Assembly: GCA_963720565.1 (NCBI GenBank)
Contig: CAVRFW010000009.1
Span: 416,001 to 480,000 of the forward strand
DNA length: 64,000 bases
Source of the DNA: Candidatus Bathyarchaeota archaeon
GTDB lineage: Archaea > Thermoproteota > Bathyarchaeia > Bathyarchaeales > Bathycorpusculaceae
Reading direction: 5' to 3'
The notes under the pieces are model-generated. The model worked only from the letters and a program-made list of their open reading frames with translations, did no database searches and was not told the DNA's origin. A program made the position numbers and the translations under genes. This document shows, piece after piece, positions 1 to 64,000 of the stretch (position 1 is the first letter of the stretch; every line of letters starts with the position of its first letter).

Positions 1-12
1 AACATCAGCATC

Positions 13-1023
13 GTGATATCTGTTTTGCCTTTGTTTTTCCTAGTAATCCGCTTAGTTCTAGCTTTAGCAGCGGATCTCAAGGGTTGGAGTCGATTTTACC
101 TCTTGCTAAACTGGCCTGCAAGCATAATATCGACGTTGATTTATTTCGTTGCAACATCCGTTCCCGTCTTTCTCTTGGGAAAAGTGGTTGAAGCAATCAG
201 AGAATCGTCCTACTGGGCTGTAAATCGGACAGCCATTTTTTCCTTATCTCCGGGACGAGAGGAAAAAGAAGCTACAAGAAACACTGCTGTTTTACTGCTT
301 TCAACAGCTATAGGCAGCGCAGTGGCAGGCCTCGGGCTGTCATATATTGGATCTCCGCATACGCTAACCATTTTTGTCGTGGTTTCCGCCTTGATTGGGG
401 TTCCTGCTGCGATGCTGTGGAAGATTCCAAAACAGAATCAGGTTACTTCTTCCAGAGTGAAGACTCTAATCAATTTAAGAGGCCGAGGCAGAATGTTCTG
501 GTTTGTTTCACTGATAATGCTCTTTTACAGCTTGGCTAGATACCCGCTGATTACTCTGCTCCTGCCAGTTTTCATGTCTCAGCAATTGGGCTTAAGCTAC
601 ACTACGATAGGACTAGCCTTCATGCTCTACAATGTCATAGCATCAATCGTAGTTGTTATCACTTTGAGATTTTCACTCAGCGCTAAACGAGCAATACTGC
701 AAAGCCTTATTGCTCTCCTTGCCTCGGTGTTTATGGCTATCTCAAACGGCTATTTCCTGCTGCTCTTTTTCGCGTTAGCTTTTACAGAAGGGCTTGGAAC
801 AGGTTTTTACGAATCCATAATTGCAAAAGCAACCAAGAAGGGATCAAGCGTGTCATTCGATATAGGACTACTACACTTGCCGAGGCGGTTTGCAGAGTTC
901 GCTTCTGTCCTGTATGCTGGAGCTATAGCTCAATTTGCCGGGTATCTGCCAGTCTTTGTCTTCTGCGGAGTTTTCTTCGCTATCTTCTCTTTTCTATCGT
1001 TACATTTCCTCAAAAGCGCATGA
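13..1023 (+). CDS. MFS transporter (probably truncated at the window edge)
   Basis: Many hydrophobic helices with MFS-like spacing; the frame is open back to the window start. Confidence 0.75.
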   Translation: MISVLPLFFLVIRLVLALAADLKGWSRFYLLLNWPASIISTLIYFVATSVPVFLLGKVVEAIRESSYWAVNRTAIFSLSPGREEKEATRNTAVLLLSTAIGSAVAGLGLSYIGSPHTLTIFVVVSALIGVPAAMLWKIPKQNQVTSSRVKTLINLRGRGRMFWFVSLIMLFYSLARYPLITLLLPVFMSQQLGLSYTTIGLAFMLYNVIASIVVVITLRFSLSAKRAILQSLIALLASVFMAISNGYFLLLFFALAFTEGLGTGFYESIIAKATKKGSSVSFDIGLLHLPRRFAEFASVLYAGAIAQFAGYLPVFVFCGVFFAIFSFLSLHFLKSA

Positions 1024-1140
1024 AGTATGCACCAAGCCAACTGCTATTAACATTCAACATCTGGATAGTGGATTGTTCGCCTCAGTGGACAACTTAATAG
1101 TTTGATGCTTCTATACCTTAATCATTTAGGCCGTGAAGAA

Positions 1141-1842
1141 ATGTCCGCAAGCAAAATAAGAGGTAAACCAAGTGATTCTGGCAAAGGTAAGTCCAGTTCC
1201 AAACCCTACTCCGTCAAGCTCGTACCTGCAGAACTCCATCCTAAAAGGGAATCACTAGTTTCTTCAGGGACTTCAGGTGAAATTCACAATTGTGGTCAGT
1301 TGCTGGTGATTGTTGGCATGCCTGGTGCAGGAAAATCAGTGGTCGTAGAGCATCTTCACAGCAAGGGCTGGACCGTCGTGCACTTTGGGGGCATTACTAT
1401 GCGGGAACTGGAAAAGCGCAGTCTTGCCGTTAACGAATCAAACGAACGGGCAGTTAGGGAAGAGCTAAGAAGAACCTACGGGATGGCAGCTTTTGCCAAA
1501 CTTTCAATTGATGATGTAAGAAATGGTCTCGCAAAAGGCCCCACTGTAATTGACGGTTTGTACTCTTGGTCAGAGTACAAGTTCATCAGAAACGAGTTGT
1601 CCAAAAAATTATGTGTTATCGCAGTCTTTACGTCAAAACACATTCGCTATGAGAGGCTACTACACAGAGAAGTCCGTCCACTTTCCTACGAAGAAGCAGA
1701 AGCCCGCGATTTTGCAGAAATCGAGAACCTTGAAAAAGGTGGACCAATAGCAATGGCTGATTTCACCCTCCCCAATGACGGTTCCTTGAAAACACTCTAT
1801 TCAAACATCGACAAACTCTTGAATTCATTATCCCAAAAATAG
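1141..1842 (+). CDS. Archaeal P-loop kinase, dephospho-CoA kinase-like (UPF0200)
   Basis: Walker A GMPGAGKS, IDGLYSWSE, C-terminal EKGGPIAMAD. Confidence 0.75.
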   Translation: MSASKIRGKPSDSGKGKSSSKPYSVKLVPAELHPKRESLVSSGTSGEIHNCGQLLVIVGMPGAGKSVVVEHLHSKGWTVVHFGGITMRELEKRSLAVNESNERAVREELRRTYGMAAFAKLSIDDVRNGLAKGPTVIDGLYSWSEYKFIRNELSKKLCVIAVFTSKHIRYERLLHREVRPLSYEEAEARDFAEIENLEKGGPIAMADFTLPNDGSLKTLYSNIDKLLNSLSQK

Positions 1843-1932
1843 ATTGACAGCAGCGCGAATTGCGTTCCATGGTAATTTGAAAAAGCGGCTATTCGGGGAA
1901 TTGTTTTTATTGAACTCTTGATATTCTAAGAG

Positions 1933-1991
1933 AAGGAAAAAAGAAGGATTCGGTTCGGCTCACCTCCTACCGAGTCCTTTCTTTTTTCCTT
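1933..1991. terminator. ~22-bp stem hairpin between convergent genes (possible bidirectional terminator or structured RNA)
   Basis: AAGGAAAAAAGAAGGATTCGGT (1933-1954) pairs with ACCGAGTCCTTTCTTTTTTCCTT (1969-1991); loop TCGGCTCACCTCCT. Confidence 0.6.
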
Positions 1992-2150
1992 TTTGTGTGC
2001 TTATCCTCATTAATGCAGTTATTGTGTACACTCAATACAAGTAGTGAGTGGTTTTTGCTCAATCCAGTTTTGAACGTTTGTTCTTTAGGGAGAGTTTGTA
2101 GGCGCATTATGGCAGGCACAGGCACTTGTCGTTGCTGGCGAAACGGTGGC

Positions 2151-3377
2151 TTACAGAATGAATGGAATTACAGCAATCAGTAGTACAACCGTAATGAGCG
2201 TAACTGTGACTGCAATGGTTATTCTGTGGACGGTTTTTTCCCCTACCCTCCGACCCAATACGTACTCGAGCATAATATTGAACATTCTACCTCCGTCCAT
2301 AGGGTATATGGGCAGTGCATTGAATACTGCGACGTTAACGTTGACAAACCACAACCAAAATAAGATGTTTGCATAAACATGCCATGGCTCACCTAACCAA
2401 TGAGAATAGAGTGGTGCCGCTGAATCCGAGAAAGGCACTAGACCTGGAGCAAGTGCTGGTGGAACCAAGTAAAGGGAGAGGGATGAGAGGGAGAAATTCT
2501 GATAGTAACTTAATCGCTCTCTGGTCATCAACTCGCTCAAGTTGACTCCCATGATTGCGCGACCATCGGATTCAACCAGTTCTACAGAGGTGGAAAACAG
2601 GTTGTCCCACTTTTCTCCTCTGACCACTGTCAAGTTTATTTCGTCTCCAGGAATCTTGCTATCAAGCAAAGCCTTCAGCTGTTCATAATTGGAAATCTGG
2701 ACACCGTCAGCAGAGACAAAAACGTCTTTCGCCAATATCCCTGCTTGATCAGCGGGCATACCATCAATAACATCGTAAACGTAAACCCCGTCGACGACTG
2801 GGGTTAAACCGTTTACAATTAGGAGGACACCAAGAATGCATACCACGGCTACGACAATGTTTGCACCTACCCCTGCAGCCATTACTCTCAAGGAGTTCCT
2901 CGGTCTAGCTCTGGCGATCTGCGTTTCATCAACGTCAACAAAAGCGCCTATGGGAATGAAGATTAGAAAAAGGAGACCGCTTGATTTTACTCTTAAACCT
3001 AAATTCCTTGCGATAACGCCATGTGCTATTTCGTGAATCGTCATTGCACAGATAATTGCGAGCCAACCGTAGAATACTGGAAGAACAGGATTTATGCCTG
3101 GTAGTAGAAGATAGGCTCCTGGACCGAGTGTGCGACTTATTTCTCTGACTGCGGGTGCTCCCAAAACTGTAACCAGGCTACTAAAGAGCATGAAAAGGCC
3201 TATTCCAGCTACGATTGGGACAATTATCGGCGATAGCCAAGACAGTGCTCCTGAAATTCGTAACGCGCCAAATCTGTTAAAAAACCCTGTAAGCTTCTGT
3301 GTTCTGAGCGTCAAAATGGGAAAACTGAATTCAATTGCACTCTGTTTCTCTTCATTCTGTATTGCTGCATCGCTCAA
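2151..3377 (-). CDS. Site-2 protease (M50) with PDZ domain
   Basis: HEIAH, GAFVD and FNALPIYPMDGG motifs, with a central PDZ-like segment. Confidence 0.93.
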   Translation of the reverse strand: MSDAAIQNEEKQSAIEFSFPILTLRTQKLTGFFNRFGALRISGALSWLSPIIVPIVAGIGLFMLFSSLVTVLGAPAVREISRTLGPGAYLLLPGINPVLPVFYGWLAIICAMTIHEIAHGVIARNLGLRVKSSGLLFLIFIPIGAFVDVDETQIARARPRNSLRVMAAGVGANIVVAVVCILGVLLIVNGLTPVVDGVYVYDVIDGMPADQAGILAKDVFVSADGVQISNYEQLKALLDSKIPGDEINLTVVRGEKWDNLFSTSVELVESDGRAIMGVNLSELMTRERLSYYQNFSLSSLSLYLVPPALAPGLVPFSDSAAPLYSHWLGEPWHVYANILFWLWFVNVNVAVFNALPIYPMDGGRMFNIMLEYVLGRRVGEKTVHRITIAVTVTLITVVLLIAVIPFIL

Positions 3378-3670
3378 CGATTACATCATACCTTTACGCT
3401 TCAAACATGCCGCACCCAAAGATATAGGCTTCGCAGTATTTCACTACAAATCTACCATTCTCTATAAAACTATACCTGGACTAATTCGGAAAAGACCTTG
3501 AGCACAGATTTTGTGCTAGCAATGGCAAAAATAATTTTCCATACATGCATTTCAATAAATGGATGTACGAGTGTTTGCTATCGAATCGTTGTTGACCAAA
3601 AGAAAAATGAAAAGATGTAAAAGATACAATAATTCAAATGTTTTCAAGCTGCTAGGTCAAGGGAAGGTTC

Positions 3671-4468
3671 ATGACTAAAGTCTATTATTCCGAGAAACTG
3701 GGACGAAGAGCCTTTGCCTTAAGAATTCTAGAGGTTTTCAAAAAGCCCCTGGAAAAGGCTGAGAAAGTTTTCGTTAAGCCGAATATCGTGTCCTACGAGA
3801 CTTATCCAACAACCACTCATCCCGAAATTCTTGACGCTGTTCTGGGGGGCTTAGGAAATCGCAACATAGTTGTTGGTGATGCTCCGGCAGTAGACGCAGG
3901 TAGGTCTAAGAAAATCATGGAGAAATCTCCACTTAGAGAAATCTGCTTATCGCATGGGGTTAGTTTTGTAAACCTATACTCAGAGAAGATGACAAGTATA
4001 GAAAGCGAGAGGGGTTACCGACTTAGAATGTCCGCCTTACCTTTAGCTTGCGATCTCGTTATTTCTCTTCCTGTCTTAAAAGTTCATTTTATGTGCGGTT
4101 TGAGCGGAGCATTGAAGAATCAGTTTGGCTACCTAAGTCGGACAGATAGAATCTTGATGCACAGCCGAATCAAGAATATCGATAAAGGCATTGCAGAGTT
4201 GAATAAAGCTGTTCCAACGAGTATCTACATCGTAGATGCAGTGGAAACTATGGTGAAAGCCCAAGAATGTCGACACGGTGGATGTCCAACTGATTTAGGA
4301 GTTATGCTTGGTGGAACTGACCCCGTGAGCTTAGACTGTTATGGTCTTCAATTGCTTGAGAGGGTCGAACCAGCCTTTAAGGAAATGAAACAAAAATGTT
4401 TAAAGTACATTGACTACGCTTCGGAGATAGGTGTCGGCAGCAAAGACTTCGAATTAACAAAACTCTAA
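3671..4468 (+). CDS. DUF362 domain protein
   Basis: VFVKPNIV, TTTHPE, ISLPVLKVH, GALKNQFG, DPVSLD. Confidence 0.85.
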   Translation: MTKVYYSEKLGRRAFALRILEVFKKPLEKAEKVFVKPNIVSYETYPTTTHPEILDAVLGGLGNRNIVVGDAPAVDAGRSKKIMEKSPLREICLSHGVSFVNLYSEKMTSIESERGYRLRMSALPLACDLVISLPVLKVHFMCGLSGALKNQFGYLSRTDRILMHSRIKNIDKGIAELNKAVPTSIYIVDAVETMVKAQECRHGGCPTDLGVMLGGTDPVSLDCYGLQLLERVEPAFKEMKQKCLKYIDYASEIGVGSKDFELTKL

Positions 4469-4472
4469 CCTT

Positions 4473-5702
4473 TCAATTATCGTTGCCTTTTCCAGCAGAA
4501 ACGAGGAGTGCCATGAGGTATTCATTTTCTACTAGGCCAAATGCGCCTTTCTTCGCAGAGAACTCGTCAAACTTGCGAACACCATCCGAGTCCAAAAAGG
4601 GAGAACGGATGGCAAACGGCACTGGGTCTCTGGTATGCGTTCCAATCCTTATCGGAGTGGCGTGATCTGGTAGCACCGCAATTGCATATGGTTCTTTCAA
4701 ACCACTTAGAATTCTGCCTACTACCTTCTTGTCGAAGTCTTCTATTGCCTTAATTTTTAAGTTGACGTCTTTCTCATGTCCCGCTTCATCGGGAGCTTCA
4801 ACATGCACGAAGACCAAGTCATTTTCCTCAAGAGCTTTGAGTGCGGCGTCTGCTTTGCCTTCATAATTCGTGTCATACAAGCCTGTGGCTCCAGGAACAC
4901 TAATTATCTTCATTCCAGCATAGATTCCGATTCCTTTCACCAAATCAACAGCTGATATTACTGCTGCATCCAAACCGTATTTCTTCTTGAATGAAGGCAA
5001 GGACGGTTTCCTGCCTCCTCCCCAAGGCCAAATCATGTTTCCAGGCTTCTTGCCTGCTTTTTGTCGGGCAATGTTGACGGGATGGGATTCCAGAACCCTT
5101 TTTGACTCAAGAATTTTTTCTTTCAGCAGTGATGTTGTCTTCTCTGCTTCTTCCGACTTGGTTTTCGGAAGTATGTTTGAGATATAGGCGCCTATTGCGT
5201 CATGGGGTGGTGTGCACTCAACCAGATTGGAAAAGGGGGAATTCCGCAGAATAAGAAAATGTCTGTAGTCCAGCCCGGAGAAAAACTCAAGTCCATCAGT
5301 TTTCAGGGAAACTTGTAAAGCTCCTATTAGTGAGGAAGCTTCTCTGCTGGTAATGTGGCCGGCAGAGTAATCAACCAGAACTCCGTCATTCTCTGTTACC
5401 AAGTTGCATCTGAAAGCCATATCGTTTTGTCTCAACTTGATTCCTCTCGCAGCAGCTTCGAAAGGTCCCCTGCCTGTGTAAAACCGCTTAGGATCGTATC
5501 CTAGCACCGAAAGAATTGCAACATCAGAGCCGGGGTTCAAGTCTTCGGGCACAGTTCTAAGGAGACCATTTTTTCCATTAGCTGCCACCGCGTTCAAGTT
5601 GGGCGTATTTGCTTTTTGAAGGGGAGTCAAATTTCCAAGTTCAGGGATAGGATAATCAGCCATTCCATCCCCCACTATAAGCACATACTTCATTTTGCCC
5701 AT
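4473..5702 (-). CDS. apgM: Cofactor-independent phosphoglycerate mutase, archaeal type
   Basis: GDGMAD, TPLQ, GSDVA (catalytic Ser), [24 protein letters not shown]. Confidence 0.93.
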
Positions 5703-5886
5703 CTTACTCTTACCTTGACCCTGTTTCCCAGCGGTGGTTAACAAGCCTTTCGATTTGCTTCCAAACGTATCCGCTTCTCCTATTTATCTACATTTTTCTG
5801 CCTTGCATGCGGTTAGTTTTCGATTAGTGTGAACCGAAAAAACTTAAGTGCTCACTACAACTTCTCCTAAAGAAAGAGGCTAAAAC

Positions 5887-7136
5887 ATGGAGCCTACAGC
5901 TAATCGGGAATCGTTTAGGCAGTATCTGTCTTTCCTTCTTGGCCAGCAGTTCTCGTTGCTTGGTTCGTCAGTCGTCCAATTCGCCATAATTTGGTGGATA
6001 ACCATCGAAACTGGCAATCCACTCTATCTGTCTCTCGCAGCTCTAGTAGGCTTTGCTCCAATTGTAGTCTTGGCGCCTTTCACTGGTGTGCTTGTTGACC
6101 GTTTGAATCGCAAGACTGTAATAATGTTGGCTGATTTCTGCCAGTCACTAGCTACAATTGGTCTTATACTTGTTTTCTGGCTTAATTTTGTTTCAATCTA
6201 TGTTGTTCTGGTGCTCCTTACTGTTCGGGGGATTTTCCAGGCTTTTCATGCACCAGCTGTGTCTGCAATTGTACCATCAATGGTGCCTAAAGACAAACTG
6301 AGCCGAATCAATGGCCTTGAATACGTCTTGAACGGCGCAGTCCAACTTGGGGGCCCCATCATCGCGGCGCTTCTGCTGTCTTTCGTTGATATTGAACAAG
6401 TGCTTTGGATTGACCCAATCACCTTCTGCGTGGCCATCGCAGTCTTGATTTTCATCCGAATACCCTCTGTGAGGGAGCACACTGAGAGGTCTTCTTTCAA
6501 GAATGATTTTTTGGAAGGTCTCTCGTATGTAAAAGCTGTGCGAGGATTGATTCCGCTGATATTTCTAGCCACAGCACTCAACTTCTTGATAACACCTTTT
6601 TCCACCCTTCTTCCTTACTTTGTCAGATTTAGTCACTCCGGAGGTGTCGGTGATTTGGCTTTGGTAGAGGCCTTCCTTCAAGGGGGGTTTTTTGCGGGCG
6701 GCGCGGTTATGCTCTTGACAAAGGGCTTCAGTAACAAAATTGCAGCGTTTACGGGGTCGATACTTGTCGCTTTTGTTGGGTATGCAGCTATTTCTTTCAC
6801 TCCTACGGGATATTTCTTGTTCATGGCTGCTGCAGCTCTTGTCTTCACTGTGCCTATTCCAATAGCAAATGTTTCAGTTAGAACGGTTCTTCAAACAGTT
6901 GTCCCTCTAGAAATGCAGGGTCGAGTAATGTCCGTTGTAATCTCGCTATCATCGCTTGCGACGCCACTAGGTATGATTCTTTCCGGTGTTTTTGCAACAT
7001 ACGTGGAACATCAAATCTATTTTTGGCGTGCGCTTTAACGGGAATGGTAGTGACCGTTTCATCCTGGTACCTCACAGGCATTCGACATGTTGAGAATATG
7101 CAGGAAAGAAGAGAGTCAACTATGCAAAGAACTTAA
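5887..7136 (+). CDS. MFS transporter (DHA3/MefA-like), frameshift near 7005
   Basis: GQQFSLLGSS, DRLNRK, QGRV; the last TM helix (GTSNLFLACAL...) continues in another frame to TAA at 7136. Confidence 0.85.
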
Positions 7137-7162
7137 AAACAGATCATGACAACTCCTAAAGC

Positions 7163-7927
7163 ATGAGCGACGGAAACATACCTCCACCTCCACGATTTCC
7201 CGTTTTTCCACCAAGACGCCCACCACAAATGCCGCCCCGAACTAGGCCACCCCCTACCAAACAACCCGTCACGAAACAACCTATCAAGCAGGAACCTGCA
7301 AAGCAACAACCAACTGGACCAATTCCCAGTCGTTTTCCCTTCAAAGTTGGAATATCTGTGTTTGGCACTCCCTCTTACTTCAATATCGACGATGCAATAT
7401 CCGAATTCCAGAATTTCGTTCAAGCAAACAGCAAACTAGACCTGAAAATTACTATAACCAAGCATCCGAGACTGGCGCCGGATGAGATTCACGTTATACC
7501 TGGAACAGGCGGACGCTCATTTGCTGACCCCAAATATCTAAAACCGGAAACACGCGCAAAACTGCCATCTGACGCTGCTGTAAAAATAGCAATATATGAC
7601 CTGCAAAACACAACCACTTATTGGGGAGGAGCGACCTATCCGGCCTCAACTCTGATAAACGTACCCTATATCGGAATTCCATTCGGAGAATCTATAAGAA
7701 GTTGGGGAGTAGAAGCCAACTGGAAAACGCGAACAGCAACAGCCCTAGTTCATGAATTCTATCATGCAATCAAGCAAATCCTAACACGGAAAGGACACAA
7801 ACTGCCAAACCCTGACAAAGCAAACGATTATGGATACACTACCGCAAACGACCCTGGATGGATCAGATTCGACAAGTATCTCTATGGGCAGCTCACAGAT
7901 GCCATGTATCTATCATTGATCCAATAA
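7163..7927 (+). CDS. Hypothetical protein with Pro-rich N-terminus and HExxH zincin-like motif
   Basis: 254-aa ORF containing LVHEFYHA. Confidence 0.65.
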   Translation: MSDGNIPPPPRFPVFPPRRPPQMPPRTRPPPTKQPVTKQPIKQEPAKQQPTGPIPSRFPFKVGISVFGTPSYFNIDDAISEFQNFVQANSKLDLKITITKHPRLAPDEIHVIPGTGGRSFADPKYLKPETRAKLPSDAAVKIAIYDLQNTTTYWGGATYPASTLINVPYIGIPFGESIRSWGVEANWKTRTATALVHEFYHAIKQILTRKGHKLPNPDKANDYGYTTANDPGWIRFDKYLYGQLTDAMYLSLIQ

Positions 7928-8524
7928 CTGTCGGTCGAAAAGGTTGCGTTTAGAAGTCTTAGCAGACCGACAATTGGATATCGGAGGAACAAAGTTAATT
8001 TTGCATTTCGAGTGGAAACTCTGGCGACTGACTCATCTGTTCAAATACTGTTCAAACAGAACTCGAAATTGCAAAGTTGTCGAGCAACAAGACTTCTATT
8101 TACTTAACATAATAGAAAAATTCTATGTCATCTCACAAAGAAACTCTCAGCGAGGATATTTTCATCAAAGAACTTGACAAGAGAAAACAGGCAAAAATTC
8201 GAAGAGTCCGTCTTGGCATTCTTGCGAAAGAGAAGAAGCGTTGACGGTAATGTGTACACAACTGAAAAAATCGCAAAATAAACTGGCTTGAGTGTTCATT
8301 CGGTAGGGTTTGTGCTGAAAACAGGTCTCTTGTACAAGAAATGGGTTGAATGGGTCGAACACAAAGGCGTTGACTATTTCAGAGCCACATCATAAAGCTC
8401 TTCAGGTAGTCAACTAAATACTATAACCAAGAATTATTGCAAGTTGAGACTCAGCTTCAGCCAAAATTCAGTTCATCCACAGGTATGGTCATTGTCTACT
8501 TTTGAATAGTATGCGAATTTATTG

Positions 8525-9665
8525 TTAAGCCAGGATTCCGTTCTTCATTATTTCTGTTGTTTTGCCGTCAGAGAATGATACAGTAATTGTCGGTTTGTCA
8601 ACTAGCAAGTCAACGTGGCATCTGATGTTGCCTGGAGCCAAATGGCATGTTCCTCTTAGTTTCTCATCTTCCAGCATGTTCCCGGTTATTCTCGCTTTGT
8701 CGTTTAGGCCTATTCCAACTTCCTCGAGAACTGTTGGCAAACCATATTTCTTCTGGGAAAACGTTATGTCTTCTTTGATGCAATCAAGAGCTCTATCTTC
8801 GCATTGAATATTCGGTTAAGATGCCATTTTTGAACTGGGCGATTATCGGCATGTCTGGGTTTATTTTTCCTGCGTAGCCACCGGCTGTAACGTCACAGAC
8901 CACCCTGCCATTTGCCTTTTGTCTAACAGGGTAATGGTGGTGTTCTTCTTTCCCGTTTTCCTTGTTTAGCAGCGTGATGATTTCACTTTTTTCTGACCAC
9001 ACTTCACCGACAGGGAGGTTGCCAAATTTTCCAGGTTGACCGTAGACATTGGGGGGGACAATAATGCAGTCTGTGTCAAACTTGACTTCTTTTGGAACCT
9101 CTACTTCTATGTCTGTGCCTCTGGGTGCAGTTATTCGGATCTTCTCAGTGCCTTGCAGTTTCCGCAGCATAGTCTCTGCTTCCTCAGACATTTTTCTGTA
9201 GTTGCACTGGAGCGGACCGTTTATTGCCATGTCAAGTGTTATGCCTGGAGAATGCCCCCAACTTATGGGGATCTGTTCGATGGTCTGGTGAAGTAATTCT
9301 ATTCTAGCGCCAACCTCTTTCAGGTTCCATTCGGGATTATGGCTGTAGTCAAAGAGACCTATTCCAGCTGTCGGAGTGTTTTTTTGAAGTAGATCTAGAA
9401 GTTTTTTTGGAAAATGCTTGTAGGGTTTTTCTGCAGTTAAATCGAAGGTTTGTGTGCTTAGCTTGCAGTTCTCTGCTGCCTTCTGTGCTGCCTGCGAGAG
9501 TGCGGTCGAGTTTCGGTTCACAATAAGGTATTTGTCGTGGGGTTTTAGTTTTTGGCAGTGTTGCATGAATTCTTCAAATTTTTTGACGACTTTGTTGAAG
9601 TCTTTTTCGTCAATTTTAGACAACTCAAACAACCTCTCAGATAGTGTGCCCTTTGTAGCTTTCAA
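8525..9665 (-). CDS. M29-like aminopeptidase (2,5-dihydroxypyridine dioxygenase-like fold), frameshift near 8800
   Basis: SPGIT, GTDI, GNLPVGEV in the first part; EVGIGLN, LEDEKLRGTCHLAPG, HVD in the downstream frame. Confidence 0.8.
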
Positions 9666-9743
9666 TAGATAGGGTGCACGAAGTTAGAGTTAACATGATG
9701 TTACGGGTTCTGTGAAAGCCAAGATGCTCTGGTGAACGTTTGG

Positions 9744-10160
9744 TTATTCTCTTTGTCCGTATTTCTTCCTTTCGCATTCCGGACAGTATCTGTGTCTAAA
9801 TCCTCTTTTTGACTGGGCTTCGAAAAGTTTTCCGCAGCCACGACAAGGTCTTTGGTTAAGGGGTTGTGGTTCAAGTTGCTTCAGCCTTCTTTCAATTTCA
9901 GCTTTGATTTCGGAATCATCTTCCTTTCGCAAAGCACCGTTGAGCAACTTCTTGGCCAATTCTGAACTTTTTTCGCCAAACATTTTCACGAAAACGCTTG
10001 GCGCTTTGCCATCCGCACTCACTCGCAACGGGAGCATGCAAACAAAGTTCGCAGGATAATCTGATGCTCTCTCCAAGTCGACAACGGCAAAGCGAATGCG
10101 TTTCCCGGTTGAATAGTCCTTCAGATTATCGTGTTTAAAAATGTGTAAACTAGTCCTCAT
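9744..10160 (-). CDS. Hypothetical protein with C-terminal Zn finger
   Basis: CRGC...CPEC. Confidence 0.7.
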   Translation of the reverse strand: MRTSLHIFKHDNLKDYSTGKRIRFAVVDLERASDYPANFVCMLPLRVSADGKAPSVFVKMFGEKSSELAKKLLNGALRKEDDSEIKAEIERRLKQLEPQPLNQRPCRGCGKLFEAQSKRGFRHRYCPECERKKYGQRE

Positions 10161-10293
10161 TCTTATCCGTCATGAAGAAATGCGTTCCATTTGCTTAATA
10201 TGAGTTGCTGTTAGAACTCTTGTTTCTTGTTTCTTTAGAAAGCTGTTGGCTGTAACGGGCGTATCCAGGAACCGTAAGGGCGTTGTATCTTAC

Positions 10294-10884
10294 TTATCTG
10301 TTGTTCGAATGTTTCTCAGTCATATGTTGCCGGCGTCTCGTGAAAGTCAGCGCCAATAACAGAGCAGCTATGGCGACTACAGTAATGATTGTTGTTGATG
10401 GGAATTCGGGGATTTCTTGTTTGGAGACGTACAGACTCCAGTTGTAGGGAGTAAACTCGTTGTCGTATTCTTTTTTCAGCAAGTGCCCTGCCTGGAAGAG
10501 GGCTTCATTAACGTTAAGCAGGTGCGATGAATTGTGGTTGATGTAGATGATGCCGACAAGTCGGTTCCCATTGCCATGGTCGTCCCAAACATAGAGGTCG
10601 TCAATGTCTAAGTAGACAGATTCTCCGCTGACGAGGCCTCTAAGATATTCTCCAGATTCAGCGTATCCTTCCTCATATCTTTCGGGTGCATCAACATCCG
10701 CTAATCTAATTCTGTATTGCGTTCCATTCGACGCTGTCATATCGAATGTGTCTCCATCGATAACGTTGTTCGCGATGCCCTCAAGATCTATCTCAAGGTT
10801 ATGAATACCGGCAGCTGCGGGATAAAGAGCTGCAGGGAGCAGGAAAACTACAGTTACCAATCCGAGGATCTTAAAATTCCGCAT
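10294..10884 (-). CDS. Secreted thermonuclease (SNase) with PEF-CTERM sorting signal
   Basis: Signal peptide, VIDGDT, IRLADVDAPE, NEAL; C-terminal IPEFP + TM helix + RRR. Confidence 0.88.
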   Translation of the reverse strand: MRNFKILGLVTVVFLLPAALYPAAAGIHNLEIDLEGIANNVIDGDTFDMTASNGTQYRIRLADVDAPERYEEGYAESGEYLRGLVSGESVYLDIDDLYVWDDHGNGNRLVGIIYINHNSSHLLNVNEALFQAGHLLKKEYDNEFTPYNWSLYVSKQEIPEFPSTTIITVVAIAALLLALTFTRRRQHMTEKHSNNR

Positions 10885-11046
10885 TATCAGCATTTTTCTT
10901 ATCCTAACCTAATATTGGTTGCGGAGGATTGGTGAGAACCTGTTCAAACGAAAAACGATTTTTCAGATTAGCAGTTTCTGGAAGTGGTTTTTGAGGAGAA
11001 ATTTTTAATATGAAACACCCGACGTAATGCTAGGCGAGGATCAGAA

Positions 11047-12399
11047 ATGGCCAAGTTGAAGTTTTTCGGTGGGGTCGATCAGATTGGTGGCAACAAAATT
11101 CTTTTGGAAGAGAAGGGAACTCGGATTCTATTGGATTTTGGGCAGTCCTTCGATTTTGGCACCGAATACTTTACAGGTTGGCTTTCCCCTAGGGGCATAA
11201 ATGGTCTGGGTGATCATTTTGAGTTTGGTTTGTTGCCGAGAATTTCTGGACTCTACGCTAAAGACCAGCTCGAAAAAACTGGCTTTCCATATTGCGAACC
11301 GGAGATCTCAGGGATCTTTCTGAGTCATGGACACTTTGATCATGTAGCACACATTTGTTTCGTCGACCCCAAGATTCCGGTGTATCTTGGAGTTGGCACA
11401 AAGCTTTTCTTGGAGTCAATGGAGGAGACAAGTAATTTCTGCGATTACAAAGACCACACTTACCGAACCTTTCGCACAGGTCAAAAAATCAAGCTTGATG
11501 GAATCGTTATTGAACCCGTTCATGTAGATCATTCGATTCCAGCCGCCTACGGCTTCATAGTACGCACGAAAAACTCTACAATCGCCTATACTGGAGATTT
11601 GAGGCTGCACGGTCCAAGGAGAGACTTGACTGAAGAATTCATAGAAAAAACTAAGGCTGCTGAGCCTGACGCGTTGATTTGCGAAGGCACCAGAATGGCT
11701 CTAAAAGAAAACCGAAAAAACTATTCTGAACTAAATGTTGAACAACGAAGCAACAGGATTGTTTCATCCACAGACAAAATTGTTTTTGTAGCCCGTTACA
11801 GTCGTGATTTAGACCGATTCCGAAGTTTCTACAATGTGGCTAAAGAGAATAAACGCAAAATTGTTATCACACCCAAAAGTGCGTATCTGTTGAGCAAAGT
11901 GACCGCAGATGAGCATCTAAATCTGCCCGATCCTATGAAGGACGAGCATGTTCTAGTATACTTCAAACGCAAAAGGTCTGGAAAATACGACGACTCGGAT
12001 TATTCTCCTTGGGAACGCCCATTCATGAACAAGATGGTCAGTTGTGATTTTGTACATAAAAACCAAAGCAGACTAATTATGGATTTAGATTTCTACCAAC
12101 TGGCAGAGCTTATTGATATTCAACCTGATGCTGGGGGTCACTTCATCCACAGCATGAGCGAACCTTTCAGCGAGGAAGATGTTGAGGAAGAAGTTCTGCG
12201 TAATTGGCTTAAACATTTTGGATTGAAATTTCATCAACTGCATGCATCTGGCCACTTGAACCGGGACCAAATAAGCAAGTTGGTAAATGATGTAAACGCC
12301 AAGCAGGTTTTTCCTGTTCACACCGAAAATGCAGGTCTGTTTAGACAAACATGTAAGAACATCAAACTACCGAAAAGAGAAAGAGAATACAAGATTTAA
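11047..12399 (+). CDS. Beta-CASP MBL-fold hydrolase (RNase J-like)
   Basis: GGVDQIGGN, SHGHFDH, VDHS, YTGD, CEGT, HASGH, PVH. Confidence 0.88.
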   Translation: MAKLKFFGGVDQIGGNKILLEEKGTRILLDFGQSFDFGTEYFTGWLSPRGINGLGDHFEFGLLPRISGLYAKDQLEKTGFPYCEPEISGIFLSHGHFDHVAHICFVDPKIPVYLGVGTKLFLESMEETSNFCDYKDHTYRTFRTGQKIKLDGIVIEPVHVDHSIPAAYGFIVRTKNSTIAYTGDLRLHGPRRDLTEEFIEKTKAAEPDALICEGTRMALKENRKNYSELNVEQRSNRIVSSTDKIVFVARYSRDLDRFRSFYNVAKENKRKIVITPKSAYLLSKVTADEHLNLPDPMKDEHVLVYFKRKRSGKYDDSDYSPWERPFMNKMVSCDFVHKNQSRLIMDLDFYQLAELIDIQPDAGGHFIHSMSEPFSEEDVEEEVLRNWLKHFGLKFHQLHASGHLNRDQISKLVNDVNAKQVFPVHTENAGLFRQTCKNIKLPKREREYKI

Positions 12400-12579
12400 C
12401 TGTAACGTCAATTCTATGTCATTGTTGACGCATAATAGTCACTTTTTTTATGAAATTGGCGTTGGGGCATCTTTGTTAATAACCTACATATTGTTTTGTT
12501 TGAGAAGTTCGGTATGATACTCTAGACAGAAATATAAGGCTGAATTCTCAAGAATTAATTAACGATAAAGGTGAATTTC

Positions 12580-13329
12580 ATGACAAAAAAGAAAGGAAAG
12601 CCAAAAGTGGAAGTCAGCAAGAAAACAGAGCCAGTAGTTGCGGTTAAGAAGGAGCCAGTAGTTGCGGTTAAGAAGGAGCCAGTAGTTGCGGTTAAGAAAG
12701 AGCCAGTAGTTGCGGTTAAGAAAGAGCCAGTAGTTGCGGTTAAGAAAGAGCCAGTAGTTGCGGTTAAGAAAGAGCCAGTAGTTGCGGTTAAGAAAGAGCC
12801 AGTAGTTGCGGTTAAGAAAGAGCCAGTACCAACTTCTAAGAAAGAACCAGCGCTGGGAAAACCTAGGAAGACCAGTGCCATTGCACCTGCTCCGCCACGC
12901 GTCCTTTGGAAAGCGTTCGACGACGCTTTTGAGAGGTTCCGAAGCGATTTTGAAAATATCCTCTTCCCTTCGTCTTGGGAGAGAGCCCTGTCGACGATAC
13001 CGGAAACGCGAGTTCCGAAGGTTGACTTGGAAGATGGAGAGAAAGACTACATCCTCAAGGCGGAGATGCCGGGGTTCAAGAAAGATGACATTGAAATAGA
13101 AGTTCAAGGCAACTCTGTGGTCATAACGGGCAGAGTAGGATGGAAGTACAGCGAGAAGGCTCAAGCATACATTTGCAAGGAACGAGCATGCGAATCGTTT
13201 TACAGAATGGTTTCATTGCCTGAAGAAATAAACGCGACTGACGTCACTGCAACATTGTCAGAAGGTCTTTTGGAAATCACCCTTCCCAAAAAGGCGCCGA
13301 AGCAGAAACGCAAAGTCTCAGTAAAATAG
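12580..13329 (+). CDS. Hsp20/alpha-crystallin small heat shock protein with N-terminal repeats
   Basis: PKVDL, AEMPGFKKDDI, LPEEI, GLLEITLPK, C-terminal V-x-V motif. Confidence 0.92.
   Translation: MTKKKGKPKVEVSKKTEPVVAVKKEPVVAVKKEPVVAVKKEPVVAVKKEPVVAVKKEPVVAVKKEPVVAVKKEPVVAVKKEPVPTSKKEPALGKPRKTSAIAPAPPRVLWKAFDDAFERFRSDFENILFPSSWERALSTIPETRVPKVDLEDGEKDYILKAEMPGFKKDDIEIEVQGNSVVITGRVGWKYSEKAQAYICKERACESFYRMVSLPEEINATDVTATLSEGLLEITLPKKAPKQKRKVSVK
12628..12828 (+). repeat. 24-bp coding tandem repeat, 8 full copies plus a partial copy (EPVVAVKK)
   Basis: GAGCCAGTAGTTGCGGTTAAGAAR repeated head to tail with no spacers. Confidence 0.98.
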
Positions 13330-13595
13330 ACTATCCATTCCCCTTTCTTTTTGGGGAGAAGAAAATTAATTTTTTTTGTTGTCTTTGTTATTGACTATTG
13401 CGAAAGTTATATTTGACATTTTGGCATTAGAGACCAAGCGATAATTATGCAATTGAAACCTCTAAAATCATCAAGCCCGAAAAGTCGAGCTTAGCCTATG
13501 TTTGCTTGAATTTGTTAGTAATACACTTTCGGAATAATTAGCCGCTGTTATGAAAGCGCGCGCTCATACAACCCATAACTCCCAGTGCCCCTATT

Positions 13596-13814
13596 TTGCC
13601 GATGTCAACAGGAGTCTTCATGGCACTATCAGCCTTCGTGGTGTATTTATTGGCGAGAAAAGGTGACTTGAACAGAAAAGATGGTGTTTTGCTGCTTATC
13701 ATCTATGGCATTTTCTTGGTAACTCAATCAGTAATTGAAGGAGTTGGAGTTTGGTCTCGCATGCCTGTTAATGCCGATTCAGTATGTCAACTCTATTTTG
13801 AGTCGAAGATTTAA
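13596..13814 (+). pseudogene. Probable C-terminal fragment of a Na+/Ca2+ (CaCA) antiporter
   Basis: LNRKDGVLLLIIYGIFL resembles the final helix of CaCA antiporters; the rest of the gene is absent. Confidence 0.45.
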
Positions 13815-13944
13815 AATGCCGACTATCTATAGCACTGAATCAGAGACCGAGCGACTTCGATAGCAACCATGGGATGAACAGGTTTTCGATGGGTTCACAG
13901 CTTGATGCAATTTAACTTCTTCGAAGGTATCTCTGTATCTTCAT

Positions 13945-14187
13945 CTAATGTGTTGCCCGGATCTTAATCAACGGCAACTGTCCTTCGTTCTCATGTTCTG
14001 GATTGGACATGTTTACAACTTTCACTCTTGCTGCACCTAATTTCTGTTTTGCGCCCATTTGCGCTTCATTCTTCGTTCGGTATGATTCGCTTAGTTCGAA
14101 CCAAGGCAGAGCGTCGTCGACCTTAATCCACACACTGTATCTTCTGCTTCCGTTTTCCAGTTTGGACATATTTGCATCGTTCAGCAC
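13945..14187 (-). CDS. Small hypothetical protein
   Basis: 80-aa ORF with protein-like composition. Confidence 0.5.
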   Translation of the reverse strand: MLNDANMSKLENGSRRYSVWIKVDDALPWFELSESYRTKNEAQMGAKQKLGAARVKVVNMSNPEHENEGQLPLIKIRATH

Positions 14188-14384
14188 TGTAGCCTAAAAG
14201 CAATTGTGAAGGCAGAATATCGATTTGAAGTATATGTGCCCGCTATCAACCACACTATTCGATTCTCGAACAAAGCAACAAGCAATTGTGCAGCTGAAGA
14301 CTGAGAAGTCCCTTAAGCTTAAATACCGATTTCCTTCAAGGCTAATAGCATATTTGCAACCACGTTTTCAAGACGGGAGAAGGC

Positions 14385-16133
14385 ATGAACAAGGGTACTA
14401 ATATGTCAGAAGAAGACATAGCTTGGACAAGGGGATATTCCGATGATTACTGGAACGACAACGTTTCCCCTCTGTTTTTTGAATTGCTTGGAGACCAACT
14501 GACTCAGATAGTCAATGTTGAGCTCAACGGAATAATGGGATACTCCAAACCTGGTGATAAAACGGACAACCTGCTGCTTCTTCATAAGGGTCACGCTTAC
14601 TTCAATCTAGAGGTACTCAAGAGAAAAGTTGAGTATGAAATTCCCCCGATGCTTCGCAACAACGACATCCTAAACTACTTTCAGGAAGGCAAAGGGAAAT
14701 ACGGCAAAGAAACGATGAAAAAACAGCCGTTCCGCTTAACAAAGAGAATACTTGCCGAAATACGAATTATGCTTTACGATGGAAATGGCTCAATAACAAA
14801 AACCGCTTCTGCCTATGAAGAATGGAGCAAAAAAAAGTTTGTGCCTTTCTATGAACAATTCGACCAAAAAATGCTGTACGCCTCTCGGAGCGAGGGCGTC
14901 GACGGATATCTAAAGTTAGCCAATGAATTGGATCGCCTTATGATTGGGCATTTCCGCCTCGTTCGATATGGTATTCCTGTCCATAATATTGGAATGAACC
15001 TGATTGCACAATACCTTCTGACACGTTTCCTTGGCAAAGAAGAGGCTACCGCAAGCTATCCAATCTTGCTGTCTGGTTTGAAACATAAGACAAGTGAGAC
15101 AAACCAGGCTCTTTTTCAGTTGGCTGCGACCATAAAAGCCTCTCCGCAATTGAGATCCGCGATTCTTTCAATCCCTTCCGACAAAATCTTCTCCCGACTC
15201 CGGAGTGATAGGAGTTCGGCTGCTGAGAGACTGACTTCTGAGCTAGAATCCTTCTTCAGAGAATTCGGTATTCGAGGATTCACAAGAGAACCTTACTACC
15301 CTCGCTGGAATGACGCTCCCGAACACGTCTTTAACATATTGAAATCCATGGTGCAAGAAGAAGAACCGAAGAATAAAAAAATAGGTGCCAAGGGGCACAA
15401 TCAAGCCACGATGACAGAACAAGAGATTGCAGAAAGTGTAAAAGCCACGGCGTTAGGCTGGGCAAAATGGAAAGTATTTTCGTTAGTGCTAGACTTCGCA
15501 AGGAAGTACATAATTTTCCGAGAAAACCAGAGGTTCAACCTTGACCATTGGATTACAATGAACCGAAAAATTTTCCTATCTATCGGAAGAAGCTTCCACG
15601 AACAAAAGATTCTCAGCGACCCGTCAGACATTTTCTTTCTCCGGAAGAATGAGATTCACGGAATCGCAAAGCATAGTGTCTCCAGCACCGAAGTGGAAAG
15701 AATTAAGCAAGCAGCTAAAGAGCGAAAGAAAGAGTTTTTGCTCAACGAAAACCTAACTCCGCCCAAATTCTTGATAGGGACTCAGGAATCTGATGTTCCC
15801 AGCCAAAGCCTCGAGGCGATGTTGCATGGAATTCCTGCAAGTCAAGGTGTCCATTCTGGGCCCGTCAGGGTGCTGGACCGCATAGAAGATATCTGGCAAG
15901 TACGCACTGGAGAGATACTGGTTGTCCCACGAACAGATCCTGGCTGGACCCCCGTTTTTCGTATGATAGGCGGGCTGATAACAGAAACCGGAGGCTTACT
16001 CTCTCACGGAGCTGTTGTCTCAAGAGAATACGGAATTCCGGCTGTAACCAATATTCCGAATGCCTGCCGAATATTCAAAACAGGGCAAACAGTAACCATA
16101 GATGGATCCAAAGGCACTGTGAATATTAGATGA
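14385..16133 (+). CDS. PEP-utilising enzyme family protein: RPH/PpsA-like helical substrate domain plus phospho-His swivel domain, no ATP-grasp
   Basis: PRWNDAPE, FRENQRF, DIFFL, GIPASQG, TDPGWTPVF, GGLLSHGAVVSREYGIPAV, IDG. Confidence 0.88.
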   Translation: MNKGTNMSEEDIAWTRGYSDDYWNDNVSPLFFELLGDQLTQIVNVELNGIMGYSKPGDKTDNLLLLHKGHAYFNLEVLKRKVEYEIPPMLRNNDILNYFQEGKGKYGKETMKKQPFRLTKRILAEIRIMLYDGNGSITKTASAYEEWSKKKFVPFYEQFDQKMLYASRSEGVDGYLKLANELDRLMIGHFRLVRYGIPVHNIGMNLIAQYLLTRFLGKEEATASYPILLSGLKHKTSETNQALFQLAATIKASPQLRSAILSIPSDKIFSRLRSDRSSAAERLTSELESFFREFGIRGFTREPYYPRWNDAPEHVFNILKSMVQEEEPKNKKIGAKGHNQATMTEQEIAESVKATALGWAKWKVFSLVLDFARKYIIFRENQRFNLDHWITMNRKIFLSIGRSFHEQKILSDPSDIFFLRKNEIHGIAKHSVSSTEVERIKQAAKERKKEFLLNENLTPPKFLIGTQESDVPSQSLEAMLHGIPASQGVHSGPVRVLDRIEDIWQVRTGEILVVPRTDPGWTPVFRMIGGLITETGGLLSHGAVVSREYGIPAVTNIPNACRIFKTGQTVTIDGSKGTVNIR

Positions 16134-17114
16134 ACTTTAATCTGAAGCAAACTGAACCCTTAACCCATGTAGCTAACGCGGAGACAGATTGGAATGAATC
16201 ATACTACTTCGTGTTCTATGACAAGAAACTAAGCATAGGCGGAATGACTCGCCTTGGCTTCAAACCCAACAAACAAGAAGGGACCGCCTTCTTCATACTA
16301 TTTCTGCCGAACGGTTCAGCAGCCATGTTCCAGTCTGGAGAAAGAGTCTCGGATGAAAATAGAAAAGTAAACATGAAAGTCAATACAATGGCTCATCAGC
16401 GGTCCCAAACTGGAAAATGGAACTACAAGTTCGCCGGAAAAATGGTAATTGCAAAAAACCCAGAAGATCTTCCTCGAACCTTAAAGCAGCCCGAGCTCAT
16501 CGACAAAGTCTCGAATGTAAATATGGAACTCTCCTTCAATCCAATCAACGACGTTTACGAATACAGCGAGAACATGACTCCAGAATCCCGCGAGCTTGGA
16601 AGAAAATCCGGCGATGCGCACTGGGAACAAATAGGCAAAATAGAAGGGAAACTGGAACTGGAAAACGAAACGTTCCATATTCGCGACACTATCGGACAAA
16701 GAGACCACACGCATGGCGTCCGAGATTGGACAGGAATAGGAAATTGGCTCTACTACGTGGTATGGTTTTCTGAAAGCCTCTGCATAAACCCCGCCGCCAT
16801 AGTCACCGAGGACGGAAAAATATCCTCAGGCGGATTCATATTCGAAAACGGAAAGAACATTCCAATAAAGGCTATCCGGGTTATCGACCAAGAATTTCGA
16901 AACAACATCTTGCCGATAAGTTCCAAAATAGAAATAACTGATTTCTTGAACCGAAAACACGATTTGGAAGGGAAAACTGGACCAATTGTTCCAGTTGCCA
17001 TTCATGGATAACCAAGGAAGACTTTCCATTCTTACACAAGCCTTTGGAAACTTTAGCCTAGACGGCCGCTCAGGCGGTTATGGAAGCTTCGAAACCTTAA
17101 GAAGAACGAAATAG
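16130..17114 (+). CDS. AttH/CrtC/tocopherol-cyclase-like double-barrel protein (DUF7064-like), frameshift near 17005
   Basis: WNESYYF, HWEQIG, GQRDHTHGVRDW; the C-terminal GYGSFE continues in another frame to TAG at 17114. Confidence 0.7.
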
Positions 17115-17253
17115 GGCTTGTTACGAAAATATCAACGAATTGCCACTTTCTCGAAGCGTGCGCGATACATGTTTCCGGTCCCTGCCCAATTCTTATATAT
17201 CCAAAGGATCCAGATTGATACGTAACTTACTTTGCCGGCTAGGTGATTTTGGA

Positions 17254-18123
17254 ATGTGCCAGTGGTGCATGAAGCACGGTGCAGGGGGAAAATGGTATCT
17301 TAATGCCAGAAACTACTCTAATGAGCTTGCTGAAGAGGAGAATCTTCAAGCTTATCTTGAGGAGCAATGGAGAAACTTTGAGACAGTCTATATCCGAAAG
17401 ATCATGGGTCTTTCTTCTATAGGCATGGGTTACAAACTCAAAATGCCCATAATCGGGCGCGTGGTACGATGGAAGGCCGAGAGCATGATTCATTCTGAAA
17501 GCAAGAACCGGAACCCAGTTAGAGCAGACGGCCACTTTGGACAGGTAATCCCGATAGAAGAAGCAAAACTCATAATGATGAACCTGGCGGCTGAACCCAT
17601 AATTCAGAACTACTGTATGTGCAGGATGATGCAGAGAGGAGTCAAAGACGTTTGCTGCATCAACTTCGGCTGCCTCTCAGGCGTAATCGAGAAACTGCCC
17701 CGTTTCATTCCCCAAAAAACCAAGGTACGACTAGGCAGGGAAGAAGCTGTTGCGGCTTTAGAGGAGCAGAACAGGAAGGGACGAGTCGCTACAGTTTGGT
17801 TTCAACCGGTCCCTTACGTCAACGCAATATGTTCCTGCGAGGTCCCCCAGTGTGGTGGCCTCAGACTTCGAACCGACTTCGGTTTAGGATCAGTCTACAA
17901 GGCAGAATACGTTGCAGACGTAAATCCTGACTTGTGCCAAGCATGCAAAGCCTGCATTTCAGATTGCCAGTTCGGAGCAGTTCGATATTCACCCACACTA
18001 AAAAGAGTCATTATTGACCAGAACAAATGCTTCGGCTGCGGACTCTGCAAGGACCGTTGCAAGTTCAATGCAATAACACTGATCCCAAGGGAAAATGTTC
18101 CCGGAATAGCCAACATGTACTAG
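17254..18123 (+). CDS. 4Fe-4S dicluster protein with additional Cys-rich N-terminal domain
   Basis: MCQWCMKHG, CMCR, ICSC; CQACKACISDC and CFGCGLCKDRC; SD AGGTGA upstream. Confidence 0.85.
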   Translation: MCQWCMKHGAGGKWYLNARNYSNELAEEENLQAYLEEQWRNFETVYIRKIMGLSSIGMGYKLKMPIIGRVVRWKAESMIHSESKNRNPVRADGHFGQVIPIEEAKLIMMNLAAEPIIQNYCMCRMMQRGVKDVCCINFGCLSGVIEKLPRFIPQKTKVRLGREEAVAALEEQNRKGRVATVWFQPVPYVNAICSCEVPQCGGLRLRTDFGLGSVYKAEYVADVNPDLCQACKACISDCQFGAVRYSPTLKRVIIDQNKCFGCGLCKDRCKFNAITLIPRENVPGIANMY

Positions 18124-18144
18124 CAAGAGAAACAGGGGATAACG

Positions 18145-18399
18145 ATGAGGAAGAATAAGATCACAATTGATTATTCAAAGTGTGGAAACGCAACGGGGGG
18201 AATCGACCCCCGAGAATGCAGTCTATGCCTGAAGGTGTGCGACCCAGCAATTTTCCTGCGCCATCAGAACATCAAAGCCAAACAACCAAACCCTAACGAT
18301 CCACAATTCTGGCAAATAACCGCGGTCTGGATAGACCTGTGCACTCGTTGCGGAAAATGCGTTGCTGTGTGCCCACAAAAAGCCATAACCGTAACATAA
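18145..18399 (+). CDS. Ferredoxin
   Basis: C...CSLCLKVCDP and CTRCGKCVAVCP. Confidence 0.85.
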   Translation: MRKNKITIDYSKCGNATGGIDPRECSLCLKVCDPAIFLRHQNIKAKQPNPNDPQFWQITAVWIDLCTRCGKCVAVCPQKAITVT

Positions 18400-18464
18400 G
18401 AGCTCAATTGACAAACCGTTTCTTTACTTCGAAGTTCGGCCTACTTGAGAAATAAAGTGAAGGT

Positions 18465-19388
18465 TCAGGGTACGGGTTTGGACCAAGACTTAGGGTGAGT
18501 AATGAGGAATTCTATTAATCCCGTTCCTCTCTCTCCGTTCGCAGCTGCCTCATGGATTGCCATTCCTTCAAAAAGCTCGGTTGATCCTTTCGGAAAACTC
18601 CTGGAAAACCTTACGAAGCTCTCAGGCGAAATCAGTCTAGACTTAAGCGTTAGAATGTTTCCGTCCACGAAGCGTATGTTCGTCAAAGCTCCAGTCGGGC
18701 TCGGGCAATCTCCTTTCCCGTAAGTTATTTCAAGGTCTACCTGAGAGGCAGTCGATTGCTTTTTCGCTGAGGTGATTCCTCCGGAAACATGCACTAAACC
18801 ATTCACAGTGTCTCTTCTCAGGCCAACAGCATATGTCTCAAACTGCGCATGGAGGGCAAACCAGTTTTCTATGTGCCAGTCTCGCGGTCCCCAACTTTTG
18901 TCGCGTTGACCATAGCCATCAATATTGATTTTTCTTCCGTCGGATAATTTTGCTGCACCTTTGATAATGCCTGACTGTTCAAAGTGTCCCGTCCAGGAGG
19001 TTCCGCTTCCTTTTCCAAAATCAAACGGAGGAAAACGCGCGGTCCACTGGATATTCAATTCCAGATCGGCGTCGATAAAATCGATTTCCCATTTCTGGAG
19101 CGGTTCAATAAGTTTGTATGTGAGGATTTTGTCCGAGATGAGGCTTGAGGATTGATCGTTTATAGTTGCTTTTTGTTCTTTGTAGTAGAGCTTTTGTTTG
19201 TCTTCATGGATTAGCGCTAGTACGAATTCTGCTTTTTCCTGGTTTGGCAAAATACCTATGGTTGTGAATCCTGATGTTTTGTTATCGCGACTTACAAAAT
19301 TGAAATAGTAGCTTTCTCGCCAATCCAGTTCTTCTTCAGGGATGTGGCGATAATCATCCGTTTTCCAAATTGAACTCGACGTTTTCAG
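18465..19388 (-). CDS. Second AttH/CrtC-like double-barrel protein (DUF7064-like), probable CTG start
   Basis: The frame extends upstream of the called ORF through DWRESYYF to CTG at 19388; HFEQSG, GQRDKSWGPRDW, GTGLIE. Confidence 0.72.
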   Translation of the reverse strand: MKTSSSIWKTDDYRHIPEEELDWRESYYFNFVSRDNKTSGFTTIGILPNQEKAEFVLALIHEDKQKLYYKEQKATINDQSSSLISDKILTYKLIEPLQKWEIDFIDADLELNIQWTARFPPFDFGKGSGTSWTGHFEQSGIIKGAAKLSDGRKINIDGYGQRDKSWGPRDWHIENWFALHAQFETYAVGLRRDTVNGLVHVSGGITSAKKQSTASQVDLEITYGKGDCPSPTGALTNIRFVDGNILTLKSRLISPESFVRFSRSFPKGSTELFEGMAIHEAAANGERGTGLIEFLITHPKSWSKPVP

Positions 19389-19407
19389 CGTCCCTCACTG
19401 CATTTTT

Positions 19408-20586
19408 CTATTCTGGCATCAGATACATTATCGGATCTTTTTCTTTAAGGAACGGAAGGGCTTTCATCTTTATGACTTTTTTCTTGATTCTCGAAAATGC
19501 TGGGTCCTCATTAGCTTTCATAAAAATCGGCAGGTATTCATCGAGAACAGGCTGGGCTAGGTGCCAAGATATCTTCTCCGTGATTCCTGCAGCGTCAGTG
19601 TACCTGGCGAAGCATCTCCAGTAAGCTGTGGCGCCGGAGATTAGGCGATCTTTTCTGTTCATCTCAGCGAACTTCATGTAGAGTTCGGCTTGGGCGTTAT
19701 CCGCAGCTTCTGCGTATGCGGGTAGCTCATCCAATTCTACGGCGACTATTTTTTCCCCGCTTCTCTTGTAGGCGGCAATTCCCTTCACGAGTTTGGAGTA
19801 GTCCCCTGGATCAACTGTTAATGTTCCAATGTCATTGAACTTTGTCTTTGCATCCTTCAGCGTCATCGCTATTCCAAGAGTTGAAGAAGGCAATTTAGCT
19901 TCTGTTGCTGACCATGGAAGCCACAATCTACCGTGTCCATCATGGAGGTTCGTGAATTCAATCAGCACAAGGTTCTCTCCGTTGCCCATAGGGTATGGAC
20001 CGTGATTAACGATCTTAGCCCTCGCTTCACACTCGTCTATGAAAGAATAGAGGTCAACCGAGCCTATGGTTCGTCTCACTCTTGTTGTTTGTTCAGGAGT
20101 GACTGGTTGAATGTGGTTTTTGACCCATTCAATTGCTTCGTTGCTAAGACCGATGTTTTTTCCGTCCGAAGCTGCTACAGTCGGTTTGCCTGAGGAAAAG
20201 TATGTTGTTGCTAGGCTGTGCCACTTTTCAAGCATCCATTTCCACTGCTCTCTCTTTTCAAGCGGTTCTTTGCTGGGGTCTCCCTCGCACTTGTTGTAGA
20301 TTTTGCCCATTCTCGCGAGCGAATAATAGAGCCACAGATACGAGATCGACAATGCTTGAATAGGTGAGAGCAGACCTCTGTTTTTCTCTGCCATTTCCTC
20401 CGGGGATATTCTGTCCCAAACCTGCTTCATGACTCCGTAGAGTTCGCTGTAGGTCTGGTAAAACCCGAGGCTAATGTATGCGTTAACTGGAAAAAGTTTG
20501 GATTCAAGCAGGCTTCTTTCAAGAACGATATTGGCGAAGACCTTGCTCAGATGCGTTATTACCTCGTTTATCTCTGCAATCTCCAT
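19408..20586 (-). CDS. Hypothetical protein (392 aa), divergent from the standalone swivel-domain gene
   Basis: Long ORF with motifs ERSLLESKLFPV, ECEARA, HGPY. Confidence 0.8.
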   Translation of the reverse strand: MEIAEINEVITHLSKVFANIVLERSLLESKLFPVNAYISLGFYQTYSELYGVMKQVWDRISPEEMAEKNRGLLSPIQALSISYLWLYYSLARMGKIYNKCEGDPSKEPLEKREQWKWMLEKWHSLATTYFSSGKPTVAASDGKNIGLSNEAIEWVKNHIQPVTPEQTTRVRRTIGSVDLYSFIDECEARAKIVNHGPYPMGNGENLVLIEFTNLHDGHGRLWLPWSATEAKLPSSTLGIAMTLKDAKTKFNDIGTLTVDPGDYSKLVKGIAAYKRSGEKIVAVELDELPAYAEAADNAQAELYMKFAEMNRKDRLISGATAYWRCFARYTDAAGITEKISWHLAQPVLDEYLPIFMKANEDPAFSRIKKKVIKMKALPFLKEKDPIMYLMPE

Positions 20587-20711
20587 TGTTAAAATTCAAC
20601 CCGGATGTGATATTTCGTTTTTGATGTAGATAAGATTTGGCATCTGTGAATCCAGCAAATCTAATATTCATCTTTGGCTGATATGAAACCGCGTTGAATG
20701 AGGACAGACTA

Positions 20712-21065
20712 ATGAAGGTCATAGGCAGCGGAAAGATAACGCTGAATATTACAGCTAAGGGCGAGCTTCGGGTGATAACATCGATTCAGGATGTGATTAG
20801 TCTTTGGAAGGAGGGCGCAAACGGGAAAATAGCCGTAGTAGAGGAGGCGGGAACAACCACTCTGGGACCTATTCTTTCCAAGCTTGCTGGCGTGGTCTGC
20901 AAAACCGGGGGAATAGGATCTCATCTAGCGATTGTATCACGAGAATTTTCAATTCCCGCTCTAATGGGAACAAAAATCAAAACAGATGAACCTCTGAACA
21001 AGCGGCTGGCCATGATCCAACCTAATGGTGGCATGGAAGGACTGCTAATACTCTCCGATTCCTGA
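20712..21065 (+). CDS. Standalone PEP-utilising mobile (phospho-His swivel) domain protein
   Basis: AGTTTLGP, GVVCKTGGIGSHLAIVSREFSIPALMG. Confidence 0.88.
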   Translation: MKVIGSGKITLNITAKGELRVITSIQDVISLWKEGANGKIAVVEEAGTTTLGPILSKLAGVVCKTGGIGSHLAIVSREFSIPALMGTKIKTDEPLNKRLAMIQPNGGMEGLLILSDS

Positions 21066-21548
21066 CAATTCGGAGAGTGGCATGCACTATCCAGCCTAGA
21101 TAACTGACTCTGAGAGAGCTATCAACTTCTGACCTTCAGGTTCTGGAAACCTTCCATCTCGGCAAGATGCACAGCGCGGGATTTGTCATTACCAATACTG
21201 AAGCGTCAGCGATAATGTATGTAACCAAGATTTCAATTAGATTTGGTGTTGAAAAACACAATAGCCAGTTTAGCGAAATTCTTAAACTCCCGTTCAAAGC
21301 GCGCGCAGAGTGAGAATCGGTGGATTTCTAAAGCAATATGGTGTCAAACTCGACGTAATCTTAGATGATGGACTAAAACTAGACAAAACCTACCGCAAGT
21401 ACATTTTCTGGAATGGCACAATCTACCATCCCTGACTTATATCCTGGTGAACTTGTGAAACTTCACAAAAAATTGTTCAATATGAATTATAGATAAGCAA
21501 GACATAATTTGCCACAGGGGCATGAAAAGCTTAGTTCCACAATAGGCG

Positions 21549-22373
21549 ATGTACATGCAAAGTAAAGTTGGTTTAGCTTGCGAACCCCTGATTGAAGCAT
21601 CTGGACTTACCAAGCAATTTGGTTCCGTTAAGGCATTGATGAATTTGAATTTACGAGTTATGCCTGGCGAGATTTACGGCCTGTTAGGTCCGAATGGTGC
21701 GGGCAAGACTACGACTATCAAAACTATTCTCGGTTTGTTAGAGCCGACTTCAGGCTGGATAAGAGTTGGGGGATTTAACCCTGCTGAGAATCCCATTGAA
21801 GTCAAGTCGAAAATTGGTTATGTATCTGAAAATCCGATTGTTTATGATTCTCTTTCTCCACGGGATTTCTTGGAGTTTGTCGCGTCTATCAGAAAAACTG
21901 GCCAGACTTGTACTAATCAGCTGGTTACTCAGCTGGCAAATGCTTTTGACATGGCGAACTATTTTGACTCGCCCATAGCCACTTTATCTTTGGGCATGAA
22001 ACAGAAGGTAGCAATAATTGCTGCGTTAATCCACCAACCTTCTGTTCTCCTGCTTGACGAACCCCTGAATGGTCTAGACGCGAAGAGCAGTCGCATAGTT
22101 AAGGAGCTGGTGTCCTTTCACGCCGAGAAAGGCGGTGCAGTCTTGTTCTCGACACACATAATGGAAGTTGCCGAACAAGTTTGCACGAGAATCGGAATAA
22201 TAGATCAGGGCGAAGTGATTGCAGAAGGAACACTCAGCCAACTCAAAGGAAAAACCGAAGGCAAGGGCAGCTCGCTGGAAGAAGTCTTCCTAAAGTTGAC
22301 CCACGAAGAAGACGAAGTCGCTGACACAACAAGAATGCTAAGGGAGATTATCCTCAAGAATGAAGTTAGTTGA
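21549..22373 (+). CDS. ABC-2 type transporter ATP-binding protein
   Basis: GPNGAGKTT, LSLGMKQK, LLDEP, STH. Confidence 0.93.
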   Translation: MYMQSKVGLACEPLIEASGLTKQFGSVKALMNLNLRVMPGEIYGLLGPNGAGKTTTIKTILGLLEPTSGWIRVGGFNPAENPIEVKSKIGYVSENPIVYDSLSPRDFLEFVASIRKTGQTCTNQLVTQLANAFDMANYFDSPIATLSLGMKQKVAIIAALIHQPSVLLLDEPLNGLDAKSSRIVKELVSFHAEKGGAVLFSTHIMEVAEQVCTRIGIIDQGEVIAEGTLSQLKGKTEGKGSSLEEVFLKLTHEEDEVADTTRMLREIILKNEVS

Positions 22374-23991
22374 AGCCTGGAATCTGAGTCGGATACCATA
22401 CAAAGAAGTAGTTTATCGGTCAATAGCTGAAGAGAAAGGGCGCATGTGGTGGGGCGCCTTCGGACAAAAGCACTCCAGCAAAGAAGACCAGAATGACTTG
22501 GAACTAACCAAAAAAGCTCTGATGATTGCCAAGTTCGACAAAATCATTGTCGCCATTTTCAGCATAATAGTCTCAGCAATCCCCTTCTTTGGAGCAGCCG
22601 CTTCTAGCTTGGCCAGTTCGGCGGCGTTAAGCTTAGCTGTTACCTTCGGGTTAACAACGTTATATGCAATCCAGACCCTTTCCTCATTTGTGAATACCGA
22701 ATCTTCTGTGTTACTTTCAACTCTGCCCGTAACCAGAAACGATTTTTCTCTAATTACTCTTTTTTCTTTCTTAAGGTCAGTTGACTACATTGTAGTAGGT
22801 TCAATCCTTAGTCAAGTTGTACTAACGGCTTATTTTTCGACGTCTCTATTGGCAACCTTAGTTATGTTTGTAGCCTCTGTGATTAGCGCTGTTTTCGCAA
22901 CTACTGCAGCTCTTTGGTTCTCAAGAGTTTTCCAGAAGAATCTCTTGCGTGGAGGAAGGTCAAGGGCTAACACGGTCTTGCGCCTTGCCTTCATTCTGAT
23001 GTGGGGTTTGCTCCTAGTAGGTGTCGGTTTTTTGTTCAGCATCCCATTATACATAGTGCCCAATCTGGAGCAGATGATGCTCGGAGGTGGCAATGTGCCA
23101 AGCATACTGCTAAGTCTTCTCTTTCCCTTCTCGCCGGGCATAATCGTTGGAGCAACAGTCTATTCCAACGTCCCATCAACTACAGCTTCGTTGGCGTCCG
23201 TTGCAATGGTAGGATACGGGTTGCTTGCGGTACTCGCTGGCAAATGGAGTTTAGGTACCGTGAAACGCATATCACAAGGAAGCGGAGTAAAGATTGCTCG
23301 TGAAATAGCTAAGGATTTTTCGGTAAAAACTCGCAGTCCGCTGCTAGGTTATGTCTTCAAAGACGTAAAAATTGCTTCCAGAAATCCGGCGACTGCCTTC
23401 TTTTTTGCCCTTCCGGCACTTGAAACAGTATTAATTACTCTGATTATTTCCAGTTTTGAATTGCTCAGGACAACCGTGGTGTTAATAGCCGCTTCAATGG
23501 GCGGGCTCTTTGTCCTGCTTCTGCCTCTCGCCTTGTTAAGTGCGGAAGGACGAGGATTTGAATATACAAAAACCTTGCCGGTAAGTTCCAGGAAAATCAT
23601 AGTTTCGAAGGCACTCGTGTCCACAGCAACCTATGTCCCTGTGCCAATTGCTCTGATTTGTTTATCGTTGATTAAACCGTTTGCTTCGATATCTTCAATT
23701 TTTATTCCTCTTCTCATGATAGGTGCAGTTGCTTCTGCAAGTGTTTTCGAAGTTAAAATTTTCCTAAGGTCAGCTGCTAGAGGCAAGATTGCTGCAGTCG
23801 TTAATGACTTGGAGAAACTTGTCATAGGGGGATTTACTGTGCTAGCTCCCGTGGTCGCATATTCAGTTGCGTTTCTGAAGTCATTTGACCATGTTCTATC
23901 CATATGGGCAATGGGTGGAACGGTTCTTGCAGAACTAGCGGTAGCTTTCTACATTCTCGGGCTCACTGGTCGCGATAGCAAGAATACATGA
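22360..23991 (+). CDS. ABC-2 type permease
   Basis: Multi-TM protein overlapping the ATPase stop codon. Confidence 0.8.
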   Translation: MKLVEAWNLSRIPYKEVVYRSIAEEKGRMWWGAFGQKHSSKEDQNDLELTKKALMIAKFDKIIVAIFSIIVSAIPFFGAAASSLASSAALSLAVTFGLTTLYAIQTLSSFVNTESSVLLSTLPVTRNDFSLITLFSFLRSVDYIVVGSILSQVVLTAYFSTSLLATLVMFVASVISAVFATTAALWFSRVFQKNLLRGGRSRANTVLRLAFILMWGLLLVGVGFLFSIPLYIVPNLEQMMLGGGNVPSILLSLLFPFSPGIIVGATVYSNVPSTTASLASVAMVGYGLLAVLAGKWSLGTVKRISQGSGVKIAREIAKDFSVKTRSPLLGYVFKDVKIASRNPATAFFFALPALETVLITLIISSFELLRTTVVLIAASMGGLFVLLLPLALLSAEGRGFEYTKTLPVSSRKIIVSKALVSTATYVPVPIALICLSLIKPFASISSIFIPLLMIGAVASASVFEVKIFLRSAARGKIAAVVNDLEKLVIGGFTVLAPVVAYSVAFLKSFDHVLSIWAMGGTVLAELAVAFYILGLTGRDSKNT

Positions 23992-24118
23992 AGCGGTTTT
24001 TAGAATAAATTCCGTATTTCGCTTGCTATGTGATAGTCGGAATAGCTAAGACGTGAAAGGTGTTATGAGCGTGGGCTTATAAACTCGATGTTACATTGAG
24101 TGAAATAGGGAATGCCGT

Positions 24119-24709
24119 TTGAGTTCGATTCACGGATTTGAAGTGCCATCTTGGGATCAGGTTCACAGTATGCTTGTTGATTTGGCGGATGAAATTCGCG
24201 CCAGAAAATTTGAGCCAGATATACTTGTGGGTATTTCTAGAGGAGGGTGGGTTCCCGCGAGAGTTTTATCAGATCTGCTCGATAATCCTTACGTGACTAG
24301 CGTAGGAGCCGAATTCTACGTTGGTGTTTATGAAACAAATCGTGAGCCTAGATTGACTCAACCGATTCCAGTCAGCGTGTTCGACAAGAAAGTTCTGCTT
24401 GTAGATGATGTTGTGGACACGGGCAAGAGTGCAGTTATGATAAAAGACCATTTGCTCAGGGAAGGGGTTAAGGAAATTATGGTTCTAACCCTTTATTTCA
24501 AACCATGGAGCATTGTCAGGCCAGACTTCTATAGTAAGGAGACAAGCGACTGGATTGTCTTCCCATGGGAGGTTAAGGAGACGCTCCAGAAACTTGCCAA
24601 GAAAAGCAAACAGCTCAATGAACCCATTGAAGTTGCCCTTTCCAGACTGGTCAAATCCGGCGTAAACGAAAAACTAATTGACCGCTTGCTTGCAAAGGGT
24701 TCTGACTGA
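24119..24709 (+). CDS. Purine phosphoribosyltransferase (archaeal HPRT/XGPRT-like)
   Basis: ISRGG, VLLVDDVVDTGKS, WIVFPWE. Confidence 0.9.
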   Translation: MSSIHGFEVPSWDQVHSMLVDLADEIRARKFEPDILVGISRGGWVPARVLSDLLDNPYVTSVGAEFYVGVYETNREPRLTQPIPVSVFDKKVLLVDDVVDTGKSAVMIKDHLLREGVKEIMVLTLYFKPWSIVRPDFYSKETSDWIVFPWEVKETLQKLAKKSKQLNEPIEVALSRLVKSGVNEKLIDRLLAKGSD

Positions 24710-24789
24710 AAACTCCCAAGGGTAGCCATGCGGGGGTCTGACAGAAGAATTTATTTTTAGGCTGCACACATTCTAAACGGGAGATTCTA

Positions 24790-25554
24790 TTGAAAAAGAC
24801 AATACAGCCCCATATAATGTGCGGAACAGAAGATGTGGCAAAATACGTTTTGATTCCTGGTGACCCTAAGAGAGTTGAGACAATCGTCTCTTTTCTGGAT
24901 GAAAGCCGGAAAGTGGCTGATTACCGTGGTTTTGTAACGTATACAGGCAGCAAAGATGGCGTTGGAATCTCTGTTTGTTCAACTGGAATAGGCTGCCCCT
25001 CTGCAGCAATAGCAGTTGAAGAGTTGGCACGTATTGGTGCCGAGACTTTCATAAGAGTTGGCACAACGGGAGCCCTTCAAAAAAACATACATATGGGAGA
25101 CATCGTCGTCGCTTCCGCAGCAGTGCGAGCAGATGGTACATCGAGAATCTATGTACCGCTCGAGTTTCCAGCCGTTGCCAGCTTCGATGTTTCCGCAGCC
25201 CTGCAAAAGGCAGCAAGACAGCGTGGGCGAGAAGTTCATTTTGGTCTTGTCCTCAGCACAGATGCCTTCTACGGCGACTCTGAAAATCTGAAGCGATGGA
25301 GCGAGTTTGGCGTTTTGGCTGTTGAGATGGAGAGCTCCGTTATATTTACAATTGCATCATTGAAGAAATTGAAAGCTGGTTCGATTTTGGCTGTGGACGG
25401 CAACCCCTTGTTAGGGATAGGGAAAGGTGAGTTTGAGCCTGGAGAGCAGACTGGTGAGCTGGATAGCTGCGTTCAACAATCCATAAAAGAAGAGGCCAAG
25501 ATTGCCATCGACGCTATCGTGCTAATGGAAAAAGATTCCAAAACCACAAAATAG
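24790..25554 (+). CDS. Nucleoside phosphorylase (uridine phosphorylase/PNP family)
   Basis: PGDPKR, STGIGCPS, IRVGTTG, DAFY, VEMES. Confidence 0.92.
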   Translation: MKKTIQPHIMCGTEDVAKYVLIPGDPKRVETIVSFLDESRKVADYRGFVTYTGSKDGVGISVCSTGIGCPSAAIAVEELARIGAETFIRVGTTGALQKNIHMGDIVVASAAVRADGTSRIYVPLEFPAVASFDVSAALQKAARQRGREVHFGLVLSTDAFYGDSENLKRWSEFGVLAVEMESSVIFTIASLKKLKAGSILAVDGNPLLGIGKGEFEPGEQTGELDSCVQQSIKEEAKIAIDAIVLMEKDSKTTK

Positions 25555-25620
25555 GCAGAAGAACCCCTATACCCTCGCAGTCCACGCTTTTGTCTGAGCG
25601 TCTTCGTAGTCAACGTTGAT

Positions 25621-26547
25621 CTATTCTTTTATGTAGGGTTTGTAATCGCTAGGAGGCGTGCGCTTTCTGGCGAACACCGCCACGACAATTATGGTGAGAA
25701 CATACGGGAGTGTAAGGATGATTTGAGATGGAAGCAACGCTACCGATTGAAGTCTCATCTGCAAGGCATCTGCAAAGCCGAAGAGGAGACTTGCTCCCAG
25801 TGCTCCAATTGGTGTCCATCCTCCCAGAATCATGGCAGCAAGTGCAATAAAACCTCGGCCTCCTGTCATTCCATTGACAAAGAGGCTTAGGTGACCCAGT
25901 GAGAGAAAGGCTCCACCAAGTCCAGCTAGCATGCCGCTGAGCACGACACACAGGTATTTTGTTTTGTATACGTCTACTCCGGTTGTGTCAGCTGCTGCTG
26001 GGTGTTCGCCCACGGCTCTTATTCTCAATCCCATTGGCGTCTTAAACAGAAGGATGTAGGAGAGTATGACCACTATAATTGATATGTAAACCAATGGAGT
26101 TTGGTTTCCAATGATTTCACCCAGAAAGGGTATGTCTTTCAACAGAGGAATCGAGATTGCTTCAAGTCCTTGTACGCTTTGAGATGCGCCTCTTGACCCC
26201 CATATTGCCTGACATAAGTATCCGGTGCCGCCAAGGGCTAATAGGTTTATTCCTGTTCCGCTGACGATTTGGTTTCCCGCGAATTTCACTGTTAGTAATG
26301 CATGGAGATATCCAAGGAGGCCACCAGCGAGCACGCTTGCTATTACTCCAAGCCATGGGTTGCCTGTGGCAAACGTTGCGAGGACACCTGAGAAGGCTCC
26401 GGTTAGCATCATTCCTTCTAGAGCTATGTTTACGATTCCTGCTCTTTCTGAGAATATCCCGCCGATTGACGTGAAAACGAGCGGCGTTGCCATTCTCAGG
26501 GCTGCTGCAAAGAGTCCGGCGTTGATTATGTCGACAATTTCAACCAT
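25621..26547 (-). CDS. Nucleoside/sugar ABC permease (NupC-like)
   Basis: SERAGIVNIALEG, RAVGEHP, GRGFIALAA. Confidence 0.92.
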   Translation of the reverse strand: MVEIVDIINAGLFAAALRMATPLVFTSIGGIFSERAGIVNIALEGMMLTGAFSGVLATFATGNPWLGVIASVLAGGLLGYLHALLTVKFAGNQIVSGTGINLLALGGTGYLCQAIWGSRGASQSVQGLEAISIPLLKDIPFLGEIIGNQTPLVYISIIVVILSYILLFKTPMGLRIRAVGEHPAAADTTGVDVYKTKYLCVVLSGMLAGLGGAFLSLGHLSLFVNGMTGGRGFIALAAMILGGWTPIGALGASLLFGFADALQMRLQSVALLPSQIILTLPYVLTIIVVAVFARKRTPPSDYKPYIKE

Positions 26548-27632
26548 TTAAAACCTCCTTTTTTCTTGACATATTCGAAGATTTTGGGTGCTGCGACGAA
26601 GAGCACTACCAGCGCCTGTAATACGTTTATTATGTCTAGCGGTACACCTGTGGATATGTTCATGCTTATGCCGCCGCTTCTTATGGCTCCGAACAGAATT
26701 GCTGCTATTATGGAGCCTAAGGGGTTTAGTCCGCCAATCAGCGCAACGGCTAGTCCGTCCCACCCGTAACCGGGTGAGAAACCATCGATGAATCGTCGGT
26801 GAACGCCGAGTATTTCTCCTGCTCCCCCGACGCCGGCTATTGCGCCACTGATTACGAGGGCGAGTATCAGTCCTCTTTTTGTGCTTATTCCAGCGTTTTC
26901 GGCAGCTGCTGGGTTTAGGCCTATGGCTCTAATTTCGTAGCCTATTGTTGTTTTTTCGAGCAAGTAGACTGTTGCTATTGCTGCGGCGATGGATAGGATG
27001 AATGCTGCAGAGAGTTGCGTTACGGGGAGGAGTCGTGGGAGTTCTGCTGAAGTTGCGATGGGAATGGTTTGAGAAACCCAGCCTGGTGCTTTGAGAGGAT
27101 AGTTCACGAAGTAACTGGTGACGTACAAGGCTACATAGCTTGACATCATGGTTGTGATGACTTCGTGGGCTCCGAGTTTTGCCTTCAAGATTGCTGGGAT
27201 GAATCCCCATATTGCTCCTCCGAGGATTCCTGCTAGCAGGGCTAAAGGTAAATGTATGAAAACTGGTAGTCCGTTTAGAGAAACTCCGACGACTGCGGCA
27301 AAGAATCCTCCTATTATTAGTTGGCCTTCAGCTCCGAGGTTGAAGAGTCCACATTTGAATGCCAGGAGAAATGCAAGAGCAGTGAACAGTATTGGGGTTG
27401 CTTGTGTCAGAGTTTGTCCGATTCCATAGATGTCGCCGAACGCTCCGACAAGCATTGTGCCATACGCTTCAAGAGGAGAGTAACCTGTAGCAGCCAAAAC
27501 TATTGCCCCTATTAGAAAAGCTCCTATGACTGCTATAATTTGGGGAATGGAGTCTCTTAGTGAGGTTATTAATTTTAGCCGTGCCTTCTCAAGGATTTGT
27601 CTGGCCTTTTGTTTGATATTGTCTTCAGTCAT
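26526..27632 (-). CDS. Nucleoside/sugar ABC permease (NupB-like)
   Basis: GLFNLGAEGQ, HEVITTMM, GYGWDGLAVAL. Confidence 0.92.
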   Translation of the reverse strand: MTEDNIKQKARQILEKARLKLITSLRDSIPQIIAVIGAFLIGAIVLAATGYSPLEAYGTMLVGAFGDIYGIGQTLTQATPILFTALAFLLAFKCGLFNLGAEGQLIIGGFFAAVVGVSLNGLPVFIHLPLALLAGILGGAIWGFIPAILKAKLGAHEVITTMMSSYVALYVTSYFVNYPLKAPGWVSQTIPIATSAELPRLLPVTQLSAAFILSIAAAIATVYLLEKTTIGYEIRAIGLNPAAAENAGISTKRGLILALVISGAIAGVGGAGEILGVHRRFIDGFSPGYGWDGLAVALIGGLNPLGSIIAAILFGAIRSGGISMNISTGVPLDIINVLQALVVLFVAAPKIFEYVKKKGGFKWLKLST

Positions 27633-29142
27633 TCGCTGCACCTGTCATAAGAAGTCCTATTTCAAGTTCGTTTGTTTTGCTGTGTTCTCTAATAGCAACG
27701 ATTTTTCCTTCGTAGATTACCGCGATTCTGTCGCTCAGTGCTAGGACTTCGTCGAGGTCTGCGGATATCAGTAGAATTGCACAACCTTTGTCTCGCATTT
27801 CTATTAGTTTTCTGCGTACGTATTCTGCTGCTCCGATGTCCAGTCCTCTTGTGGGTTGTGAGGCGATTATGAATTTTGGTTGTCTGCTAAACTCCCTTGC
27901 TACCACCACTCTTTGCTGTGTTCCACCTGACAGATGTCTTACCGGGGTTTCTTTAGTTGGGGTCTGAATTGAATATTCTTGGATTAGTTCCTGCGCGAGT
28001 TCGGATTCTTTCTCAAGGTTTAGTTTGTAGAATTTTTCTGCAAATGGAGGTTGATCTTGTCGACCTAGAATCAAGTTGTCGGAGACGGAGAAATCTAGGA
28101 CCAGTCCTGTTTTCTGTCTGTCTTCAGGGATTATGGAAAAGCCCTTTTTATTCTTTCGTGAACAGATGCATTCGTGATTGGTTTTCCGTTTAGGAGTATT
28201 TTCCCTTCGTCGAGTTTTCTCAATCCCATCAGGACTTCAATTAGCTCAGATTGTCCGTTTCCTTCGATTCCTGCCATTCCAAGGATTTCAGATTCATGAA
28301 CTTCGAAAGTGACTGATTTTAAACCAAGCATCTTGCGTTTGTCGAAGGCTTTGAGTCCTTCAGCTTGCAAAACCACTTTTTCCTGACGAAAAGGGTTTTG
28401 CAGGGGGGACAACGGGAATTTCTCGCCCTACCATCATTTTGGCTAGTTCTTCCATGTCTATGTTTTCCTTGTTTACGGTTCCAGAAATTCTCCCCCTTTT
28501 CAACACTGTAATTCTGTCACTAATTGCGCAAACCTCTTTCAGTTTGTGGGAGATGAATACCACGGATTTTCCCTGTTGCTTGAGTGCCGCAATTGCCTTG
28601 AATAGTCCTACGACTTCTTGCGGCGACAAAACCGATGTAGGTTCATCTAGAATCAGAAACTCTGCTCTTCTGAAGAGTGCTTTCAGAATCTCCACTCTCT
28701 GCTGTACTCCCACAGGAAGAGTGTTGACAACGGCCTTAGGGTCAACTTCCAAACCATATTTCCTGGAAAGCTCGGTTACATCTTCGTTGGCTTTTTCAGA
28801 GTCCAACCAGAACCTATATTTTTCGGGCTCACTGCCTAAAACTATGTTCTCAGCCACCGTTAAGGACGGAACCAGCATGAAGTGCTGATGCACCATTCCT
28901 ATCCCAAGGCTTATGGCCTTTGCAGGGTTTTCAATTTTTGCTTCTTTTCCCTTGACGAAAATCTTTCCTTGGTCTGGTTTGTACAGTCCGTAAAGAATGC
29001 TCATCAGAACAGTCTTTCCGGCACCGTTCTCTCCAAGTAAGCTATGAACCTCGCCTTCTTTAACGTCGAAATCTATTCCATCATTTGCCAAAGTGCCCGA
29101 AAAAGACTTGGTAATACCCACCATTTTGATGGCGGAGCTCAT
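27625..29142 (-). CDS. Nucleoside/sugar ABC ATP-binding protein (double NBD), two frameshifts near 28400 and 28130
   Basis: GENGAGKT, QQRVEILKAL, GIEGNGQSE, LSGGTQQR, SQPTRGLDIG spread over three frames. Confidence 0.9.
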
Positions 29143-29179
29143 AAAAAAAAAGAGGAGAGTAACTTTAGTTAAATCTTTC

Positions 29180-30217
29180 CTATGTGTATCCTGAAGGCAC
29201 GGTGATTGTTCCTGCTACGATTGCAGCATTGGCGTCAGTTAGTTTTGTCACTACGTTTTCTGGCAACGCTGTGTAGGTGAAATCGAAAGTTTCTTCCCAG
29301 AAACTCTCTTCGTCTGGTAGCCTACTGCACCCAGTCCATTTCTCCGCTAGCCCTCCGCTATAGATTTTTCCGCCGACGAATTTGCCTTCAATTGCGTCCT
29401 GTATCATCTCGTACACTGCCACGTCCACTCTCTTGGTCGCGCTTGCTATTATTTCAGGGTATAGATAGTCTTGGCATGAGTCAACGCCGAAACCCATTTT
29501 TCCGTTCTCATGAGCTGCTTCAAGTGCTCCGAGTCCGCTTTTTCCAGCGGCTGCAAAAACGCCGTCCGCTCCCAATCCAAATAAAGATACGGTAAGTTCT
29601 TTTCCTCTTGTTGGGTCACCCCAACCTCCAACGAAAACTGGATCAAGGACCGTTGCACTTGGGTTAGCCCACTCAACGCCCGCTTTGTAGCCTACATAGA
29701 AGTCTCTGATTAAGGGTATGTCCATTCCTCCGACGAACCCTACTTTATTGGTCTGGGTGAACATTCCAGCAACTACGCCGGTGAGGAAAGAGCCTTCATT
29801 TGCTTTGAAAGTCAATGATGCTACATTAGGCAAGTCGACTACCATGTCAACGATGGCGAAGTTTTGGTTTGGATAGGCTTGGGCTGTTATATTAAGTGCG
29901 TCTGCCTGGTCGAAGCCGATACAAACGATTAGCGCGTATTCTCCAGTTTTTGCAAAGTTGGTTTGGAAGCCTTCATATTCTGATATGGCTTCTGGTTCAG
30001 CGTAGTCGAATTCTATTCCTAGTTCTTCTTTGGCGTGCATTGCACCTGCATAGGCGATGTCATTGAAGGATTTGTCGCCTAGACCGCCGGTTCCCAGGAT
30101 TATGCCTATTTTGTTTTGGGTGGGAGTGGCTGGCTTGTAGAAAAATGCGAACCATGCTGCTGCTACGATTATGACTATCAGTATTGCTGCGAGTATTCCT
30201 GCATACATCTTTTTCAT
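29180..30217 (-). CDS. BMP family (PnrA-like) nucleoside-binding protein
   Basis: GGLGDKSFN, EGSFL, GFVGGMDIP, GVDS, KRVD; N-terminal TM anchor. Confidence 0.92.
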   Translation of the reverse strand: MKKMYAGILAAILIVIIVAAAWFAFFYKPATPTQNKIGIILGTGGLGDKSFNDIAYAGAMHAKEELGIEFDYAEPEAISEYEGFQTNFAKTGEYALIVCIGFDQADALNITAQAYPNQNFAIVDMVVDLPNVASLTFKANEGSFLTGVVAGMFTQTNKVGFVGGMDIPLIRDFYVGYKAGVEWANPSATVLDPVFVGGWGDPTRGKELTVSLFGLGADGVFAAAGKSGLGALEAAHENGKMGFGVDSCQDYLYPEIIASATKRVDVAVYEMIQDAIEGKFVGGKIYSGGLAEKWTGCSRLPDEESFWEETFDFTYTALPENVVTKLTDANAAIVAGTITVPSGYT

Positions 30218-30315
30218 TGAAAACCCCCTCAAGCTCATATTGTTTGAACTGCTTTTAAGATTTTTCAGTTTTCCTTAACTATCTGCGAAAAAATGGATGA
30301 GGCTTTTGTATGCGT

Positions 30316-30579
30316 TCATACATCTCCGGATTCTTGAATTTTCTTGTCTTCGTATGGGGCAGCGACCCTTCTGTAGTATTCAAGTTTTATGCATTCCAAA
30401 ACGCCTATAGCCTTGTTGATGTGGAAGTACCGAAGAGGATAAACCTCCTTCAGCATCTTGGTGACGACATAGTTTAGTTCTCCATCCACCTCGTCTGGAG
30501 GTAGAGTCTTGAGAATTTCTAGCAGTTCTCTCAGAACCTTGTTGTATTTGCTCCTGTTACCGACTTTTATGTAAGGCAA
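30316..30579 (-). CDS. Small conserved protein (DUF6899-like, MPYIK family)
   Basis: MPYIK...GELNY...[13 protein letters not shown]...PYEDKKI...GDV. Confidence 0.75.
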
Positions 30580-31060
30580 GAGTCTTTCTCTCCTTCAGCA
30601 CATTCTATGAACAGGTTTAGCTTATATATCGTGACCATTTTCAGACCAGCCTCGACGTCACACCATGCTTGGTAAACTTGGATTGGTAGTTGACAAACAG
30701 GCTGCTTTCACACGTCGGTTATCAACAACTAAACGCAGTCTCCAGAGACTATTTTTGAAGATGAGACGTTATCTGCATTCCATTTGAGAGAACGTAAGTT
30801 CTGGAAATTAAGGTGCGTTAACACGATGAAAACATAGCGGATGTCGGCTGCCAATGTATTCTCCCGGTCAAGCCCTCTCAGCTTCAAGAAATCCTCCCAA
30901 GCTACCTCTGATTGAAAAGCATGTCTGGCGCTTGCATTTATCAGATTTCGCCCCTTGTTTTGTTCGAACAATGGTGGAAACCTTTATGTCTATGACTGGA
31001 TATGTAGCCTACAATAATTGAAGATTTACTTTTTTCAATTATAGCGCACAGCAAATAGAG

Positions 31061-31333
31061 GTGATTGTAACGTTCCAAAAACCTATGTTTGAAGTCAAGT
31101 GTACCAGTTGCGGTAATGCAACAACGGTTCCTTTCAAGCCTACACCGGGAAAACCAGTTTACTGTAGAACATGCTTTTCCAAGCAAATGGCCACCAGGTC
31201 TGATAGCCACGGTGGCAGTAACAATGAAGGCTCAGAGCCAAAGCAATTCTGGGCTCGACGAAGAGACAACGGACACGCAAAGAAAGAAGAAGCGTCTATA
31301 AGCGTCTTTCAACGCCGATACGACAGCGTCTAA
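31061..31333 (+). CDS. CxxC-x17-CxxC domain protein
   Basis: CTSCGNATTVPFKPTPGKPVYCRTC. Confidence 0.9.
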   Translation: MIVTFQKPMFEVKCTSCGNATTVPFKPTPGKPVYCRTCFSKQMATRSDSHGGSNNEGSEPKQFWARRRDNGHAKKEEASISVFQRRYDSV

Positions 31334-31399
31334 GCTTTAAGGCATTAAGCCGCGGCCTTCCGGGCTTGCGGTTTGAATCAAAACTGTGGGGAATGATTC

Positions 31400-31654
31400 A
31401 TTAGGGACATTGAGGGATGGAAGAGAATCGACAATGAGAGAGGTTACCTGAATATCACGACAGGGCAGAATCTCGTTGTTTCGAAGAAACAGTTTGGTCA
31501 GCACTACCTAGTTCTCCTGTTTTCGGAAGTGGGAAGCAGTGATGAAGGTGCAAAAATATCGCCCGAGTACGCGACAGAATCAAAAGCTGAAGCCTTTGCA
31601 TTCAAATGGATGAAAAAACACCCAAAAGGGGTGCCTGGACCTATAGAAGAGTAG
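31400..31654 (+). CDS. Hypothetical 84-aa protein with probable ATT start (absent from the ORF track)
   Basis: Open frame IRDIEGWKRIDNERGY...AEAFAFKWMKKHPKG fills the intergenic gap. Confidence 0.55.
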   Translation: MRDIEGWKRIDNERGYLNITTGQNLVVSKKQFGQHYLVLLFSEVGSSDEGAKISPEYATESKAEAFAFKWMKKHPKGVPGPIEE

Positions 31655-31808
31655 CTGGTTACTTTCAGGTCTGAAAATTTTAGATCGTGGTGTATTCTTT
31701 TTGCAAGATTAGTACAAACGGAAGATTTGTGCATATTGTATTGACAAAAGAGCTTTTCCACATCAACAAAACAGCAATATGAACATGAAGCGTTTTGTTG
31801 TGCACGAT

Positions 31809-33195
31809 TTATGAGAGTTTGATGTGCATGGCTCTCAGCGCGTAGGCTGCCGAGGTCTTTACGGCTGAGATACCGTATGTCCCGCCTCTACGCATCATCT
31901 TTATAACATATCCTGGACGCAGGTAGAATTCTTGATATGCCTTGTAGCGGATTTCCGCCAGTCTCTTCATACTCAGCCAGGGCGTTTCGAAAGTCGGTCC
32001 GGCAGTGTCGTACTTATCGAAATCCGTGACTCTGAGCCAACCGTTCTTCTTGACTTGCTCGTACATCGGAGTTCCAGGGTATGGCGTTGCAACGTAGAAG
32101 CCGACGTCGTCAGGGTTTAGTTCTTTGACAAAGTCGATTGTTTCTCGTGCTGTTTGTTCGGTTTCTCCTGGAAAACCCAGTACCGTGTTTGCTATCGTCA
32201 TTAATCCGACTTCGTGTGCAGTCTTGTATGCCTAACCGTGTTTGATTCAGTTTTATGCTTTTGTTCATGGCACCTAGAATGGTTTCTGAGCCTGATTCCA
32301 CTCCCAGCCAAACGGCTATGCAGCCGGCGTCGCGCATGGTTTTGAGGAGTTCGCGGTCAACCATGTCTACGCGCGTGCCGCAATCCCAGGTTATTTCGAG
32401 TTTTCTTGTGTGCAGTTCTTCGCAGATTTTCAAGACGCGGTCGCGGTTCACTGTGAAGGCGTCATCGTAGAATGTGACCTGACTTATGCCATACTTGTTG
32501 TGGACCATTTCCATTTCGTCGACGACGTTTTTGGGGCTGCGCATGCGGTATCCTCTACCGAACATACGGACAGTACTGCAGAAGTCACACCAGTATACGC
32601 AACCTCGACTTGTGATTAGGGGAAACAATACCTTGCCCATTCGTTTCAACGTTTCAAGTGGCAGAAGGTGATGGGCGGGAAATGGCAAAGAATCTAAGTC
32701 TTCTAGGAAGGGTCTGTCTGGGTTTCTCGTGATTTTGCCTTCTCTGCTTCGAAACGTGATTCCTAAGACATTGCTGAAGCTGGTTTTTGATTGGAGTTTG
32801 TCGAGGAGTTCGATGAAGGTCGCTTCGCCTTCTCTGCGTACAACAATATCCAAACTTGGGTACTCGCCAAGGGCGTTTTCGTCCCAGAAGGAACCGTGTG
32901 ATCCACCAAGCATCGTGACGGCTTGGGGATGGACCTGTTTAGCTATAGCGACTAGCTGCATGGCTGATTTGTAAAGAAGAGTTGTGGCTGTGACTCCGAC
33001 TACGTCTGAGGGGGTTTGTTCAATGCGGCTGCGGAAGGCTTCATAGCTGAGTTTTTCTGCTTGGCAGTCGATGACCGTGACTTCGTGGCCTTCTCTTTCT
33101 GCAACCGCACCCAAATAAGCAATGCCGAGAGGAATGAATGGTGGATGAGAATGTACGCTCGGTGGATAAGGAGGATTAACTAAGGTAATTTTCAT
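31809..33195 (-). CDS. B12-binding domain radical SAM protein (class B-like), frameshift near 32230
   Basis: PLGIAYL, REGE, SRGCVYWCDFC, GVESGS, GFPGET, TPYPGT. Confidence 0.92.
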
Positions 33196-33354
33196 GCTGA
33201 TGTATGCCCTTCTGCAGGGTCATTCTACACCTAAATGCAATATATTCATTTCTTGTTTCGGCGAGTAAAGTTCTCCGATTTGGAGTGATAACATGTTAAT
33301 AATTGCAATGGTGCATGTATTAAGGAAAAGAGCCTTGTTCTAGGAAAACTAAAA

Positions 33355-33526
33355 TGCCCAAGTTGAGTCTAAGCCCGAATGTCTTCAACTTAGTTCAGCC
33401 AGCTGTTAACCGGTCCATCAGAGGTCTGTCCCGTTTGATGTTATCGCCCTAAACTGACTTGAACGGTCGGTCAATGTTGCAACTGTTCTATGTTGAGGCA
33501 TTCCAGCCTGCTTCTCAACTTGGGCA
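33355..33526 (-). ncRNA. Candidate structured ncRNA (172 nt, rod with terminal branched head)
   Basis: Perfect 13-bp terminal inverted repeat TGCCCAAGTTGAG/CTCAACTTGGGCA, nested internal helices, TTTATTA 24 nt upstream on the minus strand, U-rich tail. Confidence 0.6.
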
Positions 33527-33782
33527 AACTATTACTGGTGACTTTTAACCTAATAAATTTGTTTTACAGGAAAAATTAAGGTTGAAAAACATTTTTGGAG
33601 GCTTTTCAGATAAATAAGTCAAGAAGTGCATGAACACAGAAGCTTGTGATCAACAAACAATGGTTACTATTTAAGGTAGCAAATGTTTCCTGCAACACAT
33701 TTACGATGGATTCGGGCTGTTTTGGGCTTATATATCCTGAAGCAATAGTCATATGGGCTGAAGGAAGTGCAATAATCCAGTC

Positions 33783-34496
33783 ATGATGAACGGAAGACTA
33801 AGGTTCGAGGCAGATTTGGCCACTTTGATGAATCTGCTCACTGTTGACATGAATGATGAGGGCAAAGGCAAGCTCAATGAACTCAAAGACTGGCTTCTAA
33901 AACTCCAAAAAGAGAATGTAGTAAAAATCAACCATTCAGTAATGGAACTCGTCTGTGCAAAATACCTCATCTTGAAAGGCTATGATGTTCAGTTGGAGTA
34001 CGTTCTAAATGATTTACTAACTTGTGACTTGTTCTCAATCAAAGGCTATGGAAATCTTATCGTAGAAATCGAGACGGGGTTCATACCACCAGAGAACGCG
34101 CTCAATCCCATAGCCTATACTTCGGCGCGCTTGGCCAGCAAAATAATTAGGTACAGTAGCTTCGCCGGAAAGTTCGCGGTTGGTGTTCCTCCCCATTATG
34201 TTTTGCCTTTCCCTAAAGCTCTGGCAAGGCTTCCAAGGAATAGAACGCAGGAGGACATTGAATTCGTCAAGAGACTGTGTGACATCTACTATCGCAACCC
34301 CCCAGTTACTGAGGACGAAATAAGGAACGCCCGCATTCACGAAGTCTACATCATAGATGTTGACCGCGGAAAGATTCAGGCAGTCGACCCGGGATCTTAC
34401 ATGAAAAGAGCTATCCAAAAAGAGTTCGTTTTCCCCTACCAAAGCGAGGCAACACGCAAGTCCAGAAAAACCGTTACATTGCTGGATTTTCAATAG
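33783..34496 (+). CDS. Conserved archaeal hypothetical protein, possible PD-(D/E)XK-like fold
   Basis: INHSVMEL, CDL...IVEIETGFIPP, SKIIRYS. Confidence 0.75.
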   Translation: MMNGRLRFEADLATLMNLLTVDMNDEGKGKLNELKDWLLKLQKENVVKINHSVMELVCAKYLILKGYDVQLEYVLNDLLTCDLFSIKGYGNLIVEIETGFIPPENALNPIAYTSARLASKIIRYSSFAGKFAVGVPPHYVLPFPKALARLPRNRTQEDIEFVKRLCDIYYRNPPVTEDEIRNARIHEVYIIDVDRGKIQAVDPGSYMKRAIQKEFVFPYQSEATRKSRKTVTLLDFQ

Positions 34497-34671
34497 TTGG
34501 CCGAATACGCTGATTGCGCCGTGGGAGCGCTGGCTTTCATAGCTATCAGCGCGCGCGAAAGACCCCAATATCTGCTACTTCGAGTAGCAAATTATTGTTT
34601 AGGTACCTGTCTTTGTTGCTGTGGCTAAACAGTCACACACGCTTATGTTCTGCTCAGCACTTCAATACCTT

Positions 34672-35091
34672 ATGATTAGTACTGATAGTTTAAGAATTAT
34701 GGCTCACATTATCCGCTTCTGCGAAACATCAAAAGACAAGGACAGAATCACGAACCGGCTAGGTTTGAATGATGTACAGGCAGAATCCTACTTAACCATC
34801 CTCACACGACAAAGGATGATTATGCAAAATAACGGAAAATATGTTACCACACTAACGGGACAAAGCTATCTAAATTCCCATGACAAACTTGGGAAAATCA
34901 GTTTCTATCCAGAGAGGACAAAACCAAATGCACGCGTTGTTAACAATGAAGAGGGGAAAACGAAAAATGACTTTCCATTCTTTGGTTCTTGGTTCCAAGT
35001 TCGAAAACAGCGAAGCGCAAACGTTACCCTTCAGAATGATGGTGTAGTCTCACAGTCACATACGTTTAACTCCGGCAAAGACTCTATGTAA
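34672..35091 (+). CDS. Winged-helix domain protein (archaeal HTH_45-like)
   Basis: Short N-terminal wHTH: IMAHII...GLN...YL...YVTTLTG. Confidence 0.6.
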   Translation: MISTDSLRIMAHIIRFCETSKDKDRITNRLGLNDVQAESYLTILTRQRMIMQNNGKYVTTLTGQSYLNSHDKLGKISFYPERTKPNARVVNNEEGKTKNDFPFFGSWFQVRKQRSANVTLQNDGVVSQSHTFNSGKDSM

Positions 35092-35133
35092 ACTGGCATA
35101 TATCATAGGCGCGAAAAGAAGGTTAAGAAAAAT

Positions 35134-35421
35134 ATGAGACCAAACGAGTTTATAGGTAAAGACGTGTTTGCGTTGGAAGAGAAAATCGGCAAGATCAAAG
35201 GGATGGAAGTAGATCCGGAACAGTGGAAAGTGACTCATCTTGAAATCGAATTGACCAAGGATGTGGCTGAATCGGTGCTTGGCGCTAAGAAAGGCGGAGT
35301 ACGAAACATGATTAATATTTTAGCCATAGAGAAGGGGACTGCCGCGTGGACAGACAAGGGGCTACAGGTAAAAGTTACAAAGGATCAGCTTCACATGTAC
35401 CTGAGGCCAGTAGTTAAGTAG
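35134..35421 (+). CDS. PRC-barrel domain protein
   Basis: FIGKDV...IGKIKGMEVDPEQWKVTHLEI. Confidence 0.8.
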   Translation: MRPNEFIGKDVFALEEKIGKIKGMEVDPEQWKVTHLEIELTKDVAESVLGAKKGGVRNMINILAIEKGTAAWTDKGLQVKVTKDQLHMYLRPVVK

Positions 35422-35434
35422 AGGGAAGTTGGTT

Positions 35435-35593
35435 ATGGATACGATTTTAGCGATTGTTGTTGTTCTCGTGTTGCTTTGGGCCGTGGGGTTCTTTGCTTTG
35501 CCCGGCATAGGCATGTTGGTTCATATACTGCTTGTGCTAGCTGTGATCATGTTAGTTGTTTGGCTTGTGACTGGCAAAAAGTTGTGGAAATAA
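35435..35593 (+). CDS. Small membrane protein, lmo0937-like (52 aa; below the ORF-track cutoff)
   Basis: MDTILAIVVVLVLLWAVGF...GMLVHILLVLAVI; SD GAGGG. Confidence 0.8.
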   Translation: MDTILAIVVVLVLLWAVGFFALPGIGMLVHILLVLAVIMLVVWLVTGKKLWK

Positions 35594-35698
35594 ACTACAC
35601 TCTCTTTTTTTTGTCAAGTTTTAGTTCGAAGGGAATATTCTCTATAACTTGTTTTTATCAGCGTTTTTATGCAAATGTGTGTTTAAGTGGTCCTGAGA

Positions 35699-36757
35699 AT
35701 GGCGCGAATATCCAATTATGTTGGTGAAGAAAGAAACACTGGCGGCTATCAAGAAACGCTATGGCTAGGGCTGAGAATCTATCGCGGACTATTCTTAAAC
35801 TTGTTTGGAAGAAAGACCCCCCTGTTTTGCGGACACAAATTAACATACAAATGCAATCTTCGATGCAAGATGTGCCCCTTCTGGCAAAGACCCAACGAAG
35901 ATTCTAGCATAGAGCAAGAAAAGAAAATTCTAAGGCAAATTTATGATTCAGGTGCTTGTGCAGTCGCGTTTGAAGGCGGAGAACCTCTTCTCAGAAAGGA
36001 TTTGGCTGAAATTCTTGCTTTTTCTAGGTCTCTGCCTTTGCACACAAGCCTCATCACTAATGGAACTCTCCTTGAATCCAGAATAGACGAGATAGCACAA
36101 TACATCAACGGCGCCCTCTATGTTTCGTTAGACGGCATGGAAAAAACTCATGACACGATCAGAGGCGTTAATGGTTGTTTTAGAAAAGCGGTAAGAGGCA
36201 TAACGGCATCCAGAGAGAAAGTCCCTGTGACAATCAACACTACGATAATGGCTGAGAACATCCATGAGATTGAAGATTTGGTGAAGTTGGCAAAGGAATT
36301 GGATGCAAGAATATCCTTGGCAGTGGCGTATGAGTACTGCAACGCCAAGGCGTCCGCGCCTGCCGGTCACGAAATCAAAGAGATAGCTGGAAAACTTGTC
36401 GAGATGAAGAAGAAGGGTTATCCTCTGGTGAATTCAATCAACTATTTCAAAGTCATTGCAAAAGAGAAAAACTGGACGTGTAAGCCTTGGGTATCGGTTA
36501 ACGTTGGTCCAGAGGGAACGTTAGTCCTGCCCTGTTATGTTCGGAATGAATATGCGACTAGCGTTTCTGTTTTTGAAACTAGCATCAAAACTGCGATCTC
36601 TGGGTTTGACTGGAATGAAACACTGAACTGTCAAAACTGCAGTCTCCATTGTTATGTGGAGCCTTCTATGGTGCTTTCAGGGAATATTCGGACTTTCCTG
36701 AATTGGGTCGTTCAAGTTAGTCAGCTAGACTTTCTAAGAGCGCGCTTTTTTGTCTGA
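35699..36757 (+). CDS. Radical SAM protein (PTO1314-like, SPASM/twitch)
   Basis: CNLRCKMC, FEGGEP, ITNG, SLDG, C-terminal C...PCY...CQNCSLHCYVEPS. Confidence 0.88.
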   Translation: MARISNYVGEERNTGGYQETLWLGLRIYRGLFLNLFGRKTPLFCGHKLTYKCNLRCKMCPFWQRPNEDSSIEQEKKILRQIYDSGACAVAFEGGEPLLRKDLAEILAFSRSLPLHTSLITNGTLLESRIDEIAQYINGALYVSLDGMEKTHDTIRGVNGCFRKAVRGITASREKVPVTINTTIMAENIHEIEDLVKLAKELDARISLAVAYEYCNAKASAPAGHEIKEIAGKLVEMKKKGYPLVNSINYFKVIAKEKNWTCKPWVSVNVGPEGTLVLPCYVRNEYATSVSVFETSIKTAISGFDWNETLNCQNCSLHCYVEPSMVLSGNIRTFLNWVVQVSQLDFLRARFFV

Positions 36758-37132
36758 GCGTTTAAGCAGCGCACGCTACCAAAAGATTGAAATCTTGAGA
36801 AGCCTTGAATTTGGGCGGACGATGAGAAAATCGAGGTACGATGAGGCTGGAGGCGGGGAAATAGTGCTGAAGGCTTGTGAAGTCTTTTTCCGCTATTGAG
36901 TCCACTTAACGATTAGTTTCTCAAGCATATGGGTAGGTAATTGAGATATGACGACGCTGCCAAGCGGATGCGCGCGTTGAGCCCACCTGCAGGTCTATGT
37001 CTTTCGTGTTTCCTGTTTTTTTGTCAGTTTCGCAAAAATTTTCTTCAAATACATTGCTGTAATTTCTCAAAACGTCACGTGTAGACTGTGGAAATCTGTA
37101 AATAGAGGGAGGATATTTGAGAGCTGTCTCTT

Positions 37133-37354
37133 TTATCGTGAGTCTTTGTTTCTTGACATGTAAGCCCAGGCGCTAATCAGCACGAGCGTTAGTGTTGCTC
37201 CTGCGAGTCCGGATACGATCCATTTGATGTTTACGAGAGCTGGCAAAACAACCATAAGCCACGGAATTATGTAGTCTGCTGTTACCTGTGCGATTACGCC
37301 TGCCATAAATCCTAAGACAGCTACTACAGCGAATATTTTTAATCTATCACCCAT
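37133..37354 (-). CDS. Small two-TM membrane protein divergent from the cdv operon
   Basis: 73 aa with two hydrophobic helices; SD AGGTGA upstream. Confidence 0.75.
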   Translation of the reverse strand: MGDRLKIFAVVAVLGFMAGVIAQVTADYIIPWLMVVLPALVNIKWIVSGLAGATLTLVLISAWAYMSRNKDSR

Positions 37355-37581
37355 TCATTTCACCTTTTTGTTTTAGCATTGGGTTAAGCTTCTTTTTAGT
37401 CTAACTTACACTTTTTTGTCTATTATCTTAAGATCGACCACCTTGTCTTTTAATTTTCCAATTAAAGCCAATTTCGAGTTTTTCAGGCGTGTATAGCTCT
37501 ACGTATATACGTGCATATTTCCGACATATTAACAACGTATAAGATTGTTCTCCGCAGTCTTTCTCGTACGGAGGATTTAAT

Positions 37582-38245
37582 TTGTCAGAAAGATTCGCGA
37601 AAAAATGGGAAACTAAGAAGAGAGGACCAAGCTTTCACTGACCGCATCAAGGATGCTGTGAAACCGCCGGGACCACTGAAGCCACGCCTCGACTTCGCTG
37701 TCAGACGCATAGAACTTCAGGTGCAGAAGCTCGACCAGGCCACAGACAGGTTCACGCAACGCGACAAGGCAATATTTGCAAGAATCGTTGACGCCTATAC
37801 AAAGCACGACAGCGCCCGCGCAAATGTTTTCGCCAACGAACTATCAGAAGTTCGCAAGATGGAACGCCTAATCATAAACGCCAGACTTGCCCTCGAGCAA
37901 ATAGTGTTAAGGTTACGAACTGTCTCCGAACTAGGAGATGTTGTATCAACCCTCGGACCAGCTGTGGGAGTTCTTCGATCCGTAAGATCAGGGCTAACAA
38001 GCGTGTTCCCAGAAGCAGAGAGCGAACTAGGCGAAATCGGCAACATGCTAAGCGGAATAATGCTAGAAGCAGGCCAAGGCTCAGGAATGACGCTGAACTT
38101 TGACACAGTAAACGAAGACGCAGCAAAGATTCTCAACGAAGCAGCAACAGTAGCTGAACAGAAGATAAAAGACAAATTCCCAGAATTGCCCCCAGGCATG
38201 CCTGCGGCAACTGCGGAAACAGAGAAAACAACGGAAAGCTTCTAA
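37582..38245 (+). CDS. ESCRT-III/Snf7 (CdvB1/B2-like), frameshift near 37615
   Basis: TTG start after GGAGG (MSERFAKKWE); ANELSEVRK, ALEQIVLRLRT; C-terminal FPELPP (MIM2-like). Confidence 0.88.
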
Positions 38246-38260
38246 ACTGGAGGATGAAAA

Positions 38261-38977
38261 ATGTCATCAAACTCCAATCTTTTTCTTTCGATAGGAAAAC
38301 CAATAAAAGACGAGTACGGTCGAATAATAGGCAAAGTTGCCTCTTTTGCATTGACACCCAATGGAAAATTTGACGCTGCTTTCATCGAATTTAACGACGG
38401 ACAATTTTCGAAACAATCCTTGGACCACTTCAAATTTAATGGTACCGAAGTAACGTACATCTCGAAGATCAAATCTGAAGCGAACGTTCTCTGCGACCAG
38501 ATACCACTAATTTGGCGCAAAGACCAAGCCCTCAGAGATCTCGCAGAAAAGAAGAAAATTTCGCCAGACATCTACCAGGAACTCCACAACAGCTTCGAAG
38601 GCGTATCAAATCAACTAAAGAAAGATGCACAAGTACTCATGGATGAACTTGCCGTCGAAATCGCACGATGCGACGAAGCAATGAAATCTCTAAGCTACGC
38701 AATCGTCAATCTTGAACTAGAACACGAAATCGGACAGATCAACGAAGAAAACTACAAATCAGCTTTTGCGATGATACAAGAAAACCTCAAACGAATTAAC
38801 GCGGAAAAAAGCGACAACGAACAAGCCAAGAGTAAACTATCCAGCGTGTTGCTAGGCGATTCCTCAAAGCTTGACCTAAAACCCAAAACACCCCTTTTAA
38901 ACCCAAACCAAACATCTGAACTGCCAGAGCCACCAGTAGTAGTCTACGTGAAAGAAGTCGGAAAAGCTGGAATTTAG
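38261..38977 (+). CDS. cdvA: CdvA-like cell division protein
   Basis: N-terminal PRC barrel (IGKPIKDEYGRIIG), coiled coil, IGQINEENY, C-terminal ELPEPPVVVYVK strand. Confidence 0.85.
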   Translation: MSSNSNLFLSIGKPIKDEYGRIIGKVASFALTPNGKFDAAFIEFNDGQFSKQSLDHFKFNGTEVTYISKIKSEANVLCDQIPLIWRKDQALRDLAEKKKISPDIYQELHNSFEGVSNQLKKDAQVLMDELAVEIARCDEAMKSLSYAIVNLELEHEIGQINEENYKSAFAMIQENLKRINAEKSDNEQAKSKLSSVLLGDSSKLDLKPKTPLLNPNQTSELPEPPVVVYVKEVGKAGI

Positions 38978-39013
38978 CCTCATTAGGCGAAGCTGTGGGC
39001 GGAGGGAACAAAG

Positions 39014-39907
39014 ATAAGGCTAACAAACTCACCCCCTCCCCCGATACGTGATGTTGCAGCGAAATCCATTTACACACTGAGAACCCAGCAGAACAAGCTC
39101 GAACAAGCAAGCTATAGACTTAGAGAAAGAGACCGGATTCTTTTTGAAAGTTGCATGGGTGCTCTCAAGAAGAACAACAAAGAGCGCGCAGCAATGTGCG
39201 CCAACGAAATCGCTGAAGTGCGTAAACTCATAAAATTTCTCTACAATGTACAATTAGCAATAGAACGTGTAGTTCTGAGACTAGAGACAATAAAGGAACT
39301 CAGCGACATCGTTATCGACCTAAAACCTGCTCTGAAGCTTCTCCAAAACGTTTCGCAAGAACTATTCCAAGTCCTGCCCGATGTCTCGACAGAACTAAAC
39401 ACTGTAAATGAAGTAATACACGATACCCTCTATGCAACAAAAATCAACGCAGATGAATCCCTCATACCTGTTGGCAGAAAAACGGAAGCCGGTGAAGAAA
39501 TCCTAAAGGAAGTCACCACTTTCATAGAACAAAAACTAACAGAAACTCTGCCTGAACCACCCACAGCAAGTGTTCAATCGGAGAAAGCGAACCCAGTAAA
39601 ACAGCTTGTCGCCCTAACCGCCAGCTGCTCCCAAACAATCGGAAGCAAAAACATAGATGAAATAGGCATCGACTCCTCAACAACCCTTTTTTCATATAAA
39701 AAATCCGAGATTAAGGAAATCTCGTTGAAAGTTGAGAAGCCATCACTAGAAGATGTGCTCCTCGAATACGTCAGAAAGAGCAACGGCGAAATTGACTTAA
39801 GCCATTGTTCAGACGAGTTGCAGACCTCAAACGAAGAAATTGAAAAAGCCCTTGAAAGCTTAGGAAGTAAGGGCAAAATAAAAATCGAATTAAAATCTCC
39901 CGAATAA
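39014..39907 (+). CDS. cdvB: ESCRT-III CdvB with C-terminal winged helix, probable ATA start
   Basis: Snf7 core (ANEIAEVRK, AIERVVLRLET), LPEPP, C-terminal wH (LLEYVRKSNGEID...KGKIKI); the frame is open upstream to ATA at 39014 after GGAGGG. Confidence 0.85.
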   Translation: MRLTNSPPPPIRDVAAKSIYTLRTQQNKLEQASYRLRERDRILFESCMGALKKNNKERAAMCANEIAEVRKLIKFLYNVQLAIERVVLRLETIKELSDIVIDLKPALKLLQNVSQELFQVLPDVSTELNTVNEVIHDTLYATKINADESLIPVGRKTEAGEEILKEVTTFIEQKLTETLPEPPTASVQSEKANPVKQLVALTASCSQTIGSKNIDEIGIDSSTTLFSYKKSEIKEISLKVEKPSLEDVLLEYVRKSNGEIDLSHCSDELQTSNEEIEKALESLGSKGKIKIELKSPE

Positions 39908-39922
39908 ATGGTGCAATAATTA

Positions 39923-41089
39923 ATGAGTGCTTCACAAGAACTTGAAAAAGCCGCAACGGCTTACGCTTTGGATGCCGTTCGGTTGGACAAACAAGGCGCA
40001 AGAGGCAGAGCTATAACTCTGTATCAGAAGGCAATCGAGAGTCTTTTACAACTTGTCCAACTCTATCCAGAATATGGTCTGAATAAAGTCTATGTTCAAA
40101 GAGCAATTGCCTACCAAGAGCGAATAAAAGTTCTGCAAGGCTCCGTTTCTGCTCACGAAATGCAGATGGAATCAAACAACGGCGGAGAAGGCGGAGAAAC
40201 AGCCGCCGGAACTGGAAAACCGCCTACCGAACTTGTTGTGACGGAAAAGCCCAAAGTCAACTGGGAAGAAGTAGTCGGCTTGGATATGGCAAAGAAAGCC
40301 GTAAAAGAAGCCATTGTCTACCCCGTTCAAAGACCCGACCTGTTTCCGTTGGGCTGGCCAAGAGGCATCTTGCTTTTTGGTCCACCAGGCTGCGGAAAAA
40401 CGTTGCTGGCAGCCGCGGTCGCCACAGAAATAGACGCCAACTTCTATTCCATTGACGCCGCATCAATCATGTCCAAATGGCTCGGCGAGGCTGAACAGAA
40501 TGTCGCCAAACTTTTCGGTTCCGCCAGGAAGTCCTCGATCGAAGGCAAAGCAGCAATTGTGTTCGTCGACGAGCTAGATTCTCTGATGGGGCAGCATTCG
40601 AACGAGGTAGGAGGCGAAATTCGCGTCCGCAACCAATTCCTCAAAGAAATGGATGGCATCGTAGACAAGGGCAAAAACCTTCATGTGTACGTCATCGGCG
40701 CCACAAACAAACCGTGGGATCTGGATTGGGCTTTCATACGCAGATTCCAAAAAAGAATCCTGGTTCCACTGCCTGACCATCACACGCGTCTAATGATGCT
40801 CAAGCTATACACTAGCAACCTACAGATCGATAACAATGTGGACCTGCATGAACTGGCGCGACTTTCTGAAGGCTTCTCAGGAAGCGACATAAGAGACGTT
40901 TGCCAGTCAGCTCAGCTCAAACTAATTGGCGAATTCTTCGAATCAGGCAAAGCCATGGATAAAGAGGCAAAACCACGGTTACTAACCATGACAGATTTCA
41001 GACAAATCTTTGAAGACCGCAAGCCAAGCGTGTCACTGGACATGTTGTCTTCGTACACCAGATGGTTTGAGGCTTTCAAAGCGCTGTAA
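39923..41089 (+). CDS. cdvC: Vps4-like AAA+ ATPase with MIT domain (CdvC)
   Basis: MIT domain; GPPGCGKT, SKWLGEAE, VDELD, ATNKPW, RRFQKRI, SGSDI, FKAL end. Confidence 0.95.
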   Translation: MSASQELEKAATAYALDAVRLDKQGARGRAITLYQKAIESLLQLVQLYPEYGLNKVYVQRAIAYQERIKVLQGSVSAHEMQMESNNGGEGGETAAGTGKPPTELVVTEKPKVNWEEVVGLDMAKKAVKEAIVYPVQRPDLFPLGWPRGILLFGPPGCGKTLLAAAVATEIDANFYSIDAASIMSKWLGEAEQNVAKLFGSARKSSIEGKAAIVFVDELDSLMGQHSNEVGGEIRVRNQFLKEMDGIVDKGKNLHVYVIGATNKPWDLDWAFIRRFQKRILVPLPDHHTRLMMLKLYTSNLQIDNNVDLHELARLSEGFSGSDIRDVCQSAQLKLIGEFFESGKAMDKEAKPRLLTMTDFRQIFEDRKPSVSLDMLSSYTRWFEAFKAL

Positions 41090-41106
41090 AAAGGAGGGGA
41101 CAAAAA

Positions 41107-41231
41107 GAAACCTAAGTTTGGGTTGGGTGGAAAGGTTTGGAGAATTTTCCTTTTTGCACGCTCTCCCTTCTCCCCCCTCAATTAATCTCCAAGCCCCACA
41201 AACCTACAGAAACCAACCCAACTTGAGTTTC
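41107..41231. repeat. Long imperfect inverted repeat between convergent genes
   Basis: GAAACCTAAGTTTGGGTTGG (41107-41126) vs CCAACCCAACTTGAGTTTC (41213-41231); AGGTTTG/CAAACCT inside. Confidence 0.55.
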
Positions 41232-41292
41232 ATCTGTTTTGCCATTTCTGCAAAAGTTTCTCTAATATTATTAACAACAGTCGGTTAAGATT

Positions 41293-41766
41293 CTACGTTT
41301 TCATTTCTTCTCTGAAGATCTCTTCAAGCATCTTCTTGTTTATTCCGAGTTCCTCAGCCGAGCCCTTTACAAGCTTAACATACGTTCGGAAGAGGCTTTG
41401 AAGGATTTCGGCTTTCTCATGCTCTGATATTTCGCTTTCTTCCGCCAACAACAACGCAAACCATTTTCCAAGAATAGTTAGCTGGTAGGCTTTAACCCAG
41501 ATTATGCGTCCATCTTTCTCGTTCTTTTCCATCAGCTCGGTTAGGACGCCGAGTTTTGTGAGCGTTTTTAGGTTCTCAATAATCGTCTTATTTGAGTAAT
41601 TCAGCCGTCTAACAAGGTCTTTCTGGTAAATGTTCCTTGCAATGCCCTGTTTCAGGGCGAACCGCAGGACGTCTACACCTGCCTTAGAACCGAAAATCGC
41701 GCTGAGTATCTTATCCTTCTTTTCCGTTGGAAGAAAAACTACATAAGGATGTAACTTTTCACTCAA
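41293..41766 (-). CDS. Winged-helix DNA-binding protein (hypothetical)
   Basis: IYQKDLVRRLNYSNKTIIENLKTL HTH; TTG start after GAGGGG. Confidence 0.75.
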   Translation of the reverse strand: MSEKLHPYVVFLPTEKKDKILSAIFGSKAGVDVLRFALKQGIARNIYQKDLVRRLNYSNKTIIENLKTLTKLGVLTELMEKNEKDGRIIWVKAYQLTILGKWFALLLAEESEISEHEKAEILQSLFRTYVKLVKGSAEELGINKKMLEEIFREEMKT

Positions 41767-41954
41767 CGAAATCCCCTCTAAACAGCTCCCTGCTAAGCAT
41801 TTAAGACTTCCGCAGAAAATCTCCAAGCAGTCTGCTGGGAATTCCCATCAAGGGTTTTTCTTCGACCCAAGTTTTCCACACAAAACCAGAGAAAATTGCA
41901 CGGTGCTAACCTGTGCAAGACCCAGATGTTTTTTGAGGCTTCTATTTTAACCCG

Positions 41955-42251
41955 CTATTTTGGTTCTTGCTGTTTTTCCCATTCAAGCCTGGTCTGCTTG
42001 ATAATGGCGTCTAGACTCTTAGGATCTGAAAGATCCGCTATCGCACTGGTTAGCTCATACTTCACGAGCGATCCTATCTCAGTGGGCTTTAGGGCTTCTG
42101 GCCTTGCAGCTTGGTAGGTTTTGAGAGCTCGCATTCCAAACTTTACCATCAAGTTTTGCAGTTCCGTTCTCAAACTTGTCAATTCAGCGAGACTTTCTTG
42201 CATTGTTTTGTTGAAGTCTTCTTGATTCCACGTTTTCTTCTCTTCCGACAT
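41955..42251 (-). CDS. Hypothetical protein
   Basis: 98-aa helical ORF. Confidence 0.7.
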   Translation of the reverse strand: MSEEKKTWNQEDFNKTMQESLAELTSLRTELQNLMVKFGMRALKTYQAARPEALKPTEIGSLVKYELTSAIADLSDPKSLDAIIKQTRLEWEKQQEPK

Positions 42252-42333
42252 TTCTCATTCCAACAATTTCAGAGTTTACTCGTATTTGCTCGCAGACTTC
42301 ATTATAGCTTTTTCCATTTCATAGTGCTGTTTC

Positions 42334-43323
42334 TCAAATTGGAGGTTTAGGGATGTTCTTGGCGGTTAACCCTTCGTGTCTCCACTTTTCAAATTCTTTC
42401 GAGGGCGGATCGTTGAGGAAAAGCTGCTTTCGCGAAGTTTCCATAAAAGCATTTTCTTGACCATTGAATTCAGCAGCAGTCATCAGGCAGTTTCCCCTGT
42501 TCATGACCCTCTCGCGTATTCTTTTAATCCTGTTCTGCCATGTTTCATCCCTCAAGGCGTGGTGTTCTAAGATAATCACCGGCACGGTTTCGGCAAGGCT
42601 TGCAAGATTATTCAACCCCAACATCAGTTGTGCTTCGCTAACCTTGAAGTCACTAAGATAGAAGGGCGGTCCTCCGACCATGAGCAAACCAGGTTTTGCT
42701 GTTTTGATAAGTTCAAGTGTCCTTTCTGACATTGGACCTTGGACATCTGGGGCGAACATAAACCGTTCATCCTCACATTCCACAAGAACCATTATGACCC
42801 ATCCTGTAATGGCGTTGTCTGCTCCATGAGGAACTGGTTCTGAAAAACGCAGGACGGTTTTCCCAAACGTGAAATCCCTGTAGTCAGCGGGTTCAAGCGT
42901 CTTAGCTTGTTTTCCCCCTGTTTTCTGGAAAAGCCACGCGCGTTGTCTTTGGCTGGGGTTGATTTTCTCTCTCGGATTTTTAATCAGAACCCTTTTGTTC
43001 TGGTATATTTGACGCGCAGTCTCCACTTCCTCAGTCCAGTTAACAAGCCAGTCTTCGTACGAGGGCGTGTGATGATCAAAGTGATAATGACTTATAGTGA
43101 CAACTTCAGCTTGTTCAGCAGCCTCTGCTATGCGATTTCTGAGTTTTTCAATTGTCCTAAACTCAGCTGGATGAGGCGGTAGGCCAAAACGGTACGGACA
43201 GAGTGAAATTCCAGCGTCCAATAATACTTTCACGTCAGGGGTCTCAACCAGCGTACACATAGATCGAACGCCAAAACTTTCCGCCGCTAACGGGGTCACC
43301 TTAATCTTATCAAAACTAGACAT
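42334..43323 (-). CDS. MBL-fold metallo-hydrolase (UPF0282-like)
   Basis: AESFGVRSM, ISHYHFDH, DVQGP, EHHALRD. Confidence 0.88.
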   Translation of the reverse strand: MSSFDKIKVTPLAAESFGVRSMCTLVETPDVKVLLDAGISLCPYRFGLPPHPAEFRTIEKLRNRIAEAAEQAEVVTISHYHFDHHTPSYEDWLVNWTEEVETARQIYQNKRVLIKNPREKINPSQRQRAWLFQKTGGKQAKTLEPADYRDFTFGKTVLRFSEPVPHGADNAITGWVIMVLVECEDERFMFAPDVQGPMSERTLELIKTAKPGLLMVGGPPFYLSDFKVSEAQLMLGLNNLASLAETVPVIILEHHALRDETWQNRIKRIRERVMNRGNCLMTAAEFNGQENAFMETSRKQLFLNDPPSKEFEKWRHEGLTAKNIPKPPI

Positions 43324-43479
43324 GGCTTTTTCATCATTCGATTAACCGCTGCAAAAACAGAAAAATGTTCCTATCGAAAAGCCCTACTGCTGGGATGGAG
43401 CAATCGCAAAAGGTTAATTGAACTCATCGACATAGGAAACCTGAGCAAAAATCATCTGCAATGAAGGAAGCGAAAAGTT

Positions 43480-44037
43480 ATGACTCATGAGGAAAAAGAG
43501 AAAACGGAAATTGCCACACTTGCAGGAGGCTGCTTCTGGTGTATTGAAGCAGTTTTCAGCATAGTCAAAGGCGTCGAAAAAGTGACTCCGGGCTACACGG
43601 GAGGCTATCTCTCCAATCCCACGTATGAACAAGTTTCAACCGGAACAACAGGGCATGCAGAGGCTGCACAGATAACCTTCAACCCCGAAACCATTTCCTA
43701 CAAAGAAATACTTGAAATATTCTTTGCAACCCATAATCCTACAACGCTCAACCAGCAGGGACCTGACGTTGGAACCCAATACCGCTCAGCAATTTTCTAC
43801 CAAAACGAGCAACAAAAAACGACAGCTAACCAAGTTATCAATGAACTCGATAGAGAGGAAATATGGGACAAACCCATAGTCACTCAAGTGGAACCGCTGA
43901 AAGCTTTCTACCCTGCTGAGTCATACCACAAAGATTACTTCAAGCGAAATCCGAATGCGCCATACTGTCAAGCCGTAATTACTCCAAAGATACTCAAACT
44001 GCAACATCGATTCCTAAGCAAGCTCAAAACACCATAA
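43480..44037 (+). CDS. msrA: Peptide methionine sulfoxide reductase A
   Basis: GGCFWC, GYTGG, GHAE, GTQYRS, AESYH. Confidence 0.97.
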   Translation: MTHEEKEKTEIATLAGGCFWCIEAVFSIVKGVEKVTPGYTGGYLSNPTYEQVSTGTTGHAEAAQITFNPETISYKEILEIFFATHNPTTLNQQGPDVGTQYRSAIFYQNEQQKTTANQVINELDREEIWDKPIVTQVEPLKAFYPAESYHKDYFKRNPNAPYCQAVITPKILKLQHRFLSKLKTP

Positions 44038-44287
44038 CACGCATACTATGTCAACATTAAAATCTTCTATTTACCCATTTTCAAACTTCTGCGGGATTTC
44101 TTCACCAAATTAGGCAAAAAATTTCAAACTATTTCATCTCTAAAACCCAATTCATGCCAAATTACGTTTTACAAGACTTGGCCAGCTGACTGAAGTAACT
44201 CTTCTCAAAATTGCCCTCAAACGGAAAATTCACAAGGCGATTCTGACCTATAGGTTTTAATCACTGAAAAAAATGCTATCTATCTTG

Positions 44288-44351
44288 GCGGGCGATGACG
44301 ACTCTGGCCCCGAAGACGTCGAGGATGATTTGGATCTTGAGTGTGACGCGC
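44288..44351 (+). ncRNA. Candidate box C/D guide sRNA
   Basis: C ATGACGA (44295), D' CCGA (44310), C' AGGATGA (44322), D GTGA (44343), GCG/CGC terminal stem, TTTTAA upstream; guide complementary to ACUCAAGAUCC. Confidence 0.6.
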
Positions 44352-44492
44352 ACTTTGAAATAACTTTTTAGTGCGCTGAAGAGCCTGCCACTTTGGAAGA
44401 AAAGGAAGAACAAGTTTTTTTTCAGAGCTTTTTGATCAATTGTACAAACGTTGCTAAGTGATTTTTTCCATTAGCCTGGAACAGGCAATATT

Positions 44493-45389
44493 CTATATGA
44501 AATATCCCAAGATTATCGAGATCGCATAGATCAGCATGGCCAAGTGAAAAAGGGGCAGTGCCTTCATTCCAGAATTCGCGCTTTTTCCCTTCATTATCGT
44601 GTAATTGCCAATCGAGATCAACAGCATTCCCGCAATGAAACCGGCAAGTGTTAAGGTTCCAAGTACAGTGAGAAAAATTATTGCGGTTGCGAAATGAAAT
44701 ATGCTGAAGAAAAGTATCCAGAAGGCTGTACCTTTCATTCCGTACATGGTGGGTATTGTGTTAAGTCCTTTGACCTGGTCATTGGCCACGTCAATGATGT
44801 CATTGACTCCTAGGTGAGCCATGGCTAACGGATAGAAGAAAAAGACAAAAAGCAAGACAATGCTATCGGGGCTGCCGATGCATAGATATCCAGCGACTGG
44901 AAAGAGGGTGAAATCTATCCGTCCAACCAGCTGGGCTAACGGAAAGTTTTCTTTCCGCTTCTTGAATTGGTAGAATACTTCGAGGCAATAACAAATTGCC
45001 ATTATGCTGATGACGTAGAGTGACTGTGGGAATGATAGTGTAAGAATCAGAATTACCGTGGACGAAACAAGCAGAGCAAAAAGCAAAAGTGCATTTCGCT
45101 GAGAGATTAAACCTTGAGGAATCGGTCTTCTCCCAAAAACCCTCCAATACTTAGTCAGCTTATCGAATTCCACGTCTTTTCTGTCAATTTCAGCATCCAC
45201 TATGTCATTCAAAACCAGTCCAGCTTCAAAGCCGAGGAAACCAATCAACGCAGCTTTAATTACTAGTAGCCATGAAAAACCGTCATATTGTTGGAAGGCT
45301 AGGAAGAGTCCGGAGCAAAAAAGTGTTGGCCAGACAAAAAAGAAGTGCAGGCGTGTGAGATCTACGTATGCTTTGATTGCTTCTTTCAC
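44493..45389 (-). CDS. UbiA family prenyltransferase
   Basis: LNDIVDAEID, RPIPQG, NDIIDVAND, multi-TM. Confidence 0.88.
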   Translation of the reverse strand: MKEAIKAYVDLTRLHFFFVWPTLFCSGLFLAFQQYDGFSWLLVIKAALIGFLGFEAGLVLNDIVDAEIDRKDVEFDKLTKYWRVFGRRPIPQGLISQRNALLLFALLVSSTVILILTLSFPQSLYVISIMAICYCLEVFYQFKKRKENFPLAQLVGRIDFTLFPVAGYLCIGSPDSIVLLFVFFFYPLAMAHLGVNDIIDVANDQVKGLNTIPTMYGMKGTAFWILFFSIFHFATAIIFLTVLGTLTLAGFIAGMLLISIGNYTIMKGKSANSGMKALPLFHLAMLIYAISIILGYFI

Positions 45390-45479
45390 ATGGACTGCCT
45401 CGTTTCGCTCTCTTATTGGATGGTTTTTGTTATTAAGCTGTTCTAACTATAGAATCAAGAAGGGCAAAGGCAATCCTTT

Positions 45480-46391
45480 ATGAATGTCGCAAAAATCCTC
45501 AAAGTAATACGCCTTCACATTGTGGCAGGAGGATTTCTCGCCTTCTCACTCGGAGCGCTCTTAGCCATTGCAGGAGGAGCCAGTTTTAGCCTCTTACGAT
45601 TTGTTTTTGGGTATGTCGCTGTTTTCCTGGGTGATCTTTCGACGCATTATAGCAATGATTATTTTGATGTCGCAATCGACAAATACACAGGTAAGAGGAA
45701 GCTTTTTTCAGGTAGCAAGATTCTTGTCGACAATCCAAGTCTTCTTTCGTTGTCGAAACATATTTCGCTTGGTTTGCTGGCGGGATCGACTGTCTTGGCA
45801 GCAGCGTTTGTTATTTTTCTTGGTGCACCACTCGAGTTCTTCATCGTTATGTTTGTTGCGAGTCTTATTGGATGGCTTTATTCGGCACCTCCAGCACGTT
45901 TGGTTTCAAGAGGAATTGGCGAGTTGGCTGTGGCGTTCGTTACAGGGTTTGCAATACCTGGTTTAGGCTACTTGGCAATAAGAGGTCAATTTGACCCTGT
46001 GTTTGTCTGCTTTGCAGTTCCTTTCACAATGTACGGCTTAATACTAAGCCTTAGTCTTCATGCTCCTGACGTAGAGACAGACCGAAAGGTAGGCAAAAGA
46101 AATCTTGTCGTCCGTTTGGGTCAAAGCCGCGTCTTCTTCCTTACTTTAGCCATGGCTTTGTCGGCTACACTCATATTCTGCATTTGCGCTTGGCAGAATG
46201 TTCGCTTAGTCATTGATTTTGACGTGGTGGTTCTTCTTTCAATCGTCCCCCTAATCGCGGGTCTCCTTGGACTTGTAGGCTTTTCCAAAAAGAAGGAAGT
46301 GAATCGATCCAGCGCGTTAAATATCGCAGCACTCTTTGTTTTCAATATGCTAATGATCTCTTATCTTCTGGTTATTGTGTTGGTTGTATAA
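45480..46391 (+). CDS. UbiA/MenA family prenyltransferase
   Basis: NDYFDVAID, YSAPPARL..RGIGE, PDVETD..GKRNL. Confidence 0.88.
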   Translation: MNVAKILKVIRLHIVAGGFLAFSLGALLAIAGGASFSLLRFVFGYVAVFLGDLSTHYSNDYFDVAIDKYTGKRKLFSGSKILVDNPSLLSLSKHISLGLLAGSTVLAAAFVIFLGAPLEFFIVMFVASLIGWLYSAPPARLVSRGIGELAVAFVTGFAIPGLGYLAIRGQFDPVFVCFAVPFTMYGLILSLSLHAPDVETDRKVGKRNLVVRLGQSRVFFLTLAMALSATLIFCICAWQNVRLVIDFDVVVLLSIVPLIAGLLGLVGFSKKKEVNRSSALNIAALFVFNMLMISYLLVIVLVV

Positions 46392-46686
46392 CAAGTTCGG
46401 AAAATGCGGAATTAGCACTAAAACATTTTTGGACAATTGGTTATTATTCCAGACTATGACAGCATGCGTGCTTTACATCTCGTGAACAGGCAACACCAAA
46501 CGTTTGGCGGAAGCTATATCGGGATTGTTGAAAGGGCCAGTTTTGATTTGGCCCACGATATTAGTTCTTTGGATGTCAACGCCTTCGACTTGCTAGTCAT
46601 AGACACGACTGTTATGGGTCAAGCATGCCGTTCTTAAATCCGCTCAGCAGTTTAACCGTAGGGTAAAAGCAGCATTAGATTTCAGT

Positions 46687-47232
46687 CTAACCAACTACTT
46701 TCAGGTTGTTCTTTAGCGTTCTTGGTTCTTTCCATTCTTCTCTGATGATGCTAAACATTGCGGTGTCTCTCCAGACTCCTCTGCTGAAGAAAGATTTCCT
46801 GATTATCCCCTCCTTCTTGAAGCCTGCCTTCTCCAAAACCCTATGAGACGGGACATTCTCAGGATGGGTTTCCGCTTGAATGCGTACTATGTTCTTAGAA
46901 AGAAACAGGTAGTCTACCATAATCTCGACTGCTTCGCTTCCGTAGCCTTTGCCTCTTTCGTCTGGAAGAAGCGCGTATCCTATAACCGTGCCATGTGCTA
47001 CGAAATGAGCAATGAATCCAATTTTGGTTCCATCTTTCTTTTCTATGAAGAACCATTGTCCTTCATTCAACTTGTCAAATTGCCTTTCCAAGTCAGCTTT
47101 GGTCTCTTGGACAATCGGTTCATATTCTCCCATTATACCAAGGTCATTATCCCATTTCTTCACGATTGACAAGTCTTCTTTTTCCATTATTCGAAGGTTC
47201 ACTTTTTTCCCTTCAAGCAAATTGAATACCAC
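46687..47232 (-). CDS. GNAT acetyltransferase (RimJ/RimL-like)
   Basis: RGKGYGSE, NVPSHRVLEKAGFKKEG. Confidence 0.9.
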   Translation of the reverse strand: MVFNLLEGKKVNLRIMEKEDLSIVKKWDNDLGIMGEYEPIVQETKADLERQFDKLNEGQWFFIEKKDGTKIGFIAHFVAHGTVIGYALLPDERGKGYGSEAVEIMVDYLFLSKNIVRIQAETHPENVPSHRVLEKAGFKKEGIIRKSFFSRGVWRDTAMFSIIREEWKEPRTLKNNLKVVG

Positions 47233-47316
47233 ACAATGTGGTTCTATTGGATTAGCTATAACTCTTCCGCAAAACTAGGAGAGTTAATGCTCTGTCTAAC
47301 AGTACGCTGATTTGTG

Positions 47317-49181
47317 TCACGCGTTGTTTGTTCCTCTGAATTGGCTATTATAGAGGTTGTAATAGAAGCCTTTCGCTTTCAACAATGAGTCATGGGTTCC
47401 ACGCTCAATTATTTCTCCATCTCTTATTACGAGCACCTGGTCTGCTTTCCTGATGGTGCTGAGCCTATGCGCGATGACAAAGCTTGTTCTCTTTTCCATG
47501 AGCCTGAGCAGAGCTTCCTGGATTCTTGCTTCTGTGCGAGTGTCAACGTTGCTGGTTGCTTCATCCAAAATCAGTATCTTTGGGTCTGTAACAACCGCTC
47601 TGGCAATAGCGAGAAGTTGCCTTTGTCCTTGACTGAGATTGCTTCCCCTCTCGCTCAGCATCGTGCCGTATCCGTTGGGCAGCCTAGTTATCCATTGGTC
47701 TGCGTTGGCAAGTTTTGCAGCCTTTATGCAATCTTCATCTGTAGCTGCAGGGTTACCGTATCTAATGTTCTCCATCACGGTATCAGCGAAAAGAAAATTA
47801 TCCTGAAGCACAGTGCCCAATTGTTTACGCAGACTCCAGCGAGTGACCTCTCTAATATCTACTCCGTCAACTCTGATGCTGCCGCCTTGAATATCGTAGA
47901 ATCGACCCAAGAACATTAACCATCGTAGTCTTGCCTGCTCCTGTTGGTCCCACTAACGCGACAATTTGACCTGGTTGAGCATGAAAACTCATGTTCTTCA
48001 AAACCGGTACACCAGGCACGTAACTGAAGTCGACGTTGTCAAAAACAACATCGCCTTGAATCTCACCAATCGGTTTCGCATCAGGTTTGTCAGTTATCTC
48101 TGGTTTCGTATCCACAACCTCAAAGATCCTTTCAGCTCCAGCAAGGGCTGATTGCACGCTATTGTAGAGTTCCGCCAGTTGCCGGAGAGGCTGAACAAAG
48201 TTTCTCGAGTAAAAGATGAAGCTCGTGATAATCCCAACCGTGACTGCACCCTGCAAGGCTAGCCATCCACCTAGTCCAGCGACAACAGCGATGCTGAACG
48301 TGCTCATCACATTCACCAAAGGCATAATCATGAAAGCCCAGCTTGTCGCAGTAGTTGCCTGATCTCTCAAAACCGCGTTTTCAGCGTCAAACGCTGAGAG
48401 GACTCTTCCCTGTGTGCCAAAAGCAGTAACGACCCGTTGACCGCTTATTGTCTCCTCAATCCTAGAGTTTAGCGTACCCATAGCTGCTTTGAACACCTCT
48501 GAAGCCGGAGAGCGTCTTGCGTCCGATTAACACTGTTACCAATCACCATCAAAGGCAAAACTACAAGGCTACCTAGCGCAAGCCATACATTGAGTAAGAA
48601 CATCGCGACGAGTATGCCAATGAGACTCAGGAAGCTGGAGATCAGTTGGACAAAGCTTTGACTCAACGCCTGATTTATAGCCTCAACGTCATTCGTGAGT
48701 CGACTCATCAACTCCCCTTGAGTATTACGGTTAAAATAGCTCAGGCTCAAAGTCTGAAGATGCTCAAACAGGTCTTTTCTAAGACCCTTCAAGACTCGCT
48801 GTGAAACGCGAGCCATGAGTACACCTTGAACTACCGAAGCGCCCCATGCACCAACGTAGATAGCCACAAGAAGCAGCACTATTCCAAGTAATCCCGAAAG
48901 GTCTCCTGCGGTGATGTAGTTGTCGACGGCAACCCCGATGTAGTATGGTCCAAGCAGGCTTAGCAATGAACTAACGGCCACTAGAACTCCGATTGCTAGC
49001 AGTTCTTTTTTGTAAGGCAAGCATATAGCTTAGAAGCCGTGTTAGAGTCACGCGAGGATTCTTGGCCTTGCCAAACGCTCCCATTGAGGCCCTCCGGACC
49101 TCCATGCGGTCCTCCTGGGCCTCCAGGAAATCCTCCGCTTGGTTTTTTTGGCGATTCACTTTGAGAATGTGATGAGCTCAT
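47317..49181 (-). CDS. ABC exporter TMD-NBD, heterodimer subunit B (three frameshifts)
   Basis: GELMSRLTND, GPTGAGKTT, LSQGQRQ, DEATS, IAHRLST across four ORF pieces. Confidence 0.9.
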
Positions 49182-50957
49182 GCTCTTATGCCCCCTCCAA
49201 GCTGGGAGTCATATATCTCTTTGTAAATCGGACTTTTCCTCATCAGCTGGGCGTGATTGCCTATCGCGACAATCTTCCCTTTTTCAAGAACAATGATTTT
49301 GTCTGCCTTCAGAACGGTGCTTATGCGTTGCGCAATGATGAAGACGGTTGATTTGCCCATCGATGCCTCCAAAGCCTCTTGAATCTTTGCCTCTGTCTGC
49401 ACATCTACACTGCTCGTGCTATCATCAAGAATGAGTATCTTTGGCTTAACAAGCAAAGCCCTGGCTATTGCAACCCTCTGTTTTTGGCCCCCTGATAATC
49501 CTGCTCCTCTGTACCCCACGTCGCTCTCATAGCCTTTTGGAAGACTCTCGATGAATTCTAGACGTTTGACTTGCTTTGGCAACCTGCCTCTATTTCCTCG
49601 GCTGAAGCGTCGGGTTTTCCGTAGACAATATTTTCCTTTACAGTGCCAGAGAAAAGAATTGGTTCTTGAAGAGAGACTGCGATGTTTTCTCTGAGGGATT
49701 GTATCGTAACATCGCGTACATCTATTCCGTCAATAGTAACTCGTCCACTGGTGGCATCATAGAATCTTGGTATCAGGTTCACAAGAGTAGTCTTCCCTGA
49801 ACCTGTTGCCCCCAGTATTGCTACGGTTTCACCTGGTTCTGCAACAAAGTTGATTTGGCTGAGAACTGGTTCCTTGCAATCGTCAGTGTAGCTGAAACAC
49901 ACATCTTCGAAAGCTACTCTGCCTTCAATTTCCTTCAAAGGTATAGCTTCAGGTTTCTCTACAACCTTTGGCTTTGAGTCAAGAACTTCATAGATTCTCT
50001 GAGCAGAAGCGTTAGCGGCAGACATTTGCGCTTGCCATTATGGCTAGGAAGAGAAGCGGAAAGATGCTTGTTAACAGATAGTTTGTGAAAGCCACTATTT
50101 CACCAACGGTGAAGCTTCCCGCTATGGCTTGTTGACCTCCAAACCAGAGCACGCCTAATATGCTCATGTTGATGATGAGCAGCATACTTGGAAACAGAAT
50201 TGAGAACAAAGTGGTGACCTTAACTTGCTGGGAATACAGATCCTCGTTAGCGTCGCCAAATCTCTTGATCTCTCTGTCCATTCTGACAAAGCTCTTGACA
50301 ACACGTATACCCGCAAGGTTCTCCTGAAGAACCATGTTCAATTTGTCCAAGCGCCGCTGCACTCCAAGGAAAAGTGGTTGACCTTTTACAACGAAGATGC
50401 CTGCGAGGACCAAAGTTAATGGAAGGAGAAGAAGCATTATTCCCGCCAACTCCAAGTTGATGCTCAACATCATCACTATGCTTCCAACAATCATGATTGG
50501 AGCCCTAACAAACATGCGCAGGAGCATCATGACCATCATCTGCGCTAATGTTAACGTCACTTGAAAGTCGAACCACCAATTCTCCTGTCTGAAACTTGTC
50601 TAGGTTGCCGAAGCTGAACTTCTGAATTTGACGAAAAGCAGATGATCGCACGTCATGCGCAAAGTTTTGTGCAACCTTCACCGCCATAAAAGTGTTCGCA
50701 ATAGTCATGCCTGCCTCGAACATTGCTAGGGCAATCATTATGCCAACGGTGACGGTTATCACGTTGAGATCGCCTTTGGCTATTCCCTCATCAATTACTC
50801 TCTGAATTAGGCGAGGCTGAATAAGCTCAGCAAGAACTGAAATCAAAAGAAAGAGCACTGCAACTATCGCTCGCAACCGATAGGGACTAACGAAAGATAG
50901 AATCCGAACAAGATGTCTGCCATTCGACTTTTTCGCATTATTCTCCGCCATTCTCAT
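49178..50957 (-). CDS. ABC exporter TMD-NBD, heterodimer subunit A with degenerate site (three frameshifts)
   Basis: GATGSGKTT, LSGGQKQR, DDSTS, IAQRIS across four ORF pieces. Confidence 0.9.
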
Positions 50958-51370
50958 TTTTCCTCATTCGACTTTGTTAGAGCGCTGATAGACACAAGAA
51001 CCATTTTGATAAGCAACCAGTTGGATTAATACGTTTTTAGTGTCGCCTTTTTCGCTCGCAAGATTGCCTTCATCGGCAACAATAGCCGAAAGTTGTTTTT
51101 CGATTGGGCGAACAAGACCATATCACTCAGAATTTCCCTTAGAAGAGAAGACATTTACTCAAGGAATTTACGCGCGTTCTCAAGGTTGGCTCGTCTTCTG
51201 CGCCCTTTCCATTGATTCATCTCTAAACTCAATTTCCTCCTTGCCAATCTCAAAACATTTTGGCAGCCGCCTTTAAGGCCATATTGCGTTTTTGAATACC
51301 TTGCTCTTGCATGCGTCCTGCAAAAACGTTATTATGTATGGGAGTTCAAAGAGTTATTGGCTGTTGTCGT

Positions 51371-52718
51371 ATGAGTGGACCTAATAGGCGTTGGAACCCT
51401 CCTGTTCATCCAGGAGCGCAGGGCGCGAGAGCCCCGATGGGTCGCGGACCAATGATAACGGTTGTCAAGCGGGACGGACGCGTCGAACCATTCAACCGTG
51501 TAAAGATGATTGAAAGCATGCGGAACGCAGGAGCGACTCCGCAGCAGGCGGATCTTGTAACAAATCACGTCACAACTCGTATAGGTCCTCAGAACAAGCA
51601 TCCCGTCAAATGAAGTATCCACTTTGGTTACTCAATCCCTGTCTAATGTTAATCCAACTGCATCGCGCAACTATGAGGAAATGCGCAACCGAAAACTGGC
51701 TTACAACGAACGAGCAAACCGCTTGTCCGCTGAGATTTCAGCCATCAACCAGCAAGTCAACAGTGCAATGTCCAGAGTTGAAAGTCTCGACGGTCAAATC
51801 CAGAGCCTGCCGGGACGTATTACCCGAATACGACAAGGCAACTATCGGTTACTAACCAACTTGGAGAAGGATCAAGCCTCTCTCTCAGAAGATTGGGCAA
51901 GAATCAGCCCAGAACTCCGAACGACCACTAATCTCAAAGGCGAAACGGTGCGCACACGAATCCAAACCCTCCAAAAAGCTCTCACGTATAGAATGGCAGG
52001 TGCAGATTACAATCATTGGTAATCTGCAGGAGATCGAATCTGGAATTCCGGAAGTGCGCTTAAATCTCTCGGAGATGTACAGCGCCATCACTTCTTCGCT
52101 GTCCCCTCTCGAGCAAAAGTATGAGAGCATAGACCAAGACCTCACACGGGCAGAAAGCACCCTATCTCTCCTTGAAGGAGCCTCATTCCCATGGGAAGAG
52201 AGTGAGAGTCCAATCCTCGCTATTAAAGCTAAAGACTTGAATAGTAATCTGGAAGGTGTCCTCACCTTAACCAATCTTAATATCGTATTCGAACATGAGA
52301 AAGAGGTTGTGCTCAAGAAAACGCTATTCATAGTCACTGAAAAAAAGAAAGTGCGAGAAGTAGAAGTTCAGAAACCGATTGGAATGGTCACAAGCTTGAT
52401 TCATGGAAAAGTCGGTTTTCTTAAAGGGTCAGGATTGTTCATAAAATTTGCTTCGGAGGCTGGGATTCCTGAGATGAAATTCGACACGACCGGTGAGGAC
52501 GCAGATTGGGTGACAAAAAGTTACAGCCAAATTATCTCAGGTCAAATAGACAAAGAACTGGCAGCTTCAGCTCCGAGCAACCGGAGAAAGCTGAGAAGGA
52601 AAAATCGCAACTTGTCACTTGCCCAGTTTGCGGTGCTCCTTACACTGAAAAAGTCTTTCGAGGGCAGACTTCAGTCAACTGCAAGTACTGTGGAGCCTTG
52701 GTTTCACTTCAGAAGTAA
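51371..52718 (+). CDS. ATP-cone + coiled-coil + PH-like + Zn-ribbon protein (reconstructed across three frameshifts)
   Basis: VVKRDGRVEPFNRVKM (ATP cone); heptad region; GVLTLTNLNIVFE; CPVCGAP...CKYCG. Confidence 0.7.
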
Positions 52719-52863
52719 AGCTGTGATCATCCGCTTTCTCACGCGTCTGAATCTTCTTAGATCCATGGTGTAGCGATGGAAAAAACTATAGAAGATACGT
52801 CTCCACTGTGTTCTGTACGACATGTTTTTTAGGTAAGAAAGCTGCTTTACTGCAGTGACCAAT

Positions 52864-53512
52864 ATGTCATTCCTAGATAAAGCTAAGAAAAAACTTGGAG
52901 AGTTAGCCGGTGCAGCAAAAGATGCAGTCAACGGGGATAACGAAAAAACCAAAGATGCAGGCGAAAAGGCAGTTGATGCATCCACCGCGAGCACTATTGA
53001 CCAAGTGAAGGACAAACAGGGAATAATTTCTAAAATCCAGAATTTCTTCACCTTGGGGTATGGAACCAAAGAAGACCTGAGGGAGCTTGACAAGAAGCTT
53101 AGAGACAACTACTACTGCTGATTTCAAGGCTATGCGTCACAGGTGGGAAGAGATATCTCTTGAAGCCCTAAAAGCGAAAGTGCGCAACAAAGACGACTAC
53201 AAGAAGGTCATTCAAGTCATGGACAGAGTTGCTGAGAAGATTAACAGAGCCGACTACGGTTATGCAGGGCTGATGGACCGCAAAGGACACATCAGAGAAG
53301 ATGAGCTCTCAAAAATCTTCAACTACGACAAAGCCTTGGGGGACCAGGTTGAAGATTTGCAGAAATCTATTGAAGAAATATACGGTATGGTTGAAGCTGA
53401 AAACTGGACCGAGACTTCGCCGAAAGTTCGCACAGTGAAGCTGATGCTATTGGATATTGAAGAGAAATGGGATGGAAGAGAAAAAGAATTTAGACCTTTG
53501 GAGGTTTCATAA
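52864..53512 (+). CDS. Helical hypothetical protein associated with the SPFH gene, frameshift near 53115
   Basis: GYGTKEDLRELDKKLR...ADYGYAGLMD...YDKAL. Confidence 0.75.
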
Positions 53513-53514
53513 AC

Positions 53515-54590
53515 ATGCCGTTAATAGAAAAAGTTTCGTGGGATAAAGCTGGAACAGAAGACATTGCATACAGATTCCCCAAGACGAATCTGAAGTATGG
53601 AAGCCAAGTCATCGTTAAAGAAAACCAGTGGGGAGTGTTCTTCAGGGACGGAAAAGCTTACGACGTTTTCGGTCCGGGAAGACACACGATCACAAGCAAC
53701 AACGTTCCCTTGCTGACAGAGGCACTTGCAGAAGCTTGGAGTAATCGGAGATATTTTCGATTGCGAAGTGATTTTTGTCAGCAACAGCCAGTTCAAAGCC
53801 AACTTTGGAGGAAGCGCTTACTCTGCTCCGAGCGGCGACATAAAGTATCAAGCTGAAATTGGATTCTACGGATACACCCTATACAAGGTGGAGGAACCAA
53901 AGCTCTTCGTCACCGAGTTCTTCGGGAACAGGGATGTCAGCAATTCAACCGAGATTGCGAATTACATAAGGGGCTTCATCAATGAGCGCGTGATTGACGA
54001 GTTCGGAGAGCAAGACATATTCAATATTGTGAAAAACGTTGATGACACAACTGACGTAGTGTCTTTGAAGATCAGCGACGAGGCCGCCCGAATAGGACTG
54101 AAAATCATAGATGCCGTTTTCGAAGGAGTCAAGATTCCTGAGGAAGCAAGAAGGTTTGCCTCTGGAGTGGGCTCTCAGGCGATGACGATGCAGTACATGA
54201 AAGAGACAGCGACGGAACTTAAGGGTTCGGAAGGCGGAGGTGCAGCAGCAGCCGGCTTAGGCGCAGGAATAGGTTTGACAATGCCTTACATGCTGGCTCA
54301 GCAGATGCAACAAGGACAAGCAGGACAACCACAGCAAGTCATCTTGTGTCAGAACTGCGGAGCCAAGAACCCAACTACAACAAAGTTCTGCGGAAACTGC
54401 GGCGCAAGTTTAGCTCCAGCAGCTAAAGATAGTCTGTCAAAACTGCAAGACAGAGAATCCTGCAACAATGAAGTTCTGCGGAAACTGCGGAAAACCACTT
54501 GCAGCTCCATCTGAGATCACTTGCCCCAAATGCGAAACCAAGAATTCACCGGGAACCAAATTCTGCGGAAACTGCGGAGAAAAACTCTAA
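53515..54590 (+). CDS. SPFH (band 7) domain protein with three C-terminal Zn ribbons (two frameshifts)
   Basis: IVKENQWGVFFRDGK, FGPGRHT..NVPLL, GAGIG, CQNC/CGNC, CQNC/CGNC, CPKC/CGNC. Confidence 0.85.
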
Positions 54591-54807
54591 ATTTTCTCCC
54601 TTTCTTTTTTTTCGTACTAAACAACACGAAATTTTTGTTCTTCGGGCAGGATATGCTGTTCTTCACGAGCTTACTGAAGATCAATCGATCTATCTGTCAA
54701 TCTTGGATTCGTCAAACTAAGATTTGACGTGTTTGCTCAAATCTTATATCTGCGATGAGGCTAAATCATTTGGGAGAGGCGCTATTTCATTGAAGTTTTT
54801 TGTTGAT

Positions 54808-55577
54808 ATGAACAAGAGGCTTGGGAAAGCCACGCTCATACTGCTCTTTCTAAGCATGTTAACTCTACCGGCGGCAATTACCCCCTTTGCGAAGGCACAA
54901 AACCCGTCTATAACATTGAATCCTTCAGAGGGTTCGCCAGGCACAATAGTCTTGATGGTGATATCCGATTTCAAAACCCCATGTGTGCTAAGCATCACTT
55001 TCGGCACAACAAACGTTGGTACAATAAACGCGCGTACTTATAGTACTGCCAGCATGGAATTCCAGGTTCCGCAAGTGTCTCCCGGCACGTACACTTTTAC
55101 CGTCACATGTTCCACAGGAGGTGTCTCCACAAAAACATTTACCGTCACCCAAGCTGCGCTCTCCTGCACCGACAGAAACACCCACAGAGATACCGACAGA
55201 GACGCCCATGGACATATACCCCACAGACCGTCCAGCGACCACGAACACGGAATTCTGGTCGCCCGTAACAATCGCCATAGTCTCTGCCGCGATAGCTTCA
55301 GCTAGTGTTTTGACTGTCGTATACATAAAACGGCGCAAACAGGATGTATCATCATCCCAGGATACTTCATACAATCATAAACCGATCAGTTCAGGAAACC
55401 TCTTCCTACAATTATAGGTCGTCAGTTCCACCAATGAGGTCTGGCACATCTGCTAAGACTAATCAGATGCCCATTAACCGTCCACAACAACCTTTCACAA
55501 AGATATGCAAACATTGCAAACAGACTGTTAGAGATGACTTGAACGTATGTCCGTACTGCTTCAAGAGGCTTAGATAG
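54808..55577 (+). CDS. Membrane-anchored Ig-like (IPT/TIG) protein with cytoplasmic Zn ribbon (two frameshifts)
   Basis: Signal peptide, ITLNPSEGSPGT, PTET linker, TM helix + KRRK, CKHC...CPYC. Confidence 0.7.
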
Positions 55578-55653
55578 GAGTATGTGGATTAGTCTGGCAC
55601 GCCAAAATTTTCTGAGCGAATTGCTTTTTCTTCCTTCTTGAATAACCGGTGTT

Positions 55654-56154
55654 ATGGAGATGAGGCGTGTGGAAACTAGCCGTCGCTCAGTCATTAGGCC
55701 GGCAGAATACAACGATTTAGATGCTATAATGGATATAGAGAAGAGGTGTTTTCCAGGACCAATCGCCTATTCCAAGCGTCAAATGGCTTACTTGCTTCTC
55801 CATGCCAACAGTGCCAGTTTTGTTGAATGCTGCGAGGGTGCAATACGAGGATTTGTGATAATGACTTTCCGTCAGGGGAGCACAACTGGATACGTCGAAA
55901 CCCTTGACGTGGACCCAAAATATGCAAAACTGGGAATAGGTCTGAAACTGTTAACCTTCGCTGAGACTGATATGTCTAGGCGGGGAAAACACTGGTCGCA
56001 ATTGGAAGTTTCGGAAGGAAACAAAGTTGCGTTGAGGCTTTACCAAAAGGCTGGATACAAACTCAAAGAAAAGCTGAAAGGATACTACAGGTATGAACAC
56101 GGGGGAACAAGAGACGCCATGCGAATGGTCAAAGCCCTTCCGGAGACTCCGTAG
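55654..56154 (+). CDS. GNAT acetyltransferase (RimI-like)
   Basis: LDVDP...GIG, LEVSEGN..ALRLYQKAGY, YY..DA. Confidence 0.88.
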   Translation: MEMRRVETSRRSVIRPAEYNDLDAIMDIEKRCFPGPIAYSKRQMAYLLLHANSASFVECCEGAIRGFVIMTFRQGSTTGYVETLDVDPKYAKLGIGLKLLTFAETDMSRRGKHWSQLEVSEGNKVALRLYQKAGYKLKEKLKGYYRYEHGGTRDAMRMVKALPETP

Positions 56155-57561
56155 GAACCCATGCGTCTCCCTCCAGCCTGGCAAAGCCCTTTGTGTATTC
56201 CATCATGATTCTGAGAAGTGGAATTCGGAAACGCGACGGTATGAGTTCAATGTCGCTTGTGGGTTTATGCAAGTGTATGCTTTCAACATGAGGGAGTTGC
56301 CTTCCTGCTAAACCAGACATTCTTGAGAGAAAAATAGCGTGTTCTCGTTCATCTTCGTCCAGTCTGAGCTCTCCTTTCGCGATTCGTTCAGGAAGAGCAG
56401 AGTGCATCTTCTTTCTGGTACTCCATGATCGACGGGTTCAGCTTCATTGGCCAATAGAAAGAGGAGGACTCCTTGGCACTTGCTGCATTGTCCGCAGGGG
56501 ACTATTTTCCCTTTTTCGAAGCGACAGCTGTGGCAGGACCGCTGAACTTTAGCCAGTTCAGGGTATCTTTTTGCGAGTATTCTTTCAACGACCAAGCCGG
56601 ATATTGACCTTACTGCGCTCCACTGTCGCATCTCAGGCATTCTCTTCAGGTACCACTGTTCCATTCTCGAGTCAAAATCTTGTGTTTGATCGTAGACGCC
56701 GAAGTAATGCTTAATCCCTTTGAAAAGCGGCGAGGTACGGGGATCATCAAGTTCACTTCCGATTAAGAGATTTCCGATTTTTCGACGCGCGAAAACTGGA
56801 AGAAGGAGAAAAACATAGACAGGGAAAATACAGAGTCTTATCGGGTAAGTGTCTGACCAGACTTTTCTGTGATCAGGTCTTATGATCCTCATATTGTCCA
56901 GCATAAAAGAGTAGAAACGATCAACATTGGTCCAAACTCTCACTGTGTTATGTTCTTCTCTCGCAAATTTTCGGTAAGCGGTTAATGCTGTTCGCCAATG
57001 CCCTCCGCTCTCGTTGACGTATAAGGGGTGAACTTCTGCGCCGATTTCCTTTAGCATCGCATATGTTAGTAGGCTTTCTTTTCCCCCGCTTGACAGTATA
57101 CCGCATGAGTTGTTAGTGAATCCCTGCGAGATTGGAGCGTCTTCTGTGAGCGCAAGCGGAACTATCTTTGCCATTGGTCGTGCATTCTCAAGCGTTACTT
57201 CATGTTCAAGGGGCAAGAACTGAGGTAGAACGTACGGGTTTTTTCTTCGAACAAGCTTGTTGATGAAAATGTCTCTTGTGAACAAGTCGAGAAGATCATT
57301 AAGGAGTGAAAAATCGGAAGTGCTAACAGGAAATTTAAGTCTGATTTCGCTTGAGAAAAGTCCGTAATTGAGAACTGGCATAACTGAGGCTAAGCGTATC
57401 AGTGGTAGGTGATCCGTGATTGGAGGTTCTTCATACCTAAACGAAAGAGAAAAATTGCGTTTCTCTGAATCAATACTCGTACATGAAATTTGTGTTGTCG
57501 CCCTTTTGCCTTGGAGTATGGGCTCTGAGATTTCGATAGACTGAAAATTCTGAAGGTTCGT
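56129..57561 (-). CDS. PP-loop (adenine nucleotide alpha hydrolase) protein, MurL/QueC-like; probable ACG start, frameshift near 56425
   Basis: SSGGKESLL, SCHSC...CGQCSKC; the frame is open from ACG at 57561 directly after the DUF1611 stop. Confidence 0.7.
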
Positions 57562-58623
57562 TTAACCACCTTTTCGGAGAGCTTCAATGGCGTCTGCAAG
57601 CCCTTTTACACCATCGACGACAGGGTCATCCACTGGAACCTTGAATCTCCTGCGTAGTTTTGTCTTGGCTTTTTCAGCTTCTTTCGGTGACAGGTTTTCG
57701 TGATTTAGTCCTATCCCCACAAGTGGACATTGGGAAAGCAACTTGGCAATCTTAATGACTCGTCCTGGATCAGGCATCGGATAACTTGGAAATCCGTCAA
57801 GGTGTGGTCTTCCAGGAGCGTCCTGCAGGAGAAAACCGTGGATCTGGCCAGCTGCCATTATCTCAAAACCGCCAGGAAAAAACGGGTGTACGAGGCTGCC
57901 CTGACCATTTATTATCATGAAATCGGGTTTTTCGTCCTTCCACGAATCCAATATGGCGCCTTCAATGCCTCCTGAGACGAAGTCGTTTATCATCGCGTCC
58001 ATGACTATTCCGTGAGGCCAGCCTTGCATCCATCCTGTCTGTCCCGTGAAAATGATGTCTGCTTTTCGGCCACGCCGTCTGAGCTCTTGGACCAACATCA
58101 CACAGGTAGTTCTTTTGCCAATCGCCGAGTCGGTTCCTAACACTGCGACCCTGGTTGATTCAACTTGTCTGATTTCGCCGGTGTAGAAACGCTTGTGGTC
58201 GCGAAACAGTTTTCGAACGTCTGTGATTTTGCAGCCTTTTTTCGCTGCCAGAGCAGCAAATCGATCATCGTCTGATATGAAATGATGCAGCCCGGAGACA
58301 ACGTCCAGTCCATGTGACAAAGCCCAGGTTATAGCTTTATCGTATCCGTCTGGCAGGTAACCTCCTTCCGATACGGCGCCAACTATGAAGATCTCCGGCT
58401 TTGTTGCCGTGAACGCGTCTTCTAAATTTTTAAACAGGGGAATGCCTCGAGGTTTTCCGTCCAATATCTCTCCTGCATCTCCGGTAGGCGCAGTTGAATC
58501 TACAACTCCGACAACGTCGTATCTTGCCGTATGTCGCACTAGTCCGTGAGCAGTCTTGCCGTTAGCGGTTAAGTATTCGCGTTCACAGTAGACTAGTGCC
58601 TTTCCCTCAGGCATAAGGGTCAT
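57562..58623 (-). CDS. DUF1611 domain protein (DgcN-like)
   Basis: GKTAHGLVR, SGLH, GTDSAIGKRTT, TGQTG, DFVSG, GQGSL. Confidence 0.9.
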   Translation of the reverse strand: MTLMPEGKALVYCEREYLTANGKTAHGLVRHTARYDVVGVVDSTAPTGDAGEILDGKPRGIPLFKNLEDAFTATKPEIFIVGAVSEGGYLPDGYDKAITWALSHGLDVVSGLHHFISDDDRFAALAAKKGCKITDVRKLFRDHKRFYTGEIRQVESTRVAVLGTDSAIGKRTTCVMLVQELRRRGRKADIIFTGQTGWMQGWPHGIVMDAMINDFVSGGIEGAILDSWKDEKPDFMIINGQGSLVHPFFPGGFEIMAAGQIHGFLLQDAPGRPHLDGFPSYPMPDPGRVIKIAKLLSQCPLVGIGLNHENLSPKEAEKAKTKLRRRFKVPVDDPVVDGVKGLADAIEALRKGG

Positions 58624-59762
58624 GCTTTCCGTCCGGTCAAAATTATTACGTATCTGTCGCCGGGGAAAGGTTCCTTTCGGTGGCGGTCTACGAGAGCCAC
58701 GAGACCCGCCGTTGACGCAGGGAGCACACTTAAGCCTTCTTTTTCGCGTATTAGTCGCGCGTAGTCCAGAAGTGTTTTGTCAGTGGTGAAGGATGCCCAT
58801 CCTCGTGTTTGTCTGATGACTGAGAGGGCGTAGTCTCCGTCTATTGAACGCCAGTTGATAAGTGGCTCATTGACTGAGGTGTTTCTTATTCGTTCAGGCT
58901 TCAGATCGACACACTGTGGATTGTTTCTGACGAAGGCGTGGATTATGGGATTCATTCCGTATGAAGATCCTGCGATGAAGCGAGGAATTCGAGAAGTTTT
59001 TCCACGATTGTACAGGCTTATGAAGCCTTTGTATATTCCCGCCAGTGTTGATCCGTTGGATACTGGAATAGCCACTGCAGCTGGAGCGTCACGGAGTTCG
59101 TCGTATATTTCGTAGGCAATTTCTCCGTATGCTTTTAGCTGCAAGTTGGTGTTTGATCCGCCTGGGTTGGCGTCGTAGTATCCTTCTTTTTCTGCTTCGG
59201 CGCGTGAGAGGCTCACAGCTTGCTCGTAGTCTCCAGGTACTCTGACTATTTCAGCCCCGAAGTCTGCAATTTCCTTCACTCTATGAGCGTAGTACCCTGC
59301 AGGAATGTAGATTATGCATCGCAAACCTGCAAGGGAAGCTGCAAGTGCAACTGCGGCACCATAGTTGCCGCATGAAGCAACTGTAATCTCGTCATAGCCT
59401 CTTCGCAAGGCATCCAGTGCTTGTGCGAAGGCTATCCGGTCTTTCTGCGTGCCAGTTGGGTTTCCCCCTTCGAATTTCAAGTAGATTTGTCTGAGTCCAA
59501 TCTCTCTTTCTATGTTTTTAGCTCGTGTAAGATTGGTATCACCGACTTCTGAGTCGAGAAGTATCTCAAAACTCTCTAAGCGCTTCTCAGGTGACATATT
59601 GTGGTCAGATGCAATTTTGCTGAGATAATTCAGTTCAGGTGTGATGACCGGGAATTGAGCGGTTGCTCCATCCAGAAGCGATAGAGGACCATTACCGTTT
59701 AGTAGCCCGCTAATGGGCTTTTCTAGGTCATGATTTGGTCTGTCTTTCTCTCCAACTACCAT
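58620..59762 (-). CDS. PLP-dependent fold-type II enzyme (threonine synthase-like)
   Basis: KFEGGNPTGTQKDR, ASCGNYG, PVSNGS, LTG. Confidence 0.88.
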   Translation of the reverse strand: MVVGEKDRPNHDLEKPISGLLNGNGPLSLLDGATAQFPVITPELNYLSKIASDHNMSPEKRLESFEILLDSEVGDTNLTRAKNIEREIGLRQIYLKFEGGNPTGTQKDRIAFAQALDALRRGYDEITVASCGNYGAAVALAASLAGLRCIIYIPAGYYAHRVKEIADFGAEIVRVPGDYEQAVSLSRAEAEKEGYYDANPGGSNTNLQLKAYGEIAYEIYDELRDAPAAVAIPVSNGSTLAGIYKGFISLYNRGKTSRIPRFIAGSSYGMNPIIHAFVRNNPQCVDLKPERIRNTSVNEPLINWRSIDGDYALSVIRQTRGWASFTTDKTLLDYARLIREKEGLSVLPASTAGLVALVDRHRKEPFPGDRYVIILTGRKA

Positions 59763-59904
59763 TAGTTATTCCTTGTTCCGTTCAGTGTATTAAATGCTGG
59801 ATTATTAATTTTACGTTTTATAACTCCTCATAATAGAAGAACAGAGGCCAATTCAATTCCGGAACCAGAACTCCACTGATCTTTCAGAATTGGATTTTTT
59901 AATC

Positions 59905-60111
59905 CTATCTTAATAATCGTGTCGGAGCTGATTGACGTTTGTTTAGATTTTTCCGGTCTGTCAGGATTGATGACTTGGGCACTTTGTTTTCTCGGAAGTT
60001 TTCTTTCTTTGTGGGAAATGTGTACCAATCCCAGATTTCGTTCGAGACTTTCTCCGAGTTCCCTGATCCTTGTAGCAATGATTTGAAGGAACGCTCTGTT
60101 CTCTTTCCCAC
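59905..60111 (-). CDS. Possible small hypothetical protein
   Basis: 68-aa ORF containing GNSEKVSNEIWDWY; support is weak. Confidence 0.35.
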   Translation of the reverse strand: MGKRTERSFKSLLQGSGNSEKVSNEIWDWYTFPTKKENFRENKVPKSSILTDRKNLNKRQSAPTRLLR

Positions 60112-60342
60112 TTCAATCCCGTCTTTTGTATCTTATTTCGAATGATTCCAGATAAATGTTCTGGAATTACAGTACGAATTGTAGAAGTGAACAACACAAA
60201 TACAGTTCATTCCGAAGTTCATCCCCATACATCTCAGCTAAAGCTAGAGAAAGCATCTCTTCATGTTCTGATCGGAAACCAAATTAGTTATTGGATACAG
60301 AAGGCATTAACCATAGGTTCAAAAAAACCCGAGGCTGCTGAC

Positions 60343-60924
60343 CTATCTTTCTCCTTCAGGCTTTTCCCACAACTGAAGCTTTTCTTTCTTAAAATCGCTT
60401 CGCTTTTTCTGGAGATACTTGTAAACACTATGATGCTGATTACCGTTGATGAGCATTTGAACAGCGTTTCGGGCAACATCAACCTGTCCGAAAGTGCCGA
60501 TGATGCCTATCGTGTGCCCATAAACAACCACGTTTGCCTCAGTTAATTGCTCGATTAAACCCCTGGTTTTGCCGTTAGCCCCGATTATTCGGCCTTTTAT
60601 ACGTTTGATATCTGATTCGGAGCGACCGAATATTGTACGCAAGTCTATGAAATCGAAAATGTCTTCTTCGTTTCTTATTAGCCTAAAGGCATATTCCGGC
60701 GAGAAACCTCTGCCAATCGCCGTGACGACATCTTTAGCCTTAAAAAGCATCGTGGGGTCTTTTGTGTTCTCTGAAAGCACAATAGACACACCGCCTGCTT
60801 CGCTTTCAATCTGAAGCTCCACCATTAATTTTTCTTCGATGTACTGCTTTACTTTTCCTTCAGGACCAACCAAAACGCCTACACGCTCCTTAGGAATTCG
60901 CACAAACCCGCTTGGCTTAGACAT
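60343..60924 (-). CDS. KH-domain rRNA processing protein (Dim2/Pno1)
   Basis: RVGVLVGPEG, AIGRGFSPE, GRIIGANG. Confidence 0.93.
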   Translation of the reverse strand: MSKPSGFVRIPKERVGVLVGPEGKVKQYIEEKLMVELQIESEAGGVSIVLSENTKDPTMLFKAKDVVTAIGRGFSPEYAFRLIRNEEDIFDFIDLRTIFGRSESDIKRIKGRIIGANGKTRGLIEQLTEANVVVYGHTIGIIGTFGQVDVARNAVQMLINGNQHHSVYKYLQKKRSDFKKEKLQLWEKPEGER

Positions 60925-60927
60925 ACT

Positions 60928-61710
60928 TTAACCAACCACCTTCTTGTAAGCTTCGTCAGCTGATAAAACCTTAACACCCAACCGACTAAAGAACCTATTC
61001 AAGTTCCCCAAGTCCCTTCGCAAGAGTTCCTCCGCCATAGGATGCGAAGTTGGAACAGCCTGTGACACATCAAAAATAACTGGTTTGCGTTTCCAGATCA
61101 TAATGTTGTATTCGCTTAAATCTCCGTGCACAAGGTCAGCTTTGCGGTAGAGTCGAGTTATATTAGTCAATAATGAAGCGTATATTTTGTCTGGATTTGC
61201 AGGCGTTTGCTCCTTTAAAGATGGAGCGTTCACGCCATTCTTGCCTATAAACTCCATTAACAAGACATTGTTCCTGACTCCAACTGGGGTGGGGACTCGC
61301 ACCTTGGCGCGAGAAGCTTGATCCAGGTTGCGAAATTCCTTCTGTGCCCAGGCAAAGATCAAGGAACGGGTGTCGTGCTTGACGCCTTTGAACCTGTAAT
61401 CTCCCTCGATGTACTTGAACATGCCTTTGCGAAATTCAGCAGAGGATGTTAGGTAAATCTTTACGGCGAGCTCCTTTTTCTCCTTGTTTTTCCCCCAATA
61501 GACGCGTGCTTCCTTCCCCGCACTTACGACACCGTGAACCTCGTCTAACACACCGCTTTTTAGGAAACTGTAAATCACCATACGCGTGGCTTGATCGAAA
61601 ACTTCCTCAAGAGTGGCCCGTTCTGAAGAGAAGTCGTGGTCTAGCATCTTATCTCTTCTCTCTACTGTCTTCTCTTGATGTGAAAGCCTTTCGCGAACTC
61701 TACTGGACAT
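60928..61710 (-). CDS. rio1: RIO1 serine protein kinase
   Basis: SAGKEARVY, AVKIY, WAQKEFRNL, VHGDLSEYN, FDVSQAV. Confidence 0.95.
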   Translation of the reverse strand: MSSRVRERLSHQEKTVERRDKMLDHDFSSERATLEEVFDQATRMVIYSFLKSGVLDEVHGVVSAGKEARVYWGKNKEKKELAVKIYLTSSAEFRKGMFKYIEGDYRFKGVKHDTRSLIFAWAQKEFRNLDQASRAKVRVPTPVGVRNNVLLMEFIGKNGVNAPSLKEQTPANPDKIYASLLTNITRLYRKADLVHGDLSEYNIMIWKRKPVIFDVSQAVPTSHPMAEELLRRDLGNLNRFFSRLGVKVLSADEAYKKVVG

Positions 61711-61845
61711 AAATATTCATGATGTTATAAGTTGCCCAGTATTTAAAACCAAACGAGCCAAAACCAATGCGCGGTTCACTTTAGCGTCTCGGGCTATTGG
61801 CTGACACTCATGTTTGACTATGAGAAGAGAAAAAACGCAAAGATG

Positions 61846-62151
61846 CTATACTGTTAGGAGGCCTTTTCTTCGGAGAGTTTCAGCCTGTGCGTGCGTATAC
61901 CGCCAGACAACATCTCCACGTTTATCGGTTTGGAAATCCCATGGCGAAACCAACACCACGTCACCATCCCTAATCCAAACCCGCCTTTTCATCTTGCCGC
62001 GAATGCGACACAAACGCTCATGCCCGTCTTGGCACTTAACCATAATTCGATCATAGCCAAGCAGTTTCACAACTACTCCTAAAACGTCGTTGGAACTGGG
62101 GTAAACCATCTCGTGGAGTTCGCCTTCGCTTAGCACCTTCTTTTTACCCAA
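61846..62151 (-). CDS. eif1a: Translation initiation factor aIF-1A
   Basis: CRIRGKMKRRVWIRDGDVVLVSPWDFQ. Confidence 0.96.
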   Translation of the reverse strand: MGKKKVLSEGELHEMVYPSSNDVLGVVVKLLGYDRIMVKCQDGHERLCRIRGKMKRRVWIRDGDVVLVSPWDFQTDKRGDVVWRYTHAQAETLRRKGLLTV

Positions 62152-62321
62152 ATGCAGACCTCACGAACATTATTCAAGATGAATGTTTACCCTTCCTTAA
62201 AAAGCATGCTCATTCCAAATAGCCCCACTGAAAGGTCCAAATCCTCAAAGGTGCGCATTTTCGTGGCTAAGCTTAAATCTTCACGAAATAATAGACCTAC
62301 CTGGATAAGGAGCTGACCGTT

Positions 62322-63101
62322 CTGTCATACGTTTTTAACATACCATTCCATGGCAACACCAAACTGAAACATGTAATCGACAAGGTCAAGGAAGACAAGA
62401 GGTTGCAGACATTCTGGAAGTGCTCCAACGTAATGGCTATTGAACGCATGGGCTACACCGACCACGGTCCAACCCACGTTAAAATCGTTGCCAACCTTGC
62501 GCTCAGGCTGCTTCGCATACTCGTTAACGAGAAGGTTCAGCCCAGCATTGTTAAGAACTACGGTATGAGAAACGAAGATGCAGAAGTTGTTGTCGTTCTA
62601 GGCTCGATCTTCCATGATTTAGGGATGGTCGTAACACGATATGACCACGAAAAATACAGCGTCTTGCTCGCATTAGAGTTTATTGAGAGGTGCCTAACTC
62701 CGGTTTACAAGGAAGAAGAGCGAGCCATAATCTGCTCCGAAGTGCTACACGCTATGGTCTCACATGAACAACCAAGCAAACCCTTGACCTTAGAAGCGGG
62801 CATAGTTAGTATTGCAGACGCGCTGGACATGGAATCTGGCAGGGCACGTATCCCTTTTGAAGCAGGCAAAGTAGACATACATGCAGTCTCAGCTCTCTCG
62901 ATCGAAAAAGTTGAGATTATAGAAGGGCAGAAAAAACCGATTACTATAAAAATTACCATGTCAAACTCGGCAGGCGTTTTCCAAATAGACGAACTCCTCA
63001 AACCGCGGATTGAGAACTCAGGCCTAAAAGAGTATACACACGTTGTGGCTGAAATAACAGGCGAAAAAGAAAGAAGAATAATTGAGAGATTCGAGATATA
63101 G
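62322..63101 (+). CDS. HD domain phosphohydrolase, probable CTG start
   Basis: DHGPTH, HDLG, ADALDM; the frame is open upstream to CTG at 62322 after AAGGAG. Confidence 0.88.
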   Translation: MSYVFNIPFHGNTKLKHVIDKVKEDKRLQTFWKCSNVMAIERMGYTDHGPTHVKIVANLALRLLRILVNEKVQPSIVKNYGMRNEDAEVVVVLGSIFHDLGMVVTRYDHEKYSVLLALEFIERCLTPVYKEEERAIICSEVLHAMVSHEQPSKPLTLEAGIVSIADALDMESGRARIPFEAGKVDIHAVSALSIEKVEIIEGQKKPITIKITMSNSAGVFQIDELLKPRIENSGLKEYTHVVAEITGEKERRIIERFEI

Positions 63102-63208
63102 CCAAGACTAGGTGTAGAGACGCTGTTGGGGCAAGCCCGCGTCTAGAGGTTGCAACGCATTATTTATGAGCTTGACGTTTAATCTAAAGTGGAACAGGAG
63201 ACTGTTTG

Positions 63209-64000
63209 TTGAAAACCCGGAAAGAAATTGACCCTCTCGGAGAAAAGGAAATTCCGAACGACGCTTATTATGGTATTCAAACTGCAAGGGCCATGGAAAA
63301 CTTCCCGGTGAGCGGGATCAAAGCTCCATCGGCCTTCATCAAAGCTTACGTTTTAGTGAAGAAAGCAGCTGCAATGGCGAACTTGCAGGTGGGCTGGCTA
63401 AATCAAGATGTCGCAGAAGCCATAGTTCAGGCATGTGATGACGTTCTTGGAGGCAATTTCCTTGACCAGTTTTTGGTCGATGTTTTCCAAGCTGGAGCTG
63501 GAACATCGTTTAACATGAACGTCAATGAGGTTTTAGCCAATAGGGCACTGGATATTTTGGGAAAAGCAAAAGGCAGCTACAAAATTGTTAATCCGAACGA
63601 TCACGTAAACATGGGGCAATCAACAAATGACACGTTCCCAACCGCACTCCATGTTGCGGTATTGATAGCTCTCCAACCGTTAATCCATGAACTGGAATAT
63701 TTGGCAGGAGCTTTCGAGAAACTAAGCAAAGAACATCATGATACGGTGAAGTCAGGCCGCACTCACCTCCAAGATGCTGTGCCAATTACCATTGGCCAGG
63801 AATTTGGGGCTTACGCTTCAGCAATAGGGCACGCCTGCGAACAGCTACAAGAAAGACAAAAACTTCTTTATTCAATCGCCCTCGGCGGAACAGCAACTGG
63901 AACCGGAGCTAACACACATCCAAAATACAAGCAAGCAGCGATAGACGCACTCGCCAAGATGACAGGCTTTCCGCTGATCCCTGCAAGAAACGCGTTTGAG
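63209..64000 (+). CDS. Aspartate ammonia-lyase / class II fumarase (partial, runs off the window)
   Basis: DAYYGIQTARA, QAGAGTSFNMNVNE, MGQSTNDTFPTA, KSGRTHLQDA, LGGTATGTG. Confidence 0.93.
   Translation, partial: MKTRKEIDPLGEKEIPNDAYYGIQTARAMENFPVSGIKAPSAFIKAYVLVKKAAAMANLQVGWLNQDVAEAIVQACDDVLGGNFLDQFLVDVFQAGAGTSFNMNVNEVLANRALDILGKAKGSYKIVNPNDHVNMGQSTNDTFPTALHVAVLIALQPLIHELEYLAGAFEKLSKEHHDTVKSGRTHLQDAVPITIGQEFGAYASAIGHACEQLQERQKLLYSIALGGTATGTGANTHPKYKQAAIDALAKMTGFPLIPARNAFE

Follow-up and report, generated by a model that had tools for sequence, protein, structure and literature searches.

A 172-nt archaeal element as the precursor of a circular RNA encoded beside a predicted nuclease gene

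The window, i.e. the whole 64,000-nt stretch of bathyarchaeal DNA analysed, contains an intergenic gap at positions 33196–33782, flanked by a radical SAM gene on the minus strand and the gene of a 237-residue protein on the plus strand. A sequence-only reading had estimated this gap at about 590 bp, which agrees with the measured 587 bp, and had proposed that it harbours an independently transcribed, structured RNA of some 172 nt. This raises the question of what form the RNA takes, how it is made, and what it may do beside its neighbour.

Processing motif and product of the element

The perfect 13-bp closing helix, the TATA-like TTTATTA box 24 nt before the 5' end of the 172-nt element, and the minus-strand T-run 3' of it were all confirmed in the sequence (Table 1), and the nested stem helices are present in the minimum-energy fold. 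Folding of both strands returned z-scores of –6.36 (minus) and –5.35 (plus), with 0/200 shuffles as good, and the minus strand of the element folds at –66 kcal/mol. The initial doubt about the strand was settled in favour of the minus strand because the TATA box and the T-run are conserved there and the junction found in RNA data fits the minus-strand splice register, the contigs themselves being unstranded. A TTTATA-type box occurs at the same distance in 9/9 aligned homologues, and TATA-like runs were found in most of 37. A scan for sigma-70 promoters, which is inapplicable to archaea, found nothing. The proposed Y-shaped head with two hairpins was abandoned, as it pairs in 67.3% of cells across 58 homologues, a value matched by 145/500 shuffles; the same region drawn as a continuous rod pairs in 92.4% of cells in 58 homologues, with 0/500 shuffles as high.

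Searches against Rfam with both gathering and E-value thresholds gave zero matches for the element, and blastn, nhmmer and model R1 each located one copy in the 2.09-Mb genome. As anticipated, the element is not an SRP RNA, tRNA or RNase P RNA: it matched no such family, and canonical SRP RNA and RNase P RNA genes were found elsewhere in the genome. The flanking B12-binding radical SAM gene (window 31809–33195, minus strand) is split into two frames, probably by an assembly error, since the DNA-like run X18 is one base shorter at 32231.

Just inside the closing helix, the 5' strand reads helix-AAGC-AGG-CU and the 3' strand GG-GCUU-AGA-helix, so that a 4-bp central helix is followed on either strand, on its 3' side, by a 3-nt bulge. 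This makes up the bulge-helix-bulge (BHB) form recognized by the archaeal splicing endonuclease, according to the portions available of PMC6379350 and PMC4090602. The flanking helices are the covarying 13-bp outer helix and a 2-bp helix, followed by a 1-nt bulge and the continuing stem. The AGGCU/GGCUU helix of the sequence-only reading is a real pairing option but only one of two registers, the other being the BHB. The energy model makes the BHB register 7 kcal/mol weaker than the slipped one (–59 versus –66 kcal/mol); across 58 homologues, the BHB register holds in 98.3% of cells, and the competing register pairs the free middle bulge base in only 23/32 homologues.

Homologues numbered 37, of which 13 were obtained through the DNA search and the remainder beside the neighbouring gene. 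All four central pairs are kept in 36/37, while the middle base of the 5' bulge is unconstrained (G 19, A 7, U 6, C 5). The 3' strand of the central helix is constant, although its invariance in these 37 is partly built in because the search motifs were refined after the first members had been seen, and the 5' strand changes only within wobble. In the 32 homologues with single-arm interiors, the central helix is paired in 127/128 cells (99.2%; 99.6% on 58 sequences) and two-sided changes occur at 11/11 pairs of the outer helix. This conservation pattern is explained by the product, as the departing bulge bases vary and the bases of the junction loop form a tetraloop. A structure-only scan of 80 independent loci returned 28 strong matches, 27 of which were the GCUU-bearing BHB motif of the element. 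A loosely set initial BHB scan returned mainly noise; a stricter scan of the element's own genome left 20 TATA-plus-BHB candidates in 4.18 Mb of sequence scanned, among which its outer helix scored best (33 versus 26 for the next). Such scans can miss members, since the element's own circle, with z = –2.1 against base shuffles, is lost under the stricter filter.

As for the enzymes, the genome encodes two EndA subunits (two PF01974 genes) and RtcB (PF01139), and every computationally checkable feature of an EndA substrate (bulges, flanking helices, circular register, EndA and RtcB genes) is present. The RtcB gene (G000:C5:338032-339343, L088) is broken near its start in the assembly. With cleavage after the second base of each bulge, a register that follows the tRNA 37/38 geometry in the part of PMC4090602 consulted, the predicted circle comprises 139 nt, from 33507 to 33369, and its junction closes a c(UUAG)g tetraloop. 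The exons would ligate to a 33-nt hairpin, whose sequence varies among homologues. The circle carries no open reading frame longer than 29 codons in the sense direction, the longest stop-free stretch being 42 codons antisense, and it lacks coding potential.

The junction was predicted before the RNA data were looked at. Part of the stretch is contained in 20 sequencing runs, 12 of them recorded as RNA, and eight were examined (X1–X5, X7, X8 and X18); one run containing the element could be the source of the assembly. The junction was present in contigs of five of the eight (X1, X2, X3, X7 and X8), from five studies. In X1, a 169-nt contig corresponded to the 139-nt circle plus a 30-nt overlap, with 0 mismatches. 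X2 and X3 held contigs across the 33507–33369 junction, two of them without mismatch (depths 12.6 and 215.7), and X3 further contained three diverged homologues with the identical join. In X8 and X7, the junction was found as loose ends in 14 and 17 contigs, respectively, with a summed depth above 100,000 over the circle only; contigs yield neither strand nor true level, and this depth is inflated by summed strains and probably by rolling reverse transcription. X7 is labelled as probably DNA, yet it is a metatranscriptomic library, with cover limited to the circle. X5 also covered the circle only, with a contig beginning at 33369 and the join absent among the matches listed, and X4 held a single linear contig (33357–33506). 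The DNA-like X18 displayed an even depth of 1–5 across genes and gap and read linearly through both ends, with no junction. Absent cover of the flanking genes in the RNA runs does not equate to silence of those genes, and the junction position has a 2-nt register ambiguity because AG is repeated on both sides. One X8 contig stops at 33355 with adapter sequence, and trace depth extends past 33515. In X7, one contig joins back by 50 bases, from 33509 to 33460, at a depth of 25.8, in keeping with a minor smaller circle or a template switch.

The 172-nt element is the precursor of a circular RNA. The claim of an independently transcribed, structured RNA was upheld, as the RNA is conserved, expressed and outside Rfam; its size had to be revised, the 172-nt rod being the predicted precursor and the 139-nt circle the product in the RNA data. 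EndA and RtcB are very probably the enzymes that cut and seal the circle, and the circle rather than the 33-nt exon hairpin is in all likelihood the functional product.

Table 1. Coordinates in the window of the RNA gene, its processing signals and the divergent gene
Feature	Positions	Strand	Basis
Promoter-like element: A-rich BRE-like run and TATA box TTTATTA (33557–33551)	33551–33568	–	Sequence
Predicted linear precursor RNA, 172 nt	33355–33526	–	Fold z = –6.36; few RNA contigs
5' arm of outer 13-bp processing helix (disposable exon)	33514–33526	–	Two-sided changes at all 11 outer pairs, 32 diverse homologues
BHB 5' half: central strand AAGC 33513–33510, bulge AGG 33509–33507; predicted cut 33508/33507	33507–33513	–	RRGY in 36/37 homologues; junction contigs
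Mature circular RNA, 139 nt, closed rod with c(UUAG)g tetraloop over the junction	33369–33507	–	Junction contigs; circular fold
Apex motif GAU-NRY-H-UC-AA at far end of rod, subtype A	33434–33445	–	G, A, U, U, C, A, A invariant in 58/58
BHB 3' half: GCUU 33374–33371, bulge AGA 33370–33368; predicted cut 33369/33368	33368–33374	–	GCUU in 37/37; junction contigs
3' arm of outer processing helix (disposable exon)	33355–33367	–	Pairs with 33514–33526
T-rich run, archaeal terminator-like	33345–33354	–	Sequence; T-runs after most homologues
Divergent partner gene, 237 residues, unnamed predicted PD-(D/E)xK-fold nuclease	33783–34496	+	Structure model; E72, D82, E95, E97 and K120 invariant in 69 aligned homologues

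Distribution and classes of the RNA

Both the RNA gene and its TATA box are conserved in Bathyarchaeia as well as in other Thermoproteota. A DNA search recovered homologues in 12/60 relatives, and model R1 detected the RNA in 35/151 genomes of the class and in four further families of the phylum. A pattern scan yielded 69 metagenome loci, all apparently genomic, and 40 of the 55 distinct ones are divergent to the same nuclease gene. Viral contigs contained no carriers, with three pattern matches devoid of the 5' half, nothing detected by R1 and no relatives of the nuclease.

Predicted circles span 77–204 nt, with interiors that are rods, two-armed or branched, some members being nearly perfect 77-nt rods; all are closed and highly paired. 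Subtype A, to which the RNA of the window belongs, is a rod with an invariant apex and without the pseudoknot pattern of subtype B. The latter has one or two arms, in which a loop–bulge pseudoknot covaries (89.9% paired, seven two-sided changes, 0/500 shuffles; 18 arms). Some genomes carry two to four RNA copies, with both subtypes represented, differing outer helices and locations mostly away from the nuclease gene; among them are G052 (L108, L112, L116, L117), G339 (L102, L114; both subtypes), G337 (L104, L113) and G440. Four copies are also present in the genome to which the nuclease of locus L027 belongs, recorded as Ca. Bathyarchaeum tardum, a cultured enrichment. The cap at the junction varies from c(UUCG)g (L041, L081, L317) to c(UUUG)g (L102, L319 and three more loci) and, accompanied by a two-sided change in the central helix, c(UAAG)g (L325); one homologue, L423, is predicted to give UUAA. 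UUCG belongs to the YNMG tetraloop motif, as described in the section of PMC2346598 available.

A second class comprises TATA-preceded, branched BHB RNAs of 155–202 nt with predicted c(GAAA)g or c(GAGA)g closure. They are found in other families, mostly downstream of and convergent to the same nuclease gene, in families f31 (L042:2184-2399, L045, L083, L084, L207–L210, L213, L215) and f41 (L055, L218–L222) and at further loci (L241, L242, L328, L330, L331). Rfam returned no match for this class, and the UUNG-capped and GNRA-capped classes share no interior sequence. In family f32, a nearly perfect, GC-rich rod of 153 nt (L059:784-967, minus strand), flanked by a BHB and provided with a TATA box, lies directly downstream of the nuclease gene and is possibly a third class. 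Across 20 nuclease loci and seven other-member loci, Rfam gave nothing apart from a Dictyoglomi-1 match on this rod, whose 36.5 bits against a gathering threshold of 150 were taken as generic hairpin similarity.

No description of the RNA family was found in the literature searched, although supplementary lists of circles could contain its sequences unrecognized. The parts available of the archaeal circle surveys in Sulfolobus and Haloferax (PMC3326292, PMC7714728) and of a viroid-like circle survey (10.1101/2022.07.19.500677) contained nothing matching.

The neighbouring nuclease gene and its association with the RNA

The structure model of the divergent 237-residue protein has a pLDDT of 91.2 and displays a PD-(D/E)xK core, and residue E55 together with the five residues listed in Table 1 is present in 80/80 close homologues. 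The protein belongs to no Pfam family and has no PADLOC match; a PDB sequence search identified no solved relative, and nothing significant came from Foldseek (best E 0.003). In the fold comparison, the best matches were SPO1766 (Z 9.6), XisH (9.3), AF1548 (8.3) and a Pyrococcus abyssi repair endonuclease (7.2), which are DNA-repair or excision proteins going by their titles; the list further includes CdiA-CT, which cuts RNA as a tRNase, and the nuclease domains of Can2/Card1. The nearest named Atlas cluster, PDDEXK_14 at 0.85, is a lead only. With SPO1766 (3dnx), XisH (2okf/2inb), the P. abyssi endonuclease (2vld) and Can2, the protein shares the core fold (Z 6.9–9.6 over about 96–133 residues). 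It differs from them in sequence (12–14% identity), in having an extra N-terminal helical hairpin, and in the replacement of E-x-K by E-x-E, with lysine K120 on the following helix. No RNA partner is known for these four proteins. The fold and the intact acidic and lysine residues point to a predicted nuclease of the PD-(D/E)xK superfamily.

The gene was found in 128/301 genomes of the phylum, single-copy in nearly all, and its closest relatives are, by title, from Bathyarchaeia. Its further neighbours vary by lineage and include several genes of DNA metabolism (GIY-YIG, DNA ligase, FEN1, Nre and PCNA) as well as Csm6 (L017, L018, L019, L024, L034, L041, L079, L200, L205, L218).

The RNA was present in 40 of the 151 class genomes sampled, 38 of which encode the nuclease, a co-occurrence that such counts overstate because related genomes are not independent; the two RNA-bearing genomes lacking the nuclease are 85% and 89% complete. 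With R1 alone, the sample contained 35 RNA genomes, 33 of them nuclease-positive, against 86 genomes with the nuclease, and the RNA was detected in 2/65 nuclease-negative ones. By coordinates, RNA and nuclease are adjacent in 24/33 genomes and apart in 9/33. Model R2 gave five strong matches in this sample, 5/5 in nuclease-positive genomes, four of them adjacent and none with class-1 RNA; one of these genomes is the only nuclease bearer among 18 of its family. The same model detected 11/12 genomes of family f31 versus 0/40 nuclease-negative genomes of the phylum. The link between RNA and nuclease persists through changes of side, strand and RNA sequence, while the other neighbours change.

In the opposite direction, R1 and R2 detected no RNA in 48 of the 86 nuclease-bearing class genomes, 35 of these 48 belonging to one family, f62; three of the 48 (G046, G350 and G388) do have an RNA missed by the models. 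Among the 80 closest nuclease loci, 47 have no adjacent RNA, with all six active-site residues intact. Family f62 showed no BHB RNA within about 2 kb of the nuclease at 13 loci, and in 20 wide loci from other families a BHB RNA was found within 8 kb in 0/20. In 20 narrower loci, none passed in 9/20, three of these nine being later found by R2. The nuclease-bearing genome G263, from the ammonia-oxidizer family, yielded no candidate RNA gene over its whole length; it contains long perfect inverted repeats (L299:19270-19430 and L301:7390-7615). It seems that the RNA needs the nuclease more than the reverse, a dependence that speaks against an antitoxin and is compatible with either a regulator or a substrate. 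On balance, circle and nuclease probably act together.

Possible roles of the circle

The biogenesis route is known, and the combination of RNA family and nuclease matches no system found in the literature searched. Thermoproteus tenax offers the nearest precedent with its circular permuted SRP RNA, which, in the part of PMC4731332 available, is produced from a stand-alone gene as a functional circle by the tRNA splicing endonuclease. Both traits are probably shared by the element, which differs in having no SRP match, in the presence of a normal SRP RNA elsewhere in the genome, and in its occurrence beside a nuclease gene in many lineages. Archaeal 23S and 16S pre-rRNAs form circles through a BHB in the processing stem, EndA cleavage and RtcB ligation (PMC12918454, PMC7714728), and the 23S circle of Methanosarcina acetivorans bears a GNRA tetraloop cap at the BHB junction (PMC12918454), as far as the excerpts of these articles go. 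The second-class RNAs resemble the latter in their cap, which is predicted only; the family differs from pre-rRNA circles, as those excerpts describe them, in its size of 77–204 nt, its own promoter and in not being rRNA. Excised archaeal tRNA introns, which include a C/D guide nested in the tRNA-Trp intron according to the available text of PMC4090602, have the splice motif and register in common with the element, whose flanks are not tRNA halves and would instead ligate to the variable hairpin. The tRNA-intron reading was rejected, given that no tRNA was called at the element and that the exons form that 33-nt hairpin. Readings as K-turn, H/ACA, C/D or Y-RNA were likewise dropped, as no conserved box pattern fitted on inspection by eye.

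The best explanation overall, with a rough probability of 0.45, is that the 139-nt rod made by EndA and RtcB binds and regulates the neighbouring predicted nuclease. A stand-alone gene with its own promoter would give the 172-nt precursor, which EndA would cut at the BHB and RtcB would seal. The product would be a closed rod that offers no ends to exonucleases and has a stable cap at the scar, and it may bind the nuclease as a duplex mimic, keeping it inactive until displacement. That the circle is such a stable, endless mimic, which occupies and holds the enzyme until displaced, is a tentative proposal, based on size and interior differing among members while closure and pairing are kept; this combination speaks more for a generic duplex mimic than for a guide. 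On the scale of the phylum, chances are about even that the circles are part of a new kind of archaeal RNP system, in which dedicated genes would make them by tRNA splicing, in two tetraloop-capped classes of unlike sequence, and in which they would become very abundant in sediment archaea and control or programme a conserved PD-(D/E)xK nuclease.

The dependence of the RNA on the nuclease could also be met if the circle were a substrate, which the enzyme would open or destroy, e.g. so that nucleotides or a bound factor are set free once growth restarts; elsewhere, the nuclease would then act on further RNAs that are circular or structured. An RNA without the nuclease is a rare exception (38/40 have it), whereas the nuclease often occurs without the RNA, an RNA-cutting relative, CdiA-CT, is in the fold list, and no feature of the circle is more conserved than its junction tetraloop. 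We nonetheless regard this reading as rather unlikely, as the two classes differ in their caps (UUNG and GNRA) without common interior sequence, the titles of the best fold matches indicate proteins of DNA repair or excision, and the circle accumulates intact. An antitoxin role, in which the circle would neutralize a toxic nuclease in a system akin to type III toxin–antitoxin or abortive infection, might be suggested by a structured RNA beside a nuclease with an intact active site, by the fold similarity to Can2/Card1 and by one locus adjoining a Csm6 gene. Type III antitoxins consist of RNA repeats in tandem, transcribed together with a known RNase toxin and upstream of it, and a genuine type III system was rejected, as the RNA here is a single divergent gene rather than a tandem repeat array and the protein belongs to no Pfam or PADLOC family. 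Moreover, the intact nuclease is common without the RNA and, in contrast to patchy defence genes, occurs as a single copy in nearly all members of the family in several lineages, which renders the role improbable. The covarying loop–bulge pseudoknot of subtype B and tandem two-armed forms could point to an RNA-programmed nuclease complex for which the circle is guide or scaffold and which might assemble via loop–bulge pairing; yet the circles lack a long single-stranded variable segment, the window's subtype A has no pseudoknot pattern, and the longest match of the circle elsewhere in its own genome is 18 nt (E 0.004), so we consider this quite improbable.

Two further readings make the nuclease incidental. 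Bacterial 6S RNA is linear, has a central bubble and binds the sigma-70 holoenzyme, and the likeness to it noted at the outset holds superficially for size, rod shape and abundance; it fails in that the product is circular, Rfam 6S is unmatched, the 58-sequence consensus has only small internal loops instead of a large central bubble, and nearly perfect 77-nt rods exist. A decoy of this kind, which would bind the RNA polymerase of archaea or some other double-strand-binding protein when growth is slow and whose nuclease link would be historical, would accommodate the very high depth in sediment RNA and the extra copies far from the nuclease gene, but it does not account for the RNA lying next to the same gene in two opposite arrangements and is unlikely. 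A selfish element, be it a MITE, as the sequence-only reading had alternatively suggested, or a viroid-like replicon with a genomic copy, would be consistent with the 13-bp terminal inverted repeat, the rod-shaped circle and the two to four copies in a few genomes. The sequence of that repeat varies with covariation across lineages, however, and the MITE was discarded in view of the single copy here, the conserved promoter and synteny, and the expression. A viroid-like or Obelisk replicon was excluded in view of a chromosomal gene with a promoter, no ribozyme by Rfam and no sizeable open reading frame. With the two main variant bases of the RNA runs recurring in the DNA-like X18 and no viral carriers, a selfish origin is highly improbable.

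The archaeal BHB circles known so far comprise introns that are discarded, rRNAs and rRNA intermediates, and a single SRP RNA of rearranged order. In the present case, the gene appears to exist for the sake of the circle, at whose junction selection appears to maintain a stable tetraloop. Strong accumulation of the circle is seen in a group that ranks among the commonest sediment archaea, and an uncharacterized, widespread protein of Thermoproteota gains a testable partner. The element further provides a minimal template from nature for the production of circular RNA, and the circle is a stable metatranscriptome marker that viroid-mining pipelines could mistake for a replicon.

Elsewhere in the window, inspection of the sequence revealed an ABC transporter cluster at 25621–30238 (minus strand), with a binding protein, an ATPase and two permeases, the ATPase gene being in three pieces (27625–29142), probably owing to an assembly frameshift. 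On the other side of the gap, a Cdv/ESCRT cell-division cluster at 37511–41089 (plus strand) comprises an ESCRT-III-like gene (identified by inspection), CdvA, an Snf7 gene and a Vps4-type AAA ATPase.
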